A DNA stretch of 64,000 bases from the NCBI GenBank assembly GCA_963578805.1, contig CAUZDY010000003.1, positions 514 to 64,513 of the forward strand, in the 5' to 3' direction. The notes below the pieces were generated by a model that saw nothing but the letters and a program-made list of their open reading frames with translations, was not told the DNA's origin and made no database searches. Shown piece after piece: positions 1 to 64,000 of this stretch. The position numbers and the translations under genes are program-made. Source of the DNA: Vicinamibacteria bacterium (GTDB lineage Bacteria > Acidobacteriota > Vicinamibacteria > Vicinamibacterales > UBA8438). Position 1 is the first letter of the stretch. Every line of letters begins with the position of its first letter.

Positions 1-457
1 TCTTCATGTCGAGGGCGAGCAGGTGGTTGTCGAGCGTTACGCGAAACAGTTTGCCGTTGTAGAGAGTCGGTGCGCCTCGGTTGAACGCGGCACGCCGCGA
101 CTCGCCTTCAAGCACCACCGGCGTGCGCCAGAGTTGTCTGCTAGTCGCCACGTCGATCGCAAACGTCCATTTCCCGTTGATGAGATACATGACACCCTCG
201 TACACCACCGGCGCTGCCAGCTCGCCCAGGTCATTGCTCATGCTGGCGTTCCAAATCGGTACGAGCCGCTTGACGTTCGACCGGTTGATTTCATCGAGCG
301 GACTGTAGCTCTTCCGGTCATACCCCATGCTCGCCGTAAGGACGTTGTCGGCACTCTCTTGGTCGTTGACCAGCTCTCCCGTCGTTTGGGCTAGCCCCGC
401 ACCTGGCCATGCACTCAGTATCATCGCGATGATCGCCAGTAGACACAGGTTCTTCAT
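1..457 (-). CDS. PQQ-dependent dehydrogenase, methanol/ethanol (quinoprotein ADH) family, N-terminal part; the rest of the gene lies beyond the window start
   Basis: I translated the minus strand from the ATG at 455-457. It gives MKNLCLLAIIAMILSAWPGAGLAQ (signal peptide), then ...NVLTASMGYDRKSYSPLDEINRSNVKRLVPIWN...GELAAPVVYEGVMYLINGKWTFAIDV... This is the typical N-terminus of 8-bladed PQQ alcohol dehydrogenases. The frame stays open to position 1, so it is not in the ORF track. Confidence 0.75.
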   Translation of the reverse strand, partial: MKNLCLLAIIAMILSAWPGAGLAQTTGELVNDQESADNVLTASMGYDRKSYSPLDEINRSNVKRLVPIWNASMSNDLGELAAPVVYEGVMYLINGKWTFAIDVATSRQLWRTPVVLEGESRRAAFNRGAPTLYNGKLFRVTLDNHLLALDMK

Positions 458-694
458 ATTCAACCTCTCCTGGCACCTCCCACATCTGAAGGGGACGGTG
501 CTTGAGAACACGGTATCGTGGGCTCGTCGCGCGGTCAACACCACGCCGACGCTGAACCTCGCACGAGCTAGTTGCGAAGTCAAAACGGAAGAGGTACTCC
601 CATGAGAAGCAACCTGCTCTACGTCGTTCAGAAGACACGTGACATCACGGCCGGCGACCCGCCTCGACTCCTCTATTTACAACCTCAGAGCCGC

Positions 695-1762
695 CTAGAT
701 CTTGGGGACAAACGCCAAGAATCGTCTCGGGTTGTCGACGAGGATCTTTCGAATAGTCTCCTCCGGGACGCCCGCGAACCTGAGTTTGGGGACAAACTGC
801 ATCAGCACCGAGGCCCAACCATGACCGTGAAAATGCTTGAACTGACGGATGTTCCCTTGGTCGGATGACAGCAGGATCTGATCCTCAAAGCCGACCTCGA
901 GTAGATCCTGAACCATCCGAACTTTGTCGGCAGCGGGGATGTCGGACCGACCCATTTCATGTCCGAGTGTGTCCAGACCGACGAATGCGCCCCGGCGCGC
1001 CACGGCTGTGTGCGTCGCCAAGGGGTTGTCCTCGGGCTTAATAGTGGCCATGTGTCCGATGGCGACATGCGAAAGGTCAACCCCCTCTTCTTCGATGACA
1101 TCCATCTGCTCCATCGCGCAACTTGGACAACTCTCGTGCGGCGTGTGTGTGAAGATCGGAATCCCCGTTCGTACGTGCGCGCGGGCCACCGCACGATGCA
1201 CCTTACGCTCGTCGGGTCGCATCTCGAGGGACGACGCGATCTCTCCAAAAGCACCCCATCTCTGAGCCCCCGCATCGGCGACAAGCTCCTCGACCAGCTC
1301 GTCCTCTGACATTTCGGCAATTCGGACCGGGTAGATCGCAAAGCCGATATCCTCGAAATACCCCCCGGCCATGACGACCCGTACATCGCTTCGGTCCGCA
1401 ATGGCGTTCAGTTTACGGACCTGCTCCGGTGTTCGTCGACCCGTCGCCGCATCGACGATACATCCCAGCCCGTCAAACGCGCACGCGCGCAGCTCTTCCA
1501 CGGCGAGGTCGACCTCGGCACGGCCCACGTGCTCATGAAAAAGTGTCGCACCGTTAGCAAGCGCCGTCGGGTCGAGATCGCCCTGCAGTGTTCGTATAAC
1601 GCTGCCCGCTGGAAAATTTGGCGGATCGACGCTCGTGAAGGTCTGCTGCGCAGCGAGAAACGCGCTGCGGGTTGTGACCAGGCTCGCGCTGGCGACGGTA
1701 CCGAGGAAACCGAGTGCTTCGCGCCGCGTGTAGCAGGGAGATGAGTTCTTCGTGGTTGTCAT
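695..1762 (-). CDS. Phosphotriesterase-related (PTER/aryldialkylphosphatase family) amidohydrolase with a Tat-type signal
   Basis: The ORF 695..1837 contains the HxH metal motif (TLFHEHV) and FTHTPHES / HVAIGHM motifs. I placed the start at the internal ATG 1760-1762, giving MTTTKNSSPCYTRREALGFLGTVASASL (twin-arginine leader). Confidence 0.8.
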   Translation of the reverse strand: MTTTKNSSPCYTRREALGFLGTVASASLVTTRSAFLAAQQTFTSVDPPNFPAGSVIRTLQGDLDPTALANGATLFHEHVGRAEVDLAVEELRACAFDGLGCIVDAATGRRTPEQVRKLNAIADRSDVRVVMAGGYFEDIGFAIYPVRIAEMSEDELVEELVADAGAQRWGAFGEIASSLEMRPDERKVHRAVARAHVRTGIPIFTHTPHESCPSCAMEQMDVIEEEGVDLSHVAIGHMATIKPEDNPLATHTAVARRGAFVGLDTLGHEMGRSDIPAADKVRMVQDLLEVGFEDQILLSSDQGNIRQFKHFHGHGWASVLMQFVPKLRFAGVPEETIRKILVDNPRRFLAFVPKI

Positions 1763-2037
1763 GCCGCGTCCTTCGACAGATGTGGGGCGGGTGGCCTTGG
1801 ACCGTGACCGTGGTGGAGCGGCTTTGGTCCCGACCAAGGACTGGGCGTGCGGGGAGTACGGCTGGATGTGCCCTCCACTTCAATACACCGATCTACCGGG
1901 ATGGGTATCTCTGCGGCTTCGACGGCCCCAACCAGAGTGATGCCTCACTGACAAACCCCACAACCTACATCTGACAGCTGAAATGCCCCACCATCTAAAT
2001 TCTTCTGGTTGTTCTCCCCACCGAATCCCCTTCTTTC

Positions 2038-4113
2038 CTACTGTTGATCCTCATTCGTGGTCTCTTCCATCAGATACAACCAGTGCTCGCTGGCCCGTGA
2101 CAGAATCGGAGCGATGTCCTCGGCCAGCAGGTATCCACCGTCGACCAACTCGAGCGCAACTTGTGACACTAGACCGAGGTAGACTGCACGGCTGCCATAG
2201 CGCTCCTCAACCGACTGCCGCGGGTCGCTGGTGCGCCGCCGATCTGCCATGGTCAGCGGGAAGGGAACGTAGGACCCCTGCATACTCGACAGAACACCTT
2301 CCGGTCCGGCCGCCGCGTTGAAGTTGTTCCACCCTGTATAGGTAGCAAGTGGGACCGCCACCTCGGGCATCATGAGGCCGCCAGTCTCGTTGCCATCGGC
2401 ATCGACCGTTGGCACGAGGATGGGAAACGCTGACAGCACTTCCGGTGGCTCCACCGTCGTGATGCCACGCGAGCGAAACTCCGGCCCGTAGACGGCGCGA
2501 TAGGCCTTGTGCGGTTCGCCGGGTTGAGTGACGCTAGGTAGGCTCGGAAACTCGAAGTGCTCGGCAAGCACGAGGTCGCCGTCGGCAATCATCGGGTACC
2601 GGCTCGGTGGCGGAGGCGTCCCGTCCTTGAGCCACTCGTTCATGGCCACGAGCAGACCTCGCAGGAACCACGAGTAGTCGTTCGGATTACTGAGCTGTTG
2701 CCCGCTCGTCCGTTGTGGCGGGAAGCGCCCTGGGCCGTGCTGCCCTCCGGCAAATGTGTAGATCCGGACGTTGTCCAACAGCGGGGCATCCGCGGTACCG
2801 TCGACCGTGGTGTGGACCAGTGACGCCGCGCGTCCCCAGTACTCGTAGGACGAGTTGGTATGAAAGACCTTTGGCATGTGCCTAGGTTGGATCCTTGAGA
2901 GGAGCCCACCGCGCATGTCGGTTTCAGGGTCGCTCTGCGTGACGTCGCTAAACGGAAAAATGTCACTCGGGTAGAGCTTGTTGAGGAACGGGTGCCCGTC
3001 GCGTGACGGCTGGGCGAAGCGAACGTTGAAGCTGCCCCGACCCCCGCCTGCGACGTGAGCCATGACACCGTCAAACGCTTTTCGGTCGCTCTCGTCTCGA
3101 TTGAATCCGTTATAGAGAAACGTGCGTAGGAGCCGCCCACTCTGCGATACGCCCCAGGCGATCGCGTGGTCGATGGCATCGGAGGGGATGGATAACTCGG
3201 GCGTGGAGTCGTATTTGAGCTGAGAGATCGCGTCGCGGACGGCTGCGAGTCCAAGACCGGAGAGCGGCGGGTCTTGTGCGATATAGACGACGTCGTAGAT
3301 CTTGCTCGGCTGGAACCCAGTCTTGAGATAAACCCGGGTCGGGTCGTCGACGATCTCACCGTTGTCCTCACGACGTGCGAACCGCCACTGGTCGCGCGGC
3401 ACCACACGCCGCGGTTGGTTGACCCCGTCACGGACGGTCATCTGGTTCGCCGGGTCGCTGGGCACGCTGGCCTCGTACGGTAGATGATTTCTGTCGGAGA
3501 GCGACCAGTCGTACGCCAGCTTGCTGACGATGACCTCGCTTCTCACCAGACCGGTGATCGGTGCACCGTTGTTGGTCGCCGTTGGCAAATTCACGCGCAT
3601 CTGCCCTTCGCGTATTGGTGGGTCAAATTGCCACCCAAGCCACAGCAACGTGAAGCCTTGTTTCAACAGAAACCCGTCGCCCATTTCATCGGCCATCCTG
3701 GGGTCACGGCTACCGGATGCATTGTTGTAGTAGGCCAGCATCCCCTTGCGGCCACGGTTCGAGACCTCATAGAACACCGTTCCGTTGCCGCGCGAGATGT
3801 CCTTGGGTTTGATAAGAAAAAAGTTCGAGTGGAACTCGACCTTGCCGTCGGCGTTGAGCGGGGCAAAGTCGATATCGGTGATGATGCGATTGGCCGCGTT
3901 GTCGGGGTCGACCGCGAAATAGATGGTACCGGCGATCCGCTCGTAAGGACCGGCTAGCCCATATGACATTCCGCCAGCCACCTCGGCACGTGAGTCAACC
4001 TCGATCCGGATGATCTCGGCGGAGACCGTTGAGGCCACGAGCAACGGGGCCAGCGTCACCGTTATCGTCAAGGCCAGAAACGTGACTGCTCTCGGCATCT
4101 TCATGATGATCAT
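2038..4113 (-). CDS. Secreted alpha/beta-hydrolase-like protein (resembles the family annotated 'alpha/beta hydrolase domain-containing protein', Abhydrolase_10, from memory)
   Basis: A 691-aa ORF with an N-terminal signal peptide (PRAVTFLALTITVTLAPLLVASTVSA). The opening IIRIEVDSRAEVAGGMSYGLAGPYERIAGTIYFAVDPDN...FAPLNADGKVEFHSNFFLIKP is typical of that family. Confidence 0.6.
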   Translation of the reverse strand: MIIMKMPRAVTFLALTITVTLAPLLVASTVSAEIIRIEVDSRAEVAGGMSYGLAGPYERIAGTIYFAVDPDNAANRIITDIDFAPLNADGKVEFHSNFFLIKPKDISRGNGTVFYEVSNRGRKGMLAYYNNASGSRDPRMADEMGDGFLLKQGFTLLWLGWQFDPPIREGQMRVNLPTATNNGAPITGLVRSEVIVSKLAYDWSLSDRNHLPYEASVPSDPANQMTVRDGVNQPRRVVPRDQWRFARREDNGEIVDDPTRVYLKTGFQPSKIYDVVYIAQDPPLSGLGLAAVRDAISQLKYDSTPELSIPSDAIDHAIAWGVSQSGRLLRTFLYNGFNRDESDRKAFDGVMAHVAGGGRGSFNVRFAQPSRDGHPFLNKLYPSDIFPFSDVTQSDPETDMRGGLLSRIQPRHMPKVFHTNSSYEYWGRAASLVHTTVDGTADAPLLDNVRIYTFAGGQHGPGRFPPQRTSGQQLSNPNDYSWFLRGLLVAMNEWLKDGTPPPPSRYPMIADGDLVLAEHFEFPSLPSVTQPGEPHKAYRAVYGPEFRSRGITTVEPPEVLSAFPILVPTVDADGNETGGLMMPEVAVPLATYTGWNNFNAAAGPEGVLSSMQGSYVPFPLTMADRRRTSDPRQSVEERYGSRAVYLGLVSQVALELVDGGYLLAEDIAPILSRASEHWLYLMEETTNEDQQ

Positions 4114-4129
4114 GGTTTTTTCTTTTCTT

Positions 4130-4348
4130 CTAGCCGCAGCGCAAAGCCTCGATCGGATTCACGCGGCTCGCACGACGAGTTGGTTCGGCTGTTACAACTT
4201 CGCGAACATTACGTTCAAGTCGTGCAACTTGCAGTTGGTCAAATAGGGAACCACTGAATAGCGCCCCCCCCGCACCAATTAAATTAGTAGCGGTCCCTGA
4301 ACCCCGGTAGGTTCCTCGGCTCCGGCAACCGTGAAGTGACTGCGTCAT
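4130..4348 (-). pseudogene. Decayed C-terminal remnant of an FtsX/ADOP-type ABC transporter permease
   Basis: The translation ends ...LIGAGGALFSGSLF...TAEPTRRASRVNPIEALRCG*. This matches the canonical permease C-terminus (...LPARRAARVDPMVALRxE). There is no upstream permease body, and the middle of the fragment has diverged. Confidence 0.5.
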
Positions 4349-4398
4349 GCTGCAGTTGGGAACCGGCCTGGCCGGTTACGATTACCGTGCGTGCGCGC

Positions 4399-5580
4399 CT
4401 ACCGCGCACCACCACCGCCGGTCGTACTATCCTGCGAGAACGGATCAGGCCCCGTCCCCGAGGCAAATGCCTGCTCTTTCATCCGCGCACCGATGAACAT
4501 AGCCGGCAAACCATAGTTCCCATCGTAGCAGCGCGGCTCATAGTAGATACGATTCTCCTGATCGCTCTGACGCGTCAGCTCTTGTCGGACGGTCCACGGC
4601 GCGACCCACACCGTCGAGTCCTCGAATGTGACCTCGTACTCAAGTGTGTCGGCATCGGCGCGTCTATATCGCTCGATGAGCTTGAGGTTTGCATCTGAAC
4701 CGCTCCCGGTAGGTACTCCTCGACCAGGAACCGGGTATCTGTCTGAGAAATTCGTCGTTTCGATGACGAGCGTATCGCCCTCCCATCGCCCGCGTGCGTC
4801 GCCGTGGCGAAGACGGACTTGGCTCGCCGGATGACTCCCGCTCAGGTTGATGACACGCTGGAACCCCTGGCCCTGCCCGGTGTCATAACCCACCGCGACC
4901 GCATCCTCGCCCTGCACGATGCGACGGAAACCGTTGAAATCTGGGGTGCGCCCACCCCTACATCGATCGCTCAAACTTTGATCCTCAGGGCCGTCGTGAC
5001 GATTCATACGCGACGTGTTGTAGAAGGGTGAGACATCGAACCGACGCGGCGATGGGGGACCGTATTCCCCACCCTCGCAGCCGCGGGCGCCTTCCTCGCA
5101 GGTTGGGGTGTTCTGCATGAGCATTTGACGCCACTCCAGCTGGACCTCTACGTTCCGCTGAGCCGCCTCCGTTAGGGCGGGAATCCTCCCATCCGGTGGA
5201 TCGACGACGAGCGACGTGCGTGGCCCCGCAGGCTTCACCGAGGTATAAACGGCGTTGTAGGCCGAAGACACATCTTTCGCTGACCCGCGCTCACCGCGCT
5301 CGAAGCTCCGCCCAGCGGACGGACTCAGTCCTATACGCTCTTGATCTCGTGCCGCACGCTCTTCAGCGGTCGTAAACTCTCGGTCGTTAAGCTCTCGTGC
5401 CCGTTGGAAGGGCGTTGAGTAGACATCGAGCCAGATTCCCTCCAGGTTTGGATGCCCCCACGCAGTGGAGCTCGGAGTCTGACCTACCACCGGTGCCGTA
5501 GTAAGCCGCAGCATTACGATGACCGCTGCAAGCACCATTACCACACCGACCGACTCCAGTAATCGTCGCGTTATTTGCAT
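4399..5580 (-). CDS. Secreted hypothetical protein, uncharacterised family (paralog P1 of 13993..15150)
   Basis: A 393-aa ORF with an N-terminal hydrophobic signal/anchor. Motifs WGHPNLEGIW, GPPSPRRFDV.PFYNTSRMNRHDGPEDQSL, RGRWEGDTLVIETTNF and NRIYYEPRC..GNYGLPA are shared almost verbatim with P2. Confidence 0.85.
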   Translation of the reverse strand: MQITRRLLESVGVVMVLAAVIVMLRLTTAPVVGQTPSSTAWGHPNLEGIWLDVYSTPFQRARELNDREFTTAEERAARDQERIGLSPSAGRSFERGERGSAKDVSSAYNAVYTSVKPAGPRTSLVVDPPDGRIPALTEAAQRNVEVQLEWRQMLMQNTPTCEEGARGCEGGEYGPPSPRRFDVSPFYNTSRMNRHDGPEDQSLSDRCRGGRTPDFNGFRRIVQGEDAVAVGYDTGQGQGFQRVINLSGSHPASQVRLRHGDARGRWEGDTLVIETTNFSDRYPVPGRGVPTGSGSDANLKLIERYRRADADTLEYEVTFEDSTVWVAPWTVRQELTRQSDQENRIYYEPRCYDGNYGLPAMFIGARMKEQAFASGTGPDPFSQDSTTGGGGAR

Positions 5581-6013
5581 GCCTTTTATACCTCTCGAAG
5601 AAATTCTTCGCCTTCCAACGAACTTAACACTGCTTCGTACACCAGAACAGTAAACGAGTCAATGTTTTCGGTCGATTAGCTCAAGATACTGGCCTTCATT
5701 ACCTTAACGTCCTCAGACTTCACACCTCGGTAGATCTCTTCTTTTATCTTTGTGCTCCTTCTGGCGGGTTAGTAACCTGTTTGGCGAGACGGTGCGGCTA
5801 TAACTCTAGACTCGAGGCCAGGAACCGGCCGTTGTGGAAGACAATTCAGTTGCCAATCCTTTACTATTTACTCAGGAGAGATGGGTTCAAGTCGGCTTTG
5901 GATTCGTAGCCGGCTGGAACGTCCTCAGACCGAACAGGGGCACACCGCGGAAGCCCTGGCCCGCAGATCGGCGTTGACCGTAGCGAGTCTCACACCTGTC
6001 TGGAGTCACCAAA

Positions 6014-6883
6014 GTGCAGCCGACTCGTTTTGAAGCCCCGACAACCGTTGCCGATGCTATTCGCCTCATGCAGGCTGAACCGGGCGCAAAGGCACTGGCC
6101 GGCGGTACGGATCTGCTCGTTCAGTACCGCATGGAATCGAGGCGTCCTGCGTCCTTCATCGATCTCAAACGCATTCCAGAGCTGGTCGGAATCACGATCG
6201 ATCGGAAACATATGCGGCTCGGTGCGGCCACGGCGGCGGCGGTCATCTGCGAACACCCGGAAGCGAAACGCTTCTGGCCTGGGCTTGTCGAGGCCATTCA
6301 CCTCATCGGCTCGGCTCAAATTCAGGGGCGAGGTACGGTGGGTGGTAATCTGTGTAACGCCTCGCCAGCCGCCGACACGACCGGTCCGCTTATTGTAAAC
6401 CGTGCGCGCGCCGTGATCGTTGGCCCCCAGGGCGAACGAACCGTCAACGTTGAAGACGTCTCCGTTAGCCCTGGACAGACTGTGCTCGGACGCGGAGATC
6501 TGCTTGTTGCTCTACTGGTCCCATGTCCGGCACCGCGGACGGCAGACGCATATCTGCGGCTCATCCCCAGAACTGAGATGGATATTGCGGTCGCCGGCGC
6601 GGCCGTCAGTGTCACGCTGGACGAGCTTGGCCTGTGTACGGCGTCCCGCGTGGCGATCACTGCCGTAGCGCCGACGGTATTACTGGTGCCCGAGGCAGCG
6701 CGGGCGCTCATCGGATCCCACCTGGACGATGAGGCGTTGCGGCTCGCTGGTGCCGCCGCGAGTGCAGCCGCGAGACCAATCGACGACAAGCGGGGCACGA
6801 ACTCTTATCGGCGGACCGTGGTCGGCGTGCTCACTCGCCGTGCCACTACGATCGCCGGCAGGCGCGCCTCGTTACCCATGTGA
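6014..6883 (+). CDS. Molybdenum hydroxylase (xanthine dehydrogenase/CoxM-like) FAD-binding subunit
   Basis: FEAPTTVADAIRLMQAEPGAKALAGGTDLLV... and GTVGGNLCNASPAAD are typical of the FAD-binding medium subunit. GTG start with GGAG upstream. The stop overlaps the next gene. Confidence 0.85.
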   Translation: MQPTRFEAPTTVADAIRLMQAEPGAKALAGGTDLLVQYRMESRRPASFIDLKRIPELVGITIDRKHMRLGAATAAAVICEHPEAKRFWPGLVEAIHLIGSAQIQGRGTVGGNLCNASPAADTTGPLIVNRARAVIVGPQGERTVNVEDVSVSPGQTVLGRGDLLVALLVPCPAPRTADAYLRLIPRTEMDIAVAGAAVSVTLDELGLCTASRVAITAVAPTVLLVPEAARALIGSHLDDEALRLAGAAASAAARPIDDKRGTNSYRRTVVGVLTRRATTIAGRRASLPM

Positions 6884-7380
6884 GGGATCTGTCGGTGACG
6901 AAACTACATATAAAGACAATACTCAACAGCGAACCGGTCGAGTTCCTCTGCGAACCGGTCGAAACATTGCTGGACGCCCTGCGTGATCGGCTCAATCTCA
7001 CCGGCACCAAGGAGGGTTGCGCGACCGGTGACTGCGGCGCCTGCTCCGTGCTCCTCAACCGGCGCCTCGTCCCGTCGTGTCTCGTGCTCGCGGCCGAAAT
7101 AGACGGCCAGGATGTTCTCACCATCGAGGGCATCGCGCAAGGGGAGACGCTCCACCCTATCCAGCAGAAACTCCTCGAACATGCGGCACTTCAGTGTGGC
7201 ATCTGTACGCCAGGCTTCGTGGTCTCAGCCAAAGCGCTTCTGGATCAGAATCCAAACCCAACTGAAGAAGAAGCCCGATACTGGCTCGCCGGAAATCTGT
7301 GCCGCTGCACCGGCTATGACAAGATCATTCGCGCAGTGATGGATGCAGCGGAATCCATGAGGAGCGATGAGACGCAATGA
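6880..7380 (+). CDS. Molybdenum hydroxylase (2Fe-2S)-binding small subunit (CoxS-like)
   Basis: LTGTKEGCATGDCGACSV and CGICTPG...NLCRCTGY are the two [2Fe-2S] cysteine motifs. The start could be GTG 6880 or GTG 6895. Confidence 0.85.
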   Translation: MRDLSVTKLHIKTILNSEPVEFLCEPVETLLDALRDRLNLTGTKEGCATGDCGACSVLLNRRLVPSCLVLAAEIDGQDVLTIEGIAQGETLHPIQQKLLEHAALQCGICTPGFVVSAKALLDQNPNPTEEEARYWLAGNLCRCTGYDKIIRAVMDAAESMRSDETQ

Positions 7381-9638
7381 GCGGTGAACGAGTATTCAAA
7401 TACGTCGGCACGAGACCAATTCGTCACGACGGCCTCGATAAGGTCACCGGGCGCGCTAACTATGGCGCCGACTTCACCCTCCCAGGCCTATTGCACGGGT
7501 ACGTCCTTCGCAGCCCGCACGCACATGCGCGGATTATGTCGATCGACACGTCGGCAGCCGACGCGATGCCAGGCGTGAAGGCGGTCATCACCGGTGCGGA
7601 CATCCCGAAGACGACCGGGGTGGTCTTACTGGGCAAGGAAGGCCGCTACGACCTTGGCGACATGGGTGACAACCTACTCGCGCACGACACGGCGCTGTAT
7701 GAGGGTCATGCCGTCGCGGCTGTCGCCGCGACGTCCGTAGAGATCGCCCGTAACGCCGCTGAACGAATCATTGTCCACTACGAGAATTTGTCGCCCGTCC
7801 TGACGGTCGACCAAGCCCTGGCACCTGGCGCGACGATTCTGCACGACGGCCTGGTCACCAAGGGGCAGCCGCTTCCGGACGCTCCGACGCGCACGAATGT
7901 TGCGATGCGCACGGAACTGCGCCGCGGCGACGTCGACAAAGGCTTTGCCGAGTCCGACATCATCGTCGAGCGCCAGTTTACGACCCCAATGGTCCATCAG
8001 GGCTACATCGAACCGCACGCGTGTGTCGCCCGCTACGGTGAGGATGGCCAGATCCTGGTATGGACCTCGACGCAGGGACAATTCATCGTTCGCGACTGCT
8101 GTGCCGGCATTCTCGGTGTCGACGCCGCTACGATTAAGGTAATCCCGAGCGAGATCGGCGGTGGATTCGGTGGCAAGATTCCGGTGTATCTCGAGCCAGT
8201 AGCCATCGCGCTGTCCCGCAAAGCGCATCGCCCAGTCAAAATCGTCATGTCGCGTGACGACGTGTTCCGCGCATCGGGTCCGACATCCGGAACCAAAGTA
8301 CGGATGAAGATCGGGGTGAAGCAGAACGGCACGATCGTCGCGGCCAGTGGTTCGCTCTACTACGAAGCGGGTGCATATCCAGGGTCGCCGGCCGGTGCGG
8401 GAGCGATGTGCGCGCTGGCGGCATACAAGATCCCACACTTCGTCATCGAGGCTTACGACATCGTCGTCAACCGTCCCAAGGTAGCCGCCTATCGGGCACC
8501 CGGCTCACCGTCGTCCACGTTCGCCACCGAGTCGATACTCGACGAAATCGCCAACCGGCTCGAGATCGACCCGATCGACTTCCGGCTAAAGAATGCGATG
8601 ATGGAGGGCGACCAAGCTCCGTACGGACCAAAATACGGACCGATCGGTCTAAAACAGGTCCTTGAGTCTGCGAAGAACCACCCGCACTGGAAGGCACCGC
8701 TCGGCCCAAACCAGGGCAGGGGTGTCGCCTGCGGCTTCTGGTTCAACGCCGGTTTGAGTTCGAGCGCGACCGTCTCACTGAGCGGCGATGGCAGTGCGAC
8801 TGTCGTCACCGGTAATCCGGATATCGGTGGGACGCGTGTGGCACAGGCACTCATGGTGTCAGAGGAGCTCGACATTCCGATCGAGCGTGTTCGTCCGACG
8901 GTGGCTGACACCGACAGCATCGGCTACAGCGACCTCACGGGTGGTAGCCGCGTGTGTTACGCCACCGGTATGGCCGTGATCAAGGCCGCCCAAGATGTCC
9001 GCGACCAGCTTCTCGCGCGTGCCGCAAAAATCTGGGACGTGGGCGTCGACAAGGTCACTTGGGACAATGGCTGTGCCGTTCCGCTCGAGCCCTCAGCTGA
9101 CCGAACGTCGCTGACACTGCGTCAACTAGCCGAGCAGATGCCGCACACCGGAGGCCCCATTATCGGGCGTGCCAGCGTGAGCGCACCAATGGCTGGACCC
9201 GCGTTCGCGGTAAACATGTGCGACATCGAGGTGGACAAGGAAACAGGTGTCAGCCGCGTCGTCAGATACACGGCCATTCAGGATGTCGGCAAGGCGGTGC
9301 ATCCGAGCTTCGTCGAAGGACAGATGCAGGGAGGCGCAGCACAGGGGATCGGCTGGGCATTAAATGAGGAATACCTCTACAGTCCTGACGGCGTGATGCA
9401 GAACGCTGGATTCCTCGACTACCGCATGCCGGTCGCGTCCGACCTGCCGATGATCGACACGGTGCTCATCGAGGTCGGAAATCCACTCCACCCCTACGGC
9501 GTGCGTGGGGTTGGCGAGGTCCCGATCGTGCCGCCGCTCGCCGCGGTCGCGAACGCAATGAACGACGCTACCGGCATCCGCTTCACCGATCTCCCCCTCT
9601 CACCGCCTCGCGTGCTAAAGGCGCTACTGAGAAACTGA
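7377..9638 (+). CDS. Molybdopterin-binding large subunit of a xanthine dehydrogenase-family oxidoreductase (aldehyde oxidase/CoxL-like, not form I CODH)
   Basis: A 753-aa ORF with VTGRANYGADF, MVHQGYIEPHA, GGGFGGK and AAYRAPGSP motifs. It lacks the VAYRCSFR loop of true CO dehydrogenases. Confidence 0.9.
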   Translation: MSGERVFKYVGTRPIRHDGLDKVTGRANYGADFTLPGLLHGYVLRSPHAHARIMSIDTSAADAMPGVKAVITGADIPKTTGVVLLGKEGRYDLGDMGDNLLAHDTALYEGHAVAAVAATSVEIARNAAERIIVHYENLSPVLTVDQALAPGATILHDGLVTKGQPLPDAPTRTNVAMRTELRRGDVDKGFAESDIIVERQFTTPMVHQGYIEPHACVARYGEDGQILVWTSTQGQFIVRDCCAGILGVDAATIKVIPSEIGGGFGGKIPVYLEPVAIALSRKAHRPVKIVMSRDDVFRASGPTSGTKVRMKIGVKQNGTIVAASGSLYYEAGAYPGSPAGAGAMCALAAYKIPHFVIEAYDIVVNRPKVAAYRAPGSPSSTFATESILDEIANRLEIDPIDFRLKNAMMEGDQAPYGPKYGPIGLKQVLESAKNHPHWKAPLGPNQGRGVACGFWFNAGLSSSATVSLSGDGSATVVTGNPDIGGTRVAQALMVSEELDIPIERVRPTVADTDSIGYSDLTGGSRVCYATGMAVIKAAQDVRDQLLARAAKIWDVGVDKVTWDNGCAVPLEPSADRTSLTLRQLAEQMPHTGGPIIGRASVSAPMAGPAFAVNMCDIEVDKETGVSRVVRYTAIQDVGKAVHPSFVEGQMQGGAAQGIGWALNEEYLYSPDGVMQNAGFLDYRMPVASDLPMIDTVLIEVGNPLHPYGVRGVGEVPIVPPLAAVANAMNDATGIRFTDLPLSPPRVLKALLRN

Positions 9639-9643
9639 CTGAC

Positions 9644-9886
9644 GTGGCGACGATCTACTTCGTGAGCGGGCTCGAGCGGTACACTGGCGGCGTCGAATCG
9701 CTATCCGTGGACGCCCCGCGGGTGCGCGAGCTGATGGAGACCGTCACGGAGCACTTCCCCGCCTTGAGGGAACCGCTGGAGTTCATGTCGATAGCGGTAG
9801 ACGGTGAAATCCACCAACATCCTGACTACCTAAAGCTGTCGCCAGACAGCGAAGTCTACCTCGTGCCGAGAATTTCTGGCGGCTAG
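9644..9886 (+). CDS. MoaD/ThiS-family ubiquitin-like sulfur-carrier protein (C-terminal Gly-Gly)
   Basis: An 80-aa ORF ending ...EVYLVPRISGG*, 5 nt after the large-subunit stop. GTG start. Confidence 0.6.
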   Translation: MATIYFVSGLERYTGGVESLSVDAPRVRELMETVTEHFPALREPLEFMSIAVDGEIHQHPDYLKLSPDSEVYLVPRISGG

Positions 9887-9889
9887 CGG

Positions 9890-11833
9890 CTACGGCAGGC
9901 TTAGTGCCACCCATTCGGGCGGATGCGTGGTCGAACCAATCGGCATCACGATGTATTGCGTTCCGTCGTGTAGATAGGTCATCAATGCGCCGGTCGTGCC
10001 GGCTGGCAACTCGTACTCCCACACGACGGCCCCGGTCGCTTTGTCAAAGGCTCGGAGCTTCTTACTGTCACTGGCTCCGTGCCCTGGCGGGGTCAGAATC
10101 ATGCTCGGATCGCCCTCACTCACGAACAGCAGTGTCTTGGTTACAAGCGTCATGCCGTGACCAGGCTGACCTAATGGCGGTAGATTCAAGTGCCTCAGGT
10201 CTGGATGATCCCGTGGACCGTCGCCGTTTGGCACCATCCATACATGGTCGCCGGTATTCAGATCCATGGCGGTGATCCGGCCATACGGTGGTTTGGTCAA
10301 CGGTAGGCCACGTGGGCCGACGACGGGGCCGCGTGTCCCGCGGTAGGCTTGGGCGGCCGGATCGTCACCGCCTGGGCTCAGGCGAACAAAAAACGCTCCG
10401 GTTCTCGACGGCGCGTACAACATCCCGGTCTCTGGATCGAAGCCGCCACCACCCCAATTGGTGCCACCCACGTGTCCAGGCACCAAGATCGTGCCCTTCA
10501 TATCGCTCGGTGCCTCGCCGCCCAGCGTCGGGGGCGTATAAAGCGGTCCCAGCACATACTGCTTCGCGATTTCAACCGCTTCGGCCCGCAGCTCCGGTGT
10601 GAAATCGATGAGGTCGTCGACGGTAATTCCAACCTGCTCGTAAGGTGCCGGCCTCGTCGGGAACGGCTGCGTCGGAGCCGTCCACTCGCCAGGCACGTCC
10701 GACTCGGGGACCGGCCGTTCCTCGATCGGCCAAACTGGCTCACCGGTCACACGGTCCAGCACAAAGGCCAGGCCCTGTTTGGTGAGCTGCACAAGTGCCT
10801 TGATCGGTCTGCCGTTAACGGTGATGTCCGTCAGAATCGGCGGCGTAGGGTTGTCATAGTCGAAGATATCGTGATGCACCGTCTGAAAGTGCCACACTCG
10901 CTCTCCGGTGTCGGCACGGACGCACACAATACTGCACGAGAAAAGATTGTTGCCAGGACGATGACCGCCATACATGTTATTGGTGGGCGCGCTGGTCGGG
11001 AGATACACCAGACCGAGCTCCTCGTCTGCGCTCATCGTCGACCAGACGTCCGCCTCGCCGGCCGAAATCCCTTTCCACGAATCGCCCAGCCACGTGTCGC
11101 CGCCAAAATCGTCAGGTCCAGGAATCACGCCAAAGCTCCAGCGCAGGCTCCCACTGTTCAGATCATAGCCCCGGACATCTCCAGCGCGTCGCACGGAGGA
11201 GCCGACGACCACGACGTCTCCTACAACCATCGGAGCCGAGCGCCAGCGGTAGCTGTCAGCGGGGTCTGAGGCATCTTCGTAGTACCTCAAGTCAACCTTG
11301 CCCTCATCGCCAAAACTACGAATTAACTTCCCAGTCTTCGCATCGGTCGCAATCAGGTACTGACGGCGCACGGACAAAATACGCTCACCGGTCTCACTGC
11401 GCCAGAACGCGACCCCTCGACTCGCCTCTCCAGCGAGGGTCTCAGCGGTCTCTTCCTCCTCTAGTTCTTGCACCCAGAGCGTCTCGCCAGTCGACGGATC
11501 CATGGCCTCGACAAGACCGATGCCGTTTGACGCGTAGAGCACTCCATTGACCATGATCGGAGTTGACTGAAGTCCTCGTGAAGTCCCCGTGCTCACATCG
11601 GGGTGTTGCGCACGGAATTCGTCGGTCAAAGCCGGACGCCGCCAGGCAATCCGCAGATTCTTGACGGTGTCTTTGTCGATCTGGTCGAGCGGGGAGTATT
11701 TGGTGAAGCCCTTATCACCGCCCGCATTCGGCCACTCGCCGCGCGTGACGCCCTCTTGCGCCCCAAGCGCCGCGCCAGACGAAATTACCGCAAAACAGAC
11801 TAGAAGATGGTAACGTCTCATTCGTCGCATCAT
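9890..11833 (-). CDS. PQQ-dependent dehydrogenase (soluble glucose/sugar dehydrogenase-like beta-propeller), secreted
   Basis: A 647-aa ORF with a signal peptide. GEWPNAGGDKGFTKYSPLDQIDKDTVKNLRIAW... has the same architecture as 23129..25105 and is about half identical to it. Confidence 0.85.
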   Translation of the reverse strand: MMRRMRRYHLLVCFAVISSGAALGAQEGVTRGEWPNAGGDKGFTKYSPLDQIDKDTVKNLRIAWRRPALTDEFRAQHPDVSTGTSRGLQSTPIMVNGVLYASNGIGLVEAMDPSTGETLWVQELEEEETAETLAGEASRGVAFWRSETGERILSVRRQYLIATDAKTGKLIRSFGDEGKVDLRYYEDASDPADSYRWRSAPMVVGDVVVVGSSVRRAGDVRGYDLNSGSLRWSFGVIPGPDDFGGDTWLGDSWKGISAGEADVWSTMSADEELGLVYLPTSAPTNNMYGGHRPGNNLFSCSIVCVRADTGERVWHFQTVHHDIFDYDNPTPPILTDITVNGRPIKALVQLTKQGLAFVLDRVTGEPVWPIEERPVPESDVPGEWTAPTQPFPTRPAPYEQVGITVDDLIDFTPELRAEAVEIAKQYVLGPLYTPPTLGGEAPSDMKGTILVPGHVGGTNWGGGGFDPETGMLYAPSRTGAFFVRLSPGGDDPAAQAYRGTRGPVVGPRGLPLTKPPYGRITAMDLNTGDHVWMVPNGDGPRDHPDLRHLNLPPLGQPGHGMTLVTKTLLFVSEGDPSMILTPPGHGASDSKKLRAFDKATGAVVWEYELPAGTTGALMTYLHDGTQYIVMPIGSTTHPPEWVALSLP

Positions 11834-12279
11834 TACATCATCGCCCCTTCAGATACCGCCTATCCTAAACGAATCACTCGGGACGGGGCCACTTTTCCAC
11901 GTGCTGCCGGTAGCTTCTATTTAACCGAATCGAAAGCCCCATTGCCGGTTTCACGTGAAGGTGTAGCCTCGGTAGCGGATTCCAAGGCAGCTGCTGGATC
12001 GACCGGCTGTGTGCCAGTGTAGCAGGCCGAACCTTGGGACACTGGTCAGCTCAGAAACTGGGTCTCGGGTGGGTACGACGACTGAAGAAGGGAGCGCGTC
12101 CGTCGAAGAAAAACCGCGATGGGACTCGTCAACAAACCGTGCCGAGGGCGGTGTGTCCTAGAAGGCCTGGCAAGAGGCTGAACCGGTCAAGCGTCGTCTG
12201 CCGCTTGATTGAGGCGGCCCCCCTTGAGTCTGCTCACGATGCTGTTGTCATCAGGGTCTAAGCCTATACAACAGTTGCC

Positions 12280-12312
12280 GGAGCGGATGGCCTCTTGATG
12301 ACCATCCGCTCC
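12280..12312 (-). terminator. Perfect 11-bp stem (12 bp if the flanking C12279-G12313 pair is counted) with an 11-nt loop, downstream of the DUF6152 gene
   Basis: ggagcggatgg-cctcttgatga-ccatccgctcc, about 60 nt after the stop at 12372. There is no U-tract, so intrinsic-terminator function is uncertain. Confidence 0.3.
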
Positions 12313-12371
12313 GCACGTGGTGGAAAACCAACGGAGGCGGTAAACAGGAGAACGAAATTTCGATCCGCCGA

Positions 12372-12833
12372 CTACTGACCTGGATCAGCCGTGTCAACAC
12401 CGGGTCGGGCCAGCTCGTATGGTGCGCCAGTGCCCGATGAACCCAGAAACAGCTTGGTTCCATCTTGGAGGGTGATGTCGCGGCCGTTGGCTCGGTTCGT
12501 CCCATCCTTCGCCTGATACCCATCGACCATCACGTCGGTCCCTGGGAGGAGCGAGTCTCTCGTGAAGCCCCTCCGGAACAATACGTTCGGAGTCCCTGCC
12601 TCGAATGCCCACGCCTCGGTTGAGCCATTGTCAAGATTCACATCCATGTGAATCCAAACGTGAGGATTAACCCACTCGACCCTCGTGACAGTTCCGCTAA
12701 ACTCAACCGGCCTATCGGCGTCGAACTCGGCAGCAAACGCATGATGTGCTTCCACTGGCGCGGTCGCCCCCACCAGCCACAGGCCGATCCCGCCCACCGC
12801 TATTACGACCGCAGTTATCTGTCTCGCTCTCAT
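12372..12833 (-). CDS. DUF6152 family protein, secreted
   Basis: The internal ATG at 12831-12833 is preceded by AAGGGAGG. The product is MRARQITAVVIAVGGIGLWLVGATAPVEA|HHAFAAEFDADRPVEFSGTVTRVEWVNPHVWIHMDV...AWAFEAGTPNVLFRRGF... Confidence 0.75.
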   Translation of the reverse strand: MRARQITAVVIAVGGIGLWLVGATAPVEAHHAFAAEFDADRPVEFSGTVTRVEWVNPHVWIHMDVNLDNGSTEAWAFEAGTPNVLFRRGFTRDSLLPGTDVMVDGYQAKDGTNRANGRDITLQDGTKLFLGSSGTGAPYELARPGVDTADPGQ

Positions 12834-12876
12834 GGAAATTCCTCCCTTATTCCTACCATCTAACAGAATTGTTCTT

Positions 12877-12934
12877 ATTATATATGTCTCTCTCAATGTC
12901 TCGGTATATATATCTCTCTCTCTCAATATCTCGG
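12877..12934 (-). repeat. Two tandem imperfect copies of an AT-rich unit of about 29 nt, just upstream of the DUF6152 start (putative promoter/regulatory repeat)
   Basis: In gene orientation the copies read CCGAGATATTGAGAGAGAGAGATATATATA / CCGAGACATTGAGAGAGACATATATAATAA. The second copy contains TATAAT. The region is strikingly AT-rich and low-complexity for this genome. Confidence 0.5.
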
Positions 12935-12958
12935 TCTTTGAGCGCCCAGGCCCTGCTA

Positions 12959-13936
12959 CTACCTTCTATACCAATCGTGGAGTGCATCACCCTCTGGAAT
13001 CTTTCGAGTGATATCGACGATGAGCGTCTCGCCTTCCCAGCGCTTGACTAACTGATTCCGGCGAAGGTGCCCATACATGAACTCCTCTGCGAATTCCATG
13101 CACGGATAGTCCAGCACCGTGGCACCCGGTTCCAGGCGGCGATAGAGCGGCATGGCGATCGACCAGGGCTCGGTAAAGGTGTTCGGATCGGTTAGAGTCA
13201 CCTCATACCAGATCGCATCAGGTGACAACGGCGTAAACCGCTCAGTCAGCTCCAGGGCCTCGCTGTGAAAATTGCCGGCCCGGTCCAACCAGGTCTTGCC
13301 GTTGAAGTAGTCGACAGTGACTACCAAGGTGTTCCCCTCCCATCGCCCGACCGAGTGCCCCATAAAGGTGTAGTCGGGTGGGCCTGTGACGTCGTCCAGA
13401 TGAATCACGCGCGCGGCGTTTGAAAACCCGAATGTCATGTGAATCTTGTTGGTGCTCTGCGCGATCTGGAAGGGATAGGGCATGTACATCGCTCGCGGGA
13501 TACCTGGAAGGTAGCACTTGAGCTCGGGGTCCCGGTCGATCCAGTTTGCGGCGTTCTCTTGTTTGATCTGGAGTGCCTCTGGCGTGTACGGAATCCGACC
13601 AGCGCCCTCAACGACACCGATTGAGCCCGGTACCCCCCCAGCAGCGCCGAGCGCCACCACCGGTGCCGCGGGCACCTTGGCAAACTCGAACGGATAAACA
13701 CCCTGCTGCTCCACCATGCCCGAACGCGCCTCGTGAGCTTCCAGGTCCCAGTGTGCTTCATTGAGGGCCTGCCACACACCGTTGAAGTTCGGGTGTCCGT
13801 CTGGGGTCTCCGCGGAACGGTCCGGCGGCCCCTGGGGTTGGCTGGCCGTCCCAGTCACCGTGGCAGAAATGATCGCACCCGCCGCGGCGGCAGCTAATGC
13901 GGTTAGAACTGTCGATCCCTTAAATACTTTTCCCAT
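12959..13936 (-). CDS. Secreted hypothetical protein (P3), a distant member of the P1/P2 family
   Basis: A 325-aa ORF with a signal peptide. It shares PDGHPNFNGVW (cf. WGHPNLEGIW), GHSVGRWEGNTLVVTV (cf. RGRWEGDTLVIET) and LTERF..LSPDAIWYEVTLTDP..FTEPW (cf. LTERYMRIDGDTLAYEVTIEDS..WTGPW). Confidence 0.8.
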   Translation of the reverse strand: MGKVFKGSTVLTALAAAAAGAIISATVTGTASQPQGPPDRSAETPDGHPNFNGVWQALNEAHWDLEAHEARSGMVEQQGVYPFEFAKVPAAPVVALGAAGGVPGSIGVVEGAGRIPYTPEALQIKQENAANWIDRDPELKCYLPGIPRAMYMPYPFQIAQSTNKIHMTFGFSNAARVIHLDDVTGPPDYTFMGHSVGRWEGNTLVVTVDYFNGKTWLDRAGNFHSEALELTERFTPLSPDAIWYEVTLTDPNTFTEPWSIAMPLYRRLEPGATVLDYPCMEFAEEFMYGHLRRNQLVKRWEGETLIVDITRKIPEGDALHDWYRR

Positions 13937-13992
13937 TATTAGTTTCCTTGCTCCTACCTTTGGCTGCTGGTTCCTTGGTCACGACTGGGTCA

Positions 13993-15150
13993 CTACTGCT
14001 CGTCGACCAGACCAGTGACACATGTAGCAGTGTCCAACGAGAAGGGATCGGGTCCACGACCCTCCATGTATGCCCGCTCATCCAATCGAGCACCGATCAG
14101 CAGCGCCGGCAGGCCATAATTGCCCTCGTGGCACCTCGGTTCATAGTAAATTCGGTTCTCCATATTACTCTGGCGCTTCAACTCCTGGCGAATCGTCCAT
14201 GGACCCGTCCAGACAGTCGAATCTTCAATCGTGACCTCGTATGCGAGAGTGTCTCCATCGATACGCATATACCGTTCGGTAAGCTTGCGGTTTTCACCGG
14301 AATCGCGAAACGTAAACTTGGCGGAGAAGTTTGTGGTCTCTATGACGAGCGTATCGCCCTCCCAGCGTCCACGTGAATCCCCATGCCGAAGGCGTACCTG
14401 ATTTGGTGGGTGGTCTCCACTCAGGTTGACGACACGCTGATACCCCTGTCCCTGTCCAGAATCGTAGCCGATCGCGATCGAATCGTCGCCTTGAACGATC
14501 CGCCGGAAGCCACGAAAATCGGGTGTGATCCCCCGCATGCACCGGTCGCCTAAACTCTGATCCTCAGGACCATCGTGGCGGTTCATACGCGACGTATTAT
14601 AGAAAGGCGCCACATCAAAGCGGCGAGGCGACGGCGGCCCGTAATTTCCACCGCTGCACCCAGGGGCAGCCTCCTCGCAGGTCTCGGTGTTTCGCAAGAG
14701 CATAAGGCGCCAGTCTCTCTTGACGTCGGCCCGTTCCTTCGCCTCCACCGTAAGGGCAGGAATGTTTCCGTTTGGCGGATCGACAACGAGCGAGGTCCAT
14801 GGACCGGCTGGTTTGGCCGATGTATAGACGGCGTTATAGGCCCCGGCCACGTCCCTGGCCGCGAGACCCGAACGCTCGTTGCGCCCTGGATTGATCATCC
14901 GAGCCTGGTCCCGTGCCGCCCGCTCCTCGGGGGTGGCAAGCTCTCGGCCGCCAAGCTCGGAGGCTCGCTCGAACGGCGTATCGTAGACGTCGAGCCAGAT
15001 CCCCTCCAGGTTGGGATCCCCCCACGCGGTCCTCTGCCCCTGCCCATCGACCGACACGGCAGTCAGCTGGAGTAGCGTCAAGATCGTCGCCAGTGTTGTC
15101 GCCACACCGAGCGGCCTCCACAATCGTCGCTTCATCTCAAGAACTCCCAT
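13993..15150 (-). CDS. Secreted hypothetical protein, uncharacterised family (paralog P2 of 4399..5580)
   Basis: A 385-aa ORF, colinear with P1. Well over half of the residues are identical by eye. The start may be the internal MKRRLWRPL. Confidence 0.85.
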   Translation of the reverse strand: MGVLEMKRRLWRPLGVATTLATILTLLQLTAVSVDGQGQRTAWGDPNLEGIWLDVYDTPFERASELGGRELATPEERAARDQARMINPGRNERSGLAARDVAGAYNAVYTSAKPAGPWTSLVVDPPNGNIPALTVEAKERADVKRDWRLMLLRNTETCEEAAPGCSGGNYGPPSPRRFDVAPFYNTSRMNRHDGPEDQSLGDRCMRGITPDFRGFRRIVQGDDSIAIGYDSGQGQGYQRVVNLSGDHPPNQVRLRHGDSRGRWEGDTLVIETTNFSAKFTFRDSGENRKLTERYMRIDGDTLAYEVTIEDSTVWTGPWTIRQELKRQSNMENRIYYEPRCHEGNYGLPALLIGARLDERAYMEGRGPDPFSLDTATCVTGLVDEQ

Positions 15151-15356
15151 TAATCCTTAGTGGCTTATCGTAAAACCGTACGGTTGATACACCTAGATGC
15201 CGAAGCTAGTCAATAGTAATCTGGTCGACAGAGGTTAACGGAGCTCTCGCAGGGTTGAGCATAGTCCGTGTTGAGGCGGTATAAGCGATAGAACCAAGTC
15301 GTCATTGGCGAGCTGAAAAAGGGGAACGCGTCAGCCGCGGGAGACGATTCACCCTG

Positions 15357-16106
15357 CTAAAACCGCTTCGCGTCCGCCGAGGCATAGCTGGCCATCGCTC
15401 GATCGAGCGAGACCGTCGACTCAAGCGCGTCGACGACTTCACTCAGACGCTTGACGGGAATGGCACAGGTCATCTCTTCCGCCTTCATCCCGGTTCGCGA
15501 ACGGCTAAGCGCGCACCCGACGCTAGCGGCCAGTGCCCCCTGCTCTTTGGCGATGGCGATGATATGACATTGTGGCTTTCCTTCGATCTGTAAATCAGGA
15601 AACGTATCCCTCAAGATCATCAGCGACAAAGCGTTGATTCGTAACAGGACTACGTCAGGATCGGACTGACTGTCGGCCAACGGGCCATACACGACCGTGC
15701 CTGGTCTAGCGGTCACCACCGGCAACGCCTTCACCTCGGCCTCGTCGACCCATCCGGACTCCAACACGACTCCAACATCGTCTTTCGTCACAGCCTCCTC
15801 AAGCGTTAGAAACCCATGGGTGAGACTCCCGACCGAACAGTTGGCATGGTCGGCAGCGGTGGTAGCAAACGATTCACTCGCGCTTCGAATCCAGAACACG
15901 CACCCAGCCGGAACCTGTCCCGTGCGTCCGCTCTCATTGGGCTCCGGAAAATTGTCATCAAGCCTGGCCACAGGTACAGTCTGACCCTCTGCCAGAAATG
16001 AAATGGCTATTGGGGGCGCATATGGCTTCAGCGTCGCCACCAACCGGTCGTTGAGCGACCGCCAGTCTGGCTGCCCGGCACTCGTTCCGCTCTTGCCGTC
16101 CTGCAT
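15357..16106 (-). CDS. DUF169 domain-containing protein
   Basis: LKPYAPPIAISFLAEG...PAGCVFWIRSASESFATTAADHANCSVGSLTHGF is typical of DUF169. I placed the start at the internal ATG 16104-16106. Confidence 0.75.
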   Translation of the reverse strand: MQDGKSGTSAGQPDWRSLNDRLVATLKPYAPPIAISFLAEGQTVPVARLDDNFPEPNESGRTGQVPAGCVFWIRSASESFATTAADHANCSVGSLTHGFLTLEEAVTKDDVGVVLESGWVDEAEVKALPVVTARPGTVVYGPLADSQSDPDVVLLRINALSLMILRDTFPDLQIEGKPQCHIIAIAKEQGALAASVGCALSRSRTGMKAEEMTCAIPVKRLSEVVDALESTVSLDRAMASYASADAKRF

Positions 16107-16558
16107 GGTCTTTTTGCTCCTGTTCCCTCGTATCTCGTGACTACCTAATCGCAGCACGTCGATTACGAATTTAAACAAATCGTGCGCGCCTCGCCACTCC
16201 GAGACTGCCGGGCGGTCCCCCACTATACAGAAGGCAAAAGAAGCAAGGGTAAGCGAGAGACTACCGTGTCGGTTACGGCTGCGGTGGCGGAAGCGTGAGT
16301 AAGTATTGCCGATTACGAAGATCTCGACTCAGACGTTCGTGACACAGGTGCCATTCCTTAACACGTTTTGGCGAGAGAACGACCCTTCGGCGACGACTGC
16401 TCACGCACCTCGGCGTCGGTGAAGAACCCAGAGCCTAGTTGCTTCTGGCATTGAATCAGGAGTGCTGTCCCTAAAATAGGCCGCCGATTCGTAGACACGG
16501 CCTGGCGCTCCATCCTGCCTCCAAAGACGGAAAAAGTGAGCCAGGCATGAGGCCGGCG

Positions 16559-16801
16559 CTAGTTTTCTAGGGCACTTCCTGGGATTAAACTTGGCATCCA
16601 CTGTCGAGCGTTACGAAAACGCTCCTCGATGTCGACCTCTGACAAACCGAGGTCTTTCAGTTGCAGCCGAAGCTCCCATTCTGAACGTGCCAGACTTGGT
16701 TCTAGTCCGGCCTCGATCAGAGATGCATCTCGCGCAGAGAGCGCGAACCACTCCCGCTCGGCCGTCTTCACACCCACCACAAGAAAGCGATCACTGGTCA
16801 T
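16559..16801 (-). CDS. Hypothetical small protein (80 aa)
   Basis: An ORF with a plausible GC3 bias. I recognised no motif. Confidence 0.4.
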   Translation of the reverse strand: MTSDRFLVVGVKTAEREWFALSARDASLIEAGLEPSLARSEWELRLQLKDLGLSEVDIEERFRNARQWMPSLIPGSALEN

Positions 16802-16957
16802 CTAGTCACCTCGATCATTGAAACGACGCAGGCTCGTCAACACTGCTATTGCAAGAGTCACGACCCGTCGCTGGGAGGATCGGGTGAGGAGGCCGCGGGG
16901 AACGACCGGGAGGGCGATGCTGTAACCACCGGAGTGTAGAACGAGATCGACGCCAGG

Positions 16958-17161
16958 TCAATCGTCGCCAGAACGAGCGCCGACTGTGATGTCGTGACCA
17001 TCATTGCCTTCGAGACTAGCTGCAACAGTCACAGTGAGCGTGATCGGCTGACAGCACACCTGGCAGTCTTCGATATATTCCTGCCGACGCACGGAACAAT
17101 CGATGGAAACCTCGAGCGTCTCTCCGCAGTACGGGCAGCGAATCTGCTCGGTCTCCATCAT
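16958..17161 (-). CDS. CPXCG motif-containing cysteine-rich protein
   Basis: MMETEQIRCPYCGETLEVSIDCSVRRQEYIEDCQVCCQPITLTV matches the CPxCG...C.VCC family. I placed the start at the internal ATG 17159-17161 of the ORF 16958..17209. Confidence 0.7.
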   Translation of the reverse strand: MMETEQIRCPYCGETLEVSIDCSVRRQEYIEDCQVCCQPITLTVTVAASLEGNDGHDITVGARSGDD

Positions 17162-17417
17162 GTCTGCCAATGGTGACAAACGGCTAACCCTGGTCATGAT
17201 CGACGTCATAGACGGTCACCTTGAGTGTCACCAGTCGGTCAATGGGAATCCAGCGTAAGAAAAAGAGCGGCCATGCCACCTTAGTTGATGCATTAGAGCA
17301 CCCAGTAGCAGCCCATGGCTGAGGGCAGTGGCTGCATAGCAAACGGCGATGACTTTCGGATTGCTGCTTCTGTGCGATGCTCTAAATAGACACCTTACAA
17401 GTCGATCGGATCCAAAA

Positions 17418-17864
17418 TCAGTGAGAAGAGAACCGAGTCAACCTACCGTCCTCATCGAACGCGATTACATCGTATGGCTGAGAATTTGGTCCCTCCATCC
17501 CCGGCGACCCGAGTGGCATACCCGGCACCGCGATCCCTTTGATCGGCGGACGATCCGCGAGGAGACGCTTGACATCTTCCGCCGGCACGTGCCCTTCGAC
17601 GACGTACCCCTCAACCATCGCCGTATGACACGATGTCACCCGTTCCGGGATCCCGACCATTTCCTTGACCCGGTTAATGTTCGGCACGTCCTTGGTCTTG
17701 ACCGTAAATCCGTGCTCTTCAAGATGTGCGACCCACATCGAGCAACAGCCTCACGTCGGGGACTTATAGACCTCAACGACCGGCTCCTCCTGTCCAGGCG
17801 CCGCTCCGATCACGATCCCCGTGACGACCAGGTAGCACGACAGCATCAGAATAACTAACCGCAT
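17418..17864 (-). CDS. copG: DUF411/CopG-family periplasmic copper-binding protein with an in-frame TGA (17751-17753) at the first Cys of the CxCC motif; candidate selenoprotein, otherwise a pseudogene
   Basis: My translation from ATG 17862-17864 gives MRLVILMLSCYLVVTGIVIGAAPGQEEPVVEVYKSPT[TGA]GCCSMWVAHLEEHGFTV...SCHTAMVEGYVVEGHVPAEDVKRLL...GIAVPGMPLGSPGME... The frame is the same before and after the TGA. All DUF411 hallmarks are present. Confidence 0.6.
17713..17744 (-). promoter_or_regulatory. SECIS-like hairpin directly downstream of the in-frame UGA of the DUF411 gene
   Basis: The mRNA reads UGA-GGCUGU-[UGCUC][GAUGUG]GGUCG[CACAUC]UUGAA[GAGCA]. It has a 5-bp lower stem, a 5-nt 3' bulge, a 6-bp upper stem and a GGUCG apical loop. 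The G-U of the loop sits 22-23 nt from the U of UGA; in the E. coli fdhF SECIS the GGUC loop is at 22-25. Confidence 0.5.
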
Positions 17865-17953
17865 AGACAAGCCCCCATTGTGGTTGGATTATTGATCGAA
17901 TGCCACCAGGGTTCACAAGGGTCTCCCCACGCCACCCCATCACACATCATAAC

Positions 17954-18223
17954 TTAACGGTCGCCGCGCTTAGAACCAGCGAACTGCCGGTGGTGCCCCT
18001 GGGATTGCGCCATCCCGGCCGGTCCCTTACTGCCCTTACCCACCCCTGATGACGCATCGTCGATGATCTCGACGTCACCGGCCTCCACCATACCCTGCAC
18101 CGACTCCCGTTCGGCATCGTGCGTGGCAATCTGACCTTCCTTGGAGGGTCCCAAACGCAGCACCCGCCCTTGCGAAAGCTTAACCCTTAATGGCCGCCGC
18201 GTCTTATTGAGAATAATCTTCAT
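17954..18223 (-). CDS. Hypothetical small protein (89 aa)
   Basis: ORF only; MKIILNKTRRPLRVKLSQGRVLRLGP... I recognised no family. Confidence 0.4.
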   Translation of the reverse strand: MKIILNKTRRPLRVKLSQGRVLRLGPSKEGQIATHDAERESVQGMVEAGDVEIIDDASSGVGKGSKGPAGMAQSQGHHRQFAGSKRGDR

Positions 18224-18273
18224 GACATCACGCCAAACCCCACGACACGAACGAAGTGTCCTTATACATTCCG

Positions 18274-18756
18274 CTAATCCCGGAAGTTGATATATTGCAG
18301 CGGTAGTTCGATATCGGCCTCCTTGAGCAGACCGATCACCCCCTGGAGGATATCCCGCTTTTTCCCGGTGACCCTCAACTGATCACCCTGAACCGCCACC
18401 TGGACCTTGAGCTTAGCCTGTTTGACCAGCTTGACCAGCTGCCGCGCTAGCTCGGCGTCGAGCCCCTGACGGACACGAACGACCTGCCAGGCGTCACTCA
18501 CGTTCGTCTGCACGGTGTCGCGGGCCAGACAACGAACATTAATCTTACGATTCGCCAGCTTCCTCGTCAGAATGTCATACATCTGATTGAGCTGAAATTC
18601 GTCCGGCGCCCGCATAGTAATTTGACCTGGCTCAAGCTCGAATTTAGCGTTCTTCCCTTTGAAATCGAACCGAGTATCGATCTCCCGAGTTGCCTGGTTG
18701 ACCGCGTTCGTTACCTCGTTAAGATTGACTTCTGACACAACGTCAAATGATGGCAC
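18274..18756 (-). CDS. yajQ: YajQ-family nucleotide/cyclic-di-GMP-binding protein
   Basis: (M)PSFDVVSEVNLNEVTNAVNQATREIDTRFDFKGKNAKFEL...GDQLRVTGKKRDILQ is a full-length YajQ. I placed the start at GTG 18754-18756 rather than at the ORF's upstream ATG. Confidence 0.85.
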   Translation of the reverse strand: MPSFDVVSEVNLNEVTNAVNQATREIDTRFDFKGKNAKFELEPGQITMRAPDEFQLNQMYDILTRKLANRKINVRCLARDTVQTNVSDAWQVVRVRQGLDAELARQLVKLVKQAKLKVQVAVQGDQLRVTGKKRDILQGVIGLLKEADIELPLQYINFRD

Positions 18757-18980
18757 GCGTCCCCCCGCGGTCTTACCGCTTAACCAATTATACGGCCAAC
18801 AAAACAAACTCCTGCCACCCTGCCTACGACGAACAGTTGACTGACAAGGTTCCGGCGGCGGTCGCGCGGTCACTTTTTCCGAAAACACCGACGTCCCTCC
18901 AGTCCCTCGGTAAACGACTCAGAGGGCACTCCACTAGTGTCGCGAGTACGAGCGACCGATAAGACAACGCAGGAGGACCG

Positions 18981-19841
18981 GTGAATCACCAGCCTCGGAC
19001 GCTACGCGTCTGTCTCCTCACAGCCCTCACCATCGGTCTCACACCCGTAGGTGGTCCCGTGTGGACATCCGCTCAGACCGCACCGGAACGTAACGCCCTG
19101 GTCGAGGTCTCGCTCATGAGTTCGGACGACCACGTCGTGGTCGGTTTAGTCGGCAGCCAGGCGCTGTCGGGCGAGGTCCGTGAAATCAGGACCGCCCCGT
19201 TCCGAGTCTTTGTCGACTTCGTTAACGTTGTGCCGAGGGTAGACGCCGTGACACCGGTAAATCGCGGTGGGGTCAGACAGGTGCGGGTCGCACTGAACCA
19301 GACCGACCCGCCGGTCACCCGCGTCGTCCTCGACTTGACACACCGGTCAAGCTACCGGGTGGAAGAAGACCCGTATGACCACGAATTTCGAATCATCATC
19401 GGCTCCGCCGCCGTCTTGACGACCGCCCTATCGGATACCCCGGTGGAGTTGACGGCCCCGACCAGCCTCGGTGTCCCGTCGACAGCCTCGGAAGAGTACG
19501 TGCGCTGGTTTAACCGATTCGCCAAGGACGTCGAACGCCTACTGTCCCACCATTCGGCGCCCATGGCGGAAGACACAGCCCCGGAGATGACTGCTGTTCT
19601 TGAGTGGCAGCGTCTGCAGCACGAGCTGGAGATGGTGACTCCCCCGTCTGCGCTGCAGACGGCACATCACCTTGTTGCGACTGCGATTGGCCTCGGTCGG
19701 GTCAGCGCGACTTCGGAACTCGATGACTCCACTCAAGAGCGTGACCACGACGCGGCACGCGCAGGCGCGGCATTGCTCATTACTCGAGCTCGGCACCTCG
19801 TCAAAATTGAACTCGCCGCAAGCTCAGACAGCGATCCATAG
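18981..19841 (+). CDS. AMIN domain-containing protein, secreted
   Basis: A signal peptide, then VVGLVGSQALSGEVREIRTAPFRVFVDFVNVVP...GVRQVRVALNQTDPPVTRVVLDLT, which is AMIN-like. GTG start. Confidence 0.6.
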   Translation: MNHQPRTLRVCLLTALTIGLTPVGGPVWTSAQTAPERNALVEVSLMSSDDHVVVGLVGSQALSGEVREIRTAPFRVFVDFVNVVPRVDAVTPVNRGGVRQVRVALNQTDPPVTRVVLDLTHRSSYRVEEDPYDHEFRIIIGSAAVLTTALSDTPVELTAPTSLGVPSTASEEYVRWFNRFAKDVERLLSHHSAPMAEDTAPEMTAVLEWQRLQHELEMVTPPSALQTAHHLVATAIGLGRVSATSELDDSTQERDHDAARAGAALLITRARHLVKIELAASSDSDP

Positions 19842-20119
19842 TTATCAGCACGTGACACACGGGCATCGGTCGCCGACAGCTGCTAGGCTTCTGCCACGCG
19901 AGGCCGCTTAAAGGGGGGGCGGTGACTCGCTGCCGTTACCGTTGCAGACCTAGCTAATCAGGACCGGCACCGGTGTTCACTAAACCACGACTGCCTTAAG
20001 TTGACACACCGAGGCGTCTCCTCGTGCGACTATGGAATAGACGAGCCCCGCCGCACTTCGACGACATCGGCCATGCGCCCAACGAGCTTAAAAAGCGGAA
20101 TCTCGTGAATCTTGGCTCG

Positions 20120-20521
20120 CTACTCAAGACCGAGCCTAAAATTTCCGGTGGACCGACCTGATCGCATGGAGGACATGACCCCAGATCGGGATTCTGGCTC
20201 GCCTAACGGCATCGCGTCTGGGAAAGTGCAGCCGGTCTCGCCCAGCTTAAGCCGCAGCGAAATGTCTGGTGCTGTCCTGGGCTCGGTGTCGTCCAGAAGC
20301 AGCCGGAATGGCGAGTCGGGAAGAGGCGGTGAGTCGTCAGCCTCGGCAAGTGCCAAGCGTAGCGGCGGCGGCTGTGTCGGGATAACCCGAACCCAAGGGC
20401 TCGCCTCCCACCCTGGCGTTCGCACGCCACATCGGAAACATTGGAGATACACACGACCACCACCTTGACTCAGACGGTAGTCATGTTGTCGCCGGATCAA
20501 GCAAAAGAGACGGTCAAACAT
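20120..20521 (-). CDS. Hypothetical protein (the N-terminus resembles small zinc-ribbon proteins; the rest is Pro-rich and probably disordered)
   Basis: MFDRLFCLIRRQHDYRL...LQCFRCGVRTPGWE. The extent of true coding sequence is uncertain. Confidence 0.3.
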   Translation of the reverse strand: MFDRLFCLIRRQHDYRLSQGGGRVYLQCFRCGVRTPGWEASPWVRVIPTQPPPLRLALAEADDSPPLPDSPFRLLLDDTEPRTAPDISLRLKLGETGCTFPDAMPLGEPESRSGVMSSMRSGRSTGNFRLGLE

Positions 20522-20611
20522 CCCAAAGCAGCTGGGCGGATTCTATTGCAGCTCGCGCCCAGGACCTAGCGATCAATCGAGCCGTCATCGATCAAGAGGA
20601 CGGCTGGAGCA

Positions 20612-21466
20612 TTAGTGGGTCATGGCGTGGAGAAGGACGTTAACGCCCAGACCGTATCCATCGGGCGAGAACTTCAAAAAAAAGCGAGGGTCGTCAGCTT
20701 CGCGCTCCCACGCATCGGCAATGTCAGTGTTGTGCGTCATGACCACGAGAAACCGGCCGCTTTCGTCGGCGATAGCGCGGAAGTGTGGCACCGCACTGTC
20801 GGCACCTCGTTCCGACGTCGTCCGTCCGCCGACACGGCGCCAGAACTGGATCGCGGTGATCTGCGGCACCGACGTGACGTGGGTCAAGGTTCGAAATACG
20901 GGATGATCAAGAGGAACGTCGATAATCGGATACCGCCCAGGCGGAAGAACCTTGGCGATTTCGCTAGTCCAGTGCTGCCACGCGCGCGAACCCCAGAAGT
21001 CATCAACCCACAAAAAGCCACCCTTAAGTAGGTACGCGCGAAGTTGCTGGACCTCCTCAGTATTAAATTCGATTGTGCCGACGTCGGCTGCCATCGTGAA
21101 CGGGCAATTAAAGAGTTCGTCATCGGTGACCCTGACGACCCAGTGGTTTGGCTCTTGCCGGCTATCGAAACTGACGCGAGCGGTCGTCAACTCCGAGTAG
21201 CGTGCCATGAGATTGATGCCTGCATACGGATAGTCGGTTGCCCATCCCATCCCCAACGCCTCGTATCGGACACTGTTGTACATCAGCTTGCAAAAGGCGA
21301 AGTCCCTATCCGGGAGCGTAGACGGAGGGAACCGCGGGGGAAAATTTCCCTCTCCAACACCACCCCAGCGTCCCCATTGAGCCTGCGCTACCGGAACCAG
21401 ACCACAGACAACCACCAGAATAACCAGCAAACGGAGGGTGTGCCATCGGATCGTCACGCGACTCAT
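20612..21466 (-). CDS. DUF4159 domain-containing protein
   Basis: FAFCKLMYNSVRYEALGMGWATDYPYAGINL...LLKGGFLWVDDFWG...W. I placed the start at the internal ATG 21464-21466 (MSRVTIRWHTLRLLVILVVVCGL). Confidence 0.8.
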   Translation of the reverse strand: MSRVTIRWHTLRLLVILVVVCGLVPVAQAQWGRWGGVGEGNFPPRFPPSTLPDRDFAFCKLMYNSVRYEALGMGWATDYPYAGINLMARYSELTTARVSFDSRQEPNHWVVRVTDDELFNCPFTMAADVGTIEFNTEEVQQLRAYLLKGGFLWVDDFWGSRAWQHWTSEIAKVLPPGRYPIIDVPLDHPVFRTLTHVTSVPQITAIQFWRRVGGRTTSERGADSAVPHFRAIADESGRFLVVMTHNTDIADAWEREADDPRFFLKFSPDGYGLGVNVLLHAMTH

Positions 21467-21543
21467 AGGACGGTTATACACGCTCACGTCGGCACGCGCC
21501 AATTGTGATGCCGGAAGAGCGGTAACGATGACCGGTTCCTTGA

Positions 21544-21885
21544 ATGGGAGCGAAGGGTAGGAGCGGGACAAGACGCGACTGGGTCGAGCGAAAGGCCGGG
21601 TGCTACGCACCCAGCCTCAAGACACCCGCTGTGGACGCCGTGTACTACGACAACACTCTGACGACTATCAGAGAGGTCACGAACGGTCATGATGAGGAGT
21701 TCGTGGACGACGGTATCATTACGAGCGTCGAAGTCGCTCCGGACGAACGCGGGCAAAATTCCATCTTGCCCAGGTTGTTCGACCGCCTCCACAAATTTAC
21801 AGTGAACGAGCTCGAGGGCGACAATGTGACCGCTGGTCCTGCGTTATCACGGAGCGGTTTCCTGACCGCAGCGAACCCGTCCTAG
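21544..21885 (+). CDS. Possible hypothetical protein
   Basis: The third codon positions in this frame are clearly GC-enriched from about 21630 onward (VDAVYYDNTLTTIREVTNGHDEEFVDDG...). I recognised no family, and the start is unclear. Confidence 0.25.
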   Translation: MGAKGRSGTRRDWVERKAGCYAPSLKTPAVDAVYYDNTLTTIREVTNGHDEEFVDDGIITSVEVAPDERGQNSILPRLFDRLHKFTVNELEGDNVTAGPALSRSGFLTAANPS

Positions 21886-22024
21886 TGTGGCAAATACAAC
21901 AGCTTTGTACACCGAGGGTGGCAAGGGTGAAGCGTAAGAATACTGAGTATGTTTGAACGATACGTAGCGGCGACAGGCTGGATGCAGCGCCAGCCGAATA
22001 TCTAGATCTTTGGCACTCATCACA

Positions 22025-22996
22025 CTAGTCCCAGGCCTCTCCCCACTGCACCTTGCGGGCGCGTCGATAGGCCACCCGATCGCGGCGCGTGATCATCTGC
22101 TCGCGAATTCCATCAACGCCACACAACCTCAACGTCACGCGGCGGTCACCAGTCAGCGGGCGACGGATTAGACGCTCGGAAGCCGGGCTCCCCGCGCCCC
22201 GAGTTCCAACAACGTAGCAGTACTTCTCGTCTTCGTACGAGAACGCCCCATCCTTGAGTCGTCGGTGCAGACTCGACCGATTCAGCCGCACACCGAAATG
22301 ACACCAGTCGTCCTCAGGAAGGGGGCATCGATCTGCGTGGGGACACGGTGCGACGACCGATGCGCCGAGCGACAGCAGCTCGCGGCGGGCCTCGAGCATC
22401 GTGCGAAACCCCCGGGTCGAACCGGGTAAAATTACCACCACTGCGCCACGACACGCCTGCCACGCTGTGTGGAGCACGTCACGCTGTAGGTCTTCGTTTA
22501 ACTCAGTCAACAGATAACCGACCACCACAAGGTCGTGTCCGTCTAGCGACGGGACGGCACCGAGGCCGTCATGCCACGTCGCCTCGATCCGGTCGCCGAG
22601 CGAGGAGCACTCAAGTAGCCTCTGGCCCATGCTCCGCATAGCCGGATCACGCTCGATCAGCCGCGCACGCACAAGTTGAGGGAACTCCACATCAGCCGCC
22701 CAGAGCGTGGTTGCGGGACCCGCACCGAGGTCCAGCAGTGTCTCCACGCTCAGACCATCGCATCGCTCGCGAAGCTCGTGAAAGACAGCCCGAGTGGCCG
22801 CGAACGTCGCGGGCATCCTAGTGGTGGCATAGGCAAGGGCAGCTAGATCGTTGAACGCTGGAGACATCGACGGGCCGTCCCGATACGCAACCGAGAGTCG
22901 TGCCGCCGCCGCGTGTAAGTCGCTAACAGAGACGCCGGTAGCCGCGGCGTCGAGAGCCTGCCTGAGCTCCAACGGGAGCAAACAGTCATCGGTCAC
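22025..22996 (-). CDS. Rsm22-like SAM-dependent methyltransferase
   Basis: LLDLGAGPATTLWAA is the SAM motif. The Cys-rich C-terminal part (CPHADRCPL..DDWCHF) is typical of the Rsm22 family. Confidence 0.7.
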   Translation of the reverse strand: MTDDCLLPLELRQALDAAATGVSVSDLHAAAARLSVAYRDGPSMSPAFNDLAALAYATTRMPATFAATRAVFHELRERCDGLSVETLLDLGAGPATTLWAADVEFPQLVRARLIERDPAMRSMGQRLLECSSLGDRIEATWHDGLGAVPSLDGHDLVVVGYLLTELNEDLQRDVLHTAWQACRGAVVVILPGSTRGFRTMLEARRELLSLGASVVAPCPHADRCPLPEDDWCHFGVRLNRSSLHRRLKDGAFSYEDEKYCYVVGTRGAGSPASERLIRRPLTGDRRVTLRLCGVDGIREQMITRRDRVAYRRARKVQWGEAWD

Positions 22997-23128
22997 AGGT
23001 AGACGTTGTTACAGGTCGAGAGCCGTCGGTCAAAGATAGTCGAGAGTACGAAGTCGTAGAGCGCCTCGCGATAACGGCCCACGGCTGATGATCCGGGACG
23101 TGCTACTACGCCAGACCCATGACCTTCC

Positions 23129-25105
23129 CTACGGGAGACTGAACGCGACATGCCGCGGGGGCGCCTCGTCGTCCCCGGCGACACCCACGACGATGTATTG
23201 CTTCCCCTCGTGGAGATAGGTGATCGGGGCACCGGTGGTGCCGGCAGATAGCTCGTGCTCCCAGACAACATCGCCAGTCGCCTTATCATACGCGCGGAAC
23301 CAAGGCTCACCGTAGTTCGTCACGATCTCAGCAGGCATGCCAACTGGCACCCGTCCACCGCTGTTGCGCGCGTCGGAACCCTCGCCCACAAAGAGAAGCG
23401 ACCCGGTAGCGAGCGGTGAGGGACGACCGGGCCACCCGAGCCGTCCTAAATTGAGATGGCGGATTGCCGGGTGGTTTCGCGGACCGTTGCCGTTCGGTAC
23501 CTGCCAGACGATCTCAGCCCGGTTCATGTCAATCGCCGTGATGCGACCATAAGGCGGTTTAAACAGCGGGAGGCCACGCGGTCCGCCGATCCACAGACGA
23601 GTTCCCTTTACGAAGCTCAGATTCGTTCGGTCGGGATTCCCCTCGAGAACGTCCGCCACGAACGGCGCCGTGATCGAGGGAATATAGAGAATGTTGGTTG
23701 CGGGGTCGAAAGCAGCACCCTGCACATCGGCACCACCCTGCGACCCCGGCAGCTGAATCGTCCCGAGGTTGCCGTCCGGTTCGTCGGTGCGGACCGATGG
23801 CGGCGTGAACATAGGTCCGATGGTGTAGCGCTCAACAATCTCCAATGCTTCGGCCCTGAGCTCTGGGGTGAAGTCGATCAGGTTGTCGATCGTCGCGCCT
23901 TGGCGGTCGAACGCTGGCGGCTTCGTGGGGAACGGCTGCGTCGGTGACGTCACCTCACCCGGCGTCGTCGACTGTGGGACGGGCCGCTCCTCAATCGGCC
24001 ACACCGGATCTCCCGTCACGCGATCAAAGACGTAGGCGAACGCCTGCTTGGTGATCTGTGTGACGGCCTTGATGGTACGGCCATCAACCTCGATGTCCAT
24101 CAAGATGGGAGCGGCCGGCGGATCATAGTCCCACAGACCGTGATGGACGAGCTGAAAGTGCCACACGCGCTCCCCCGTCGTCGCATCGACACACACGAGA
24201 CTCTGGCTAAAGAGGTTGTCACCAACCCGATGGCCACCAAACATATCGTTCGTCGACGAGGTCACCGGGAGGTAAACGTAACCGAGTTCCTCGTCGGCAC
24301 TAAATAGCGACCAGACCGGTGCGTGACCGCTGTATTGCCACGAGTCGTCCTCCCACGTGGAGGTCCCAAATTCGCCCACCTGCGGAACGGTGTGAAACAC
24401 CCAGCGTAACTCCCCGGTTCGTACATCGAAGGCCCGTACGTCGCCACGAACATCCTCCTTGGTCACGAACGTATCCGACATCGACTGCCCCACCACGATG
24501 ACGTCTCGAATCACCGTAGGAGCACCGCCCCACCGATATCGCGCGCCCTCCGCCAATCCTGTCGTTAGATCGACCCGCCCACCATCGCCGAAATCGTCGA
24601 AGGGTCGACCGGTCTGACTGTCAAGCTCGATGAGCCACTGGCCGCGCTGCACGATGATCCGCTGGTCGTCACCATCGGCCCAATATGCGACACCGCGGGT
24701 CACCGTTCCGCGAAACGACGCCGGCGGATCGTCGAACGGCTGCTGCACCCAGACGGTTTCGCCGGTGCCCGGATCGAATGCTTCGACCAAGCCTACCCCG
24801 TTGGGGCTATAGAGCACGCCATCGACCATCAGAGGAGCGGCAATAAAATTGTTGCCATAACTCAGGTCGGGAACCACGTCGAGAATGGACCGATCGACGG
24901 CGACCCGTTCCCACGCGACCTCCAAGTCTTGGACATTGTCTCGAGCGATCTGGTCGAGCGGTGAGTATTTGGTCGCAGCGAGATCGCCCGCATAGTGGCG
25001 CCACTGATCACCGGGGCTCTGCGCAAGCACTTGAGCTACACCAAGACTGAACAGAAAGAGTAGGCAGGCGAAGAGTGATCCCAACAGGTTTCTAGCCAAA
25101 GCCAT
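23129..25105 (-). CDS. PQQ-dependent dehydrogenase (soluble glucose/sugar dehydrogenase-like beta-propeller), secreted; paralog of 9890..11833
   Basis: A 658-aa ORF with a signal peptide. DQWRHYAGDLAATKYSPLDQIARDNVQDLEVAW... is colinear with the other copy down to the C-terminal ...WEHELSAGTTGAPITYLHEGKQYIV. Confidence 0.85.
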   Translation of the reverse strand: MALARNLLGSLFACLLFLFSLGVAQVLAQSPGDQWRHYAGDLAATKYSPLDQIARDNVQDLEVAWERVAVDRSILDVVPDLSYGNNFIAAPLMVDGVLYSPNGVGLVEAFDPGTGETVWVQQPFDDPPASFRGTVTRGVAYWADGDDQRIIVQRGQWLIELDSQTGRPFDDFGDGGRVDLTTGLAEGARYRWGGAPTVIRDVIVVGQSMSDTFVTKEDVRGDVRAFDVRTGELRWVFHTVPQVGEFGTSTWEDDSWQYSGHAPVWSLFSADEELGYVYLPVTSSTNDMFGGHRVGDNLFSQSLVCVDATTGERVWHFQLVHHGLWDYDPPAAPILMDIEVDGRTIKAVTQITKQAFAYVFDRVTGDPVWPIEERPVPQSTTPGEVTSPTQPFPTKPPAFDRQGATIDNLIDFTPELRAEALEIVERYTIGPMFTPPSVRTDEPDGNLGTIQLPGSQGGADVQGAAFDPATNILYIPSITAPFVADVLEGNPDRTNLSFVKGTRLWIGGPRGLPLFKPPYGRITAIDMNRAEIVWQVPNGNGPRNHPAIRHLNLGRLGWPGRPSPLATGSLLFVGEGSDARNSGGRVPVGMPAEIVTNYGEPWFRAYDKATGDVVWEHELSAGTTGAPITYLHEGKQYIVVGVAGDDEAPPRHVAFSLP

Positions 25106-25160
25106 CTGTACACCTCCCTTGCTGGTGGAGCGGATTATAACGGAGCCGACGGTTGAATCC

Positions 25161-25613
25161 TTATTTGCTCCGACGACGGTATCTACGGCTGTTGGCCGGC
25201 CAATCGAGCTTCAGGAAACCTCTTGACGATCGCACTGCAGTTGAGCGGCACCCGGTCCCAGAAAAAACCTGTCCACGGACCAATGTGAGCGAACCGGTTC
25301 GACGCACAACCTCGCAGACCGACTCGACACGGTCGCCTACTCGGCCCGCCGCCACGAACTCACAGCTGAACGACACCGTCACACATTTCTCTCCCGGCTG
25401 GTCCCAGACCGCTGTGAGACAGACAGTCTAATCAGAAAAAGTTATCAGCATCCCGCCATGCAGGCTGTCGATCGAGTTGCGATGGTGCGGCTGAGCATCG
25501 AAGACAAACGAGACTCGCCTAGCATCCATTCTGTATCCCAACGGACCCACACGATCTTCGAACGGATCTGTGTAGTCGTAGGAACGGTAGCCAGGCGGCA
25601 GCACTGTCGGCAT
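25161..25613 (-). pseudogene. PaaI/hotdog-fold thioesterase interrupted by a single in-frame TAG (25428-25430)
   Basis: ...NSIDSLHGGMLITFSD[TAG]TVCLTAVWDQPGEKCVTVSFSCEFVAAGRVGDRVESVCEVVRRTGSLTLVRG... The frame is the same on both sides and the hotdog motifs are intact. The two halves appear in the ORF track as 25428..25676 and 25161..25382. I assumed the start at the internal Met (25613) to avoid overlapping the HAD gene. Confidence 0.55.
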
Positions 25614-25630
25614 GAGGCAAGAATTGGCAA

Positions 25631-26290
25631 CTACGGACGAGGCAAGGACCTGATCTCCATCGGGTGGGTCAGCCAATAGTCGGGGACCTGCCGTGCCAGC
25701 TCAGCCCGAGGAAATGGTCCCCACAACGCCGCCGCCGTCAGCACCTCAGCCGCCCTTCCGGCCGCCATATCGTGCGGCGAATCGCCAATGAAGACAGTGT
25801 CGCCTGCATTGGCTGACAATTTGGAGAGTGCCTCAACGACAGGCGCAGGGTGCGGCTTATATTGGTCAACGTCGTCGACCGTCACACACGCATCAAAGTA
25901 GCCCTCGAGACCGCACAACCGCAGACCGCGTTGCATGGCACGGCGGTTTTTACTCGTGACGATCCCCATCTTGGCATCCGTTCCCCGCAGGTCTTCGAGC
26001 GCATCAGGAATTCCCGGATACGCCTCGACCATGCGGTCGTGATGAATATCGTTGAACTCGACATACGTCGCCCGCATAGCGTCAGCCTCACGGGCGTCAC
26101 GGGCAAACCTATCGAGCTGAGTCCGAAGGGGTGTGCCAAACCCTGCCCGCCAGGTATGGTCTGCTGGCACCTCGCCAAGATGTGCCACCATGGTGTGACG
26201 GAATGACGACATGATCAACTCGATCGAATCGATCAGTGTCCCGTCCAGGTCGAAGAGATAGGTGGAGAAGGCTCGCTGGTTGGCTGCCAC
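25631..26290 (-). CDS. HAD-IA family hydrolase (phosphoglycolate phosphatase/PpaX-like)
   Basis: YLFDLDGTLIDS (motif I), VTSK (motif II) and FIGDSPHD (motif III). Confidence 0.85.
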   Translation of the reverse strand: MAANQRAFSTYLFDLDGTLIDSIELIMSSFRHTMVAHLGEVPADHTWRAGFGTPLRTQLDRFARDAREADAMRATYVEFNDIHHDRMVEAYPGIPDALEDLRGTDAKMGIVTSKNRRAMQRGLRLCGLEGYFDACVTVDDVDQYKPHPAPVVEALSKLSANAGDTVFIGDSPHDMAAGRAAEVLTAAALWGPFPRAELARQVPDYWLTHPMEIRSLPRP

Positions 26291-26418
26291 AGCTCATTAT
26301 ATCCACTCACTCCTCTGTCGGGCGTGTGGCACAACTCGGTCGCTCGTCGGTACGACACGCCGTCGAATACCGACAAGCGCCAGACACAGCGGTGAAGGCG
26401 ACGCCACCGCGCTCGTGC

Positions 26419-27381
26419 TTAACTGGCCAATCCAAGCGTCGGCAACATCCCCAACCCTAAGGAATAGAAGAGGTAAAGAATCAACAGGCCCACACCCGCG
26501 CGCCGTCCAACATGGCCGTTACGCCGAACCAGAAAGATCAGTGTTCCGAAAAAGACTGCCATCCACGGAAAGGCGTACCATTGTGTGAACCTATCGAGCG
26601 CAAGGGGTTGGATGGTGCCGGACACACCAACAATCAGGAACAGGTTGAGCACGTTCGCACCGATGATGTTCCCGAGTGAGAGGTCCGGGACGCCCTTGCG
26701 TGCCGCCGACACACCCGTCACAAGCTCCGGAAGCGAGGTCCCGAGAACAACGACCGAGAAGCCGATGATGGCGGAAGGTACCCCGAGCACCGCGGCAACG
26801 CTCTGACCCGAGGTGACCAATAGCCCAGACCCGACAATGATCAACCCGGCTCCCAATACGAACAGGCCGGCCAACCGGACCAAGGCCGCACGTTCCTCCG
26901 TAGAGGGCGGCGTCCTATCTTGGCCGGCCCGCATCCGCCGGATGGCCAAATAGTCCCAAACCAAGTATGCGACAGCTACCATTAGCAGCACGGCCCCCAG
27001 CGGTCGGCTGAGCGTCCGGTCGAGCGAGAAGATCACAACCAACGCTCCACCCGCCGACATCCATAGCGAACGGTTGGCGAAATCCCGCGCCCCCGCACTC
27101 ACCGGCACCATGATCGCCACAGTCCCGACAATCAGACCGATGTTGCAGATGCACGATCCCACGGCATTGCCCAGGGCGATGCCCGAATCGCCAATCGTGC
27201 TGGCGGTAGCCGAAACGACGAGTTCAGGGGTCGTCGTTGCGAGACTCACCAATGTGCCACCAACGATGAAGCGGGGAACATTGAGTGCCCGACCGATATG
27301 GACACTCGAATCGACAAACATATCGCCACCCTTGGCGATGAGAATGAACCCGGCGATCAGCAGGAAGATGTCAAGGGCCAC
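26419..27381 (-). CDS. Calcium/sodium antiporter (CaCA/YrbG family)
   Basis: Two alpha-repeats, GNAVGSCICNIGLIVG and GNIIGANVLNLFLIVG. The protein is polytopic. Confidence 0.85.
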   Translation of the reverse strand: MALDIFLLIAGFILIAKGGDMFVDSSVHIGRALNVPRFIVGGTLVSLATTTPELVVSATASTIGDSGIALGNAVGSCICNIGLIVGTVAIMVPVSAGARDFANRSLWMSAGGALVVIFSLDRTLSRPLGAVLLMVAVAYLVWDYLAIRRMRAGQDRTPPSTEERAALVRLAGLFVLGAGLIIVGSGLLVTSGQSVAAVLGVPSAIIGFSVVVLGTSLPELVTGVSAARKGVPDLSLGNIIGANVLNLFLIVGVSGTIQPLALDRFTQWYAFPWMAVFFGTLIFLVRRNGHVGRRAGVGLLILYLFYSLGLGMLPTLGLAS

Positions 27382-27399
27382 GGGAGAAGTGGTCTCAGG

Positions 27400-28119
27400 T
27401 CAGAGTTCAAGAAACAGTACCACTGCGCCACTCGCAGCGACAACAAGACCTGCGACGAGGTCGGCCGCGCGCGTCAAGCCTGGACGGAGAACAGCGGGAC
27501 ACAATCGGTACCCGATGGTGACGGTGACGCTCATCGTCACCACAGTCAAAATTCCGAATATCGCGACGACGGCCGCCAACACTCCCCAGGCTCCGCTCAT
27601 CGCCGGGACGACCATGAGCGGAATTAGTGGTTCACAGGGACCAAACAGGAAGATGATGAATAGCGCCCACGGGGTCAGGTTCGTCGGCATACCGTGGGGG
27701 TGGAGATGCTCTCCCTCATGCGCATGCAGATGGTTGTGCACCGTACCGTCGGCATGAACGTGCGGGTGCGAATGAGTCGCCCCTCGAAGGAGGTGCCAAA
27801 CTGCCCACGCCGCATAGGCCAGGCCAAAACCGATTAGCAGGGTTGCCGCCACTTGACCACGGGCCGATTCAACCCACATGAGCGAATCAAGCGTCACTCC
27901 CGCCGCGGCTCCGAGTCCACCAATGGCGACCGACGACACGACATGTCCAATGCCACACACGATGGTCACCGCGATCGTGCGTGCGAGCGACCATCGGCGC
28001 GAACGGCCCAGCACTATGAACGGCACCGAGTGGTCGATGCCCAGAAGGGCGTGGGCGACCGCCACCGTCGCCGTGGTCCCGAGCAGTACCGACGTCGCGT
28101 CTTCGAGTAGTTCGAACAT
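27400..28119 (-). CDS. Polytopic membrane protein with a His-rich loop; putative Ni/Co (NicO/UreH-like) metal transporter
   Basis: AHALLGIDHSVPF resembles the HxxxxDH signature but with different spacing. The central loop reads HSHPHVHADGTVHNHLHAHEGEHLHPHG. The family assignment is tentative. Confidence 0.5.
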   Translation of the reverse strand: MFELLEDATSVLLGTTATVAVAHALLGIDHSVPFIVLGRSRRWSLARTIAVTIVCGIGHVVSSVAIGGLGAAAGVTLDSLMWVESARGQVAATLLIGFGLAYAAWAVWHLLRGATHSHPHVHADGTVHNHLHAHEGEHLHPHGMPTNLTPWALFIIFLFGPCEPLIPLMVVPAMSGAWGVLAAVVAIFGILTVVTMSVTVTIGYRLCPAVLRPGLTRAADLVAGLVVAASGAVVLFLEL

Positions 28120-28175
28120 CTGGGACTGGTTGACGCTGTGACCCGGCTGTGTTGAAGTACGCGGAGGTCCACATT

Positions 28176-28982
28176 ATGGCTGGTTTGACGCGCAAGATCA
28201 CGCGCCTCCGGAAACTTCTCAAGGAACTCGATAGTGTCGTGGTCTGCTTTTCGGGGGGTGTCGACTCGAGTTATCTCCTCGCGGAATCAGTTCGGGTCCT
28301 CGGGGACCGTGCGGTCGCACTTACCGCGATGTCACCGAGTCTGGCGCCAGAAGAAGGCTTATCCGCCAAGAACCTAGCACGCCAACTAGGTGCGCGGCAC
28401 GTCCTCGTCCACACCTTCGAACTCGACGACCCAAGATACGCAGAGAACCCGGTCAACCGATGCTACTTCTGCAAAACTGAGGTCTACGGGAGGGCGGTTG
28501 AGAGAGCCCGTGGTCTGGGTGCCAGCTACGTCGTGGACGGTTTCAATCTTGACGACCGGAGCGACTATAGACCGGGAAAGCAGGCAGCGCGCGAACATGG
28601 CGTCCGATCTCCACTCGATGAGGTCGGGTTCACAAAGACCGACATCAGGACGGCGGCGCAGCGTTTGGCGCTTCCGGTATGGGACAAACCGGCGCTGGCA
28701 TGCCTCTCCAGTCGCTTTCCATACGGGACATCGATTACACCCGAACGTTTGACACAAGTGGCCGACTGTGAACGTGTGCTCCGAACTCTCGGATTTCAGG
28801 TGTGCCGTGTCCGCCACCACGTTACTATGGCGCGTATAGAAGTTGCTCCAGAGGAGGTTTCGCGACTCCGGCAGCCGGAGATTCTGTCGGAGATCACCCG
28901 GCAGTTTAGAGACGCCGGATTCGAAACTGTAGACGTGGCTCCCCGTGGGTACCGAGCCGGGGGACTCAATTCACCGCTCTAA
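28176..28982 (+). CDS. larE: LarE-family ATP-dependent sulfur transferase (PP-loop ATP pyrophosphatase)
   Basis: VVCFSGGVDSS is the PP-loop. NRCYFCK and ACLSSRFPYG match the LarE/TIGR00268 family. I placed the start at ATG 28176, which has GGAGG 8 nt upstream. Confidence 0.8.
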   Translation: MAGLTRKITRLRKLLKELDSVVVCFSGGVDSSYLLAESVRVLGDRAVALTAMSPSLAPEEGLSAKNLARQLGARHVLVHTFELDDPRYAENPVNRCYFCKTEVYGRAVERARGLGASYVVDGFNLDDRSDYRPGKQAAREHGVRSPLDEVGFTKTDIRTAAQRLALPVWDKPALACLSSRFPYGTSITPERLTQVADCERVLRTLGFQVCRVRHHVTMARIEVAPEEVSRLRQPEILSEITRQFRDAGFETVDVAPRGYRAGGLNSPL

Positions 28983-30507
28983 ACATCTCCTCGACCGGAA
29001 TGACCCGCGTACGGGCCGGGTTGATCGGTAATTCGTAGTTCATGATCATCTCGTCCTCGGCCATGATCTCATCGGTCATCGTCGTGTTGTAGGTCGGTGG
29101 CGACGGACCGTTGGCCAGTAGCGTGTCGCGAAACGCCTCAGCCTCGCTTGTTACGATCGCGATGGCGATGTTGTCAGACCGAAGATGGCGACGTACAGCG
29201 GCGTTAACGTCATCGACCGTCAGCGTCGGCAGTCGCTGCCGGATTTCATCGATGTAGTAGCCGGTGCCGTAAAACATGGAATCCAGCAGATAGCCAAGCC
29301 GCCGACTGGCCGTCTGCACGTACAGATTAGCGTAGTGGAGCAAGAACTCCCGCGTCGCCTCGAAGTCGGCCGGCGACAAACCATCCGTGACCAGGCGGTC
29401 GAGTTCACGGAGCGCCTGGCGAAGAGCGAAGTGAGCGTTGTGATGTGGAACCGGCCTGATCCAGATGCTGAAGAACTGCTGCCGGCGGGGAATGTTCGGA
29501 ACGGGGAGACGTGACGACCCGTCCTGGATGAAATTCTCGACATAGGAATAGTCCCCGTAGTTGAGCCCACGGTCGCCGCGCATCTTGTTCATCAGCAGTC
29601 CGTTGAAATTCCGGTGCTCACCGAAATACGAATTAGCGACCAGTAGCGGGTAGAAGTCATCGTCGGCACGCGACACGTCGACCGGAAACCCAATGGAAAT
29701 TGCGGTCGCTATGGCATCCTTGTCGACCAACAGAACCTCCAGTCCGTCAAGGCTCGGCGGTGGCGGCAGCGCGAGGGGCTCGGCGACGCCGGCCTCCAGC
29801 CCCTCCGCGAGGTCGCGCTCCAGCTGACTCAAGAACCCGATCGGATACCCGCCGGCGACCCCAACGGACAAGGTGTCCCGCGTATAGTGCTGAGCGTGAA
29901 AGCTCCGCACATCATCGAGAGTAATAGCCTGGAGACCACACTCGGTACCGATCGTCGGAGCGCCATACGGGTGACCGACGTACAACATCGCGTTCAGGGC
30001 TTCTTTCCCGAGCTCCTCATCATCGTTACCCCGCAGGCCAGAGACAAGCGAATTGGTGAGGAACTCTCTGTTTCGCTCGAAGTCCGACGAGTCGAACCGG
30101 GGCGAGAGCACCAGATCTCTTAGGATCGCCGAAAACGGCTCCAGATGATCCCTGTGCACATGACCGACCAACGTGGTGACCTCCTTGTCGGCCTGGGCAT
30201 CAATTGACGCCGCCCACGGATAGAGCGCCGCGGTCAGCTCCTCATAGCTCAACCTCTGGGTCCCACCCCGACCGAGCATCAGCGCCGTGAGAGCATTGAG
30301 GCCGTTTTTTCCCTCAGGATCGTTGATCGACCCGGTCCTGAACACGACACGAATCGTTACCAGTGGGGAGCCAGGTATCGGCAAACCGATCCGAGTCTCC
30401 GTATTGGGTTCTATCGGGTCGGGTCCGGCACAACCGAAGGCCAGGGCGCTCACTGCCGCGACGGTCATCGCTGTTCGGCTCCAGCTGGTGACCCTCGACA
30501 TCATCAC
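28966..30507 (-). CDS. M16-family peptidase, non-catalytic subunit-like (no HxxEH), lipoprotein signal
   Basis: The lipobox is ALAFGC. The M16 fold is present, but GLNALTALMLGRGGT occupies the position of the HxxEH motif. The gene overlaps the upstream M16 gene by 4 nt. Confidence 0.8.
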   Translation of the reverse strand: MMMSRVTSWSRTAMTVAAVSALAFGCAGPDPIEPNTETRIGLPIPGSPLVTIRVVFRTGSINDPEGKNGLNALTALMLGRGGTQRLSYEELTAALYPWAASIDAQADKEVTTLVGHVHRDHLEPFSAILRDLVLSPRFDSSDFERNREFLTNSLVSGLRGNDDEELGKEALNAMLYVGHPYGAPTIGTECGLQAITLDDVRSFHAQHYTRDTLSVGVAGGYPIGFLSQLERDLAEGLEAGVAEPLALPPPPSLDGLEVLLVDKDAIATAISIGFPVDVSRADDDFYPLLVANSYFGEHRNFNGLLMNKMRGDRGLNYGDYSYVENFIQDGSSRLPVPNIPRRQQFFSIWIRPVPHHNAHFALRQALRELDRLVTDGLSPADFEATREFLLHYANLYVQTASRRLGYLLDSMFYGTGYYIDEIRQRLPTLTVDDVNAAVRRHLRSDNIAIAIVTSEAEAFRDTLLANGPSPPTYNTTMTDEIMAEDEMIMNYELPINPARTRVIPVEEMFRAVN

Positions 30508-31892
30508 GTTCCCTCCGATGTCAGGGTCACGACGGTCCGATTCGACTCCGGAAAATAGGTCGTCGCGAGTCGCCTGATGTCGTCGGCGGTGACAGCGTCA
30601 TATAACCGGTACACCCGGTTTACCGTCTCGGGATCCTCGGTCAGCTGCAAATAGTGCCCCATGGTCTCCGCCACGCTCGCTGGATTGTCCAGTCGCCGTA
30701 CGAACGCGTATCGCATGTGGGATTTCGTCGCTGCAAGGACTGCATCCTCGACCGACTCGACCTTCAACCGGTCGATTTCGGCGAGGATGGTGTCGCGCAC
30801 ATAGTCGACCTTGGTGGAATCAGTGACACGGGCCAGGATCGTAAAGAGTGGGGCATCGCGATGGTCAACGGCACCACCGGTGAGCAGATCAACGACCTGC
30901 TCCTCAAGGTAAAGCTTCCGAAACAAGGGAGATGCCTGAGAGAAAAGTAGCTCTGACAAAACATCGAGCGCCGGCATGTCTACCGCCTGATCGGAGAAGG
31001 GCGGGACGTGATAACCCAGCATCAGAAAGGGCAGCGTCGGGTTCGTCCAAGTCACCGCATCGGATCGTTCGCGGGTCTGAGGTGGCTCGACTGGAATACT
31101 CGGTTCGAAGTCGCCACGCTCCCACTCACCATAGTACTGCTCGACAAGTGCCTCCAGCTGATCTGGATCGACGTCCCCAACTGCCACCACTATCGAATTG
31201 TTCGGGCGGTAGTAGCGGTCGTAGAACTCGAGACTATAGTCGTAGTGATTGGGCATTTCCTGGATGTCAGTGAGCCGACCCATGGTGGTGTGCTCGTAGG
31301 GGTGGATCAGAAACGCGCGGTCATGCAGCCGCTCGCGCAGTAGGGATAACGGATTCGAAAAATTCAGGTTGTACTCGCCGAGGATCGCGCCTGCCTCCGT
31401 TCGAAAGTCATTCTCAGAGTACTGAAGATTGAGAAAGCGATCTGATTCGAGATCGATGATCGTCTCGAGTGACTCGGAGCTCGCCACAATGTGATACGCC
31501 GTCCAGTCGTCGGTGGTAAAAGCGTTGGCGTCGGCCCCTAGCCGCTTGATAACGGCATTGTAGACATCAGTTGGATACTTCTCGGTTCCCCGAAACATCA
31601 TGTGCTCAAAGAAATGTGCGTAGCCTGAGAAACCGTCCTCAACTTCGTTCCGCGAGCCCGTCCTAACGATGGTATAGAAGGCCATGATCCCGGGGCTGTC
31701 GTACTCGACACTGACGACTTTTAACCCGTTGTCAAGCTCTGTCATCCTCACAGGAAACGGAAAAACGTCGCCGGCGTCTTGGGCCACCGGGCGTCGGGCC
31801 GGTAATGCCAAAGTAATCGTCACCGCGGCGATCATGACTACCCATCCACGCCGTGCTGTCATTGGTTTCGCTCCACGCCCGCCGTCATCCAA
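30504..31892 (-). CDS. M16-family zinc metallopeptidase (pitrilysin/insulinase-like), catalytic subunit
   Basis: GYAHFFEHMMFRGTEKYP contains the HxxEH zinc motif. Confidence 0.85.
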   Translation of the reverse strand: MDDGGRGAKPMTARRGWVVMIAAVTITLALPARRPVAQDAGDVFPFPVRMTELDNGLKVVSVEYDSPGIMAFYTIVRTGSRNEVEDGFSGYAHFFEHMMFRGTEKYPTDVYNAVIKRLGADANAFTTDDWTAYHIVASSESLETIIDLESDRFLNLQYSENDFRTEAGAILGEYNLNFSNPLSLLRERLHDRAFLIHPYEHTTMGRLTDIQEMPNHYDYSLEFYDRYYRPNNSIVVAVGDVDPDQLEALVEQYYGEWERGDFEPSIPVEPPQTRERSDAVTWTNPTLPFLMLGYHVPPFSDQAVDMPALDVLSELLFSQASPLFRKLYLEEQVVDLLTGGAVDHRDAPLFTILARVTDSTKVDYVRDTILAEIDRLKVESVEDAVLAATKSHMRYAFVRRLDNPASVAETMGHYLQLTEDPETVNRVYRLYDAVTADDIRRLATTYFPESNRTVVTLTSEGT

Positions 31893-32166
31893 TCGAAGCC
31901 CTGCACTCCGGGTCGAAGTTAGGGCTGGCGCCCGCCCCAGCGTCAGTGTATTTCCAGAGCGCAGTACGCGCCAATTGTACCGGACTCATCCACACACCGG
32001 CCGAACTCTTCCGTCGATTGGTATCTGACCCGAGCAGGACGTGCCCCTGACCGTGGCGCCCAACGCGTGAAATGACGCGGCGCTGACCCACTGTAGGCAT
32101 ACGTGTCCTCACCGGGACACATTGACCACAAAACACGACAGGACTATTCATGTTTTGCAGGTTTTT

Positions 32167-32182
32167 TTGTAACTAGTTACAA
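32167..32182. promoter_or_regulatory. Perfect 16-bp palindrome TTGTAACTAGTTACAA in a divergent promoter region (candidate operator)
   Basis: Read directly from the sequence. It is preceded by a T7 run and lies between the M16 operon start (31892) and the PEGA gene (about 32231). Confidence 0.45.
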
Positions 32183-32230
32183 GTCTTTAATCCTGGCACG
32201 ATGTCTGCATTTCTCGTGAGGTGCCAGCCT

Positions 32231-33457
32231 ATGGCGAAAGGGGAGGTCATGTCACGTTTGACATCATCGACGATTACATTTGCAGTAGTAGTCTTCCTGA
32301 GTGTCCCGTACCTTTCGACGGCCAGTGAAGACGAACAACGGGTCCGTGCGCGTACCCGGGATTTGGATCGTGCCACGTCGGCGCCGGCACGGAGCGAACC
32401 GACCACGCGAAGCGCTCCGACACCATCACTGGGTGCTCACTCGGGAGGGAAGAGATCCCCCGTAACACGCAGCGTTAACCGCGTCACCAGAAGAGCCCGT
32501 GTCGCGCAGCTAAAAGCTGGGGCACCGAGACAAATCTCGCGAAAGCTGTCACGTCGCGCCCCCATCGTCCGTAACGCCGAGCGGAGCGCCACGGTCAACA
32601 CCGGTCAACAATCCGAGACGAAAAGCCCGACCCGCACCGTGAAGCGAGCAACGCCTCTCGCGTCCGGAGCCACATCGATTGATTCAACCCGGACACGCAA
32701 TCTGGCGCCAGCCTCAAGCCGTGTAAGGCGCCACACGCGAGCTAGCGGAGAAAGCTCCTCTCGGGTGGTGCTTCGGCAACGCGTTGTGGGTGCGGCCAGG
32801 GCTTCAGCGGCTCACCCCAGTCGACGGCGCGCCGGGCCGGGTAACGTTTTTGGCGCGGCGGTCCCTCGAGCAACACTTGATGGAACATTCAACCCCAACG
32901 TCGGATCCCGCGGCCGAGGCTATGTCCTCTGGCGTGGAAGGACCTCGTCCTATGGGCACCGGTACCCGCACAGCCGCGGCCGTTTACGCTTTGGCCGATC
33001 GACTAGGCATAACGGACGTGGCCACTTCCCAAATTACTCGTACGGATCAAGATTGTACGGAGCATCGTACTATCCGCGTTACGGTTTCAACATCGGCTTT
33101 AGCTTCGAATCTGGATCCGCGTTCGGACACTACGGGTACAGAAGATATCGGTACCCTCGATACAAGTATTTCTCTTACGGTCACCCATACTACCCATACG
33201 GCTATAGGCAGAGGGTCGCGAACCCATACATGGGTTCACTCCGTCTCCAGGTGAAACCACGTGACGCAAAAGTGTTTCTGGATGGCTACTATGTCGGTCT
33301 AGTTGACTCCTTCGATGGGTTCACTCAGCGCCTGCGTCTCAAGGAAGGCACGCACCAGATCGAGATTAGTCACCCTGATTATCTGCCGATCGACCTCGAT
33401 GTACTGATTGTCACTGGCGAGACGGTCACGTTCAAAGAGCGGATGGTCCGGCCTTAG
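32231..33457 (+). CDS. PEGA domain-containing secreted protein with long Arg/Ser-rich and Tyr/Gly/Arg-rich low-complexity regions
   Basis: The C-terminus LRLQVKPRDAKVFLDGYYVGLVDSFDGFTQRLRLKEGTHQIEISHPDYLP is a PEGA domain. The start is ambiguous (32201, 32231 or 32249). Confidence 0.7.
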   Translation: MAKGEVMSRLTSSTITFAVVVFLSVPYLSTASEDEQRVRARTRDLDRATSAPARSEPTTRSAPTPSLGAHSGGKRSPVTRSVNRVTRRARVAQLKAGAPRQISRKLSRRAPIVRNAERSATVNTGQQSETKSPTRTVKRATPLASGATSIDSTRTRNLAPASSRVRRHTRASGESSSRVVLRQRVVGAARASAAHPSRRRAGPGNVFGAAVPRATLDGTFNPNVGSRGRGYVLWRGRTSSYGHRYPHSRGRLRFGRSTRHNGRGHFPNYSYGSRLYGASYYPRYGFNIGFSFESGSAFGHYGYRRYRYPRYKYFSYGHPYYPYGYRQRVANPYMGSLRLQVKPRDAKVFLDGYYVGLVDSFDGFTQRLRLKEGTHQIEISHPDYLPIDLDVLIVTGETVTFKERMVRP

Positions 33458-33515
33458 CTTAGGTACTCGTCGCCTCACGCTGCGGTGCAGGGGTGGCAGC
33501 GCCGATGCCGTATCG

Positions 33516-33854
33516 TCATGATGGGCACTGCGTCCCGCAGTGCCAACATTCGGTGAACTGCCGCTCCACCTCCTCGTGACACTGTGGACAGTGCCACGTG
33601 TCTACGAGCCGCCTCGGCTCCTCCCCGGCGCGCCGTACGTAATCCTGAACGACATCGAGCGCCAGCGGATACGTGTCATCCTCCAAGACCCACAACGACG
33701 ATCGAGTCTCCAAATGCATCAGGGTGCCACCTTGGAACGGCATGAAGTCGTCTCCGCGGATCACACACCGAACGCCCACTGATTCCAGTAAGCCGCGCAC
33801 GACGTGAGCATCACCTGGCCCCCGGGTGACATATATTTTCTTAAGGTCAGACAT
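33516..33854 (-). CDS. DUF2007-like (putative signal-transducing) domain protein with a C-terminal zinc ribbon
   Basis: MSDLKKIYVTRGPGDAHVVRGLLESVGVRCVIRGDD..., then WHCPQCHEEVERQFTECWHCG. Confidence 0.6.
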   Translation of the reverse strand: MSDLKKIYVTRGPGDAHVVRGLLESVGVRCVIRGDDFMPFQGGTLMHLETRSSLWVLEDDTYPLALDVVQDYVRRAGEEPRRLVDTWHCPQCHEEVERQFTECWHCGTQCPS

Positions 33855-33970
33855 GTAACTCAACGTCGGGCATCGACCGTGTGTCACGATCGAGTAATTC
33901 TCCCCGCCATCGAGGGGTGAATAGCACGAAAGCCTGACCTCGGAACATCATCGAGGGTTCTCCTTCCCCA

Positions 33971-35620
33971 TCACGGACCGGCAACCTCGACCTCTAACTC
34001 AGCTCCGAACAGCAGCGACTGGTCCTGGTCGGACGCGGCCCAGTGCAGCAACGTCTCCACGTCAGGAATGACGAGACCATCCCATGAAACAACAGAGTTG
34101 GTCACCACCCGAATTGGCTCTGAAAAATCGAACTGGTCAGGCGACAAGAGCAAGGTGTACCGCCAGACACCCTGAGTCCGCGCGACCACAGTGTTGCCAT
34201 CCCGAGATAGATCAACCCGCCCAGACGGCTCATCGCGTCCGAAGGCCGGGCGTGCCTGGGTCCTGAAAGTCGTTGGATAACTCAACATCAGATTCATGAC
34301 TTCAGTGTCACGTCGGACAGAGATCGGCAGCTCATCGCCCGGGCCAAAGTTCATGATGGCCTGCCTCAATGCCTCGGGGGTTGGAGTCGGTTGACCGCTG
34401 ACAGTCAGGACGATGTCATCAGGCTCGATTCCTGCCGCGTCAACCATCGAGCCCTCTCCAACGTCCAGCAGCTGGAGTCCAGAACCATCGACAAGCTCGC
34501 CGACCATACTGATGCCCAGCTGCGCATCGGGCACCCGGCGTGTCAGCGTATTGAACGGTTCCAATTCGCTCTCGCCCTCCACGGTGCCGAGCTCGCTTAT
34601 GATCAACCAGTGGGCACGACTGAAGTGACTGACGCTCTCACTCTCCCAGCTCAACTGATCAGGTAACGGCTGCCGCGGCGTTGACGCAATAAACGAATCA
34701 ATCATCGGCGAAAGATCGGGCCACCACCGCATATTGTGCTCGGCCTCTGGCAGCCCGTGAAAATCGAGCAAGACGCTGGCGTTCTCGAACAACTCGATGA
34801 ACGGGCTAACCACTTCCAGCGGATAGAGACGGTCCTGACCACCATTGACAATGAGGAACGACTTGTTCGAAAGATTGGTCACATGCATCTGGCCGTCGGT
34901 ATCGGTGGAGGGGTTTGCGAGCACACCTGGATGGCCATGGAACGGAAGAAATGCAGCCCATGGTGTTGTGGCTTTGAAGGCGTGGTAGAAGGCTCCCGTG
35001 GCCCCATCGGACATTCCAAGAAGATAGACTCGATTTTCGTCGACGTTGTAGACCCGCTTAATGTCGTTCAGTAGGCCATAGAGATTCTCGACCTGGCTCT
35101 CCTGCCACCACAGTGACTTGGGCCACGACGCCGGAAAAACCACGATCGAATCTGACCGCAGGTACTGGTCTTGGTTGCGCCACCAGGTGCCATCGTCACC
35201 CAAGGGACGCATCACCCCGCCGTGCAGATAGACACGAACTGGGTAGGACTCCGCAGGGTCATAAACGTCGGGAATATGAACAACGTAAGGATGCTCGAGG
35301 CCATCCTGGTTGTGCCGTGTCAGCACACGTCGCCCTGTCTCGGCCTCACCGCGATAGACCCGTTTAGCCCTCAACGCTGCGGTAACCTTCTCGAATGAGG
35401 CGCCGAGCGCCACAATCGCACCAGCTGCGTCGGACCGTTCGTGATCGGATGTCGCCGCCCAAAACGTTCCAACAGCCGCCACCAATGCGTCTTGAGTGGC
35501 GTCCTGAGCGTGGCTTGCCTGACCCGTTGCGAGCACCCAAACCACGGTGACAAGCAGTACGGTTCGTGAGCACCCTGACACGCATTCCACAACCCGGCCG
35601 ATACCGGCCGATCCTGTCAT
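33971..35620 (-). CDS. Secreted alpha/beta hydrolase (esterase/peptidase-like) fused to a PDZ domain
   Basis: YLHGG and the nucleophile elbow LLGMSDGA (GxSxG). The PDZ-like segment is GLQLLDVGEGSMVDAAGIEPDDIVLTVSGQP. Confidence 0.7.
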   Translation of the reverse strand: MTGSAGIGRVVECVSGCSRTVLLVTVVWVLATGQASHAQDATQDALVAAVGTFWAATSDHERSDAAGAIVALGASFEKVTAALRAKRVYRGEAETGRRVLTRHNQDGLEHPYVVHIPDVYDPAESYPVRVYLHGGVMRPLGDDGTWWRNQDQYLRSDSIVVFPASWPKSLWWQESQVENLYGLLNDIKRVYNVDENRVYLLGMSDGATGAFYHAFKATTPWAAFLPFHGHPGVLANPSTDTDGQMHVTNLSNKSFLIVNGGQDRLYPLEVVSPFIELFENASVLLDFHGLPEAEHNMRWWPDLSPMIDSFIASTPRQPLPDQLSWESESVSHFSRAHWLIISELGTVEGESELEPFNTLTRRVPDAQLGISMVGELVDGSGLQLLDVGEGSMVDAAGIEPDDIVLTVSGQPTPTPEALRQAIMNFGPGDELPISVRRDTEVMNLMLSYPTTFRTQARPAFGRDEPSGRVDLSRDGNTVVARTQGVWRYTLLLSPDQFDFSEPIRVVTNSVVSWDGLVIPDVETLLHWAASDQDQSLLFGAELEVEVAGP

Positions 35621-36549
35621 TGCTGCTGCGTGGTACTGGCAGACCGCGTCAGACCGTGTGCATCGAGAAAACCTTGAATGGTCGCGAAGATCGCCAGCGT
35701 CTGCTCCCGATCGAACCCGCCGTGCCGACCGGCGGGTACTGTGTGCAGCTCATTGGAAACGCCCGTGGAAGACAGCTTCTCATGCAACATCACCGCTTGC
35801 TGATACGGGACTGTCGGGTCGGCATCGCCATGGATCGAAAGTATCGGCGGCAATCCCGAACGCACATAGGTCACTGGCGAAACGCGTTTAGCGATTGATG
35901 CCCGATCCTCAAGGCTCCCCATCCACTCCACGGCGTAGTTCCTCATATTGGCACCCTCCAGTAGATCGCCGACGTCAGTGATCCCATACCAGTTGATCAC
36001 CGCCGCCACTCGAAGGGTCTCAGAACCTGGGCATTCACGGGCTAAACCAGCCGACTCCGGAATCATGGCCGTCGTCAATGCAAGATGGCCTCCAGCGGAA
36101 TTTCCGGTCGTCACAATTTTGGATGTGTCGAGGTTGTACTCCGAGGCGTTGGCTATCACCCAGCGTAACGCGCAGATGCAATCTTCCACCGCGGCCGGGG
36201 CACGTGCGACCGAGCCGAGCCGATACTCGACATTGACGACAGCCCAACCCATCTCAAGATAGGGCAGCACACGAAGCACGTTGCTCTCCTTGGTCCCCCT
36301 CACCCAGCCTCCGCCGTGGATGTACATCAGGACCGGCGTGGCGCCGTCGGCATTCCTCGGAAGATACAGATCGAGCTTGCTCTCGGCATTGCTAGCGACG
36401 TGATAGGTAACGTTCGGGACGACCCGATATTCGTTCGACACATGCGCAAGGAACCCCGTTGTGTCTCCGACCTGTGCACCGACTTGGAGAGGCAGGACCA
36501 ATAATCCAACCAGGACGAATCCGAACGTTGCGAATATACGTGCAGGCAT
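35617..36549 (-). CDS. Alpha/beta hydrolase, carboxylesterase/lipase (HGGG-type), secreted
   Basis: VLMYIHGGGWVRG is the oxyanion motif. VTTGNSAGGHLA is GxSxG. IHGDADPTVP is also present. I placed the start at the internal ATG 36547-36549 (MPARIFATFGFVLVGLLVLPL). Confidence 0.8.
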   Translation of the reverse strand: MPARIFATFGFVLVGLLVLPLQVGAQVGDTTGFLAHVSNEYRVVPNVTYHVASNAESKLDLYLPRNADGATPVLMYIHGGGWVRGTKESNVLRVLPYLEMGWAVVNVEYRLGSVARAPAAVEDCICALRWVIANASEYNLDTSKIVTTGNSAGGHLALTTAMIPESAGLARECPGSETLRVAAVINWYGITDVGDLLEGANMRNYAVEWMGSLEDRASIAKRVSPVTYVRSGLPPILSIHGDADPTVPYQQAVMLHEKLSSTGVSNELHTVPAGRHGGFDREQTLAIFATIQGFLDAHGLTRSASTTQQQ

Positions 36550-36682
36550 GTCTACTCCTCTCAGGGCTGTGCGAGTTACAGAGGATGAATCGATGGTGAT
36601 CGGCACGTGACTCACCCCCACCGAGCATTCAGTAGGCTGTAGGATAACAACCAATTTGCTGGCATTATATGCTCGTACGTCA

Positions 36683-38110
36683 ATGACCACACGCTCTAAA
36701 ACGTCACGTCACCCTCTGCTAGCACTCGAAGACTGGTGGGCTATCTGGCTGGCTACCCTGTTGGTTACTCTTGTGGTCGTCCAGCTGGTCTCCGACGTGC
36801 CGGCGGTCGGACGCTGGACAGGGTCCCTACTCGATGCGTTTGGCGACGGCCTCGGCCTCATCACACTTGGGCTCGTCCTGACCCTGCTCACCACGATCGC
36901 AGTTCAGGTTATGGGGGGAATCGCCCGGAGTCACGCAATCGGCTTCCTCGGCGTCTTTGCGCTCGCGGTCGTGGCATACACCTGCGCTCAGCAGACGAGC
37001 ATTCGGGCAGCGGGCGTCGGGTACGCCTTCTGGGCACTTGCGATCGGCCTTGTGATTGCCAATGCGATCGGAACACCAGGGTGGATCAAGCCAGCCCTCC
37101 GGAGCGAGCTATATATCAAGACAGGTCTCGTGCTCCTTGGTGCGGAAATTCTCTTTGGCAATATCCTGAGTCTTGGTCTCCCTGGGCTCTTTGTGGCCTG
37201 GATGGTCACCCCGATCATTATTATTTTTATGTATCGATTTGGCATCAGACAACTCAAGATCAAGAGCCCAGCCCTCGTGATGGTGATTGCGACAGCAACA
37301 TCCGTGTGCGGAGTGTCTGCCGCCATTGCCGCGGCCGCCGCGACCCGCGCTAAGAAAGAGGAGCTCGCGATCGCCGTCGGCATGTCACTGATCTTTACGG
37401 TTGTGATGATGGTGGTCATGCCGTTGGGAATCCGCGCGGTTGGTATGAACCCCGTGGTGGGCGCCGCGTGGATCGGCGGGACCGTCGACGCCACCGGCGC
37501 CGTGGTCGCGGCCGGGGCACTACTCGGGGAACAGGCCGAGCAGATCGCCGCGGTCGTCAAGATGATTCAGAACACACTCATCGGTCTAGTAGCATTCGCG
37601 ATCGCGGTGTTCTGGGTGACGCAGGTCGAATCCAGCACTCGGTCTGCTCAGAGTCGTCCAACCGCCATGGAGGTCTGGTATCGATTCCCGAAATTCATCC
37701 TTGGCTTTGTCGCGGCATCGTTGGTCTTCTCGTTCGTGCTCACGCCGATGCTCGGTAGCGCTCGAGTCGAGGATGTCTTAGATGTGACCTCGGATCTGCG
37801 AGGATGGCTCTTTTGTCTCGCTTTCGTGAGCATCGGCCTGGATTCGCGGTTCCTCGACCTCTGGCAACACGCAAACGGCGGGCGTCCCATCCAGCTATAC
37901 ATCGTTGGTCAGGCGTTCAACGTCGTTCTCACACTCCTGGCCGCCTACCTCGCATTCGGCGGGATCCTGTTTGAACCGATTCCTGTCAGGTCCGAGAACA
38001 CGACTACGCGAAACGTGATCCAGCACAACATCGAAACCGACGTCGAGGCCACGGCACTGTTCTACACCGAAGTGCCCAGGTGGGGCGATTGGATCAGGTT
38101 CGATAGATAG
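36683..38110 (+). CDS. YeiH/UPF0324 family putative sulfate exporter
   Basis: A polytopic protein of about 475 aa with the YeiH-like pattern (...GVSAAIAAA...GGTVDATGAVVAAG...). I took the start at ATG 36683. Confidence 0.75.
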   Translation: MTTRSKTSRHPLLALEDWWAIWLATLLVTLVVVQLVSDVPAVGRWTGSLLDAFGDGLGLITLGLVLTLLTTIAVQVMGGIARSHAIGFLGVFALAVVAYTCAQQTSIRAAGVGYAFWALAIGLVIANAIGTPGWIKPALRSELYIKTGLVLLGAEILFGNILSLGLPGLFVAWMVTPIIIIFMYRFGIRQLKIKSPALVMVIATATSVCGVSAAIAAAAATRAKKEELAIAVGMSLIFTVVMMVVMPLGIRAVGMNPVVGAAWIGGTVDATGAVVAAGALLGEQAEQIAAVVKMIQNTLIGLVAFAIAVFWVTQVESSTRSAQSRPTAMEVWYRFPKFILGFVAASLVFSFVLTPMLGSARVEDVLDVTSDLRGWLFCLAFVSIGLDSRFLDLWQHANGGRPIQLYIVGQAFNVVLTLLAAYLAFGGILFEPIPVRSENTTTRNVIQHNIETDVEATALFYTEVPRWGDWIRFDR

Positions 38111-38136
38111 CAGCCCGGACTCTCGCTCCTCTACTA

Positions 38137-39195
38137 CTACCTTGTTTCCCGGCGTTGCTCTCTTCTCCGCGCTCGGAAGTACTCCACCTGATACCGTTGC
38201 ACGTTACGATTGTGTTCACGCAGGGTGCTGGCGAACTCATGCGACCCGTCGTTGCGGCTTACAAAGTACAGATACGGGACGTCTGCCGGACCAACTGCGG
38301 CCTCGAGCGCCCCCAGACCAGGTGCAGCGATCGGCCCTGGCGGTAGGCCTGGGTAGCGGTACGTGTTGTACGGCGAATCGTACCCAAGGTTCTCTCGTGT
38401 TAGGTTGCCGTCGTAGAATCCGTCAAGCTCGAGCGCGTAGATAACAGTCGGATCGCACTGCAAGGCCATTCCGATTCGCAGGCGATTGTTGTATACCGCT
38501 GACACTAATTGGTATTCGTCGGCGCTCCCTGTCTCCTTCTGGATGAGCGAGGCCAGTGTCACAACGTCACGCACGCTCCGGTCATGACGAGCAGCCTCTC
38601 CTCGTAGCTCGTCGCTGAGGCTGCGTCGAAACTGCGCGACCATCGCCTCCACGATGTCGGCTGGGGTAGCACCCCGGGGCAACAGATAGGTTTCAGGGAA
38701 CAGGTATCCCTCGAGCGTCACAGCCTCTGGGTCGAGGTCCTGGATTAACTCCACTCGCTGTGTTTGGTTGATGAATTCGTCCCTCGTTCCAAACTCGCTC
38801 TCGTCGAAGACCTCGGCCATTTCGGCAACGGTGAGACCCTCTGGGAACGTAATACTCCGAAGGTAGACCTGGCCGGCTACGATCTTGTCGATGACCTCCA
38901 TGGACGACAGAGAGTCGCTGAAGTGGTACTCGCCAGCCTGGAGATCGCGCGCGACGCCACTCCGCCAGACGGCAAGACGAAACGTCCACTGGTCGCGCAC
39001 GACACCGGCTGCCGCCAGCCTCGCGGCAATCACCGGGGAAGAGTCCCCAGGCTGGATGTCGACGAAGACCCCTTCCTCTTCATACGCCTGGTAAGGCGTC
39101 TCCACCCGCTCGAGGAGCTGGTTCACCGCCACGGCGGCGGCAATTAGCGTCAGCCCCATAAAGACGGCCAAGACCGTTAGCACTTTACGTAGCAT
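38137..39195 (-). CDS. mltG: Endolytic murein transglycosylase MltG (YceG-like)
   Basis: An N-terminal TM segment, then ASLIQKETG...YNNRL...LQCDPTV.Y...SPYNTYRYPGLPPGPIAAPG. Confidence 0.85.
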   Translation of the reverse strand: MLRKVLTVLAVFMGLTLIAAAVAVNQLLERVETPYQAYEEEGVFVDIQPGDSSPVIAARLAAAGVVRDQWTFRLAVWRSGVARDLQAGEYHFSDSLSSMEVIDKIVAGQVYLRSITFPEGLTVAEMAEVFDESEFGTRDEFINQTQRVELIQDLDPEAVTLEGYLFPETYLLPRGATPADIVEAMVAQFRRSLSDELRGEAARHDRSVRDVVTLASLIQKETGSADEYQLVSAVYNNRLRIGMALQCDPTVIYALELDGFYDGNLTRENLGYDSPYNTYRYPGLPPGPIAAPGLGALEAAVGPADVPYLYFVSRNDGSHEFASTLREHNRNVQRYQVEYFRARRREQRRETR

Positions 39196-39658
39196 CGCCG
39201 CCCTCGAACGCTGGATCCCTGGTGCGCGGTCCCCGCTGATGATCCAGAAAGTCCTGGAGGATAACCGCCGCGGCCGCCGCGTCCAGCCGTGCCTTTCGCC
39301 GCCTCCAGTTCTTCTCTAACTGGGCGAGACGGCTCTCGGCCTCGTGGCTTGAGAGTCGCTCGTCCTGAAGATGGACCGGCAGCGTCGTATATCGGCGTAG
39401 TGTCTCGACGAAGCTCAGGACGTGCATTGTCTGACGATGGGGTGCCCCGTCCAGGGACCGCGGCAGACCGACTACTATGCCGGCTAGACCATCCTCCTGA
39501 TTGGTGAGGATCGCGATTTCACGCGAGACCGCCATGGCTCCCTGCTCCACCGGCCGGGAGACGGTCAGTACCCGCAGCGGGGTTGCCAGTACGGCCGATA
39601 CGTCACTGAGGGCCAAGCCTATCCTGCGCTCACCAACGTCAACGCCGAGCACACGCAC
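39185..39658 (-). CDS. ruvX: Holliday junction resolvase-like protein RuvX (YqgF)
   Basis: MRVLGVDVGERRIGLALSD...VVGLPRSLDG...DERLSS.EA. Confidence 0.85.
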   Translation of the reverse strand: MRVLGVDVGERRIGLALSDVSAVLATPLRVLTVSRPVEQGAMAVSREIAILTNQEDGLAGIVVGLPRSLDGAPHRQTMHVLSFVETLRRYTTLPVHLQDERLSSHEAESRLAQLEKNWRRRKARLDAAAAAVILQDFLDHQRGPRTRDPAFEGGDAT

Positions 39659-39670
39659 GCATCTACTATA

Positions 39671-40843
39671 ATGGTCTCAATGAGTCGCAGGGCCCGCCTT
39701 GTTATCCTTTTCGTGTCTGTTCCGGTCGCCGCCTTTACCATGGTGGGAGGCTTTCTCGGCCAGTCCGTCGGCCGGGAGGACACGTATCGCCATCTCCGGA
39801 TCTTCGAAGACGTAGTGTCACTAATCGGTAGCAATTACGTCGAAGAGGTCGACCTCGAAGACGTAATAGAGGGATCGTTGCGTGGTCTCGCCGGAGGCCT
39901 GGACTCGGACAGTACATTCTTGTCGGCAGACGACGTGCGACGGATGGAATCTGGAGAACCTCTCCCAGACGGTGAGCTCGGGATCGAGGTCACGAGCCAG
40001 TACTACCTCCAGGTTATTGCCGCGCGCCCCGAGTCACCTGCGTCCAGGGCGGGACTGATCCCGGGTGACTTCATCCGGGCTATCGATGGACAGACAACCC
40101 GGCGACTCTCCGCGCTCGAAGGCAACAGACGGCTGCGGGGAAAACCGGGGACCAGTGTCAAGCTGTCGGTCATTCGTGGCAACCAAAGCGAACCATCTGA
40201 TCTCGAGCTGGTTCGGCAGAGGGTTACCAACCGGGCCGTCGTCACGAACCTCTTGGACGAGGGTTTCGGATACATTCGGATCAACCGGTTTAGCACGGGA
40301 GCATCCGGGGAGCTCGCCACTGCCGTGAGCGAGCTGAGGGACAGTGGAGCCAGAGCGCTCCTGATCGACGTGCGGAGCGCGGCAGGTGGGTCGTTTGAGG
40401 AAGGTATCGCGGCGGCACGTCTCTTTGTCAGATCCGGGACCCTGCTCCGTCGGACCGAACATGGTGATCGGCAGGTAGATGTGACGGCCACTGCCGGTAC
40501 GGAGGTCGTCGACATGCCGCTGGTGCTGCTCACTGATTTTGGTACCGCTCATGCCGCTGAGTTGTTCGTCGCTGGTCTCTCTGGGACGTCTCGCGCGGAC
40601 ACCGTCGGTCAGCGAACTGCGGGACGCGCCAGCCTCCAGAAACTAGTTAAGCTTTCCGACGGCACCGGTCTCTGGCTGTCCTGGGCACGCTATCTTCAGG
40701 CATCTGGTGATCCGATACATCGGTCCGGAATCCGGCCGACGGTCGAGGTGACAGTCTCTGTCGTCCAGCTTGGTGAACCGGTGCCATCAGGCGACGTGGT
40801 CTTGGAGCAAGGACTCGAGCACCTCCGCTCAACGATCCTCTGA
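39671..40843 (+). CDS. S41-family (C-terminal processing peptidase-like) protein with a PDZ domain; catalytic dyad positions substituted (see findings)
   Basis: An N-terminal TM segment, PDZ (GLIPGDFIRAIDG) and LLIDVRSAAGG. The protein aligns along its length with Ctp/Prc-like peptidases. Confidence 0.8.
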   Translation: MVSMSRRARLVILFVSVPVAAFTMVGGFLGQSVGREDTYRHLRIFEDVVSLIGSNYVEEVDLEDVIEGSLRGLAGGLDSDSTFLSADDVRRMESGEPLPDGELGIEVTSQYYLQVIAARPESPASRAGLIPGDFIRAIDGQTTRRLSALEGNRRLRGKPGTSVKLSVIRGNQSEPSDLELVRQRVTNRAVVTNLLDEGFGYIRINRFSTGASGELATAVSELRDSGARALLIDVRSAAGGSFEEGIAAARLFVRSGTLLRRTEHGDRQVDVTATAGTEVVDMPLVLLTDFGTAHAAELFVAGLSGTSRADTVGQRTAGRASLQKLVKLSDGTGLWLSWARYLQASGDPIHRSGIRPTVEVTVSVVQLGEPVPSGDVVLEQGLEHLRSTIL

Positions 40844-40910
40844 CACGGCTTTCTGGAGTGCATCTCTCGCGTTGACGCTTGATATTGCCACTGCTATGTT
40901 TTCATGACAT

Positions 40911-40987
40911 AGGCGCGTAGCTCAGCTGGTTAGAGCGCCTGCTTGACATGCAGGAGGTCGGCGGTTCGAGTCCGCCCGTGCCTACCA
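40911..40987 (+). tRNA. tRNA-Val (anticodon GAC), CCA encoded
   Basis: Folded by hand. The acceptor stem AGGCGCG/CGTGCCT has one G-U pair. D arm GCTC..GAGC; anticodon stem CCTGC/GCAGG with loop TTGACAT; T arm GGCGG-TTCGAGT-CCGCC; discriminator A followed by CCA. Confidence 0.9.
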
Positions 40988-41027
40988 TGTTTCACTCAAT
41001 GAACGCTGTCCCGGATTTTTACACACC

Positions 41028-42980
41028 ATGAGCACTGTTACCGTGACGCTACCCGATGGAGCAACCCGAACAGTGCTTACGGGGACACCGGTGTCTGTGA
41101 TTGCCGAGGGAATCTCACCCCGCCTTGCCAAGCAGGCCCTTGCTGCGGTCGTCAACGACAGCATGGTGGACCTATCCTTTCCGCTCGAATCTGACGCGTT
41201 GGTCACCGTCGTCACCCCCAAATCGCCCAATGCGCTGGAACTCTACCGCCATTCCACTGCACACTTGATGGCCGCGGCGGTCACCGCGCTCTTCCCAGAG
41301 GCCCAGTGTGGAATCGGCCCACCCACCAGTGACGGGTTTTTCTACGACTTCATTGTCGACCGGCCATTTGTTCCGGAAGATTTGGTCGCCATCGAGAGGA
41401 AGATGATGGAGCTGGCCAAGCAGGACCTGCCCTACATGCGGAAGATACTGCCTAAGGAAGCGGCGAAGGCACACTTCCAGGACCGGGGTGAGCCGCTCAA
41501 GGTTCAGTTGATCGACGAGAAGGGTGGACCAATGGTGTCGTGCTACACGATTGAAGACACCTTTATCGACTTCTGTACCGGACCGCACGTGCCGTCCACA
41601 GGACATCTCAAAGCGTTCAAGGTGCTCACCAGCTCGAACGCCTATTGGAAAGGCGACGCGCAGAACCAACCGATGCAACGGATTTACGGAACGGCGTTCT
41701 TTAAGGACTCGGCCCTCAAGGAACATCTTCATCGGTTGGAAGAAGCTAAGAAGCGAGACCACCGAAAGCTGGGGAAAGAACTCGGGCTCTTTACGTTTCA
41801 CCAGTTTGCCCCGGGTGCACCATTCTGGCTGGCCAACGGCACAGCACTCTACAACCACCTGGCCGCATATATGCGCGAGATGTTGTACCCGGAGGGCTAT
41901 ATCGAGCTGCGAACGCCGCTCGTCTTCAACCGGCAGCTATGGGAGACATCTGGCCACTGGGAGCACTACCGGAAGAACATGTTCCTCGTGGAGTCCGAAG
42001 GTGAACCTTTCGGGCTAAAAGCGATGAACTGCCCCGCCCATATGTTGGTCTTTGCCAGTCAGGTGCGAAGCTATCGTGACCTTCCCCTGCGCTTTTACGA
42101 TCAGGGAGTGCTGCACCGCAACGAAGCGTCTGGCGTGCTGTCCGGACTCACCCGGGTTCGGCAATTTTCCCAGGACGATGCGCACTGTTTTGTCACGAAG
42201 GACCAAATCCGTGAAGAAGTCGAACGGCTCCTTCGACTGGTCGGTCGGGTCTACCGTGACTTCAGTCTCGAGTACACGATCGAGTTATCCACGCGACCCG
42301 ATGAATTTCTTGGTGAGATCGAGACGTGGAATCACGCGGAACAACAACTCAAGGCGGCAATCGACTTCACGAAACAGTCGTATGCGGTCTCGGAGGGGGA
42401 AGGGAACTTCTACGGACCCAAGATTGATTTTCACGTCACCGACGCACTCGGCCGGAAGTGGCAGTGCGCCACAATCCAGCTGGATTACCAGCTTCCGCGA
42501 CGATTCAAGCTGAAGTATATTGGGGCAGACAACGCCGAACACTGTCCGGTGGTCATCCATCGGGCAATTTTTGGCAGCTTTGAACGCTTCATCGCACTCC
42601 TTATTGAGCACTATGCTGGAAGATTTCCACTCTGGCTTTCCCCCGTTCAGGCCACGATTCTTCCTATCGCCGACCGCCACGCTGAGTACGCACGGTCAGT
42701 CGAGGAACGGCTGAGCTCGGCTGGGTTGCGTGTCACCGTTGATGCGCGGCAGGAAAAGATTGGATATAAGATCCGCGAGGCGCAAATCCAAAAAATTCCG
42801 TATATGCTTGTAGTTGGAGATCGTGAGGTAGCTGAAGACAGTGTTGCGGTCCGAAGTGGAGGTACTGGCGATCGCGGCACCCAGACGGTCAATGGATTTC
42901 TGCAGGCCGCACTCGAGGAAGTTCGAGTGAAACGCGCCCCCGCTGCCGGGCAAGACAGCCGGAACCGGCCAGGTGCGTGA
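41028..42980 (+). CDS. thrS: Threonine--tRNA ligase
   Basis: A 650-aa ORF with a TGS domain start (VTLPDG), the editing domain HSTAHLMA, and class II core motifs (FRNE.SG...RVRQF.QDDAH). Confidence 0.95.
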   Translation: MSTVTVTLPDGATRTVLTGTPVSVIAEGISPRLAKQALAAVVNDSMVDLSFPLESDALVTVVTPKSPNALELYRHSTAHLMAAAVTALFPEAQCGIGPPTSDGFFYDFIVDRPFVPEDLVAIERKMMELAKQDLPYMRKILPKEAAKAHFQDRGEPLKVQLIDEKGGPMVSCYTIEDTFIDFCTGPHVPSTGHLKAFKVLTSSNAYWKGDAQNQPMQRIYGTAFFKDSALKEHLHRLEEAKKRDHRKLGKELGLFTFHQFAPGAPFWLANGTALYNHLAAYMREMLYPEGYIELRTPLVFNRQLWETSGHWEHYRKNMFLVESEGEPFGLKAMNCPAHMLVFASQVRSYRDLPLRFYDQGVLHRNEASGVLSGLTRVRQFSQDDAHCFVTKDQIREEVERLLRLVGRVYRDFSLEYTIELSTRPDEFLGEIETWNHAEQQLKAAIDFTKQSYAVSEGEGNFYGPKIDFHVTDALGRKWQCATIQLDYQLPRRFKLKYIGADNAEHCPVVIHRAIFGSFERFIALLIEHYAGRFPLWLSPVQATILPIADRHAEYARSVEERLSSAGLRVTVDARQEKIGYKIREAQIQKIPYMLVVGDREVAEDSVAVRSGGTGDRGTQTVNGFLQAALEEVRVKRAPAAGQDSRNRPGA

Positions 42981-43016
42981 CCTTTCGTGACAATCGTGTG
43001 TTCCTAGGAGGTCGAG

Positions 43017-43574
43017 ATCGCTTTTCGAGGACCCAGACGAGATTTTCGTCAGAGCAGCGCGCGTATCAATGAACGTATTCGGGTCCGAGAGATCCGAGTG
43101 ATCGACGACGAGGGAGAGCAACTGGGTGTCATGACACCCCAAGAAGCCCTGACTATCTCCCGCGGCAAGGGCCTCGACTTGGTCGAGGTATCGCCAACTG
43201 CGCAACCGCCGGTCTGTCGCATCACCGACTACGGCCGGTACCAGTATGAGGAACAGAAACGAACTCGACAGGCCAAGAAGAAACAAAAGACGATCGAGAT
43301 CAAGGAAATCAAGTTCCGACCCAAGGTGGATGAGCATGATTACCAATTCAAGAAGAAGCACGTGGAGCGATTCCTCGCGCACGGAGACAAGGTAAAGGCG
43401 ACAATCTTCTTTAGGGGACGCGAGTTAGCACATCCGGAGTTTGGGCGTCACATCCTGAGCCGGCTGGTCGAGGAGCTCCAAGAAGTCGCGACACAAGAGA
43501 CAATGCCGCGGATGGAAGGCAACCAGATGCACACCATCCTGACTAGCAAGACAGGAGCCCGAAAGGGTCAGTAG
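43017..43574 (+). CDS. infC: Translation initiation factor IF-3, with a predicted non-canonical ATC start
   Basis: The frame is open from the TAG at 43005-43007. The conserved [24 protein letters not shown] lies upstream of the first GTG (43098). No ATG, GTG or TTG is available in that stretch. ATC 43017-43019 sits 5 nt after a perfect AGGAGG (43006-43011). Confidence 0.85.
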
Positions 43575-43586
43575 ACGAAGCAGCAT

Positions 43587-43784
43587 ATGCCAAAGATCAA
43601 GACTCACCGCGGCGCCGCCAAACGGTTTAACAAAACCGGGACCGGAAAGGTCACTCACGCCAAGGCGTTCAAGCAACATATCCTGACAAGTAAGACGGCC
43701 AAACGTCGTCGGGGTCTACGTGGCACGACTGTCGTGTCAGACGCCGACACGCCGCGCGTGGCTAAGATGATCCCGTATAAGTAG
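43587..43784 (+). CDS. rpmI: 50S ribosomal protein L35
   Basis: [18 protein letters not shown]....A.K.HIL..K. Confidence 0.95.
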
Positions 43785-43835
43785 CCAGGAAACAGCCGCC
43801 AGGCGTTTTCTTGAAGAGTATTTAGGAGCAGATAC

Positions 43836-44195
43836 ATGCCTCGAGTGAAACGTGGCCCCCTGCGACGACGTAAACGGCAACGCCTTCTGGCGCGAGCCAA
43901 AGGGTTCTACCAGACGAAGAGCAAGCTGTATCGGGCCGCCAAAGAAGCGGTCGACACATCGCTTTCGTACGCCTTCGTGGGCCGGCGGCGCAAGAAACGT
44001 GACTTCCGTCGGCTGTGGGTGATTCGGATTAACGCGGCGGCCCGTGAGCATGGCTTGAGCTATAGCCAGTTCATCTCGGGCCTCAAGACCGCCGGCGTAG
44101 GTCTGGACCGTAAGGCCCTAGCTGACCTCGCCGTTCGGGAACCCAATGCATTCGCCTATCTGGCCGCCCAAGCCAAAGAAGCGAGGGCCACCTAA
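43836..44195 (+). CDS. rplT: 50S ribosomal protein L20
   Basis: MPRVKRG...RRKR......AKGF...KSKLYR.AKE.V...L.YA...[17 protein letters not shown]. Confidence 0.95.
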
Positions 44196-44217
44196 TGCCG
44201 TCGCGAATTCTTCGCGG

Positions 44218-45276
44218 GTGACTACCTCTTCAGACATCGACCGGCTGCGCACCGAGTTCCAGAGTGAACTCGACGACGTCCAGGGTGAGCGAGACCTCCA
44301 GAAGCTCCACGACCGCTATCTTGGCCGAAAGCGCGGAGCTGTGGCGGCCCTGCTCAAAAGTGTGGCATCAGCTCCGCCCAGCCAACGCCGGGCCCTCGGA
44401 ACACGAGCTAACGCGCTCAAGAAGGAGTTCGAAGCTGCACTCGCCGAGAAACGAGACCATCTGGAGGCAGTCGCGACTCCTGTGGAAACGGTCGATGTCA
44501 CACTGCCTGGGCGTAACACTCTTCTTGGCCATCGCCACCCGCTAACAATCCTTCGGGAGGAGATCGAGAACATCTTTTCCAGTCTCGGTTTCGAGATTCT
44601 GCACGGCCCGGAAGCCGAAGACGATTACCACAACTTCGAAGCCCTCAACATGCCGGCCGACCACCCGGCGCGTGACATGCAGGACACGCTCTACCTCGAA
44701 GAACCGCTTGAGGCCTCCGGCCCATTGGACACGCATCCAGCCACACTGCTCAGGACTCACACCTCCGGGATGCAAATCCGGTATATGGAAACCCACGAAC
44801 CGCCCGTTCGCATCATTGCGCCCGGACTGGTGTATCGTCGCGACACACCCGACCTGACTCATTCACCGATGTTTCAACAGGTGGAAGGTCTTCTCGTGGG
44901 TAAGCGCGTGACGATGACCGACCTTAAGGGCACCCTTGAGTATTTTCTGCGTCAGCTATTCGACCCAGAAATCAACGTAATGTTTCGTCCGAGCTTCTTC
45001 CCGTATACCGAACCAAGCGCTGAGGTTTTCATCACCTGCGTGTTTTGCCAAGGCAATGGATGCCCTGTATGCAAGAAGACGGGATGGCTCGAAATTTTGG
45101 GGAGCGGGATGGTTCACCCTGCCGTCTTCGAAGCGGTTGGATACGACCCGGAACGGTACACTGGGTGGGCGTTCGGATTAGGCATCGACCGGGTCGCCTT
45201 ACTTAAGTATCGAGTCGAGGACATCCGTTTGTTTTACGACAATGACCTCCGTCTTCTGGAGCAATTTCCCTATTGA
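44218..45276 (+). CDS. pheS: Phenylalanine--tRNA ligase alpha subunit
   Basis: RYLGRKRG, HPL, PADHPARDMQDT and RTHTS are present, along with class II motifs. I chose GTG 44218 as the start; the ATG at 44146 would overlap rplT by 50 nt. Confidence 0.9.
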   Translation: MTTSSDIDRLRTEFQSELDDVQGERDLQKLHDRYLGRKRGAVAALLKSVASAPPSQRRALGTRANALKKEFEAALAEKRDHLEAVATPVETVDVTLPGRNTLLGHRHPLTILREEIENIFSSLGFEILHGPEAEDDYHNFEALNMPADHPARDMQDTLYLEEPLEASGPLDTHPATLLRTHTSGMQIRYMETHEPPVRIIAPGLVYRRDTPDLTHSPMFQQVEGLLVGKRVTMTDLKGTLEYFLRQLFDPEINVMFRPSFFPYTEPSAEVFITCVFCQGNGCPVCKKTGWLEILGSGMVHPAVFEAVGYDPERYTGWAFGLGIDRVALLKYRVEDIRLFYDNDLRLLEQFPY

Positions 45277-47393
45277 GAATCCTCGTCTCGTGGCTTCGTG
45301 ACTTCGTCGCCGTCGACGTCAGCATCGATGAATTAGCCGCGGTGTTAACGATGCGGGGATTCGAGGTGTCAGCTATCGAACTGGCGCCCGCAACCGTCCA
45401 AGGTAACGGCGACGATGCGGTGCTGGATCTCGAAATCACGACCAACCGTCCCGACTGCCTAAGCGTGTTCGGGATTGCGCGCGAAGTCTCTACCATCTAC
45501 GGTACCGAGCTCCGGGCGCCGCGCGTCGATGAGACAGCCGCGCTGACGACCGCTGGGGGCAGCTCCGACGTGTCGGTCGCGATCGACGACCCAGACTTGT
45601 GTCCTCGATACGTCGCTTCCGTGGCAGACATCACGCTTGGTCCGTCACCGACCTGGCTCGCGGCGCGCCTCGACGCGGCAGGAGTCCGACCGATCAACAA
45701 CATCGTCGACATCACGAACTACGTGATGCTGGAACTCGGTCACCCGATGCACGCCTTCGACTTGGAGTCGCTTGCCGACCGATCCATTCGGGTCCGTAAG
45801 GCGGCCTCCGGCGAGACGTTGAGAACACTCGACGGGCAAGAGCGACGACTTCACCATGAGATGCTGGTGATCGCCGATGCCGTCCGCTCCCACGCCGTCG
45901 CCGGCGTCATGGGTGGTGCAGATTCAGAGGTGTCCAACCACTCGCGGGTGGTCGCCCTCGAGAGTGCCTACTTTCGCCCGACCTCAGTCCGTCGTACCAG
46001 CAAACGCCTTGCGCTGTCGACCGACGCCTCCTATCGATTCGAGCGCGGCGCCGATATAGAAGCGCCGGTTGTGGCCATGCGGCGCGCACTGACACTACTC
46101 GAACAAACGGGGGCCGGCCGGATCCGGGGATCAATCGTCGACACATATCCTCACCCGAAGCCCTCCAAGACGGTCACGCTGCGCCACACCCGCATCGCTC
46201 GGGTCCTCGGAGTCAACGTCGACCCGTCGTTCGTCATGACAACGCTCGACCGGCTCGGTTTCAGTGTATCGTCACCCAGCACCAGTGCCAGTGCCACACC
46301 GGCAGACGAGGGACCACAGTGGCAGATCGGCATTCCGACGTGGAGGGTCGACATCGGTCGCGAGATCGATTTAATCGAGGAAGTCGCGCGACACTACGGA
46401 TACGACCGTCTAGCCTCCACATTTCCGCCGCTGCTCCAGCCTCCGGCGCCGCTGAGTCCGTATCAGCGACGTCAGCGTCTACTACATCGAGTGTTGACGT
46501 CCGGAGGATGTTCAGAGGCGATCAACTTCAGCTTCTCCGATCACACGTCGACCGCACCATTCGTACAAGACGAAAGCGATTTGGTGAGTATCGCGAACCC
46601 ACTTTCCGAAAAATTTACGGTACTTCGACCATCGCTCCTTCCGGGCTTGCTTGACTCACTGATCCGAAATCGGCGTCGTGAGCAACGTGACATTAGACTC
46701 TTCGAGATCGGGAAACGCTTCCGACGGACCACCGGCGAAACCCTCGGCATCGCCATCGCTATTACAGGCGGTGGTGCACCCGAGCATTGGAGTGCGCCAT
46801 TACGCCCGGTGGATCTCTTTGACATCAAGGGGCTGGTCGAACGAACCTGCGAGGCACTCGGTGCCACTCCTCTATTCGAGCAAACCGTCAGCCGCGTGCT
46901 CGTGACCGGCAGGGCCTCAAGCATCACCGGGATATCACGTAGAACGGGTGAACAAGTGTCGCTCGGCATCTTCGGACAGCTCACACCAACGATCGCCACC
47001 AACCGAGGCTTCCCCAGCACGGGTGACGAGGTCTACGTAGCTGAGCTCGATTTGGTGGCGTTGGCCGAGGTTGCCGTGGACCGAAACAAGCTGCATGCGA
47101 CGCCGGTGCCTCGTTATCCGTCTGTGGTCCGTGACCTGGCTCTGAGCGTCGATAGAACCTTGCCTGCCGCCGCCGTTCGTGACACGATCCAGGCCGCCGC
47201 ACCCGATACGCTCGTGAGCGTTCGTGAATTCGACCGCTACGTCGGTTCAGGAGTGCCAGACGGGTGCGTGAGCCTCGCGCTGCGTCTGACGTTCCGCGCA
47301 TCCGACCGCACCCTCACCGATATCGAGGTTCAAGCAGCGGTGCATGCTGTCGTGGCGGCCTTGCAGGATCAGCACGGCGCGACGCTACGCTAA
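45273..47393 (+). CDS. pheT: Phenylalanine--tRNA ligase beta subunit (short form, without the N-terminal OB-fold tRNA-binding domain)
   Basis: MRILVSWLRDFV...ELAAVLTMRGFEV runs almost directly into LDLEITTNRPDCLS. B3/4, B5 and the FDX-ACB C-terminus are present. TTG start overlapping the pheS stop. Confidence 0.9.
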   Translation: MRILVSWLRDFVAVDVSIDELAAVLTMRGFEVSAIELAPATVQGNGDDAVLDLEITTNRPDCLSVFGIAREVSTIYGTELRAPRVDETAALTTAGGSSDVSVAIDDPDLCPRYVASVADITLGPSPTWLAARLDAAGVRPINNIVDITNYVMLELGHPMHAFDLESLADRSIRVRKAASGETLRTLDGQERRLHHEMLVIADAVRSHAVAGVMGGADSEVSNHSRVVALESAYFRPTSVRRTSKRLALSTDASYRFERGADIEAPVVAMRRALTLLEQTGAGRIRGSIVDTYPHPKPSKTVTLRHTRIARVLGVNVDPSFVMTTLDRLGFSVSSPSTSASATPADEGPQWQIGIPTWRVDIGREIDLIEEVARHYGYDRLASTFPPLLQPPAPLSPYQRRQRLLHRVLTSGGCSEAINFSFSDHTSTAPFVQDESDLVSIANPLSEKFTVLRPSLLPGLLDSLIRNRRREQRDIRLFEIGKRFRRTTGETLGIAIAITGGGAPEHWSAPLRPVDLFDIKGLVERTCEALGATPLFEQTVSRVLVTGRASSITGISRRTGEQVSLGIFGQLTPTIATNRGFPSTGDEVYVAELDLVALAEVAVDRNKLHATPVPRYPSVVRDLALSVDRTLPAAAVRDTIQAAAPDTLVSVREFDRYVGSGVPDGCVSLALRLTFRASDRTLTDIEVQAAVHAVVAALQDQHGATLR

Positions 47394-47439
47394 CGTCTGG
47401 AGTGTTACGAGCTCTGTGGCGAAGAAACCCGGAGGTTAC

Positions 47440-47709
47440 ATGTCCACACATGCCGTCGATGTCGAGTCGATCGAACGCCTGACTGACAAAATCAGAGACC
47501 TCATCGCCGTACTTGAGCGCACCCGTGGCGAGCTCTCACAAACGATCGAGGACAACCTTCGCTTGAGTCACGAGGTTAAGGATCTCAAAGCACAACTTTC
47601 GAGCGCCGAGGACACGAGTGCCGAAATCGCGAACCTGCTGGATGAGCGGGAACAGATTCGGACCCGCGTCACCGCTATGCTCGAGCAGCTCGAGGAAATC
47701 GGCATCTAG
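47440..47709 (+). CDS. ZapB-like coiled-coil cell-division protein
   Basis: An 89-aa all-coiled-coil protein (IERLTDKIRDLIAVLERTRGEL...). GGAGG lies upstream of ATG 47440. The gene sits immediately before zapA. Confidence 0.5.
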   Translation: MSTHAVDVESIERLTDKIRDLIAVLERTRGELSQTIEDNLRLSHEVKDLKAQLSSAEDTSAEIANLLDEREQIRTRVTAMLEQLEEIGI

Positions 47710-47728
47710 GAACCGACCGAAACGCACC

Positions 47729-48028
47729 ATGTCTGATGTATCTGGAGTCGTCGTGACGGTGGAAATTTTGGGACAACGATATCCAATTCGTAGCAGCCTT
47801 GACTCGAGCTACGTTACCCAGCTCGCCGCGTATGTTGACCAGAAGATGCAGGTCGCAGGTGAACGAATCGCCGGAGGCGACTCGCTCCGCGTCGCTGTTC
47901 TCGCTGCCCTAAACATCGCGGACGAGTACTTCCGGCTTCGCCAAAGTGGTGGCACACCTGACGGGGCTGTCCAAATGGCAACACTCGAACTCGAACAGCT
48001 CGTGGATAAAGCCTTAGCCGACCCATAG
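47729..48028 (+). CDS. zapA: Cell division protein ZapA
   Basis: VTVEILGQRYPIRSSLD..YV.QLAAYVDQKM......GGDSLRVAVLAALNIADEY. Confidence 0.8.
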   Translation: MSDVSGVVVTVEILGQRYPIRSSLDSSYVTQLAAYVDQKMQVAGERIAGGDSLRVAVLAALNIADEYFRLRQSGGTPDGAVQMATLELEQLVDKALADP

Positions 48029-48044
48029 CCTCCCGTCACACCCG
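48027..48044 (+). repeat. Left copy of an 18-nt direct repeat, AGCCTCCCGT(C/G)ACACCCG
   Basis: 17 of 18 positions are identical to 48347..48364. The copy overlaps the zapA stop codon. Confidence 0.7.
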
Positions 48045-48151
48045 CTTGCCAGTAATCAAGCTTCCCCTTAAGATGATGACCAAGACGGAATATCGGCGTG
48101 TATTAATGCAGTCACGAACCAATTGACGGTTGGTGGATGGCGTGAAGTTTT

Positions 48152-48338
48152 GATTTTCCCTGCAATGTGCGTGATGGTCTAGGGGCTCGTTTGAACCAAC
48201 GTTATATCGAAGTGAGCTGCGATGCTTCGTGGTGTGCATGCCTTCGAGTGAGGAAGCCTGAAGCGAAGCTCCTGAGCGGCTCCACCTGCTAGAGCAGGTT
48301 CATACGACCTCCCCACACGGCAGCGCGGGGTCTCTCTC
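48152..48338 (+). ncRNA. ssrS: 6S RNA (SsrS), predicted; ends approximate
   Basis: It lies downstream of zapA, as in E. coli. GGTGTGCATGCC...GAGGAAGCCTGAAGC parallels E. coli GGUGAGCAUGCUCGG...GAGAAGCCUUAAAAC. A CACC+hairpin (CCTGC-TAGA-GCAGG) sits where E. coli has CACC-UUGAACC..GGUUCAA. The ends pair imperfectly (CCCTGC.. 48158 with ..GCGCGGGG 48330) into a long rod with a central bubble. Confidence 0.6.
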
Positions 48339-48346
48339 TCCACGTC

Positions 48347-48364
48347 AGCCTCCCGTGACACCCG
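48347..48364 (+). repeat. Right copy of the 18-nt direct repeat, AGCCTCCCGT(C/G)ACACCCG
   Basis: It lies 320 bp from the left copy, just after the predicted 6S 3' end and before the rny-like start. Confidence 0.7.
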
Positions 48365-48400
48365 TAACCAGCGGACCCCGCCGCAGGTTCCGTTAGGAAC

Positions 48401-48811
48401 GTGCGCATGAACCAGCTGCTTTCCGAGTCGACGGCGCTGAGTGTCATCCTGGCCACCGGTCTGGGCCCTTTTCTTGTCTGGATTGTCACCAAGCAATGGA
48501 TCGCGGACACGATCTTTCGATCTTCCAAACAGGCCCAGCGCCTCGTGCTCGACGCTGAACGCGACGCGGACACGCGGAAGAAGGAGATTGTACTGGCCGC
48601 CAGAGAAGAGGCCCACAAACTCCAACGGACCGCTGAAGAGGAGTCCAGAATTCGACAAGCTGCGGCCATGGACCGCGAGAGAGCATTGACCGAAGAAGCT
48701 GTCTGGCTGTCCAAGGACATCGCCAAGAGGGTTGAGAATGAGCTTCAGTTCCCGGGACAGATCAAGGTCACGGTCATCCGAGAGACCCGGGCAATTGACT
48801 GCGCCAGATGA
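48401..48811 (+). CDS. rny: RNase Y-like protein keeping only the N-terminal TM/coiled-coil segment and the extreme C-terminus; KH and HD domains absent
   Basis: The 136-aa product has a TM segment ([18 protein letters not shown]) and an Rny-type N-terminal helix ([37 protein letters not shown]). This is fused in frame to the Rny C-terminal signature ([33 protein letters not shown]). Full-length Rny is about 520 aa. Confidence 0.6.
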
Positions 48812-48835
48812 GTCAGGTGCCATAATCCGAGAGTC

Positions 48836-49873
48836 ATGGATCATGCGTTGACCGATCAGACCGTCACCGACCTCGGTGAGCACGCGCTCATTCGCCGTAT
48901 CCACACCCGCGTGCCTCCCCCCCCGCCATCAGTGATCCTGGGTATCGGCGATGATGCCGCCGTCGTCGAGTCTGACCGCGGGTCCCTCTCGGTCATCACG
49001 ACCGACACAATGGTAGAAGGTGTGCACTTCGACCGGACACTCACCCCGATGGACGCGGCCGGCGGAAAGGTCCTGACCGCAAGCCTCAGTGACCTGGCGG
49101 CGATGGGCGCAACACCCCGATACGCGCTCCTGTCACTCTGTCTCCCTGACAAGCTTCTGGTCTCCGACGTCGACAACATACTCGACGGTCTGTTGGCACT
49201 GGCAGCCCGGTTCAAAACGGCGTTGGTTGGAGGGAACATTACTCGGTCGGGTGGTGCGTTGTCTCTTGATGTGACCGCAGTGGGCAGCGTCAAACGTCGG
49301 CGTATCCTTACACGCACCGGGACACTCCCAGGCGACGACTTGTACGTAAGCGGTGAGATCGGTGGTGCAGCCACTGGTCTCTCATGGATGAGAGACGGAA
49401 AACCCGATCAGCCGATGGGGGTAGCCATGGAAGATTGCAGGCACCGATACCTCTGGCCAGAGCCTCGCGTCCGGCTCGGCACTCAGCTGGGGAGAAACCG
49501 TGCCGCTCGAGCTTGTATCGATCTCAGCGACGGACTCGCTGACGGGATTCGTCAACTATCCCAAGTCGGCGCAGTCGGGGCGAGGATCGACGCCACACTC
49601 ATCCCGATTGCACCTGGAGCCAGGCACTGGTCTGAGATCCACGATGCAGACCCAATCCTGGAGGCAATGACGGGCGGTGAGGACTACGAACTGCTGTTTA
49701 CAGCACCGCCCAGTATGCGTCGGCGGGTGGCCGCAGCCCAGCGCCTTGCCGGCAAGCTCGCGGTGACACGGATCGGACAAATGACCAAGGACCCTGCCCT
49801 GGTGTTGGTGCACAACGGCAACCCGACGGCGCTTCCAGCCGGGTACGAACACTTTCGCGCGACTGATTCCTGA
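48836..49873 (+). CDS. thiL: Thiamine-monophosphate kinase
   Basis: LGEHALIRRI...ILGIGDDAAVV...TTDTMVEGVHF...G.KVLTASLSDLAAMGATP. Confidence 0.85.
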   Translation: MDHALTDQTVTDLGEHALIRRIHTRVPPPPPSVILGIGDDAAVVESDRGSLSVITTDTMVEGVHFDRTLTPMDAAGGKVLTASLSDLAAMGATPRYALLSLCLPDKLLVSDVDNILDGLLALAARFKTALVGGNITRSGGALSLDVTAVGSVKRRRILTRTGTLPGDDLYVSGEIGGAATGLSWMRDGKPDQPMGVAMEDCRHRYLWPEPRVRLGTQLGRNRAARACIDLSDGLADGIRQLSQVGAVGARIDATLIPIAPGARHWSEIHDADPILEAMTGGEDYELLFTAPPSMRRRVAAAQRLAGKLAVTRIGQMTKDPALVLVHNGNPTALPAGYEHFRATDS

Positions 49874-49904
49874 GGTCAGTGTCCGGACCCTATGGAACCA
49901 GCTG

Positions 49905-51692
49905 CTAACGGCCGTCGAACTCCTGATCCTTGTACTGCAATTGGTAGAGTCGGTAGTAGATCCCGCGCAGGGCCAGCAGTTCCTGATGGGTCCCCGACTC
50001 TCTGAGCTCCCCACGGTGAAACACGATCACCCGGTCCATATCCTGTACCGTCGACAGTCGGTGCGCGATCGCAATCGTCGTGCGTCCGTGCATCAGTGTC
50101 CGTAGTCCATCTTGAATCAGTAACTCAGTGTCGGTGTCGATACTTGAGGTCGCCTCGTCGAGAATGAGAACAGCCGGGTCAAACGCGAGCGCCCGGGCCA
50201 ACGACAGAAGTTGCTTCTCTCCGACCGAAAGTGTGGCGCCCCGTTCAACCACCACACTATCGAGGCCATCGGATAATCGATCGATGACACGGTCGGCGTG
50301 TACGTGGCGGGCCGCCGTCAGGATCGCGTCATCCGTCAACCTCTCCTGACCCATCGCGATGTTGTCGCGAATAGTCCCTGAAAACAGATAACCCTCTTGC
50401 AAGACGAGCCCAAACCGACACCGCAGGTTAGACAGCGACATGTCGCGCACATCGACGCCATCGACCGACACGCTTCCTTGGTTAACATCGTAGAAACGAA
50501 GCAGGAGATTAATGAGCGTCGTCTTCCCAGCACCGGTCGCGCCGACAATCCCAACCCGTTCACCAGGCGCGATACTGAACGACACGTCGCGCAGAACATC
50601 CTCGTCGCGGTAGGCAAACGACACATGGTCAAACGTGAGCCGACCGTCTCGCGGTTTGGTCACCGCGCGCGATGTCGGGCGATCGGTGATTTCGGCTGAA
50701 GTGTCGAGCAGATCAAAGACACGTTCAGACGACGCCATAGCTGACTGCAGAATGTTGAACTTTTCCGAAAGGTCGCTGATCGGCCTAAAGAACCGCTGAG
50801 AATACTGTAGGAAAGCCACCAGCGACCCCAACGTCAAAGTATTCTCAAGCGTCCAGCCACCGCCAAACCAAATAATGAGTGCGGTAGCCAACGCTCCCAC
50901 GAACTCGATAGCGGGATAAAAAGTCGCGTAGTAGAACACCGAGTCCAGATTGGCGTCTCGATGAGCACGATTGATGTCGTCAAACTGTCCGAAGCTGTGG
51001 CGCTCCTGTCGAAAAAGTTGAACCGTCGACATACCGGTGATGTTCTCCTGCAGCGTAGCGTTGATCCGAGCCACCCAGCCGCGTACCCGCCGGTAGGACT
51101 CTCTAGCGTGGGCGCGAAACCAGAGAGTCACGACCGCGATCAACGGCAAGACGGAGAACGCTACCACAGCGAGACGCCAGTCCATGAAGAGCAGAATTGC
51201 CATGATGCCAAGCAACGTGAAGAGATCGCGGAAGACCGAGATTACACCCGACGCAAACAAGTCATTGAGTGCATCGACGTCAGTGGTCACCCTGGTCATC
51301 AATCGCCCCACTGGATTTCGGTCGTAGAAGCGAACATCCAGGCGTTGCAAATGCCGATAGACTTGCATCCGCAGGTCATACATGATCCGTTGCCCCATCA
51401 TCTGCGTCGTGTAGGTCTCGGCGTATTCGAGCACGAACGATGTCAGAAGGATGACGAGGAAGAGCAAGGCAATTTGATCGAGACCGTCGAGAGCGCCAGT
51501 CAGGATGTGCTGGTCGATGACCACCTTGGTAAGGTAGGGCTGCGCCAGCTGCATTATCGAATGGCCAGCGATGGCGACCAGAGCGACCGTCACACCGGAC
51601 CAATGTGGACGCAGGTAGCCCAACAGTCGCCGCATCAACCGCGAGTCGTAAGCCTTACCAACTACTTCCTCATCCATTGGCGTTACCGACAT
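49905..51692 (-). CDS. ABC transporter, fused permease/ATP-binding exporter (MdlB/MsbA-like)
   Basis: A six-TM domain, Walker A GATGAGKTT, signature LSVGEKQLL and Walker B ILILDEATS. Confidence 0.9.
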   Translation of the reverse strand: MSVTPMDEEVVGKAYDSRLMRRLLGYLRPHWSGVTVALVAIAGHSIMQLAQPYLTKVVIDQHILTGALDGLDQIALLFLVILLTSFVLEYAETYTTQMMGQRIMYDLRMQVYRHLQRLDVRFYDRNPVGRLMTRVTTDVDALNDLFASGVISVFRDLFTLLGIMAILLFMDWRLAVVAFSVLPLIAVVTLWFRAHARESYRRVRGWVARINATLQENITGMSTVQLFRQERHSFGQFDDINRAHRDANLDSVFYYATFYPAIEFVGALATALIIWFGGGWTLENTLTLGSLVAFLQYSQRFFRPISDLSEKFNILQSAMASSERVFDLLDTSAEITDRPTSRAVTKPRDGRLTFDHVSFAYRDEDVLRDVSFSIAPGERVGIVGATGAGKTTLINLLLRFYDVNQGSVSVDGVDVRDMSLSNLRCRFGLVLQEGYLFSGTIRDNIAMGQERLTDDAILTAARHVHADRVIDRLSDGLDSVVVERGATLSVGEKQLLSLARALAFDPAVLILDEATSSIDTDTELLIQDGLRTLMHGRTTIAIAHRLSTVQDMDRVIVFHRGELRESGTHQELLALRGIYYRLYQLQYKDQEFDGR

Positions 51693-51693
51693 C

Positions 51694-53472
51694 TCAGGAC
51701 GCCTCGAGCTCAGCTTTCAACAGCTGTTTCCGATACAACCCCGCATACAAGCCGGCCTGCCGCACTAACTCGTCATGGGTACCGCACTCGACCACCTTGC
51801 CCTGGTCGAGCACCAAAATCAGATCGGCCTCTCGGACAGTCGAAATCCGATGCGAGACCACGATAGACGTCCGTTGTCGGAATCGGCGCCGAAGCTGGAT
51901 GAGGATCTCTTCCTCAGTTTGCGTATCGACCGCAGACAGGGCGTCGTCAAGGATCAGGATTCGAGGGTCGATCAGGAGCGCGCGCGCAATCGCCGTACGT
52001 TGTTTCTGGCCACCCGAAAGAGTGACCCCGCGCTCACCGACCATGGTGTCGAGGCCTTCCGGAAAATCGACGATGTCTTTGTCAAGACGCGCGATGTCAA
52101 CCACTTGGGAAATTGAACAGTTGTTGGAATCAGTTCTCGCCGTGAGTTCTGATCCGAGGGTGCCAAAAGCCACGTTGTGAGCAATCGACCTGGAAAAGAG
52201 GAATGGCTCCTGCGGAACATACCCAATGGCACCACGAAGCACCGACAGTGGGATCTCTCTCACGTCAACACCGTCGATCAGAACGGAACCAGATGGCGGG
52301 TCAAGAAGCCGCGGAAGAAGATCGACAAGTGTCGATTTTCCCGCGCCGGTGGGCCCTACCACCGCCAGCATTTGACCCGGCTCCACGGTTACCGAGACAC
52401 CGTCCAGCACCGACTGACCGTCGTACGCGAACGTGAGGTCGCGAAACTCGACCCTACCCACAATGTCACTCGGTGTCCTCAGACTCGGGTGTGGACCCGG
52501 GTCTCTAATCGACGGCAGGGTCTCCAGAACGTCGAGCATACGGCGCCAGGCTGCAAGACCCCGCTGCAGCATGTTGGTAACCCAACCGAACGCAATCATC
52601 GGCCAGCTAAGCATCACCAGATAGCCGTTAAAGGCCACGAAGTCCCCGACGGTGATTTGATTGGCTACGACAAGACGACTGCCCAACCACAGGACGATCA
52701 GTGCTGACAGACCCAGAAACAGCGACATGCTTGGATAGAACAGCCCCTGTAGTTGAATCACGGCTCGGCTTCGACTGAGATAGTCATCGTTCGACCGACG
52801 AAACCGTTTGATTTCGACAGCCTCTCTCCCGTACGCCCGCACCACCCTGACGCCGGCCAGTGCCTCTTGAGTCGTCGAACTCAGGTGCGCAAGTGCCTCT
52901 TGAATCTGCTCAGACCGCCGATAGATAGCGCGACCGAATCCCCTGACTACCAACGAGACGAACGGTAGTGGAAGCAGAACCAACAGAGTGAGCTGAGGGG
53001 AAATAGACAGCATCATCAGTACGCCAACAACGAAGACGATAGACGTGGTGCAGGAGTACATAATGGCTGGCCCGACCATCATCCGCACCGCATTTAGATC
53101 GTTGGTAGCGCGCGACATAAGGTCACCGGTTCGGTGCCTCTGAAAATAGGCAAGGGGCAGACGCTGCAGACACGAGAAGAAGTCGTTCCTGAGGTCGTAC
53201 TCAATTTGCCGGGAAATTCCAATCACGATGCGACGCATCAGGAAGCGGAAATATCCGCCCACCAAAGCGACCGCGATCAACACGCCGGCGTAGACCGCCA
53301 GCTTTTGACGAGTCACACCCCGCGTAAGATCGTCAACCGCGAGCTTGAGAACCCAGGGCGAGACGAGCTGGATGCCGGTTGCAAGAATAAGAGAGACGAA
53401 CCCCACCGCGAAACGACGCCGGTAACGAGCGAGGTAGGGAATAAGCTTCCGCAGTGAGGCGCCGATTCGCAA
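51694..53472 (-). CDS. ABC transporter, fused permease/ATP-binding exporter (MdlA-like), partner of 49905..51692
   Basis: Walker A GPTGAGKST, signature LSGGQKQR and Walker B ILILDDALS. TTG start. It lies 1 nt upstream of its partner gene. Confidence 0.9.
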   Translation of the reverse strand: MRIGASLRKLIPYLARYRRRFAVGFVSLILATGIQLVSPWVLKLAVDDLTRGVTRQKLAVYAGVLIAVALVGGYFRFLMRRIVIGISRQIEYDLRNDFFSCLQRLPLAYFQRHRTGDLMSRATNDLNAVRMMVGPAIMYSCTTSIVFVVGVLMMLSISPQLTLLVLLPLPFVSLVVRGFGRAIYRRSEQIQEALAHLSSTTQEALAGVRVVRAYGREAVEIKRFRRSNDDYLSRSRAVIQLQGLFYPSMSLFLGLSALIVLWLGSRLVVANQITVGDFVAFNGYLVMLSWPMIAFGWVTNMLQRGLAAWRRMLDVLETLPSIRDPGPHPSLRTPSDIVGRVEFRDLTFAYDGQSVLDGVSVTVEPGQMLAVVGPTGAGKSTLVDLLPRLLDPPSGSVLIDGVDVREIPLSVLRGAIGYVPQEPFLFSRSIAHNVAFGTLGSELTARTDSNNCSISQVVDIARLDKDIVDFPEGLDTMVGERGVTLSGGQKQRTAIARALLIDPRILILDDALSAVDTQTEEEILIQLRRRFRQRTSIVVSHRISTVREADLILVLDQGKVVECGTHDELVRQAGLYAGLYRKQLLKAELEAS

Positions 53473-53771
53473 CAGATCAGAATAACAGTTCTATATGTCC
53501 GCTTACGTCATTGTCACAGACTTGAACCACTCCGCTCGAGATAGCCATGGGGGGAAACCTCAAGAAACAGTGGACCAGTGGTACGAAGTGTGCACCGCGT
53601 TCAAGCTACCGGATGCCCTGGAGAAGGACTACTCGGTTCGCTTGGTCCGCGTCAATATCTAGGGACCGGTCAACTTTAGGCGCGTGATTGGGATCAATAT
53701 CGACTGCTTTTCAACCGCGACTTCGGTGATTTCAAGTTCAAAGAGATGTGCTTCTCTGGCTTCTTTCGGTT

Positions 53772-54944
53772 CTAGTTTCCTAGCCGTGCCAGCCGTCGAT
53801 CAGCTTCATGGAGCGTTTCATCGCGCTTGCAGAAGCAAAACCTGACCTGGCTCTGACCCAGCTCTGGAGTGTGGTAGAAGCTGCTGCCTGGAACCGTCGC
53901 CACACCCCCATTCTCAACCAGTCGACGGGCGAAGGCCATATCGTTGCCTAGCCCAAAATGGCTGATGTCCGTCATGATGTAGTACGCGCCCTTCGGGCGA
54001 TAGCAGACGAACCGATGCCGCTCGAGAATCTCAAGCAGTAAATCGCGGCGCCGCTGATATTCCAACGCGAGCTGGGTGTAATACGAGTCCGGAAGTGACA
54101 GTGCGGCGACCCCCGCTTCCTGGAGGGGAGCCGCCGCCCCGACCGTCAAAAAATCATGCACCTTCCGAATACCTGCCGTCAGCCAGTCCGGTGCAATCGC
54201 CCATCCAACCCTCCAACCAGTCACACTGTAGGTCTTCGACAAACTGTTGATCGTGACTGTCAAGTCGGCCATCCCGTCAAGAGCGGCCATCGGTAAGTGC
54301 TGTGCTCCGTCGTACAAGATGTGCTCATAGATTTCATCCGTGATCGCCAGGACACCCCACTGCTGACATAAATCGGCGATACAACTGAGTTCGTCACGGG
54401 AGAAAACCTTTCCAGTTGGATTATTCGGGGTGTTGATGATGATCGCTTTTGTCCGGTTCGTGAACGCGCGTGTTAACTCGTCAACATCAAACGTCCAGTC
54501 CGGCTCACGAAGCGTGACATACCGGGCGGTTGCCCCAGACAGCATCACGTCAGGCCCATAGTTCTCGTAGAACGGCTCAAACACGATGACCTCGTCGCCA
54601 GGATCGACCGCAGCCAGCAGCGTCGACATCATGGCCTCGGTCGCCCCGCAACAGACCGTCACTTGGCTCTCTGGATCGACCGTGACGCCGTAGCGGCGCG
54701 TAAATTCCCTGGAGACGGCGTAACGTAGCTCGGGCGCCCCCCACGTAATGGCGTATTGGTTGACATCGTCCTGAATGGCTGAACTCGCGGCATCCTTAAC
54801 AGGCTGAAACGCCGGAAAATCTGGAAAGCCCTGCGACAGATTGACCCCGTCGTGTCGGCGGCACAGGCGTGTCATCTCCCGTATCACCGACTCGGTAAAC
54901 CCCTGTGTTCGCTGCGCACAAACCAGCTTGGACATACGTACCAT
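53772..54944 (-). CDS. Class I/II PLP-dependent aminotransferase (YbdL/kynurenine-type)
   Basis: NLSQGFPDF, NTPNNPTGKVF and SLSKTYSVTGWRVGW (PLP lysine). Confidence 0.85.
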   Translation of the reverse strand: MVRMSKLVCAQRTQGFTESVIREMTRLCRRHDGVNLSQGFPDFPAFQPVKDAASSAIQDDVNQYAITWGAPELRYAVSREFTRRYGVTVDPESQVTVCCGATEAMMSTLLAAVDPGDEVIVFEPFYENYGPDVMLSGATARYVTLREPDWTFDVDELTRAFTNRTKAIIINTPNNPTGKVFSRDELSCIADLCQQWGVLAITDEIYEHILYDGAQHLPMAALDGMADLTVTINSLSKTYSVTGWRVGWAIAPDWLTAGIRKVHDFLTVGAAAPLQEAGVAALSLPDSYYTQLALEYQRRRDLLLEILERHRFVCYRPKGAYYIMTDISHFGLGNDMAFARRLVENGGVATVPGSSFYHTPELGQSQVRFCFCKRDETLHEADRRLARLGN

Positions 54945-54953
54945 TATGCTTTA

Positions 54954-56216
54954 ATGTCGAGCTTCGAATTGAACGATAATGGAGTCACGGAGACCGCCAT
55001 GTCGCATCTCTTGACCCATCGAGCCGCTGGGTGGCTCACGCTTGCCTCCGTCGCCGTCACCCTTGGGACCTCATCTCCACTCCTGGCGAAACCCGCCGTC
55101 CAACCCATCTACGACACTCGCACTCTCCCAGTTGAAGAGTTCTCGCCAGCGTTCCTTGGAATCTACCGGAAGGTGATGGAAATCGAGGGGGAGATCGCCC
55201 GGCATGCCGAGTCGTACGGTGTTGACGTTGATCTGGCTTGGGCCGTCTGCCTGTACGAATCAGGAGGCAACCAGAACCTCAGCTCATGGGCCGGCGCACA
55301 GGGCTACTTTCAGGTCATGCCGGCCACGTTCCGCTCGCTCCAGGTCGACACCAATATCGAGGCCGGCGTGAAATATCTCTCACAAATGATCGCCCGTTTC
55401 GACCGAGAGGACTTTGCACTGGCGGCTTACAACGGCGGTCCTGGGCGTGTGAGTAGGGGACGCCCACCGCTCGAGTCTCTGCAGTATGTGCTCGGAGTGG
55501 GTCATTACCGCAGCGTGCTTAAACTGCATGCACGATCGATTCGACACCACGCCGAACAACTGTCCCTGGTCGACGTTCGCGACGGTGATGACTGGTGGAG
55601 CATCTCGGAGCGGAGCAATATTTCGATCCTGCAGCTACGCCTCCATAATCCGTTTCTGTCAACCCGGGCTCTCCGGCCCGGACAGGTCATGGCCATTCCA
55701 CCATCGCCGCGAACCAACTTACTCTCACTCAGCGGTAACGATGTCGAGTACACCACGCGGCATGGCGATAACTACTTCAACCTGGCGTTTACTCTTGAAG
55801 TCGCCCTCGAGGCACTCCGTGACGCCAACAGCCTGTGGCGGCTCCAGACGCTTCCAGTCGGGCAGGTCTTGAGGGTGCCGCTGGCCTGGACCGGGAAATA
55901 CAACGAGCATCGGGTCGTACCAGGAGATACCTTGAAGACAATTGCCGACGCTCGAAAATCGCAGCCGTGGCGGATCATCAGGGACAATACGCTCTTCTGG
56001 GACGAGTCACTCACCCCGGGAATGGTACTCAAGGTTCGGCCCGAGGCGCCCAAGCCGACCTACATCACGCACCGTGTGACGAACGGAGACACGCTCGGCG
56101 CGCTCGCCAGTCACTACGGCACGAGTGTCAGAGCTATCCAGTCAGCCAACAACCTGGGACGAAATACGACGATTCGTGTCGGGCAGCAACTACGTATCCC
56201 AACCCGTTCGCCTTGA
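54954..56216 (+). CDS. Lytic transglycosylase (SLT domain) with four LysM repeats
   Basis: The SLT core is VCLYESGGNQNL...GAQGYFQVMPATF...AYNGGPG. Four LysM-like units follow (for example HRVTNGDTLGALASHYGTSVRAIQSANNL). The start may be 54954 or 54999. Confidence 0.8.
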   Translation: MSSFELNDNGVTETAMSHLLTHRAAGWLTLASVAVTLGTSSPLLAKPAVQPIYDTRTLPVEEFSPAFLGIYRKVMEIEGEIARHAESYGVDVDLAWAVCLYESGGNQNLSSWAGAQGYFQVMPATFRSLQVDTNIEAGVKYLSQMIARFDREDFALAAYNGGPGRVSRGRPPLESLQYVLGVGHYRSVLKLHARSIRHHAEQLSLVDVRDGDDWWSISERSNISILQLRLHNPFLSTRALRPGQVMAIPPSPRTNLLSLSGNDVEYTTRHGDNYFNLAFTLEVALEALRDANSLWRLQTLPVGQVLRVPLAWTGKYNEHRVVPGDTLKTIADARKSQPWRIIRDNTLFWDESLTPGMVLKVRPEAPKPTYITHRVTNGDTLGALASHYGTSVRAIQSANNLGRNTTIRVGQQLRIPTRSP

Positions 56217-56342
56217 TGAGTGACTAGCGAGCCATCCGTTGTGGTCGTCCGACCTAGTAATCTCGGTTGCAGCTAGGATGACTCTCGGGCCCCCGAAACG
56301 CCACGCCTCAGCACCCGAACAGTTTCCTGCGTTACATCGACA

Positions 56343-57002
56343 CTACTTGGGTTGAGGCACAACGCGGATATACGGCAGAGGCGACTCCCATCCATCTGGG
56401 TATGTTTCCCTTGCCGCCTCATCCGTTACGGACGGCAGGATGATGACGTCGTTCCCCTGCTGCCAGTTCGCAGGTGTCGCGACCTTCTTGGTTGCTGTCA
56501 ACTGACACGAATCAACCAAACGAAGGATTTCGTCGAAGTTACGACCCGTGCTCATCGGATAGGTCAGCGTTGCCTTGATCTTCTTGTCCGGACCGATGAC
56601 GAAGACCGACCGAGCCGTGGCATTGTCCGCTGGGGTCCGCCCTTCCGATGTGTTGCCTGCGTCGACAGGCAGCATGTCGTACATCTTGACAACCTTTAAC
56701 TCTGGGTCACCGATCAGGGGATAGTTCACCGCGTGGCCCTGCGAAACCTCGATATCCTTCGACCACTTCTCGTGGTTACTGACACCGTCCACGCTGATGC
56801 CGATCACCTTGCAGTTACGTTTCACGAACTCAGGCTTGAGACCGGCAACTGTCCCGAGCTCTGTCGTGCAGACCGGTGTAAAGTCCTTCGGGTGTGAAAA
56901 CAGAATGGCCCACCCATCCCCGATCCAGTCGTGGAACGTAATCGTCCCTTCTGTCGTTTCGGCGGTAAAATTAGGCGCCTCTGCGTTGATACGTAGTGAC
57001 AC
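56343..57002 (-). CDS. 1-Cys peroxiredoxin (Prx6 type)
   Basis: FHDWIGDGWAILFSHPKDFTPVCTTELG. Confidence 0.9.
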   Translation of the reverse strand: MSLRINAEAPNFTAETTEGTITFHDWIGDGWAILFSHPKDFTPVCTTELGTVAGLKPEFVKRNCKVIGISVDGVSNHEKWSKDIEVSQGHAVNYPLIGDPELKVVKMYDMLPVDAGNTSEGRTPADNATARSVFVIGPDKKIKATLTYPMSTGRNFDEILRLVDSCQLTATKKVATPANWQQGNDVIILPSVTDEAARETYPDGWESPLPYIRVVPQPK

Positions 57003-57588
57003 AGTTCTTTCCTCCTTAGCGGTGACATAGTCACTGCCCTACTTACTTAAGTATCAGCGACTTATTCTACCTCCTGTTTTGGGCGAACATGCGGCCAGAG
57101 ACAAAAAACTGACCGTAAGGCGTGATACGAACAGGGTCGGATAGTGGAGTCGGTGACCCCAGAAATAGGAGGACACGGTGTGGCGGGGAAATCTAGCGAC
57201 GCTGAGGCGTCTCACCAAGAATGGCGGCGATATGGACGCGAAAGACCAGCATGACAGACGGGCCCAATGATTGTGGCGTACGACGACCGTGTCGATCTTA
57301 TGGCCTCCTACTGGACCGCTGCACCAACGTCAACCATACGGGAAAATATCGCGTTAGTGCGTTCGTGATGACCGTGATTTACAGCCACACCGAAATCGCT
57401 CTGACTGTCGTCGATGTGGGTGCCGACCACTCTATCCGCGGCAACGGGCCGCCAGGTTCTCCAACAAGACAGCATTTCTGATCGACCAACAGCGTCCCTA
57501 CCGCATCGCGGCGCTCCAGACGAGCCCGTGAGTAGAGCCAGACGAGCGGCAGGCCGAAGGTACCACCAACGAGGATCCAACGTGAGGT

Positions 57589-58461
57589 TTAAAAGCTTGC
57601 AACGAGCGCGAACGTCACGAGGTTGTCGACACCGTCCAACTCAACCAAGACTGTATCTCCTGTCGAGCCTCCGCTCACTGCTATCAGAGGAATACCGACC
57701 TCAGACGGCAAGTTGTCGAACAACAGTTGCCAACTAACCTTGAGTGCGAGGCGGCTATTGATACTCACGGCTACCCCGTTGGTCAGATCGGCCCGGAGGT
57801 CCTCGGTGTCACTGAAATTTTCATCGGTAACCAACACGCTCACGAACTCAGTATTCTCCGTCAATTGCCTCCGGTAGTCATATGACAGACGCAGACCGCC
57901 GAAGGTGTCATTGCCAGTCGTCGGGACGACGTCATTCTGAACCGTGTAGGTGACACCATATCCGGTCTTGAAAATCGAGATATCGCTGTCGACCCACGTG
58001 TTCCCCAGACCTCCTCCCCAGGAATAACGGTTTTGAACCCCGGCAAAGGTGTTCCGCTCCCATCCTGCCCCGGCATACCAGAACGTGTGCGGATTCACGT
58101 CCCTGTCATACTGCCCGCGCGCGTAGTAATTTTCGACCGTGACCTCGCTGACTGCACTTTCAGTCAACTGGAAATCCACGACCGAGGCGCCAACCGCCAT
58201 TCTCGTTAGTGTGGTCGACTCGGCGTGGAGGGCACCGACAGCAATCAGAAGATCCGAGCTCTCCCAAGTCCTCATGAGCTCGTTTTTGAAACCGACGGTA
58301 CTACTGTTTGCATTACCACTCGTGGACACTACGGTCAACTCGGCCGTGTCGAACCAACCCAGATCTTGCTCGTCGTCCTGGGCATACACCATTCCCACAC
58401 CGGTGGTGACGAGACTCGTCAGCGCCAGGAAGACCGTTAACTGTGAAACAGCTCGCGTCAT
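57589..58461 (-). CDS. DUF481 domain-containing outer-membrane beta-barrel protein
   Basis: A signal peptide, then WFDTAELTVVSTSGNANSSTVGFKNEL and alternating beta-strand periodicity. The protein ends in aromatic ...ALVASF. Confidence 0.75.
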   Translation of the reverse strand: MTRAVSQLTVFLALTSLVTTGVGMVYAQDDEQDLGWFDTAELTVVSTSGNANSSTVGFKNELMRTWESSDLLIAVGALHAESTTLTRMAVGASVVDFQLTESAVSEVTVENYYARGQYDRDVNPHTFWYAGAGWERNTFAGVQNRYSWGGGLGNTWVDSDISIFKTGYGVTYTVQNDVVPTTGNDTFGGLRLSYDYRRQLTENTEFVSVLVTDENFSDTEDLRADLTNGVAVSINSRLALKVSWQLLFDNLPSEVGIPLIAVSGGSTGDTVLVELDGVDNLVTFALVASF

Positions 58462-58479
58462 AAAAATCCTCTGCCAGGA

Positions 58480-59100
58480 TCAGACGCCTTTGCGTAACAC
58501 CCAGGTGGTCATGCATCGCTGATCTTGAACCACCGTCGTCTTCAGCGGCTCGACAAGAATTCCACCAAGGGTTCGACCGTACCGCCTCAGGAGTGGTTCG
58601 TCGACCAGATATCGCGCAGTCCCATCGGGAAGGCAGTGGCGGCGCCCGTCCAGGGGCGTGACACGTCCCTCCATACCGATACTCGACGCGAGTCGAGCAA
58701 AGAATAGCCCGCCGTTCCGCAGTACCTGCCAGCTACCCCGTACCATGGCATCGAAGGCTGCATCGTCACGCGCAAAATGCAGAACAGCGTTACATACCAC
58801 GACGTCAGCGACACCGTCAGCGAACGACATTGCTTCGACTGATTCCACGCGGAAATTCTCAGCTGGTAGTTGCGGTGCAAGATCGGCCGCCATGCGGATC
58901 ACAGCAGCCACGGCATCGGAGTCCCAGTCAACAGCCAACACATTGAACCCAGACCGAAGAAAATACTCCAGGTTCCGCCCGTGACCGCACCCGGCATCCA
59001 GGATGGTATCTCGGTCCGAAATCCGTCCCTTGATGATCTGATCAAAGAGATAAATATCGATCTGTCCGAACTGTGCCACAAGGTCCGTCGTCATCGTCAC
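58480..59100 (-). CDS. Class I SAM-dependent methyltransferase
   Basis: ILDAGCGHGRNLEYFLRSGFNVLAVDWD (motif I and post-I). Confidence 0.8.
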   Translation of the reverse strand: MTMTTDLVAQFGQIDIYLFDQIIKGRISDRDTILDAGCGHGRNLEYFLRSGFNVLAVDWDSDAVAAVIRMAADLAPQLPAENFRVESVEAMSFADGVADVVVCNAVLHFARDDAAFDAMVRGSWQVLRNGGLFFARLASSIGMEGRVTPLDGRRHCLPDGTARYLVDEPLLRRYGRTLGGILVEPLKTTVVQDQRCMTTWVLRKGV

Positions 59101-59207
59101 CGCTCGACCCGTCCACGTTGAGCCTCGGCCTTAAGCCATCGGCTGTCGTATTTCATGCCCTCTGCCGTTTATACACTGACGCACTTGTCAGACGACCCAC
59201 CTGCTAC

Positions 59208-59858
59208 TCAGCCCGCCACTACCGGCGCCTCACAGTGGGCTTCGAGGTCAGCCCGAGACGGCGTCTGTTGGATCCGCGCCCCCTCAGACCATGCCACGAG
59301 TAGCGCCGGTGTCACCGCGTCGAGACTGAAACGACTCGTGTCGCCACCCCTTAAGACAAGAAGCGTGGATACCTCTGCTCGGAATCTGGCGAATTGCGGT
59401 AGATCAAAGAGAACGAAAAACAGCTGCTGTTCGCGCCCGTCAGTCGTGCGATACACCGCCATACACGAAGGCTCGAGCCGTGTGGTCTCCAGACCGACGT
59501 CACGGGCCAGCATCATTAATTCGTCGGGCTCTACCGTTCCTACCAATGCGGTCTCGAACTCGTTTCTTAGGATAAGTGGAATCCCGGGCTCAACCGGCGA
59601 CGAAAAAGATGCCATGGTCCTCTGAAAGACCTGATCAAAGAGTACCAATGGAAGCTCCGCGGGCGGCTGCAGTGAAAGTAACGCCCCCCCCGGGTTAGAG
59701 CGTGTCGACAGCGCTACCGTCCAGCGTTGCAGGTCACTCTCGCGAACGATGTACGGCTCAGACGTGACATCGCGAAGCGTTGCGGTGAAGAAAAACGCGA
59801 AGCCGACGAGCGCAGCAAGACTCAGTAGTGATTTAACAAGTAGATTGGGGCTGGCCAT
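59208..59858 (-). CDS. Hypothetical membrane-anchored protein
   Basis: A 216-aa ORF with an N-terminal TM segment (LLSLAALVGFAFFF). I recognised no family. Confidence 0.5.
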   Translation of the reverse strand: MASPNLLVKSLLSLAALVGFAFFFTATLRDVTSEPYIVRESDLQRWTVALSTRSNPGGALLSLQPPAELPLVLFDQVFQRTMASFSSPVEPGIPLILRNEFETALVGTVEPDELMMLARDVGLETTRLEPSCMAVYRTTDGREQQLFFVLFDLPQFARFRAEVSTLLVLRGGDTSRFSLDAVTPALLVAWSEGARIQQTPSRADLEAHCEAPVVAG

Positions 59859-59938
59859 CCGCGATTGTAAACCGCCTGTCTACCCGACGGGATGACACTG
59901 GGAACGACGACTATAAAAGCGCGCATGCACCCTCAGAT

Positions 59939-61168
59939 TTAGTATGAAGAGTGCCCTCGCTGGGTCACCAGATAGGTAGCAAAACTCGCGAGCCAGTGGC
60001 CGCCCTCGTAATGCACTCCGGTAACCGACGCAAGTCCGGCGTTGCGGTGGTTCCGGGCACTCTCCTCAAGTGGCCCTCGGCGTAAGTCGTCAGAAGGCAA
60101 ACCCGCCGCGATCCCTTCAAGCATCCAGGCTCGGCTAAGGTTGAGGCCGTCCAGGTGAGCGAGCTTGCCGTCAGTCGGGTCGGTCACAACGACCGGTGTT
60201 AACCACGTCGAGTCACTGCTAGACCGCCGAGGAATGTCAGCAAGGAAGTGATCCAACCAACTTGCAAATGCCTCGGGGGCTAGTACCCGTCGTACCAGAT
60301 CGGCTTCGGCAAGGCACGGCGATAAAAAGTCCTGCCCTGACGGTTCGTAGCCAAGCGGACACGCGCGGTCGGATAGGTAATAGTCACTGATTCGGCTACG
60401 TAGCAATCGTTCCATCTCAACGTCATCGACTACTCGGGCCCAGTCGAGCACCAGACCAAAGGCAAAAGCGGTCTGCGAGTGTTCGCCAACCCGAATGGGA
60501 TGACTCAGATTCGGAAGCCAGTCCTTAACGTGTTTGGCGGCCACTCTTTCCAGCGGAACGAGAGCGGTATACCATCTCTGTGCCTCCACATCGTTCCATT
60601 CCCTGAGCTCCGCGGCGAGTTGCAGTAGCCACGCTAGCCCGTATGGTCGCTCGAACGTTGCCCGGCCTTCAGCCGACAGATAGGTCACCTCCGCCGCGAC
60701 GTTCTGTGGTGTCAGGCTGCGCGCCAACGCTTGACGCGCATCGGCCGTGAATGCAGCGTCCGGAACCAGCCGCGCCAGCCGCGCCAGTAACCAGTGGCCA
60801 TGAACGGAGGAGTGCCAATCGAAACACCCAAAAAAAGCCGGAGTTAGCTCGTGTGGTGGCCTAGCGTCGGCGTCTCGATTGAGTAGATGCGAGATCTTGT
60901 TGGGGTACTCTCGCTCGACGCAGTCGAGAGCCAGACGCGCGAAACGGCCGGCGCGATCTGCATCGAGTGTTGGTGCACTGCCAGCAAGTAGCCCAGGCTT
61001 GGGCATCATCACTAGTAGAAATAGGCCGATGGTCGCTATGTGGCGTCGCAGTGCCAACCCGACCCGTCGCTTGGCCATGTCATTTGCCGAACACAAGTGA
61101 CCCGGGCGACACACATTGGAAGTCGATGCCATCACAACGAGACGCTCCAGCCTGCGTAGATAAACCAA
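59939..61168 (-). CDS. DUF2891 domain-containing protein
   Basis: FARLALDCVEREYPNK...FFGCFDWHSSVHGHWLLARL. The start may be internal. Confidence 0.75.
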   Translation of the reverse strand: MVYLRRLERLVVMASTSNVCRPGHLCSANDMAKRRVGLALRRHIATIGLFLLVMMPKPGLLAGSAPTLDADRAGRFARLALDCVEREYPNKISHLLNRDADARPPHELTPAFFGCFDWHSSVHGHWLLARLARLVPDAAFTADARQALARSLTPQNVAAEVTYLSAEGRATFERPYGLAWLLQLAAELREWNDVEAQRWYTALVPLERVAAKHVKDWLPNLSHPIRVGEHSQTAFAFGLVLDWARVVDDVEMERLLRSRISDYYLSDRACPLGYEPSGQDFLSPCLAEADLVRRVLAPEAFASWLDHFLADIPRRSSSDSTWLTPVVVTDPTDGKLAHLDGLNLSRAWMLEGIAAGLPSDDLRRGPLEESARNHRNAGLASVTGVHYEGGHWLASFATYLVTQRGHSSY

Positions 61169-61199
61169 CGCGCATTATAGGCTCAGCAGTGGTTCCCGA

Positions 61200-62477
61200 T
61201 CAGTTGTTCCTCAGTTTGTCCAGGGCCACGTCCATGATCATGCGAGTCAAGAGGTAGAGCCGCGGCTCGACCGACTCCAGGTTTACATACTCTGCCTCGT
61301 TTGAGTGGGCCCCGAACGTCTGCAAGCCCATCCCCTCGATGACCGGCGCATCGGTCTCAAGTGCAGCGAACGCCGCATCGGTGCCACCACCGGACACTTC
61401 GTCGTCGACGATCAGCTCCATTCCGAGCTCTCGATACACTTCTTGTGCGTGCGCTGCCAGTCGTCGAGAGGCCGTGTTGGACACGAGCGGTGGGCGGCGA
61501 CGCTCAAACACGAGATCTATTTTCGTGTCCGGAATCAGCTGGTTTCTCATCAGTCGTCTGACCTCAGACTCGATTCGGTCATAGTCTTCAACCAGCAGCA
61601 CTCGTACGTCGGCCGTGGCTTCAGCTTCTGCAGGAATAACGTTTCGTGTATTTCCTCCAGTGGCCACCGTCCAGTTCATTTTGAGACCTGCGTCCGGATC
61701 CGACAGGTCTCGCGTCTGCATGATTTGGTGAGCCAGCTCGTACAGCGCATTTCGACCTTGTTCTGGCGCCGCCCCGGCATGAGCGGCTCGGCCTCTGACG
61801 ATGAGCTTGAACGCACCGATACCTGACGTACGCAACCGCACTCGATTGTCGCCACCGCTCTCGCACGAGAACACCACGTCGTGCTCACGACCTAGCGCGG
61901 TGATAAGCGACCGCGACCCGGCCGAGCTCACTTCCTCATCAGCGTTGATCAACACGGTGATAAGACCGTAATCGTCGAACCCAATCGCCCTGAGGACAGA
62001 CAGGGTATGCAGGATGAGCGCGACCCCATGCTTGTCGTCGGCAATGCCGAGACCATAGGCGCGATTCCCTTCGAGTCTAAACGGCTGCTCGGCGAGCGTT
62101 CCCTTCAAGTAGACAGTGTCCATGTGGGCCAACAAGAGGATCCGTCGCGTGCCGGTGCCACGAAATCGTGCCACCACCGATCGTCCGATCTGCGCAGGAG
62201 TATCCTGCATGTGATAGATGTCGGCAGGTTCAACCAAGTCGACGTCGCCACCGAGCATTCGCAGACGACCAGCGATCACCTCGGCGATCCGCGACAGACC
62301 GTCAAAATCTCGACTCCCAGACTCGATGGAGACAAGCTCGTTCATCGTGTCGATGAGTGGAGCCCGTTCCCTCTGCACCTGGGCTAAGGTAGATTCGTCA
62401 ACCTGGGCCAGAGCCGACCCGACGAACAGAAAGACGAAGCCCAGCCAGACCGTGACTGCATTTCTCGTGGCTCTCAT
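61200..62477 (-). CDS. M20-family metallopeptidase (glutamate carboxypeptidase/CPG2-like), secreted
   Basis: LLLAHMDTV, GIADDKHG and NADEEVSS are the metal ligands. A signal peptide is present. Confidence 0.85.
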   Translation of the reverse strand: MRATRNAVTVWLGFVFLFVGSALAQVDESTLAQVQRERAPLIDTMNELVSIESGSRDFDGLSRIAEVIAGRLRMLGGDVDLVEPADIYHMQDTPAQIGRSVVARFRGTGTRRILLLAHMDTVYLKGTLAEQPFRLEGNRAYGLGIADDKHGVALILHTLSVLRAIGFDDYGLITVLINADEEVSSAGSRSLITALGREHDVVFSCESGGDNRVRLRTSGIGAFKLIVRGRAAHAGAAPEQGRNALYELAHQIMQTRDLSDPDAGLKMNWTVATGGNTRNVIPAEAEATADVRVLLVEDYDRIESEVRRLMRNQLIPDTKIDLVFERRRPPLVSNTASRRLAAHAQEVYRELGMELIVDDEVSGGGTDAAFAALETDAPVIEGMGLQTFGAHSNEAEYVNLESVEPRLYLLTRMIMDVALDKLRNN

Positions 62478-62567
62478 GGCGTTCCTCTCGACTAGATTCA
62501 GGATGCGCCAGTCTATACGAATAGCGGCACCCTACCCTCACGACGCACCAATGTATGATACGGCTCT

Positions 62568-62939
62568 ATGGATGCAGTGTGGTTCGCTACAGGGGCGGCG
62601 TTATCCGGGCTAGGGGTGCTCTTGGGTGCCTTTGGTGCGCACGGACTCCAAGGACGAGTCACACCTGAAATGCTGGCCGTATTCGAAACCGGCGTACGGT
62701 ATCACCTCGTCCATGGACTGGCGTTGCTCGGAGTCGCTTGGGCGACCTCGCGGTGGCCCAACGCCTGGGTGGGATCCGCGGGATGGCTGTTCGTCGCCGG
62801 AATAGTCATCTTCTCGGGAAGCTTGTACGTATTGTCAGTGACCGGCGTTCGCTGGTTAGGCGCGATCACTCCAATCGGGGGACTGTGCTTTGCTGCCGGT
62901 TGGCTGGTGCTCGCAGTCGGCGCCATACGCGCGTCATAA
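62568..62939 (+). CDS. DUF423 (YgdD/TMEM256-like) membrane protein
   Basis: A 123-aa, four-TM protein with GAFGAHGL and YHLVH motifs. Confidence 0.8.
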   Translation: MDAVWFATGAALSGLGVLLGAFGAHGLQGRVTPEMLAVFETGVRYHLVHGLALLGVAWATSRWPNAWVGSAGWLFVAGIVIFSGSLYVLSVTGVRWLGAITPIGGLCFAAGWLVLAVGAIRAS

Positions 62940-63046
62940 ATGGCCGGTTCTTGACACACCCTCAGGGCCGGAGTAGAAATCGGAGTCACCAATCTTCGCT
63001 AATCAGTATTTAGTATAACCAGTAGAAACCCAACAGAAGGAGACTC

Positions 63047-64000
63047 ATGCGATTCGCCCTTTGTCTCATTGTGTTCGTAACGCTGGCAAGCCCAACACCC
63101 GTGGCAGCCCAAGCGATGGAATCGGCCGAGCCATTCAAGGTGGGCACCTTCGATATCCACGGCGTGCCGCACGTGGGCCTCGTGCTGCGCGATGCCCTCG
63201 TCATCGATATCGAGGTCGCAAACCTAGTGCTCGAAGCCAACCCGCAGTATTCGAAAGTCCCGATGCCGGAGGACATGATCGAGCTTATTGGCCGGTGGGA
63301 CTACGGCCTGAAGTACCGGTTCTACGAGATCGTCAACTACACCGTGAACAGTAACCAGCTCACGGGTAGCAGTCGCGCCGACTACGTCTACGATGTGTCT
63401 GAACTGCGGACGCGCCCCCCCATCATGTACCCAGGCAAGATCATGAACGCGGCAGTCAACTTCTACACGCACGCGTGTGAAGGCTGCACCACGGAGGAAC
63501 TGTCGGCGCGGACCCAGGAGCGGCAGGAGAACCGGGGCGTACCCTACCTGTTCCTCAAGCCCAGCCGCGGTGCGGTTATCGGTAGCGGCGATGACATCGT
63601 GATGCCCTACGGCCGTGACCGGATCGAATGGGAAGTCGAAATGGCTATCGTATTTGGCCGCACAGGCAAGTACATCTCCGCAAGCCGTGCATACGACCAC
63701 GTGTTCGGCTACATGGTCGCCATGGATATATCCGATCGCGGCGGGCGCCCACCCGGGGGGTACGGCTCCGGGCGAGAAACCGTCTCGGACTGGTTCGTCG
63801 GTAAAGGCCATGACACATTCGCGCCCAACGGGCCATGGATCGTTCCAAAGGAGTTCTACGGCGATCCGATGGAGCGCCTGCACCAGAGCCTGGTCATCGA
63901 CGGCGTAACCGTCCAGGAGGCCAGGGCAGGAGACATGATCCATAACATCCCGGAGCTGATCGAGTACGCGTCGTCGCTCATTACTGTATTCCCTGGTGAC
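63047..64000 (+). CDS. Fumarylacetoacetate hydrolase (FAH) family protein, secreted; the 3' end lies beyond the window
   Basis: I translated from ATG 63047, which has GAAGGAG upstream. The product is MRFALCLIVFVTLASPTPVAAQA...PGKIMNAAVNFY.H....YLFLKPSRGAVIGSGDDIVMP.....EWEVEMAIVFGR...GYMVAMDISDR...GKGHDTFAPNGPWIV. The frame is open to position 64000, so it is absent from the ORF track. Confidence 0.85.
   Translation, partial: MRFALCLIVFVTLASPTPVAAQAMESAEPFKVGTFDIHGVPHVGLVLRDALVIDIEVANLVLEANPQYSKVPMPEDMIELIGRWDYGLKYRFYEIVNYTVNSNQLTGSSRADYVYDVSELRTRPPIMYPGKIMNAAVNFYTHACEGCTTEELSARTQERQENRGVPYLFLKPSRGAVIGSGDDIVMPYGRDRIEWEVEMAIVFGRTGKYISASRAYDHVFGYMVAMDISDRGGRPPGGYGSGRETVSDWFVGKGHDTFAPNGPWIVPKEFYGDPMERLHQSLVIDGVTVQEARAGDMIHNIPELIEYASSLITVFPGD

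Follow-up and report, generated by a model that had tools for sequence, protein, structure and literature searches.

The window, by which we mean the whole 64-kb stretch of DNA analysed here, carries on its minus strand a CopG (DUF411) gene that runs from an ATG at 17864 to a stop codon at 17420..17418. Its 148-codon reading frame contains exactly one in-frame TGA (17753..17751) and translation confirmed that the gene is otherwise intact, as the original prediction had stated. An alternative in-frame TTG is present upstream at 17870, but since the homologs begin with MRL or MRI, the ATG at 17864 is favoured as the probable start. The predicted motifs VYKSPT-x-GCC, SCHT, EGHVP and VPGMPxGSPGME were all present in the translation, where they read VYKSPT*GCC, SCHT, EGHVP and VPGMPLGSPGME. 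With the TGA read as Cys, the product scored 94.2 bits against DUF411 (PF04214; cut-off 27, E=3.7e-27) and matched CopG of Pseudomonas aeruginosa (PDB 6WIS_A) with E=3.7e-29 over residues 4-117. In this alignment the TGA falls on the first Cys of CGCC and, together with the 46 Cys-type loci described below, this confirmed the assignment of the TGA to the first Cys of a CxCC motif. The gene and its immediate neighbours are as follows.

17418..17864, minus strand: complete CopG/DUF411 gene with the UGA read as a sense codon, 148 codons and a stop, with proposed selenocysteine (Sec) at codon 38; assigned by PF04214, PDB 6WIS and full-length Cys orthologs
17799..17864, minus strand: predicted Sec-type signal peptide MRLVILMLSCYLVVTGIVIGAA, recognised by its hydrophobic stretch; the cleavage site is approximate
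17751..17753, minus strand: in-frame UGA, proposed Sec codon (codon 38), at the first Cys of CxCC, here U-G-C-C
17418..17738, minus strand: 106-aa ORF called in place of the full CopG gene, starting at an ATG four codons after the UGA
16958..17209, minus strand: Cys-rich CPXCG zinc-ribbon protein (PF14255, E=9.5e-20), downstream neighbour of the CopG gene
17954..18223, minus strand: 89-aa protein of no known family, conserved neighbour immediately 5' of the CopG gene

All CopG homologs examined have a hydrophobic core and a positively charged N-terminus. In every TGA-type homolog an ATG lies 35-49 codons 5' of the TGA, and the leader is strongly hydrophobic (12-residue Kyte-Doolittle maxima of 2.0-3.1). 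Because of this hydrophobic leader, and because a periplasmic role is described for CopG in PMC8456105, the protein of the window would be exported through its predicted N-terminal signal peptide.

The conserved neighbours of the CopG gene encode YajQ/DUF520, the 89-aa protein, the CPXCG zinc ribbon and DUF169; further genes around it code for DUF6152 and PQQ dehydrogenases. The CPXCG protein is also encoded in six syntenic loci (L081-L083, L085, L086, L088), and wherever a syntenic locus includes upstream sequence (L081-L083, L085-L088), the 89-aa gene occupies the same position; neither Pfam nor NCBIfam gave a match for its product. The gene had been placed among small Cys-rich ORFs with a CPXCG protein downstream, of which the CPXCG protein was borne out while the 89-aa upstream ORF turned out to have no Cys at all. 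CopG genes are often part of a copper-resistance cluster (copA, cusCBA, cueO), which is frequent but not defining; no cop/cus/cue cluster was found among the neighbours examined. The genetic code is standard: 19 of 54 ORFs in the window end with TGA as an ordinary stop.

Every gene caller cuts the TGA-type CopG gene in two. The relatives' gene calls split it into a 37-aa and a 106-aa ORF, and public databases hold dozens of entries of 105-109 aa which are named only "hypothetical protein". Clusters with this stump, again dozens, come from NCBI, ENA, JGI, Logan and Tara. The 106-aa stump, devoid of both signal peptide and metal-binding motif, would thus be a systematic annotation error.

Recurrence of the TGA codon and selection around it

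A homolog scan in one genome per GTDB species returned 80 loci, 34 of which have TGA at the column of the window's TGA and 46 TGC or TGT; hence, the TGA/Cys pairs raised in the original prediction do recur, and at the exact column. After further contigs were added (89 loci in total), the column was occupied by TGA in 39, TGC in 30 and TGT in 20 loci, and neither TAA nor TAG nor any other codon was found in these 89. Cross-locus BLAST placed a Cys opposite the window TGA in 41 of 41 matches. The TGA carriers are almost all metagenome-assembled genomes (MAGs) of Vicinamibacterales (Acidobacteriota), several of them closed long-read chromosomes, and numerous metagenome contigs (ENA, JGI, Logan, NCBI, Tara) have the same TGA.

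The carriers make up one large Vicinamibacterales clade and a separate Binatia-like lineage. The latter is represented by a Candidatus Binatia locus (L080), which lies outside the Vicinamibacterales clade in a neighbour-joining tree. A protein search with L080 yielded dozens more truncated clusters of 105-109 aa. The DNA of three of these clusters was inspected and had the same TGA after ...Y(K/A)xPT, followed by a Binatia-type hairpin with a 7-bp stem and a G-first triloop 21 nt downstream of the TGA. Apparently, the TGA form arose a second time in the Binatia-like lineage, although a short neighbour-joining tree cannot separate an independent origin from transfer of the TGA form.

Purifying selection is stronger on the ten codons before the TGA, where pN/pS was 0.146 at a pS of 0.64, than on the domain after the TGA, where pN/pS was 0.29-0.40. 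With such a low value the upstream part is not dead sequence, which argues that the UGA is not a stop; continued translation through the UGA is strongly supported by this pattern.

A natural control was provided by two Cys-type proteins, P0001 and P0003, which at 148 aa and 79-80% identity are the closest full-length Cys relatives of the window CopG. They occupy the same syntenic slot, with YajQ, the 89-aa ORF, DUF411, the CPXCG protein (L085, L086, L088) and DUF169. Since these Cys orthologs nest deep in the TGA clade, beside the window gene, in the neighbour-joining tree, we regard both as Sec-to-Cys revertants. The hairpin that follows the UGA in the window (see below) was altered in both. 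In one, the upper stem has AAG in place of AUG and the lower stem GAACA in place of GAGCA, and the remaining structure has a folding energy of -3.7 kcal/mol; in the other the lower stem is lost (-7.8 kcal/mol). In the same comparison the window hairpin had -12.4 kcal/mol. This decay of the hairpin in Cys orthologs of the same slot would reflect relaxation after reversion, and nested Sec-to-Cys reversions with decaying hairpins make a clean natural experiment on the constraint that a SECIS element imposes within a coding sequence.

A SECIS-like hairpin downstream of the UGA

The original prediction had described an 11-bp interrupted hairpin six nucleotides after the TGA, with a GGUCG loop whose G and U are at nt 22 and 23. 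All of this was confirmed by folding: the hairpin begins 6 nt past the UGA and, counted from the U of the UGA, the loop has G22 and U23. Its parts, all on the minus strand and as given by the fold, are:

17713..17744, minus strand: SECIS-like hairpin within the coding sequence, spanning nt +10 to +41 (counted from the U of the UGA)
17744..17740 with 17717..17713, minus strand: lower stem, 5 bp
17739..17734 with 17728..17723, minus strand: upper stem, 6 bp
17733..17729, minus strand: apical loop GGUCG, 5 nt
17722..17718, minus strand: 3' bulge, 5 nt

Bacterial SECIS (bSECIS) elements are defined by a loop of 3-9 nt, an upper stem of 4-16 bp, a G in the first two loop positions, a distance of 16-37 nt from the UGA and a minimum free energy (MFE) of ≤ -7.5 kcal/mol (PMC13188914). 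The window hairpin, with a 5-nt loop that starts with GG, a 6-bp upper stem, a spacing of 17 nt and an MFE of -15.6 kcal/mol, lies within all of these bounds. Compared with dinucleotide shuffles it had a z of -2.66, and one of 200 shuffles was as stable. Resampling of synonymous codons with the peptide fixed gave z=-0.95 (p=0.17), which is not significant, since coding for the conserved x-W-V-x-H-L peptide in itself promotes a hairpin. Thus, the single hairpin of the window is not compelling alone, whereas the family-wide signal is, and the case for a SECIS rests on the relatives.

Across the family, the mean MFE of the hairpin was -11.3 kcal/mol in TGA genes and -7.1 kcal/mol in Cys genes at equal GC content (Mann-Whitney p=1e-8). 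In synonymous resampling, all 32 distinct TGA sequences were more stable than their resamples (mean z -1.16, Wilcoxon p=5e-10), while the Cys genes were unbiased with a mean z of -0.10. The bSECIS definition applied to 33 of 35 TGA genes but to only 16 of 47 Cys genes (Fisher p=1.3e-8). That a third of the Cys-type genes still pass these loose criteria is explained by the conserved Trp-Val codons, which supply a G-rich loop. The comparison with the bSECIS consensus, which had been put forward as a check, therefore came out in favour of the SECIS: the hairpin fits the consensus and is enriched specifically in TGA genes.

The stem register differs between clades, with loops of 3 or 7 nt and shifted registers in related clades, yet 17-21 nt always separate the G-rich loop from the UGA. 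Register by register, the last base of the His codon covaries with its upstream pairing base: A-U/G-C switches occurred with zero mismatches in 17 of 17 sequences at pair 16-30 and in 12 of 12 at pair 18-30. Hence, structure is kept while sequence changes in the hairpins of TGA genes. Formal covariation analysis gave no excess over the shuffle control for register A; for register B two measures exceeded the control (9 of 500 shuffles). The formal scores are modest, and only a small number of independent events probably underlies the covariation counts; therefore, it is the contrast between TGA and Cys genes that carries the case for a SECIS.

Readings of the in-frame UGA

The TGA-type CopG genes carry the signature of recoding: a Sec/Cys pair at one column, purifying selection before as well as after the UGA and a SECIS-like hairpin specific to TGA genes. 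These three lines support the central claim of the original prediction, a Sec-containing CopG/DUF411 with an fdhF-like SECIS, and we consider it highly probable that the window gene encodes a genuine Sec-containing CopG. Sec insertion, export, copper binding and a catalytic advantage of the TGA-type CopG are what we infer from this signature.

A Sec protein is made with SelA, SelB, SelD and tRNA-Sec (selC), and neither the 64-kb window nor ~0.68 Mb of related DNA contained selA, selB, selC or selD. This absence neither supports nor refutes Sec since ~0.68 Mb is a small fraction of genomes of 4-7 Mb. ARAGORN and Rfam found only a tRNA-Val and a 6S RNA as structural RNAs in the window, and tRNA-Sec was found neither in the 34 TGA-type loci nor in four further contigs. 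SelA and SelB of Escherichia coli had no tblastn match in the window, and no SelA or SelB was among the other large window ORFs scanned with Pfam. A 345-aa ORF with an AIRS domain (48836..49873) was considered as SelD but is ThiL (TIGR01379 274 bits; selD 59 bits, cut-off 125). Likewise, when 632 kb of related DNA was searched by tblastn with SelA, SelB and SelD of E. coli, only ThiL and a SelB-like GTPase adjoining the CopG gene in L033, L040 and L059 were retrieved; this GTPase proved to be LepA/EF4, followed by a LepB-like peptidase. A screen of ~0.63 Mb for Sec/Cys pairs recovered the DUF411 control and revealed no second selenoprotein family; the other candidates of this screen were out-of-frame or antisense echoes of real genes. 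There is a precedent within the phylum, as PMC12013277 lists three known selenoprotein genes for another species of Acidobacteriota.

Three other readings of the TGA were weighed. TGA is one base away from TGC and TGT and could be a sequencing or assembly error for either, but 34 independent species-level assemblies share this TGA, as do many metagenome contigs. An error of base calling or assembly is excluded by these dozens of independent assemblies, long-read complete chromosomes included; this reading is refuted by recurrence and its probability is negligible. If the UGA were a genuine stop, the gene would be a pseudogene, or else it would give a 37-aa leader peptide and a separately initiated 106-aa cytoplasmic DUF411 fragment, with an AUG or GUG four codons downstream as start and a hairpin that is incidental or modulates re-initiation. 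A pseudogene would not stay intact across lineages which are ~45% apart in protein sequence. As for the fragment, all gene callers give the 106-aa ORF, and the ATG or GTG before the Trp codon in the window and many relatives is a possible start, but in many TGA lineages the codon at this position is GGA, GGG, AAG or CAG. Because the downstream start codon is not conserved, a separately initiated 106-aa product is argued against; moreover, the fragment would have neither the signal peptide nor the first residue of the metal-binding motif. The lack of sel genes in the DNA searched would suit a genuine stop, yet the codons before the TGA are under the stronger purifying selection and in frame with the domain in 34 species, and the codon is always TGA, never TAA or TAG. 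Taken together, we judge a genuine stop to be very improbable.

Reading of the UGA without selenium, by a near-cognate Trp or Cys tRNA, a suppressor tRNA or leaky termination stimulated by the hairpin, would yield the complete protein, with one of the ordinary amino acids at position 38. It agrees with the selection data, which do not by themselves identify the inserted residue, and with the negative search for sel genes in the window and ~0.68 Mb of related DNA. It does not explain why the alternative codon is always a Cys codon (TGC or TGT) and never Trp, which is the signature of Sec/Cys exchange, nor why the hairpin fits the SelB-type SECIS consensus and comes within 1 nt of the geometry of fdhF; further, other ORFs of the window use TGA as a normal stop. 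To our knowledge, conserved hairpin-dependent recoding of UGA at a bacterial Cys ligand site has so far meant Sec. Selenium-free readthrough is therefore improbable too, if slightly less so than a genuine stop.

According to the preferred reading, insertion of Sec, the hairpin 10-41 nt downstream of UGA-38 would act as a bacterial SECIS in translation. Its GGUC apical loop would recruit SelB-GTP-Sec-tRNA(Sec), so that Sec is inserted instead of termination. The resulting 148-residue precursor would be exported via its N-terminal signal peptide to give a mature thioredoxin-fold protein with U-G-C-C where characterised CopG has C-x-C-C, the motif whose cysteines ligate and bridge the tetranuclear copper cluster and on which the Cu(I)/Cu(II) oxidoreductase activity of CopG depends. 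From general Sec chemistry, the selenolate at this motif position would have a lower pKa and be softer and more nucleophilic as a ligand or redox centre. With somewhat more confidence than doubt, we go further and propose that Sec is a bridging ligand of a multinuclear copper cluster, a natural Cu-Se cluster, in an uncatalogued exported family, which would be the predominant form of CopG in Vicinamibacterales, has apparently arisen twice and would link the availability of selenium to extracytoplasmic copper handling in these soil bacteria.

The family was looked up in several catalogues. A review of the prokaryotic selenoproteome from May 2026 (PMC13188914) has neither PF04214 nor CopG in its table of families, and none of the selenoprotein models in NCBIfam release 20 matched the window CopG (best TIGR02196 with 15.9 bits, cut-off 88.55). 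In the literature searched, no paper linked DUF411, COG3019 or CopG to selenoproteins and nothing useful was found on Vicinamibacteria and selenium; a Sec-containing CopG is not mentioned in the main text of the 2008 GOS survey or of a 2022 review. Therefore, Sec-CopG is apparently a new, uncatalogued selenoprotein family as judged from the review table, NCBIfam and the literature searched.

New families of bacterial selenoproteins keep being discovered, and there are precedents for Sec in proteins that handle copper. What is notable about Sec-CopG is the predicted selenolate in a Cu4 cluster, the dominance of the TGA form in an abundant soil order and the clean control provided by the revertants. 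Besides adding a well-supported family to the bacterial selenoproteome, it would place a selenolate where the Cu4 cluster of CopG is ligated and bridged and so offer a natural system of Se-Cu coordination. It may also shed light on the function of CopG: since Sec is usually found at catalytic redox residues, a role as oxidoreductase would be favoured over that of a pure storage protein or chaperone. Finally, Sec-CopG points to a selenium requirement for extracytoplasmic copper handling among members of a common soil order.

Comparison with known systems

The hairpin resembles the SECIS of E. coli fdhF in being located in the coding sequence immediately 3' of the UGA, in its two-part stem and in the GGUC of its apical loop. 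In fdhF, the UGA is codon 140 and GGUC is at nt 22-25, whereas GGUC is at nt 21-24 in the window; thus, the fdhF-like geometry that had been predicted is correct to within one nucleotide. Unlike in fdhF, which has a bulged U at nt 18, the upper stem of the window hairpin is a perfect 6-bp helix. The bulged U of the upper stem is important for binding of E. coli SelB. Further, the loop has 5 nt instead of 4, and the stem sequences are unrelated and encode another peptide.

Metal-binding and thioredoxin-fold selenoproteins that have been tabulated are the CopZ-family (2Fe-2S)-binding proteins and Cu/Zn efflux transporters of the SO_0444 family (UxC), as well as the thioredoxin-like proteins Sec.1/Sec.2 and distant Grx-like UxxT proteins (PMC13188914). 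As in these, Sec would replace a Cys of a short Cys-rich redox or metal-binding motif in the TGA-type CopG, the SECIS would lie in the ORF and Cys-containing homologs are widespread. CopG is a different family and, unlike in those proteins, the predicted role of Sec is that of a ligand of a multinuclear copper cluster.

The reference for CopG itself is the protein of P. aeruginosa (PDB 6WIS/6WJE; Hausrath et al. 2020, J Biol Chem 295:11364). As summarised on the basis of that study in PMC8456105 and PMC8872213, its Cys residues ligate Cu in a Cys-bridged tetranuclear cluster, and CopG is a Cu oxidoreductase that contributes to anaerobic copper resistance. The original prediction's CxCC motif and the other motifs of the window protein align column for column with CGCC, SCHT, EGHVP and GMPxGSPGME of P. 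aeruginosa CopG, and the predicted N-terminal export signal of the window protein would be a further likeness. The window gene differs from its P. aeruginosa counterpart in that it belongs to a member of the Acidobacteriota (Vicinamibacterales), lies outside a cop/cus/cue cluster and has its first motif Cys replaced by a UGA, which would encode Sec.

Homologs of the TGA-type CopG gene

Two paralogs of the TGA-type, i.e. CopG genes with a TGA in place of the codon for the first cysteine of the CxCC motif, were found on one Vicinamibacterales chromosome (OZ253664.1), where they are located 48 kb apart (loci L017 and L019). In both, the histidine of the W-V-A-H-L segment is replaced by tyrosine (CAC to UAC). 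The hairpin is kept in both paralogs via a different pairing scheme, in L017 with a bulged A. In L095, a homolog of the second, Binatia-like lineage on a JGI contig, 10 nt (GTGAGGCTGT) spanning the TGA and the next codons are missing at about 7230..7262 and, therefore, the upstream part of the CopG gene is out of frame; L095 is either a true pseudogene or carries an assembly error in its contig.

Oxidoreductase genes around CopG

Oxidoreductases are encoded around CopG in the window:

6014..9638, + strand, molybdenum enzyme of the xanthine-dehydrogenase/CO-dehydrogenase family (FAD, small and large subunits)
9890..11833, - strand, PQQ-dependent alcohol/glucose dehydrogenase (PF01011, about 600 bits)
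23129..25105, - strand, PQQ-dependent alcohol/glucose dehydrogenase (PF01011, about 600 bits)

Molybdenum enzymes of this family are also encoded near CopG in L081-L083, L092, L093 and L095, and they recur within about 10 kb of TGA-type CopG in both Vicinamibacterales and Binatia-like contexts. In general, some members of the family use a selenium-dependent cofactor. The two PQQ-dependent dehydrogenases are paralogs, 11 kb apart, on either side of the CopG neighbourhood.

6S RNA and thiL

48154..48335, + strand, 6S RNA (SsrS; Rfam RF00013, 88.8 bits, match over full length)
48836..49873, + strand, thiL (345-aa AIRS/AIRS_C protein)

The 6S RNA lies between a 136-aa ORF and thiL. The thiL product was considered as selenophosphate synthetase (SelD) and has a SelD-like architecture, but it is the thiamine-phosphate kinase ThiL (TIGR01379, 274 bits).

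Immediate neighbourhood of CopG and its variation

17954..18223, - strand, 89-aa ORF without Pfam or NCBIfam match
17349..17858, + strand, R/P-rich 169-aa ORF antisense to CopG

An ORF of 89 aa is located at this position, directly upstream of CopG, in all syntenic relatives examined, TGA-type and Cys-type (TGC/TGT) alike; it may encode a functional partner of CopG. The antisense ORF does not look like a gene; it is apparently a shadow ORF of CopG, the real gene on the minus strand. Close relatives carry an inserted gene for a Ser/Thr protein kinase between CopG and the gene encoding the CPXCG zinc-ribbon protein (L081-L083, about 10400..13700; L087 and L088, about 10450..12550). IS elements with DDE and rve transposases interrupt this kinase gene in places; the window has no such insertion. 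In one Vicinamibacterales subclade (L033, L040 and L059, about 3368..5900), CopG is directly followed by lepA (EF4) and, at least in L033, also by a gene for a LepB-like signal peptidase, a CopG neighbourhood which differs from that of the window.
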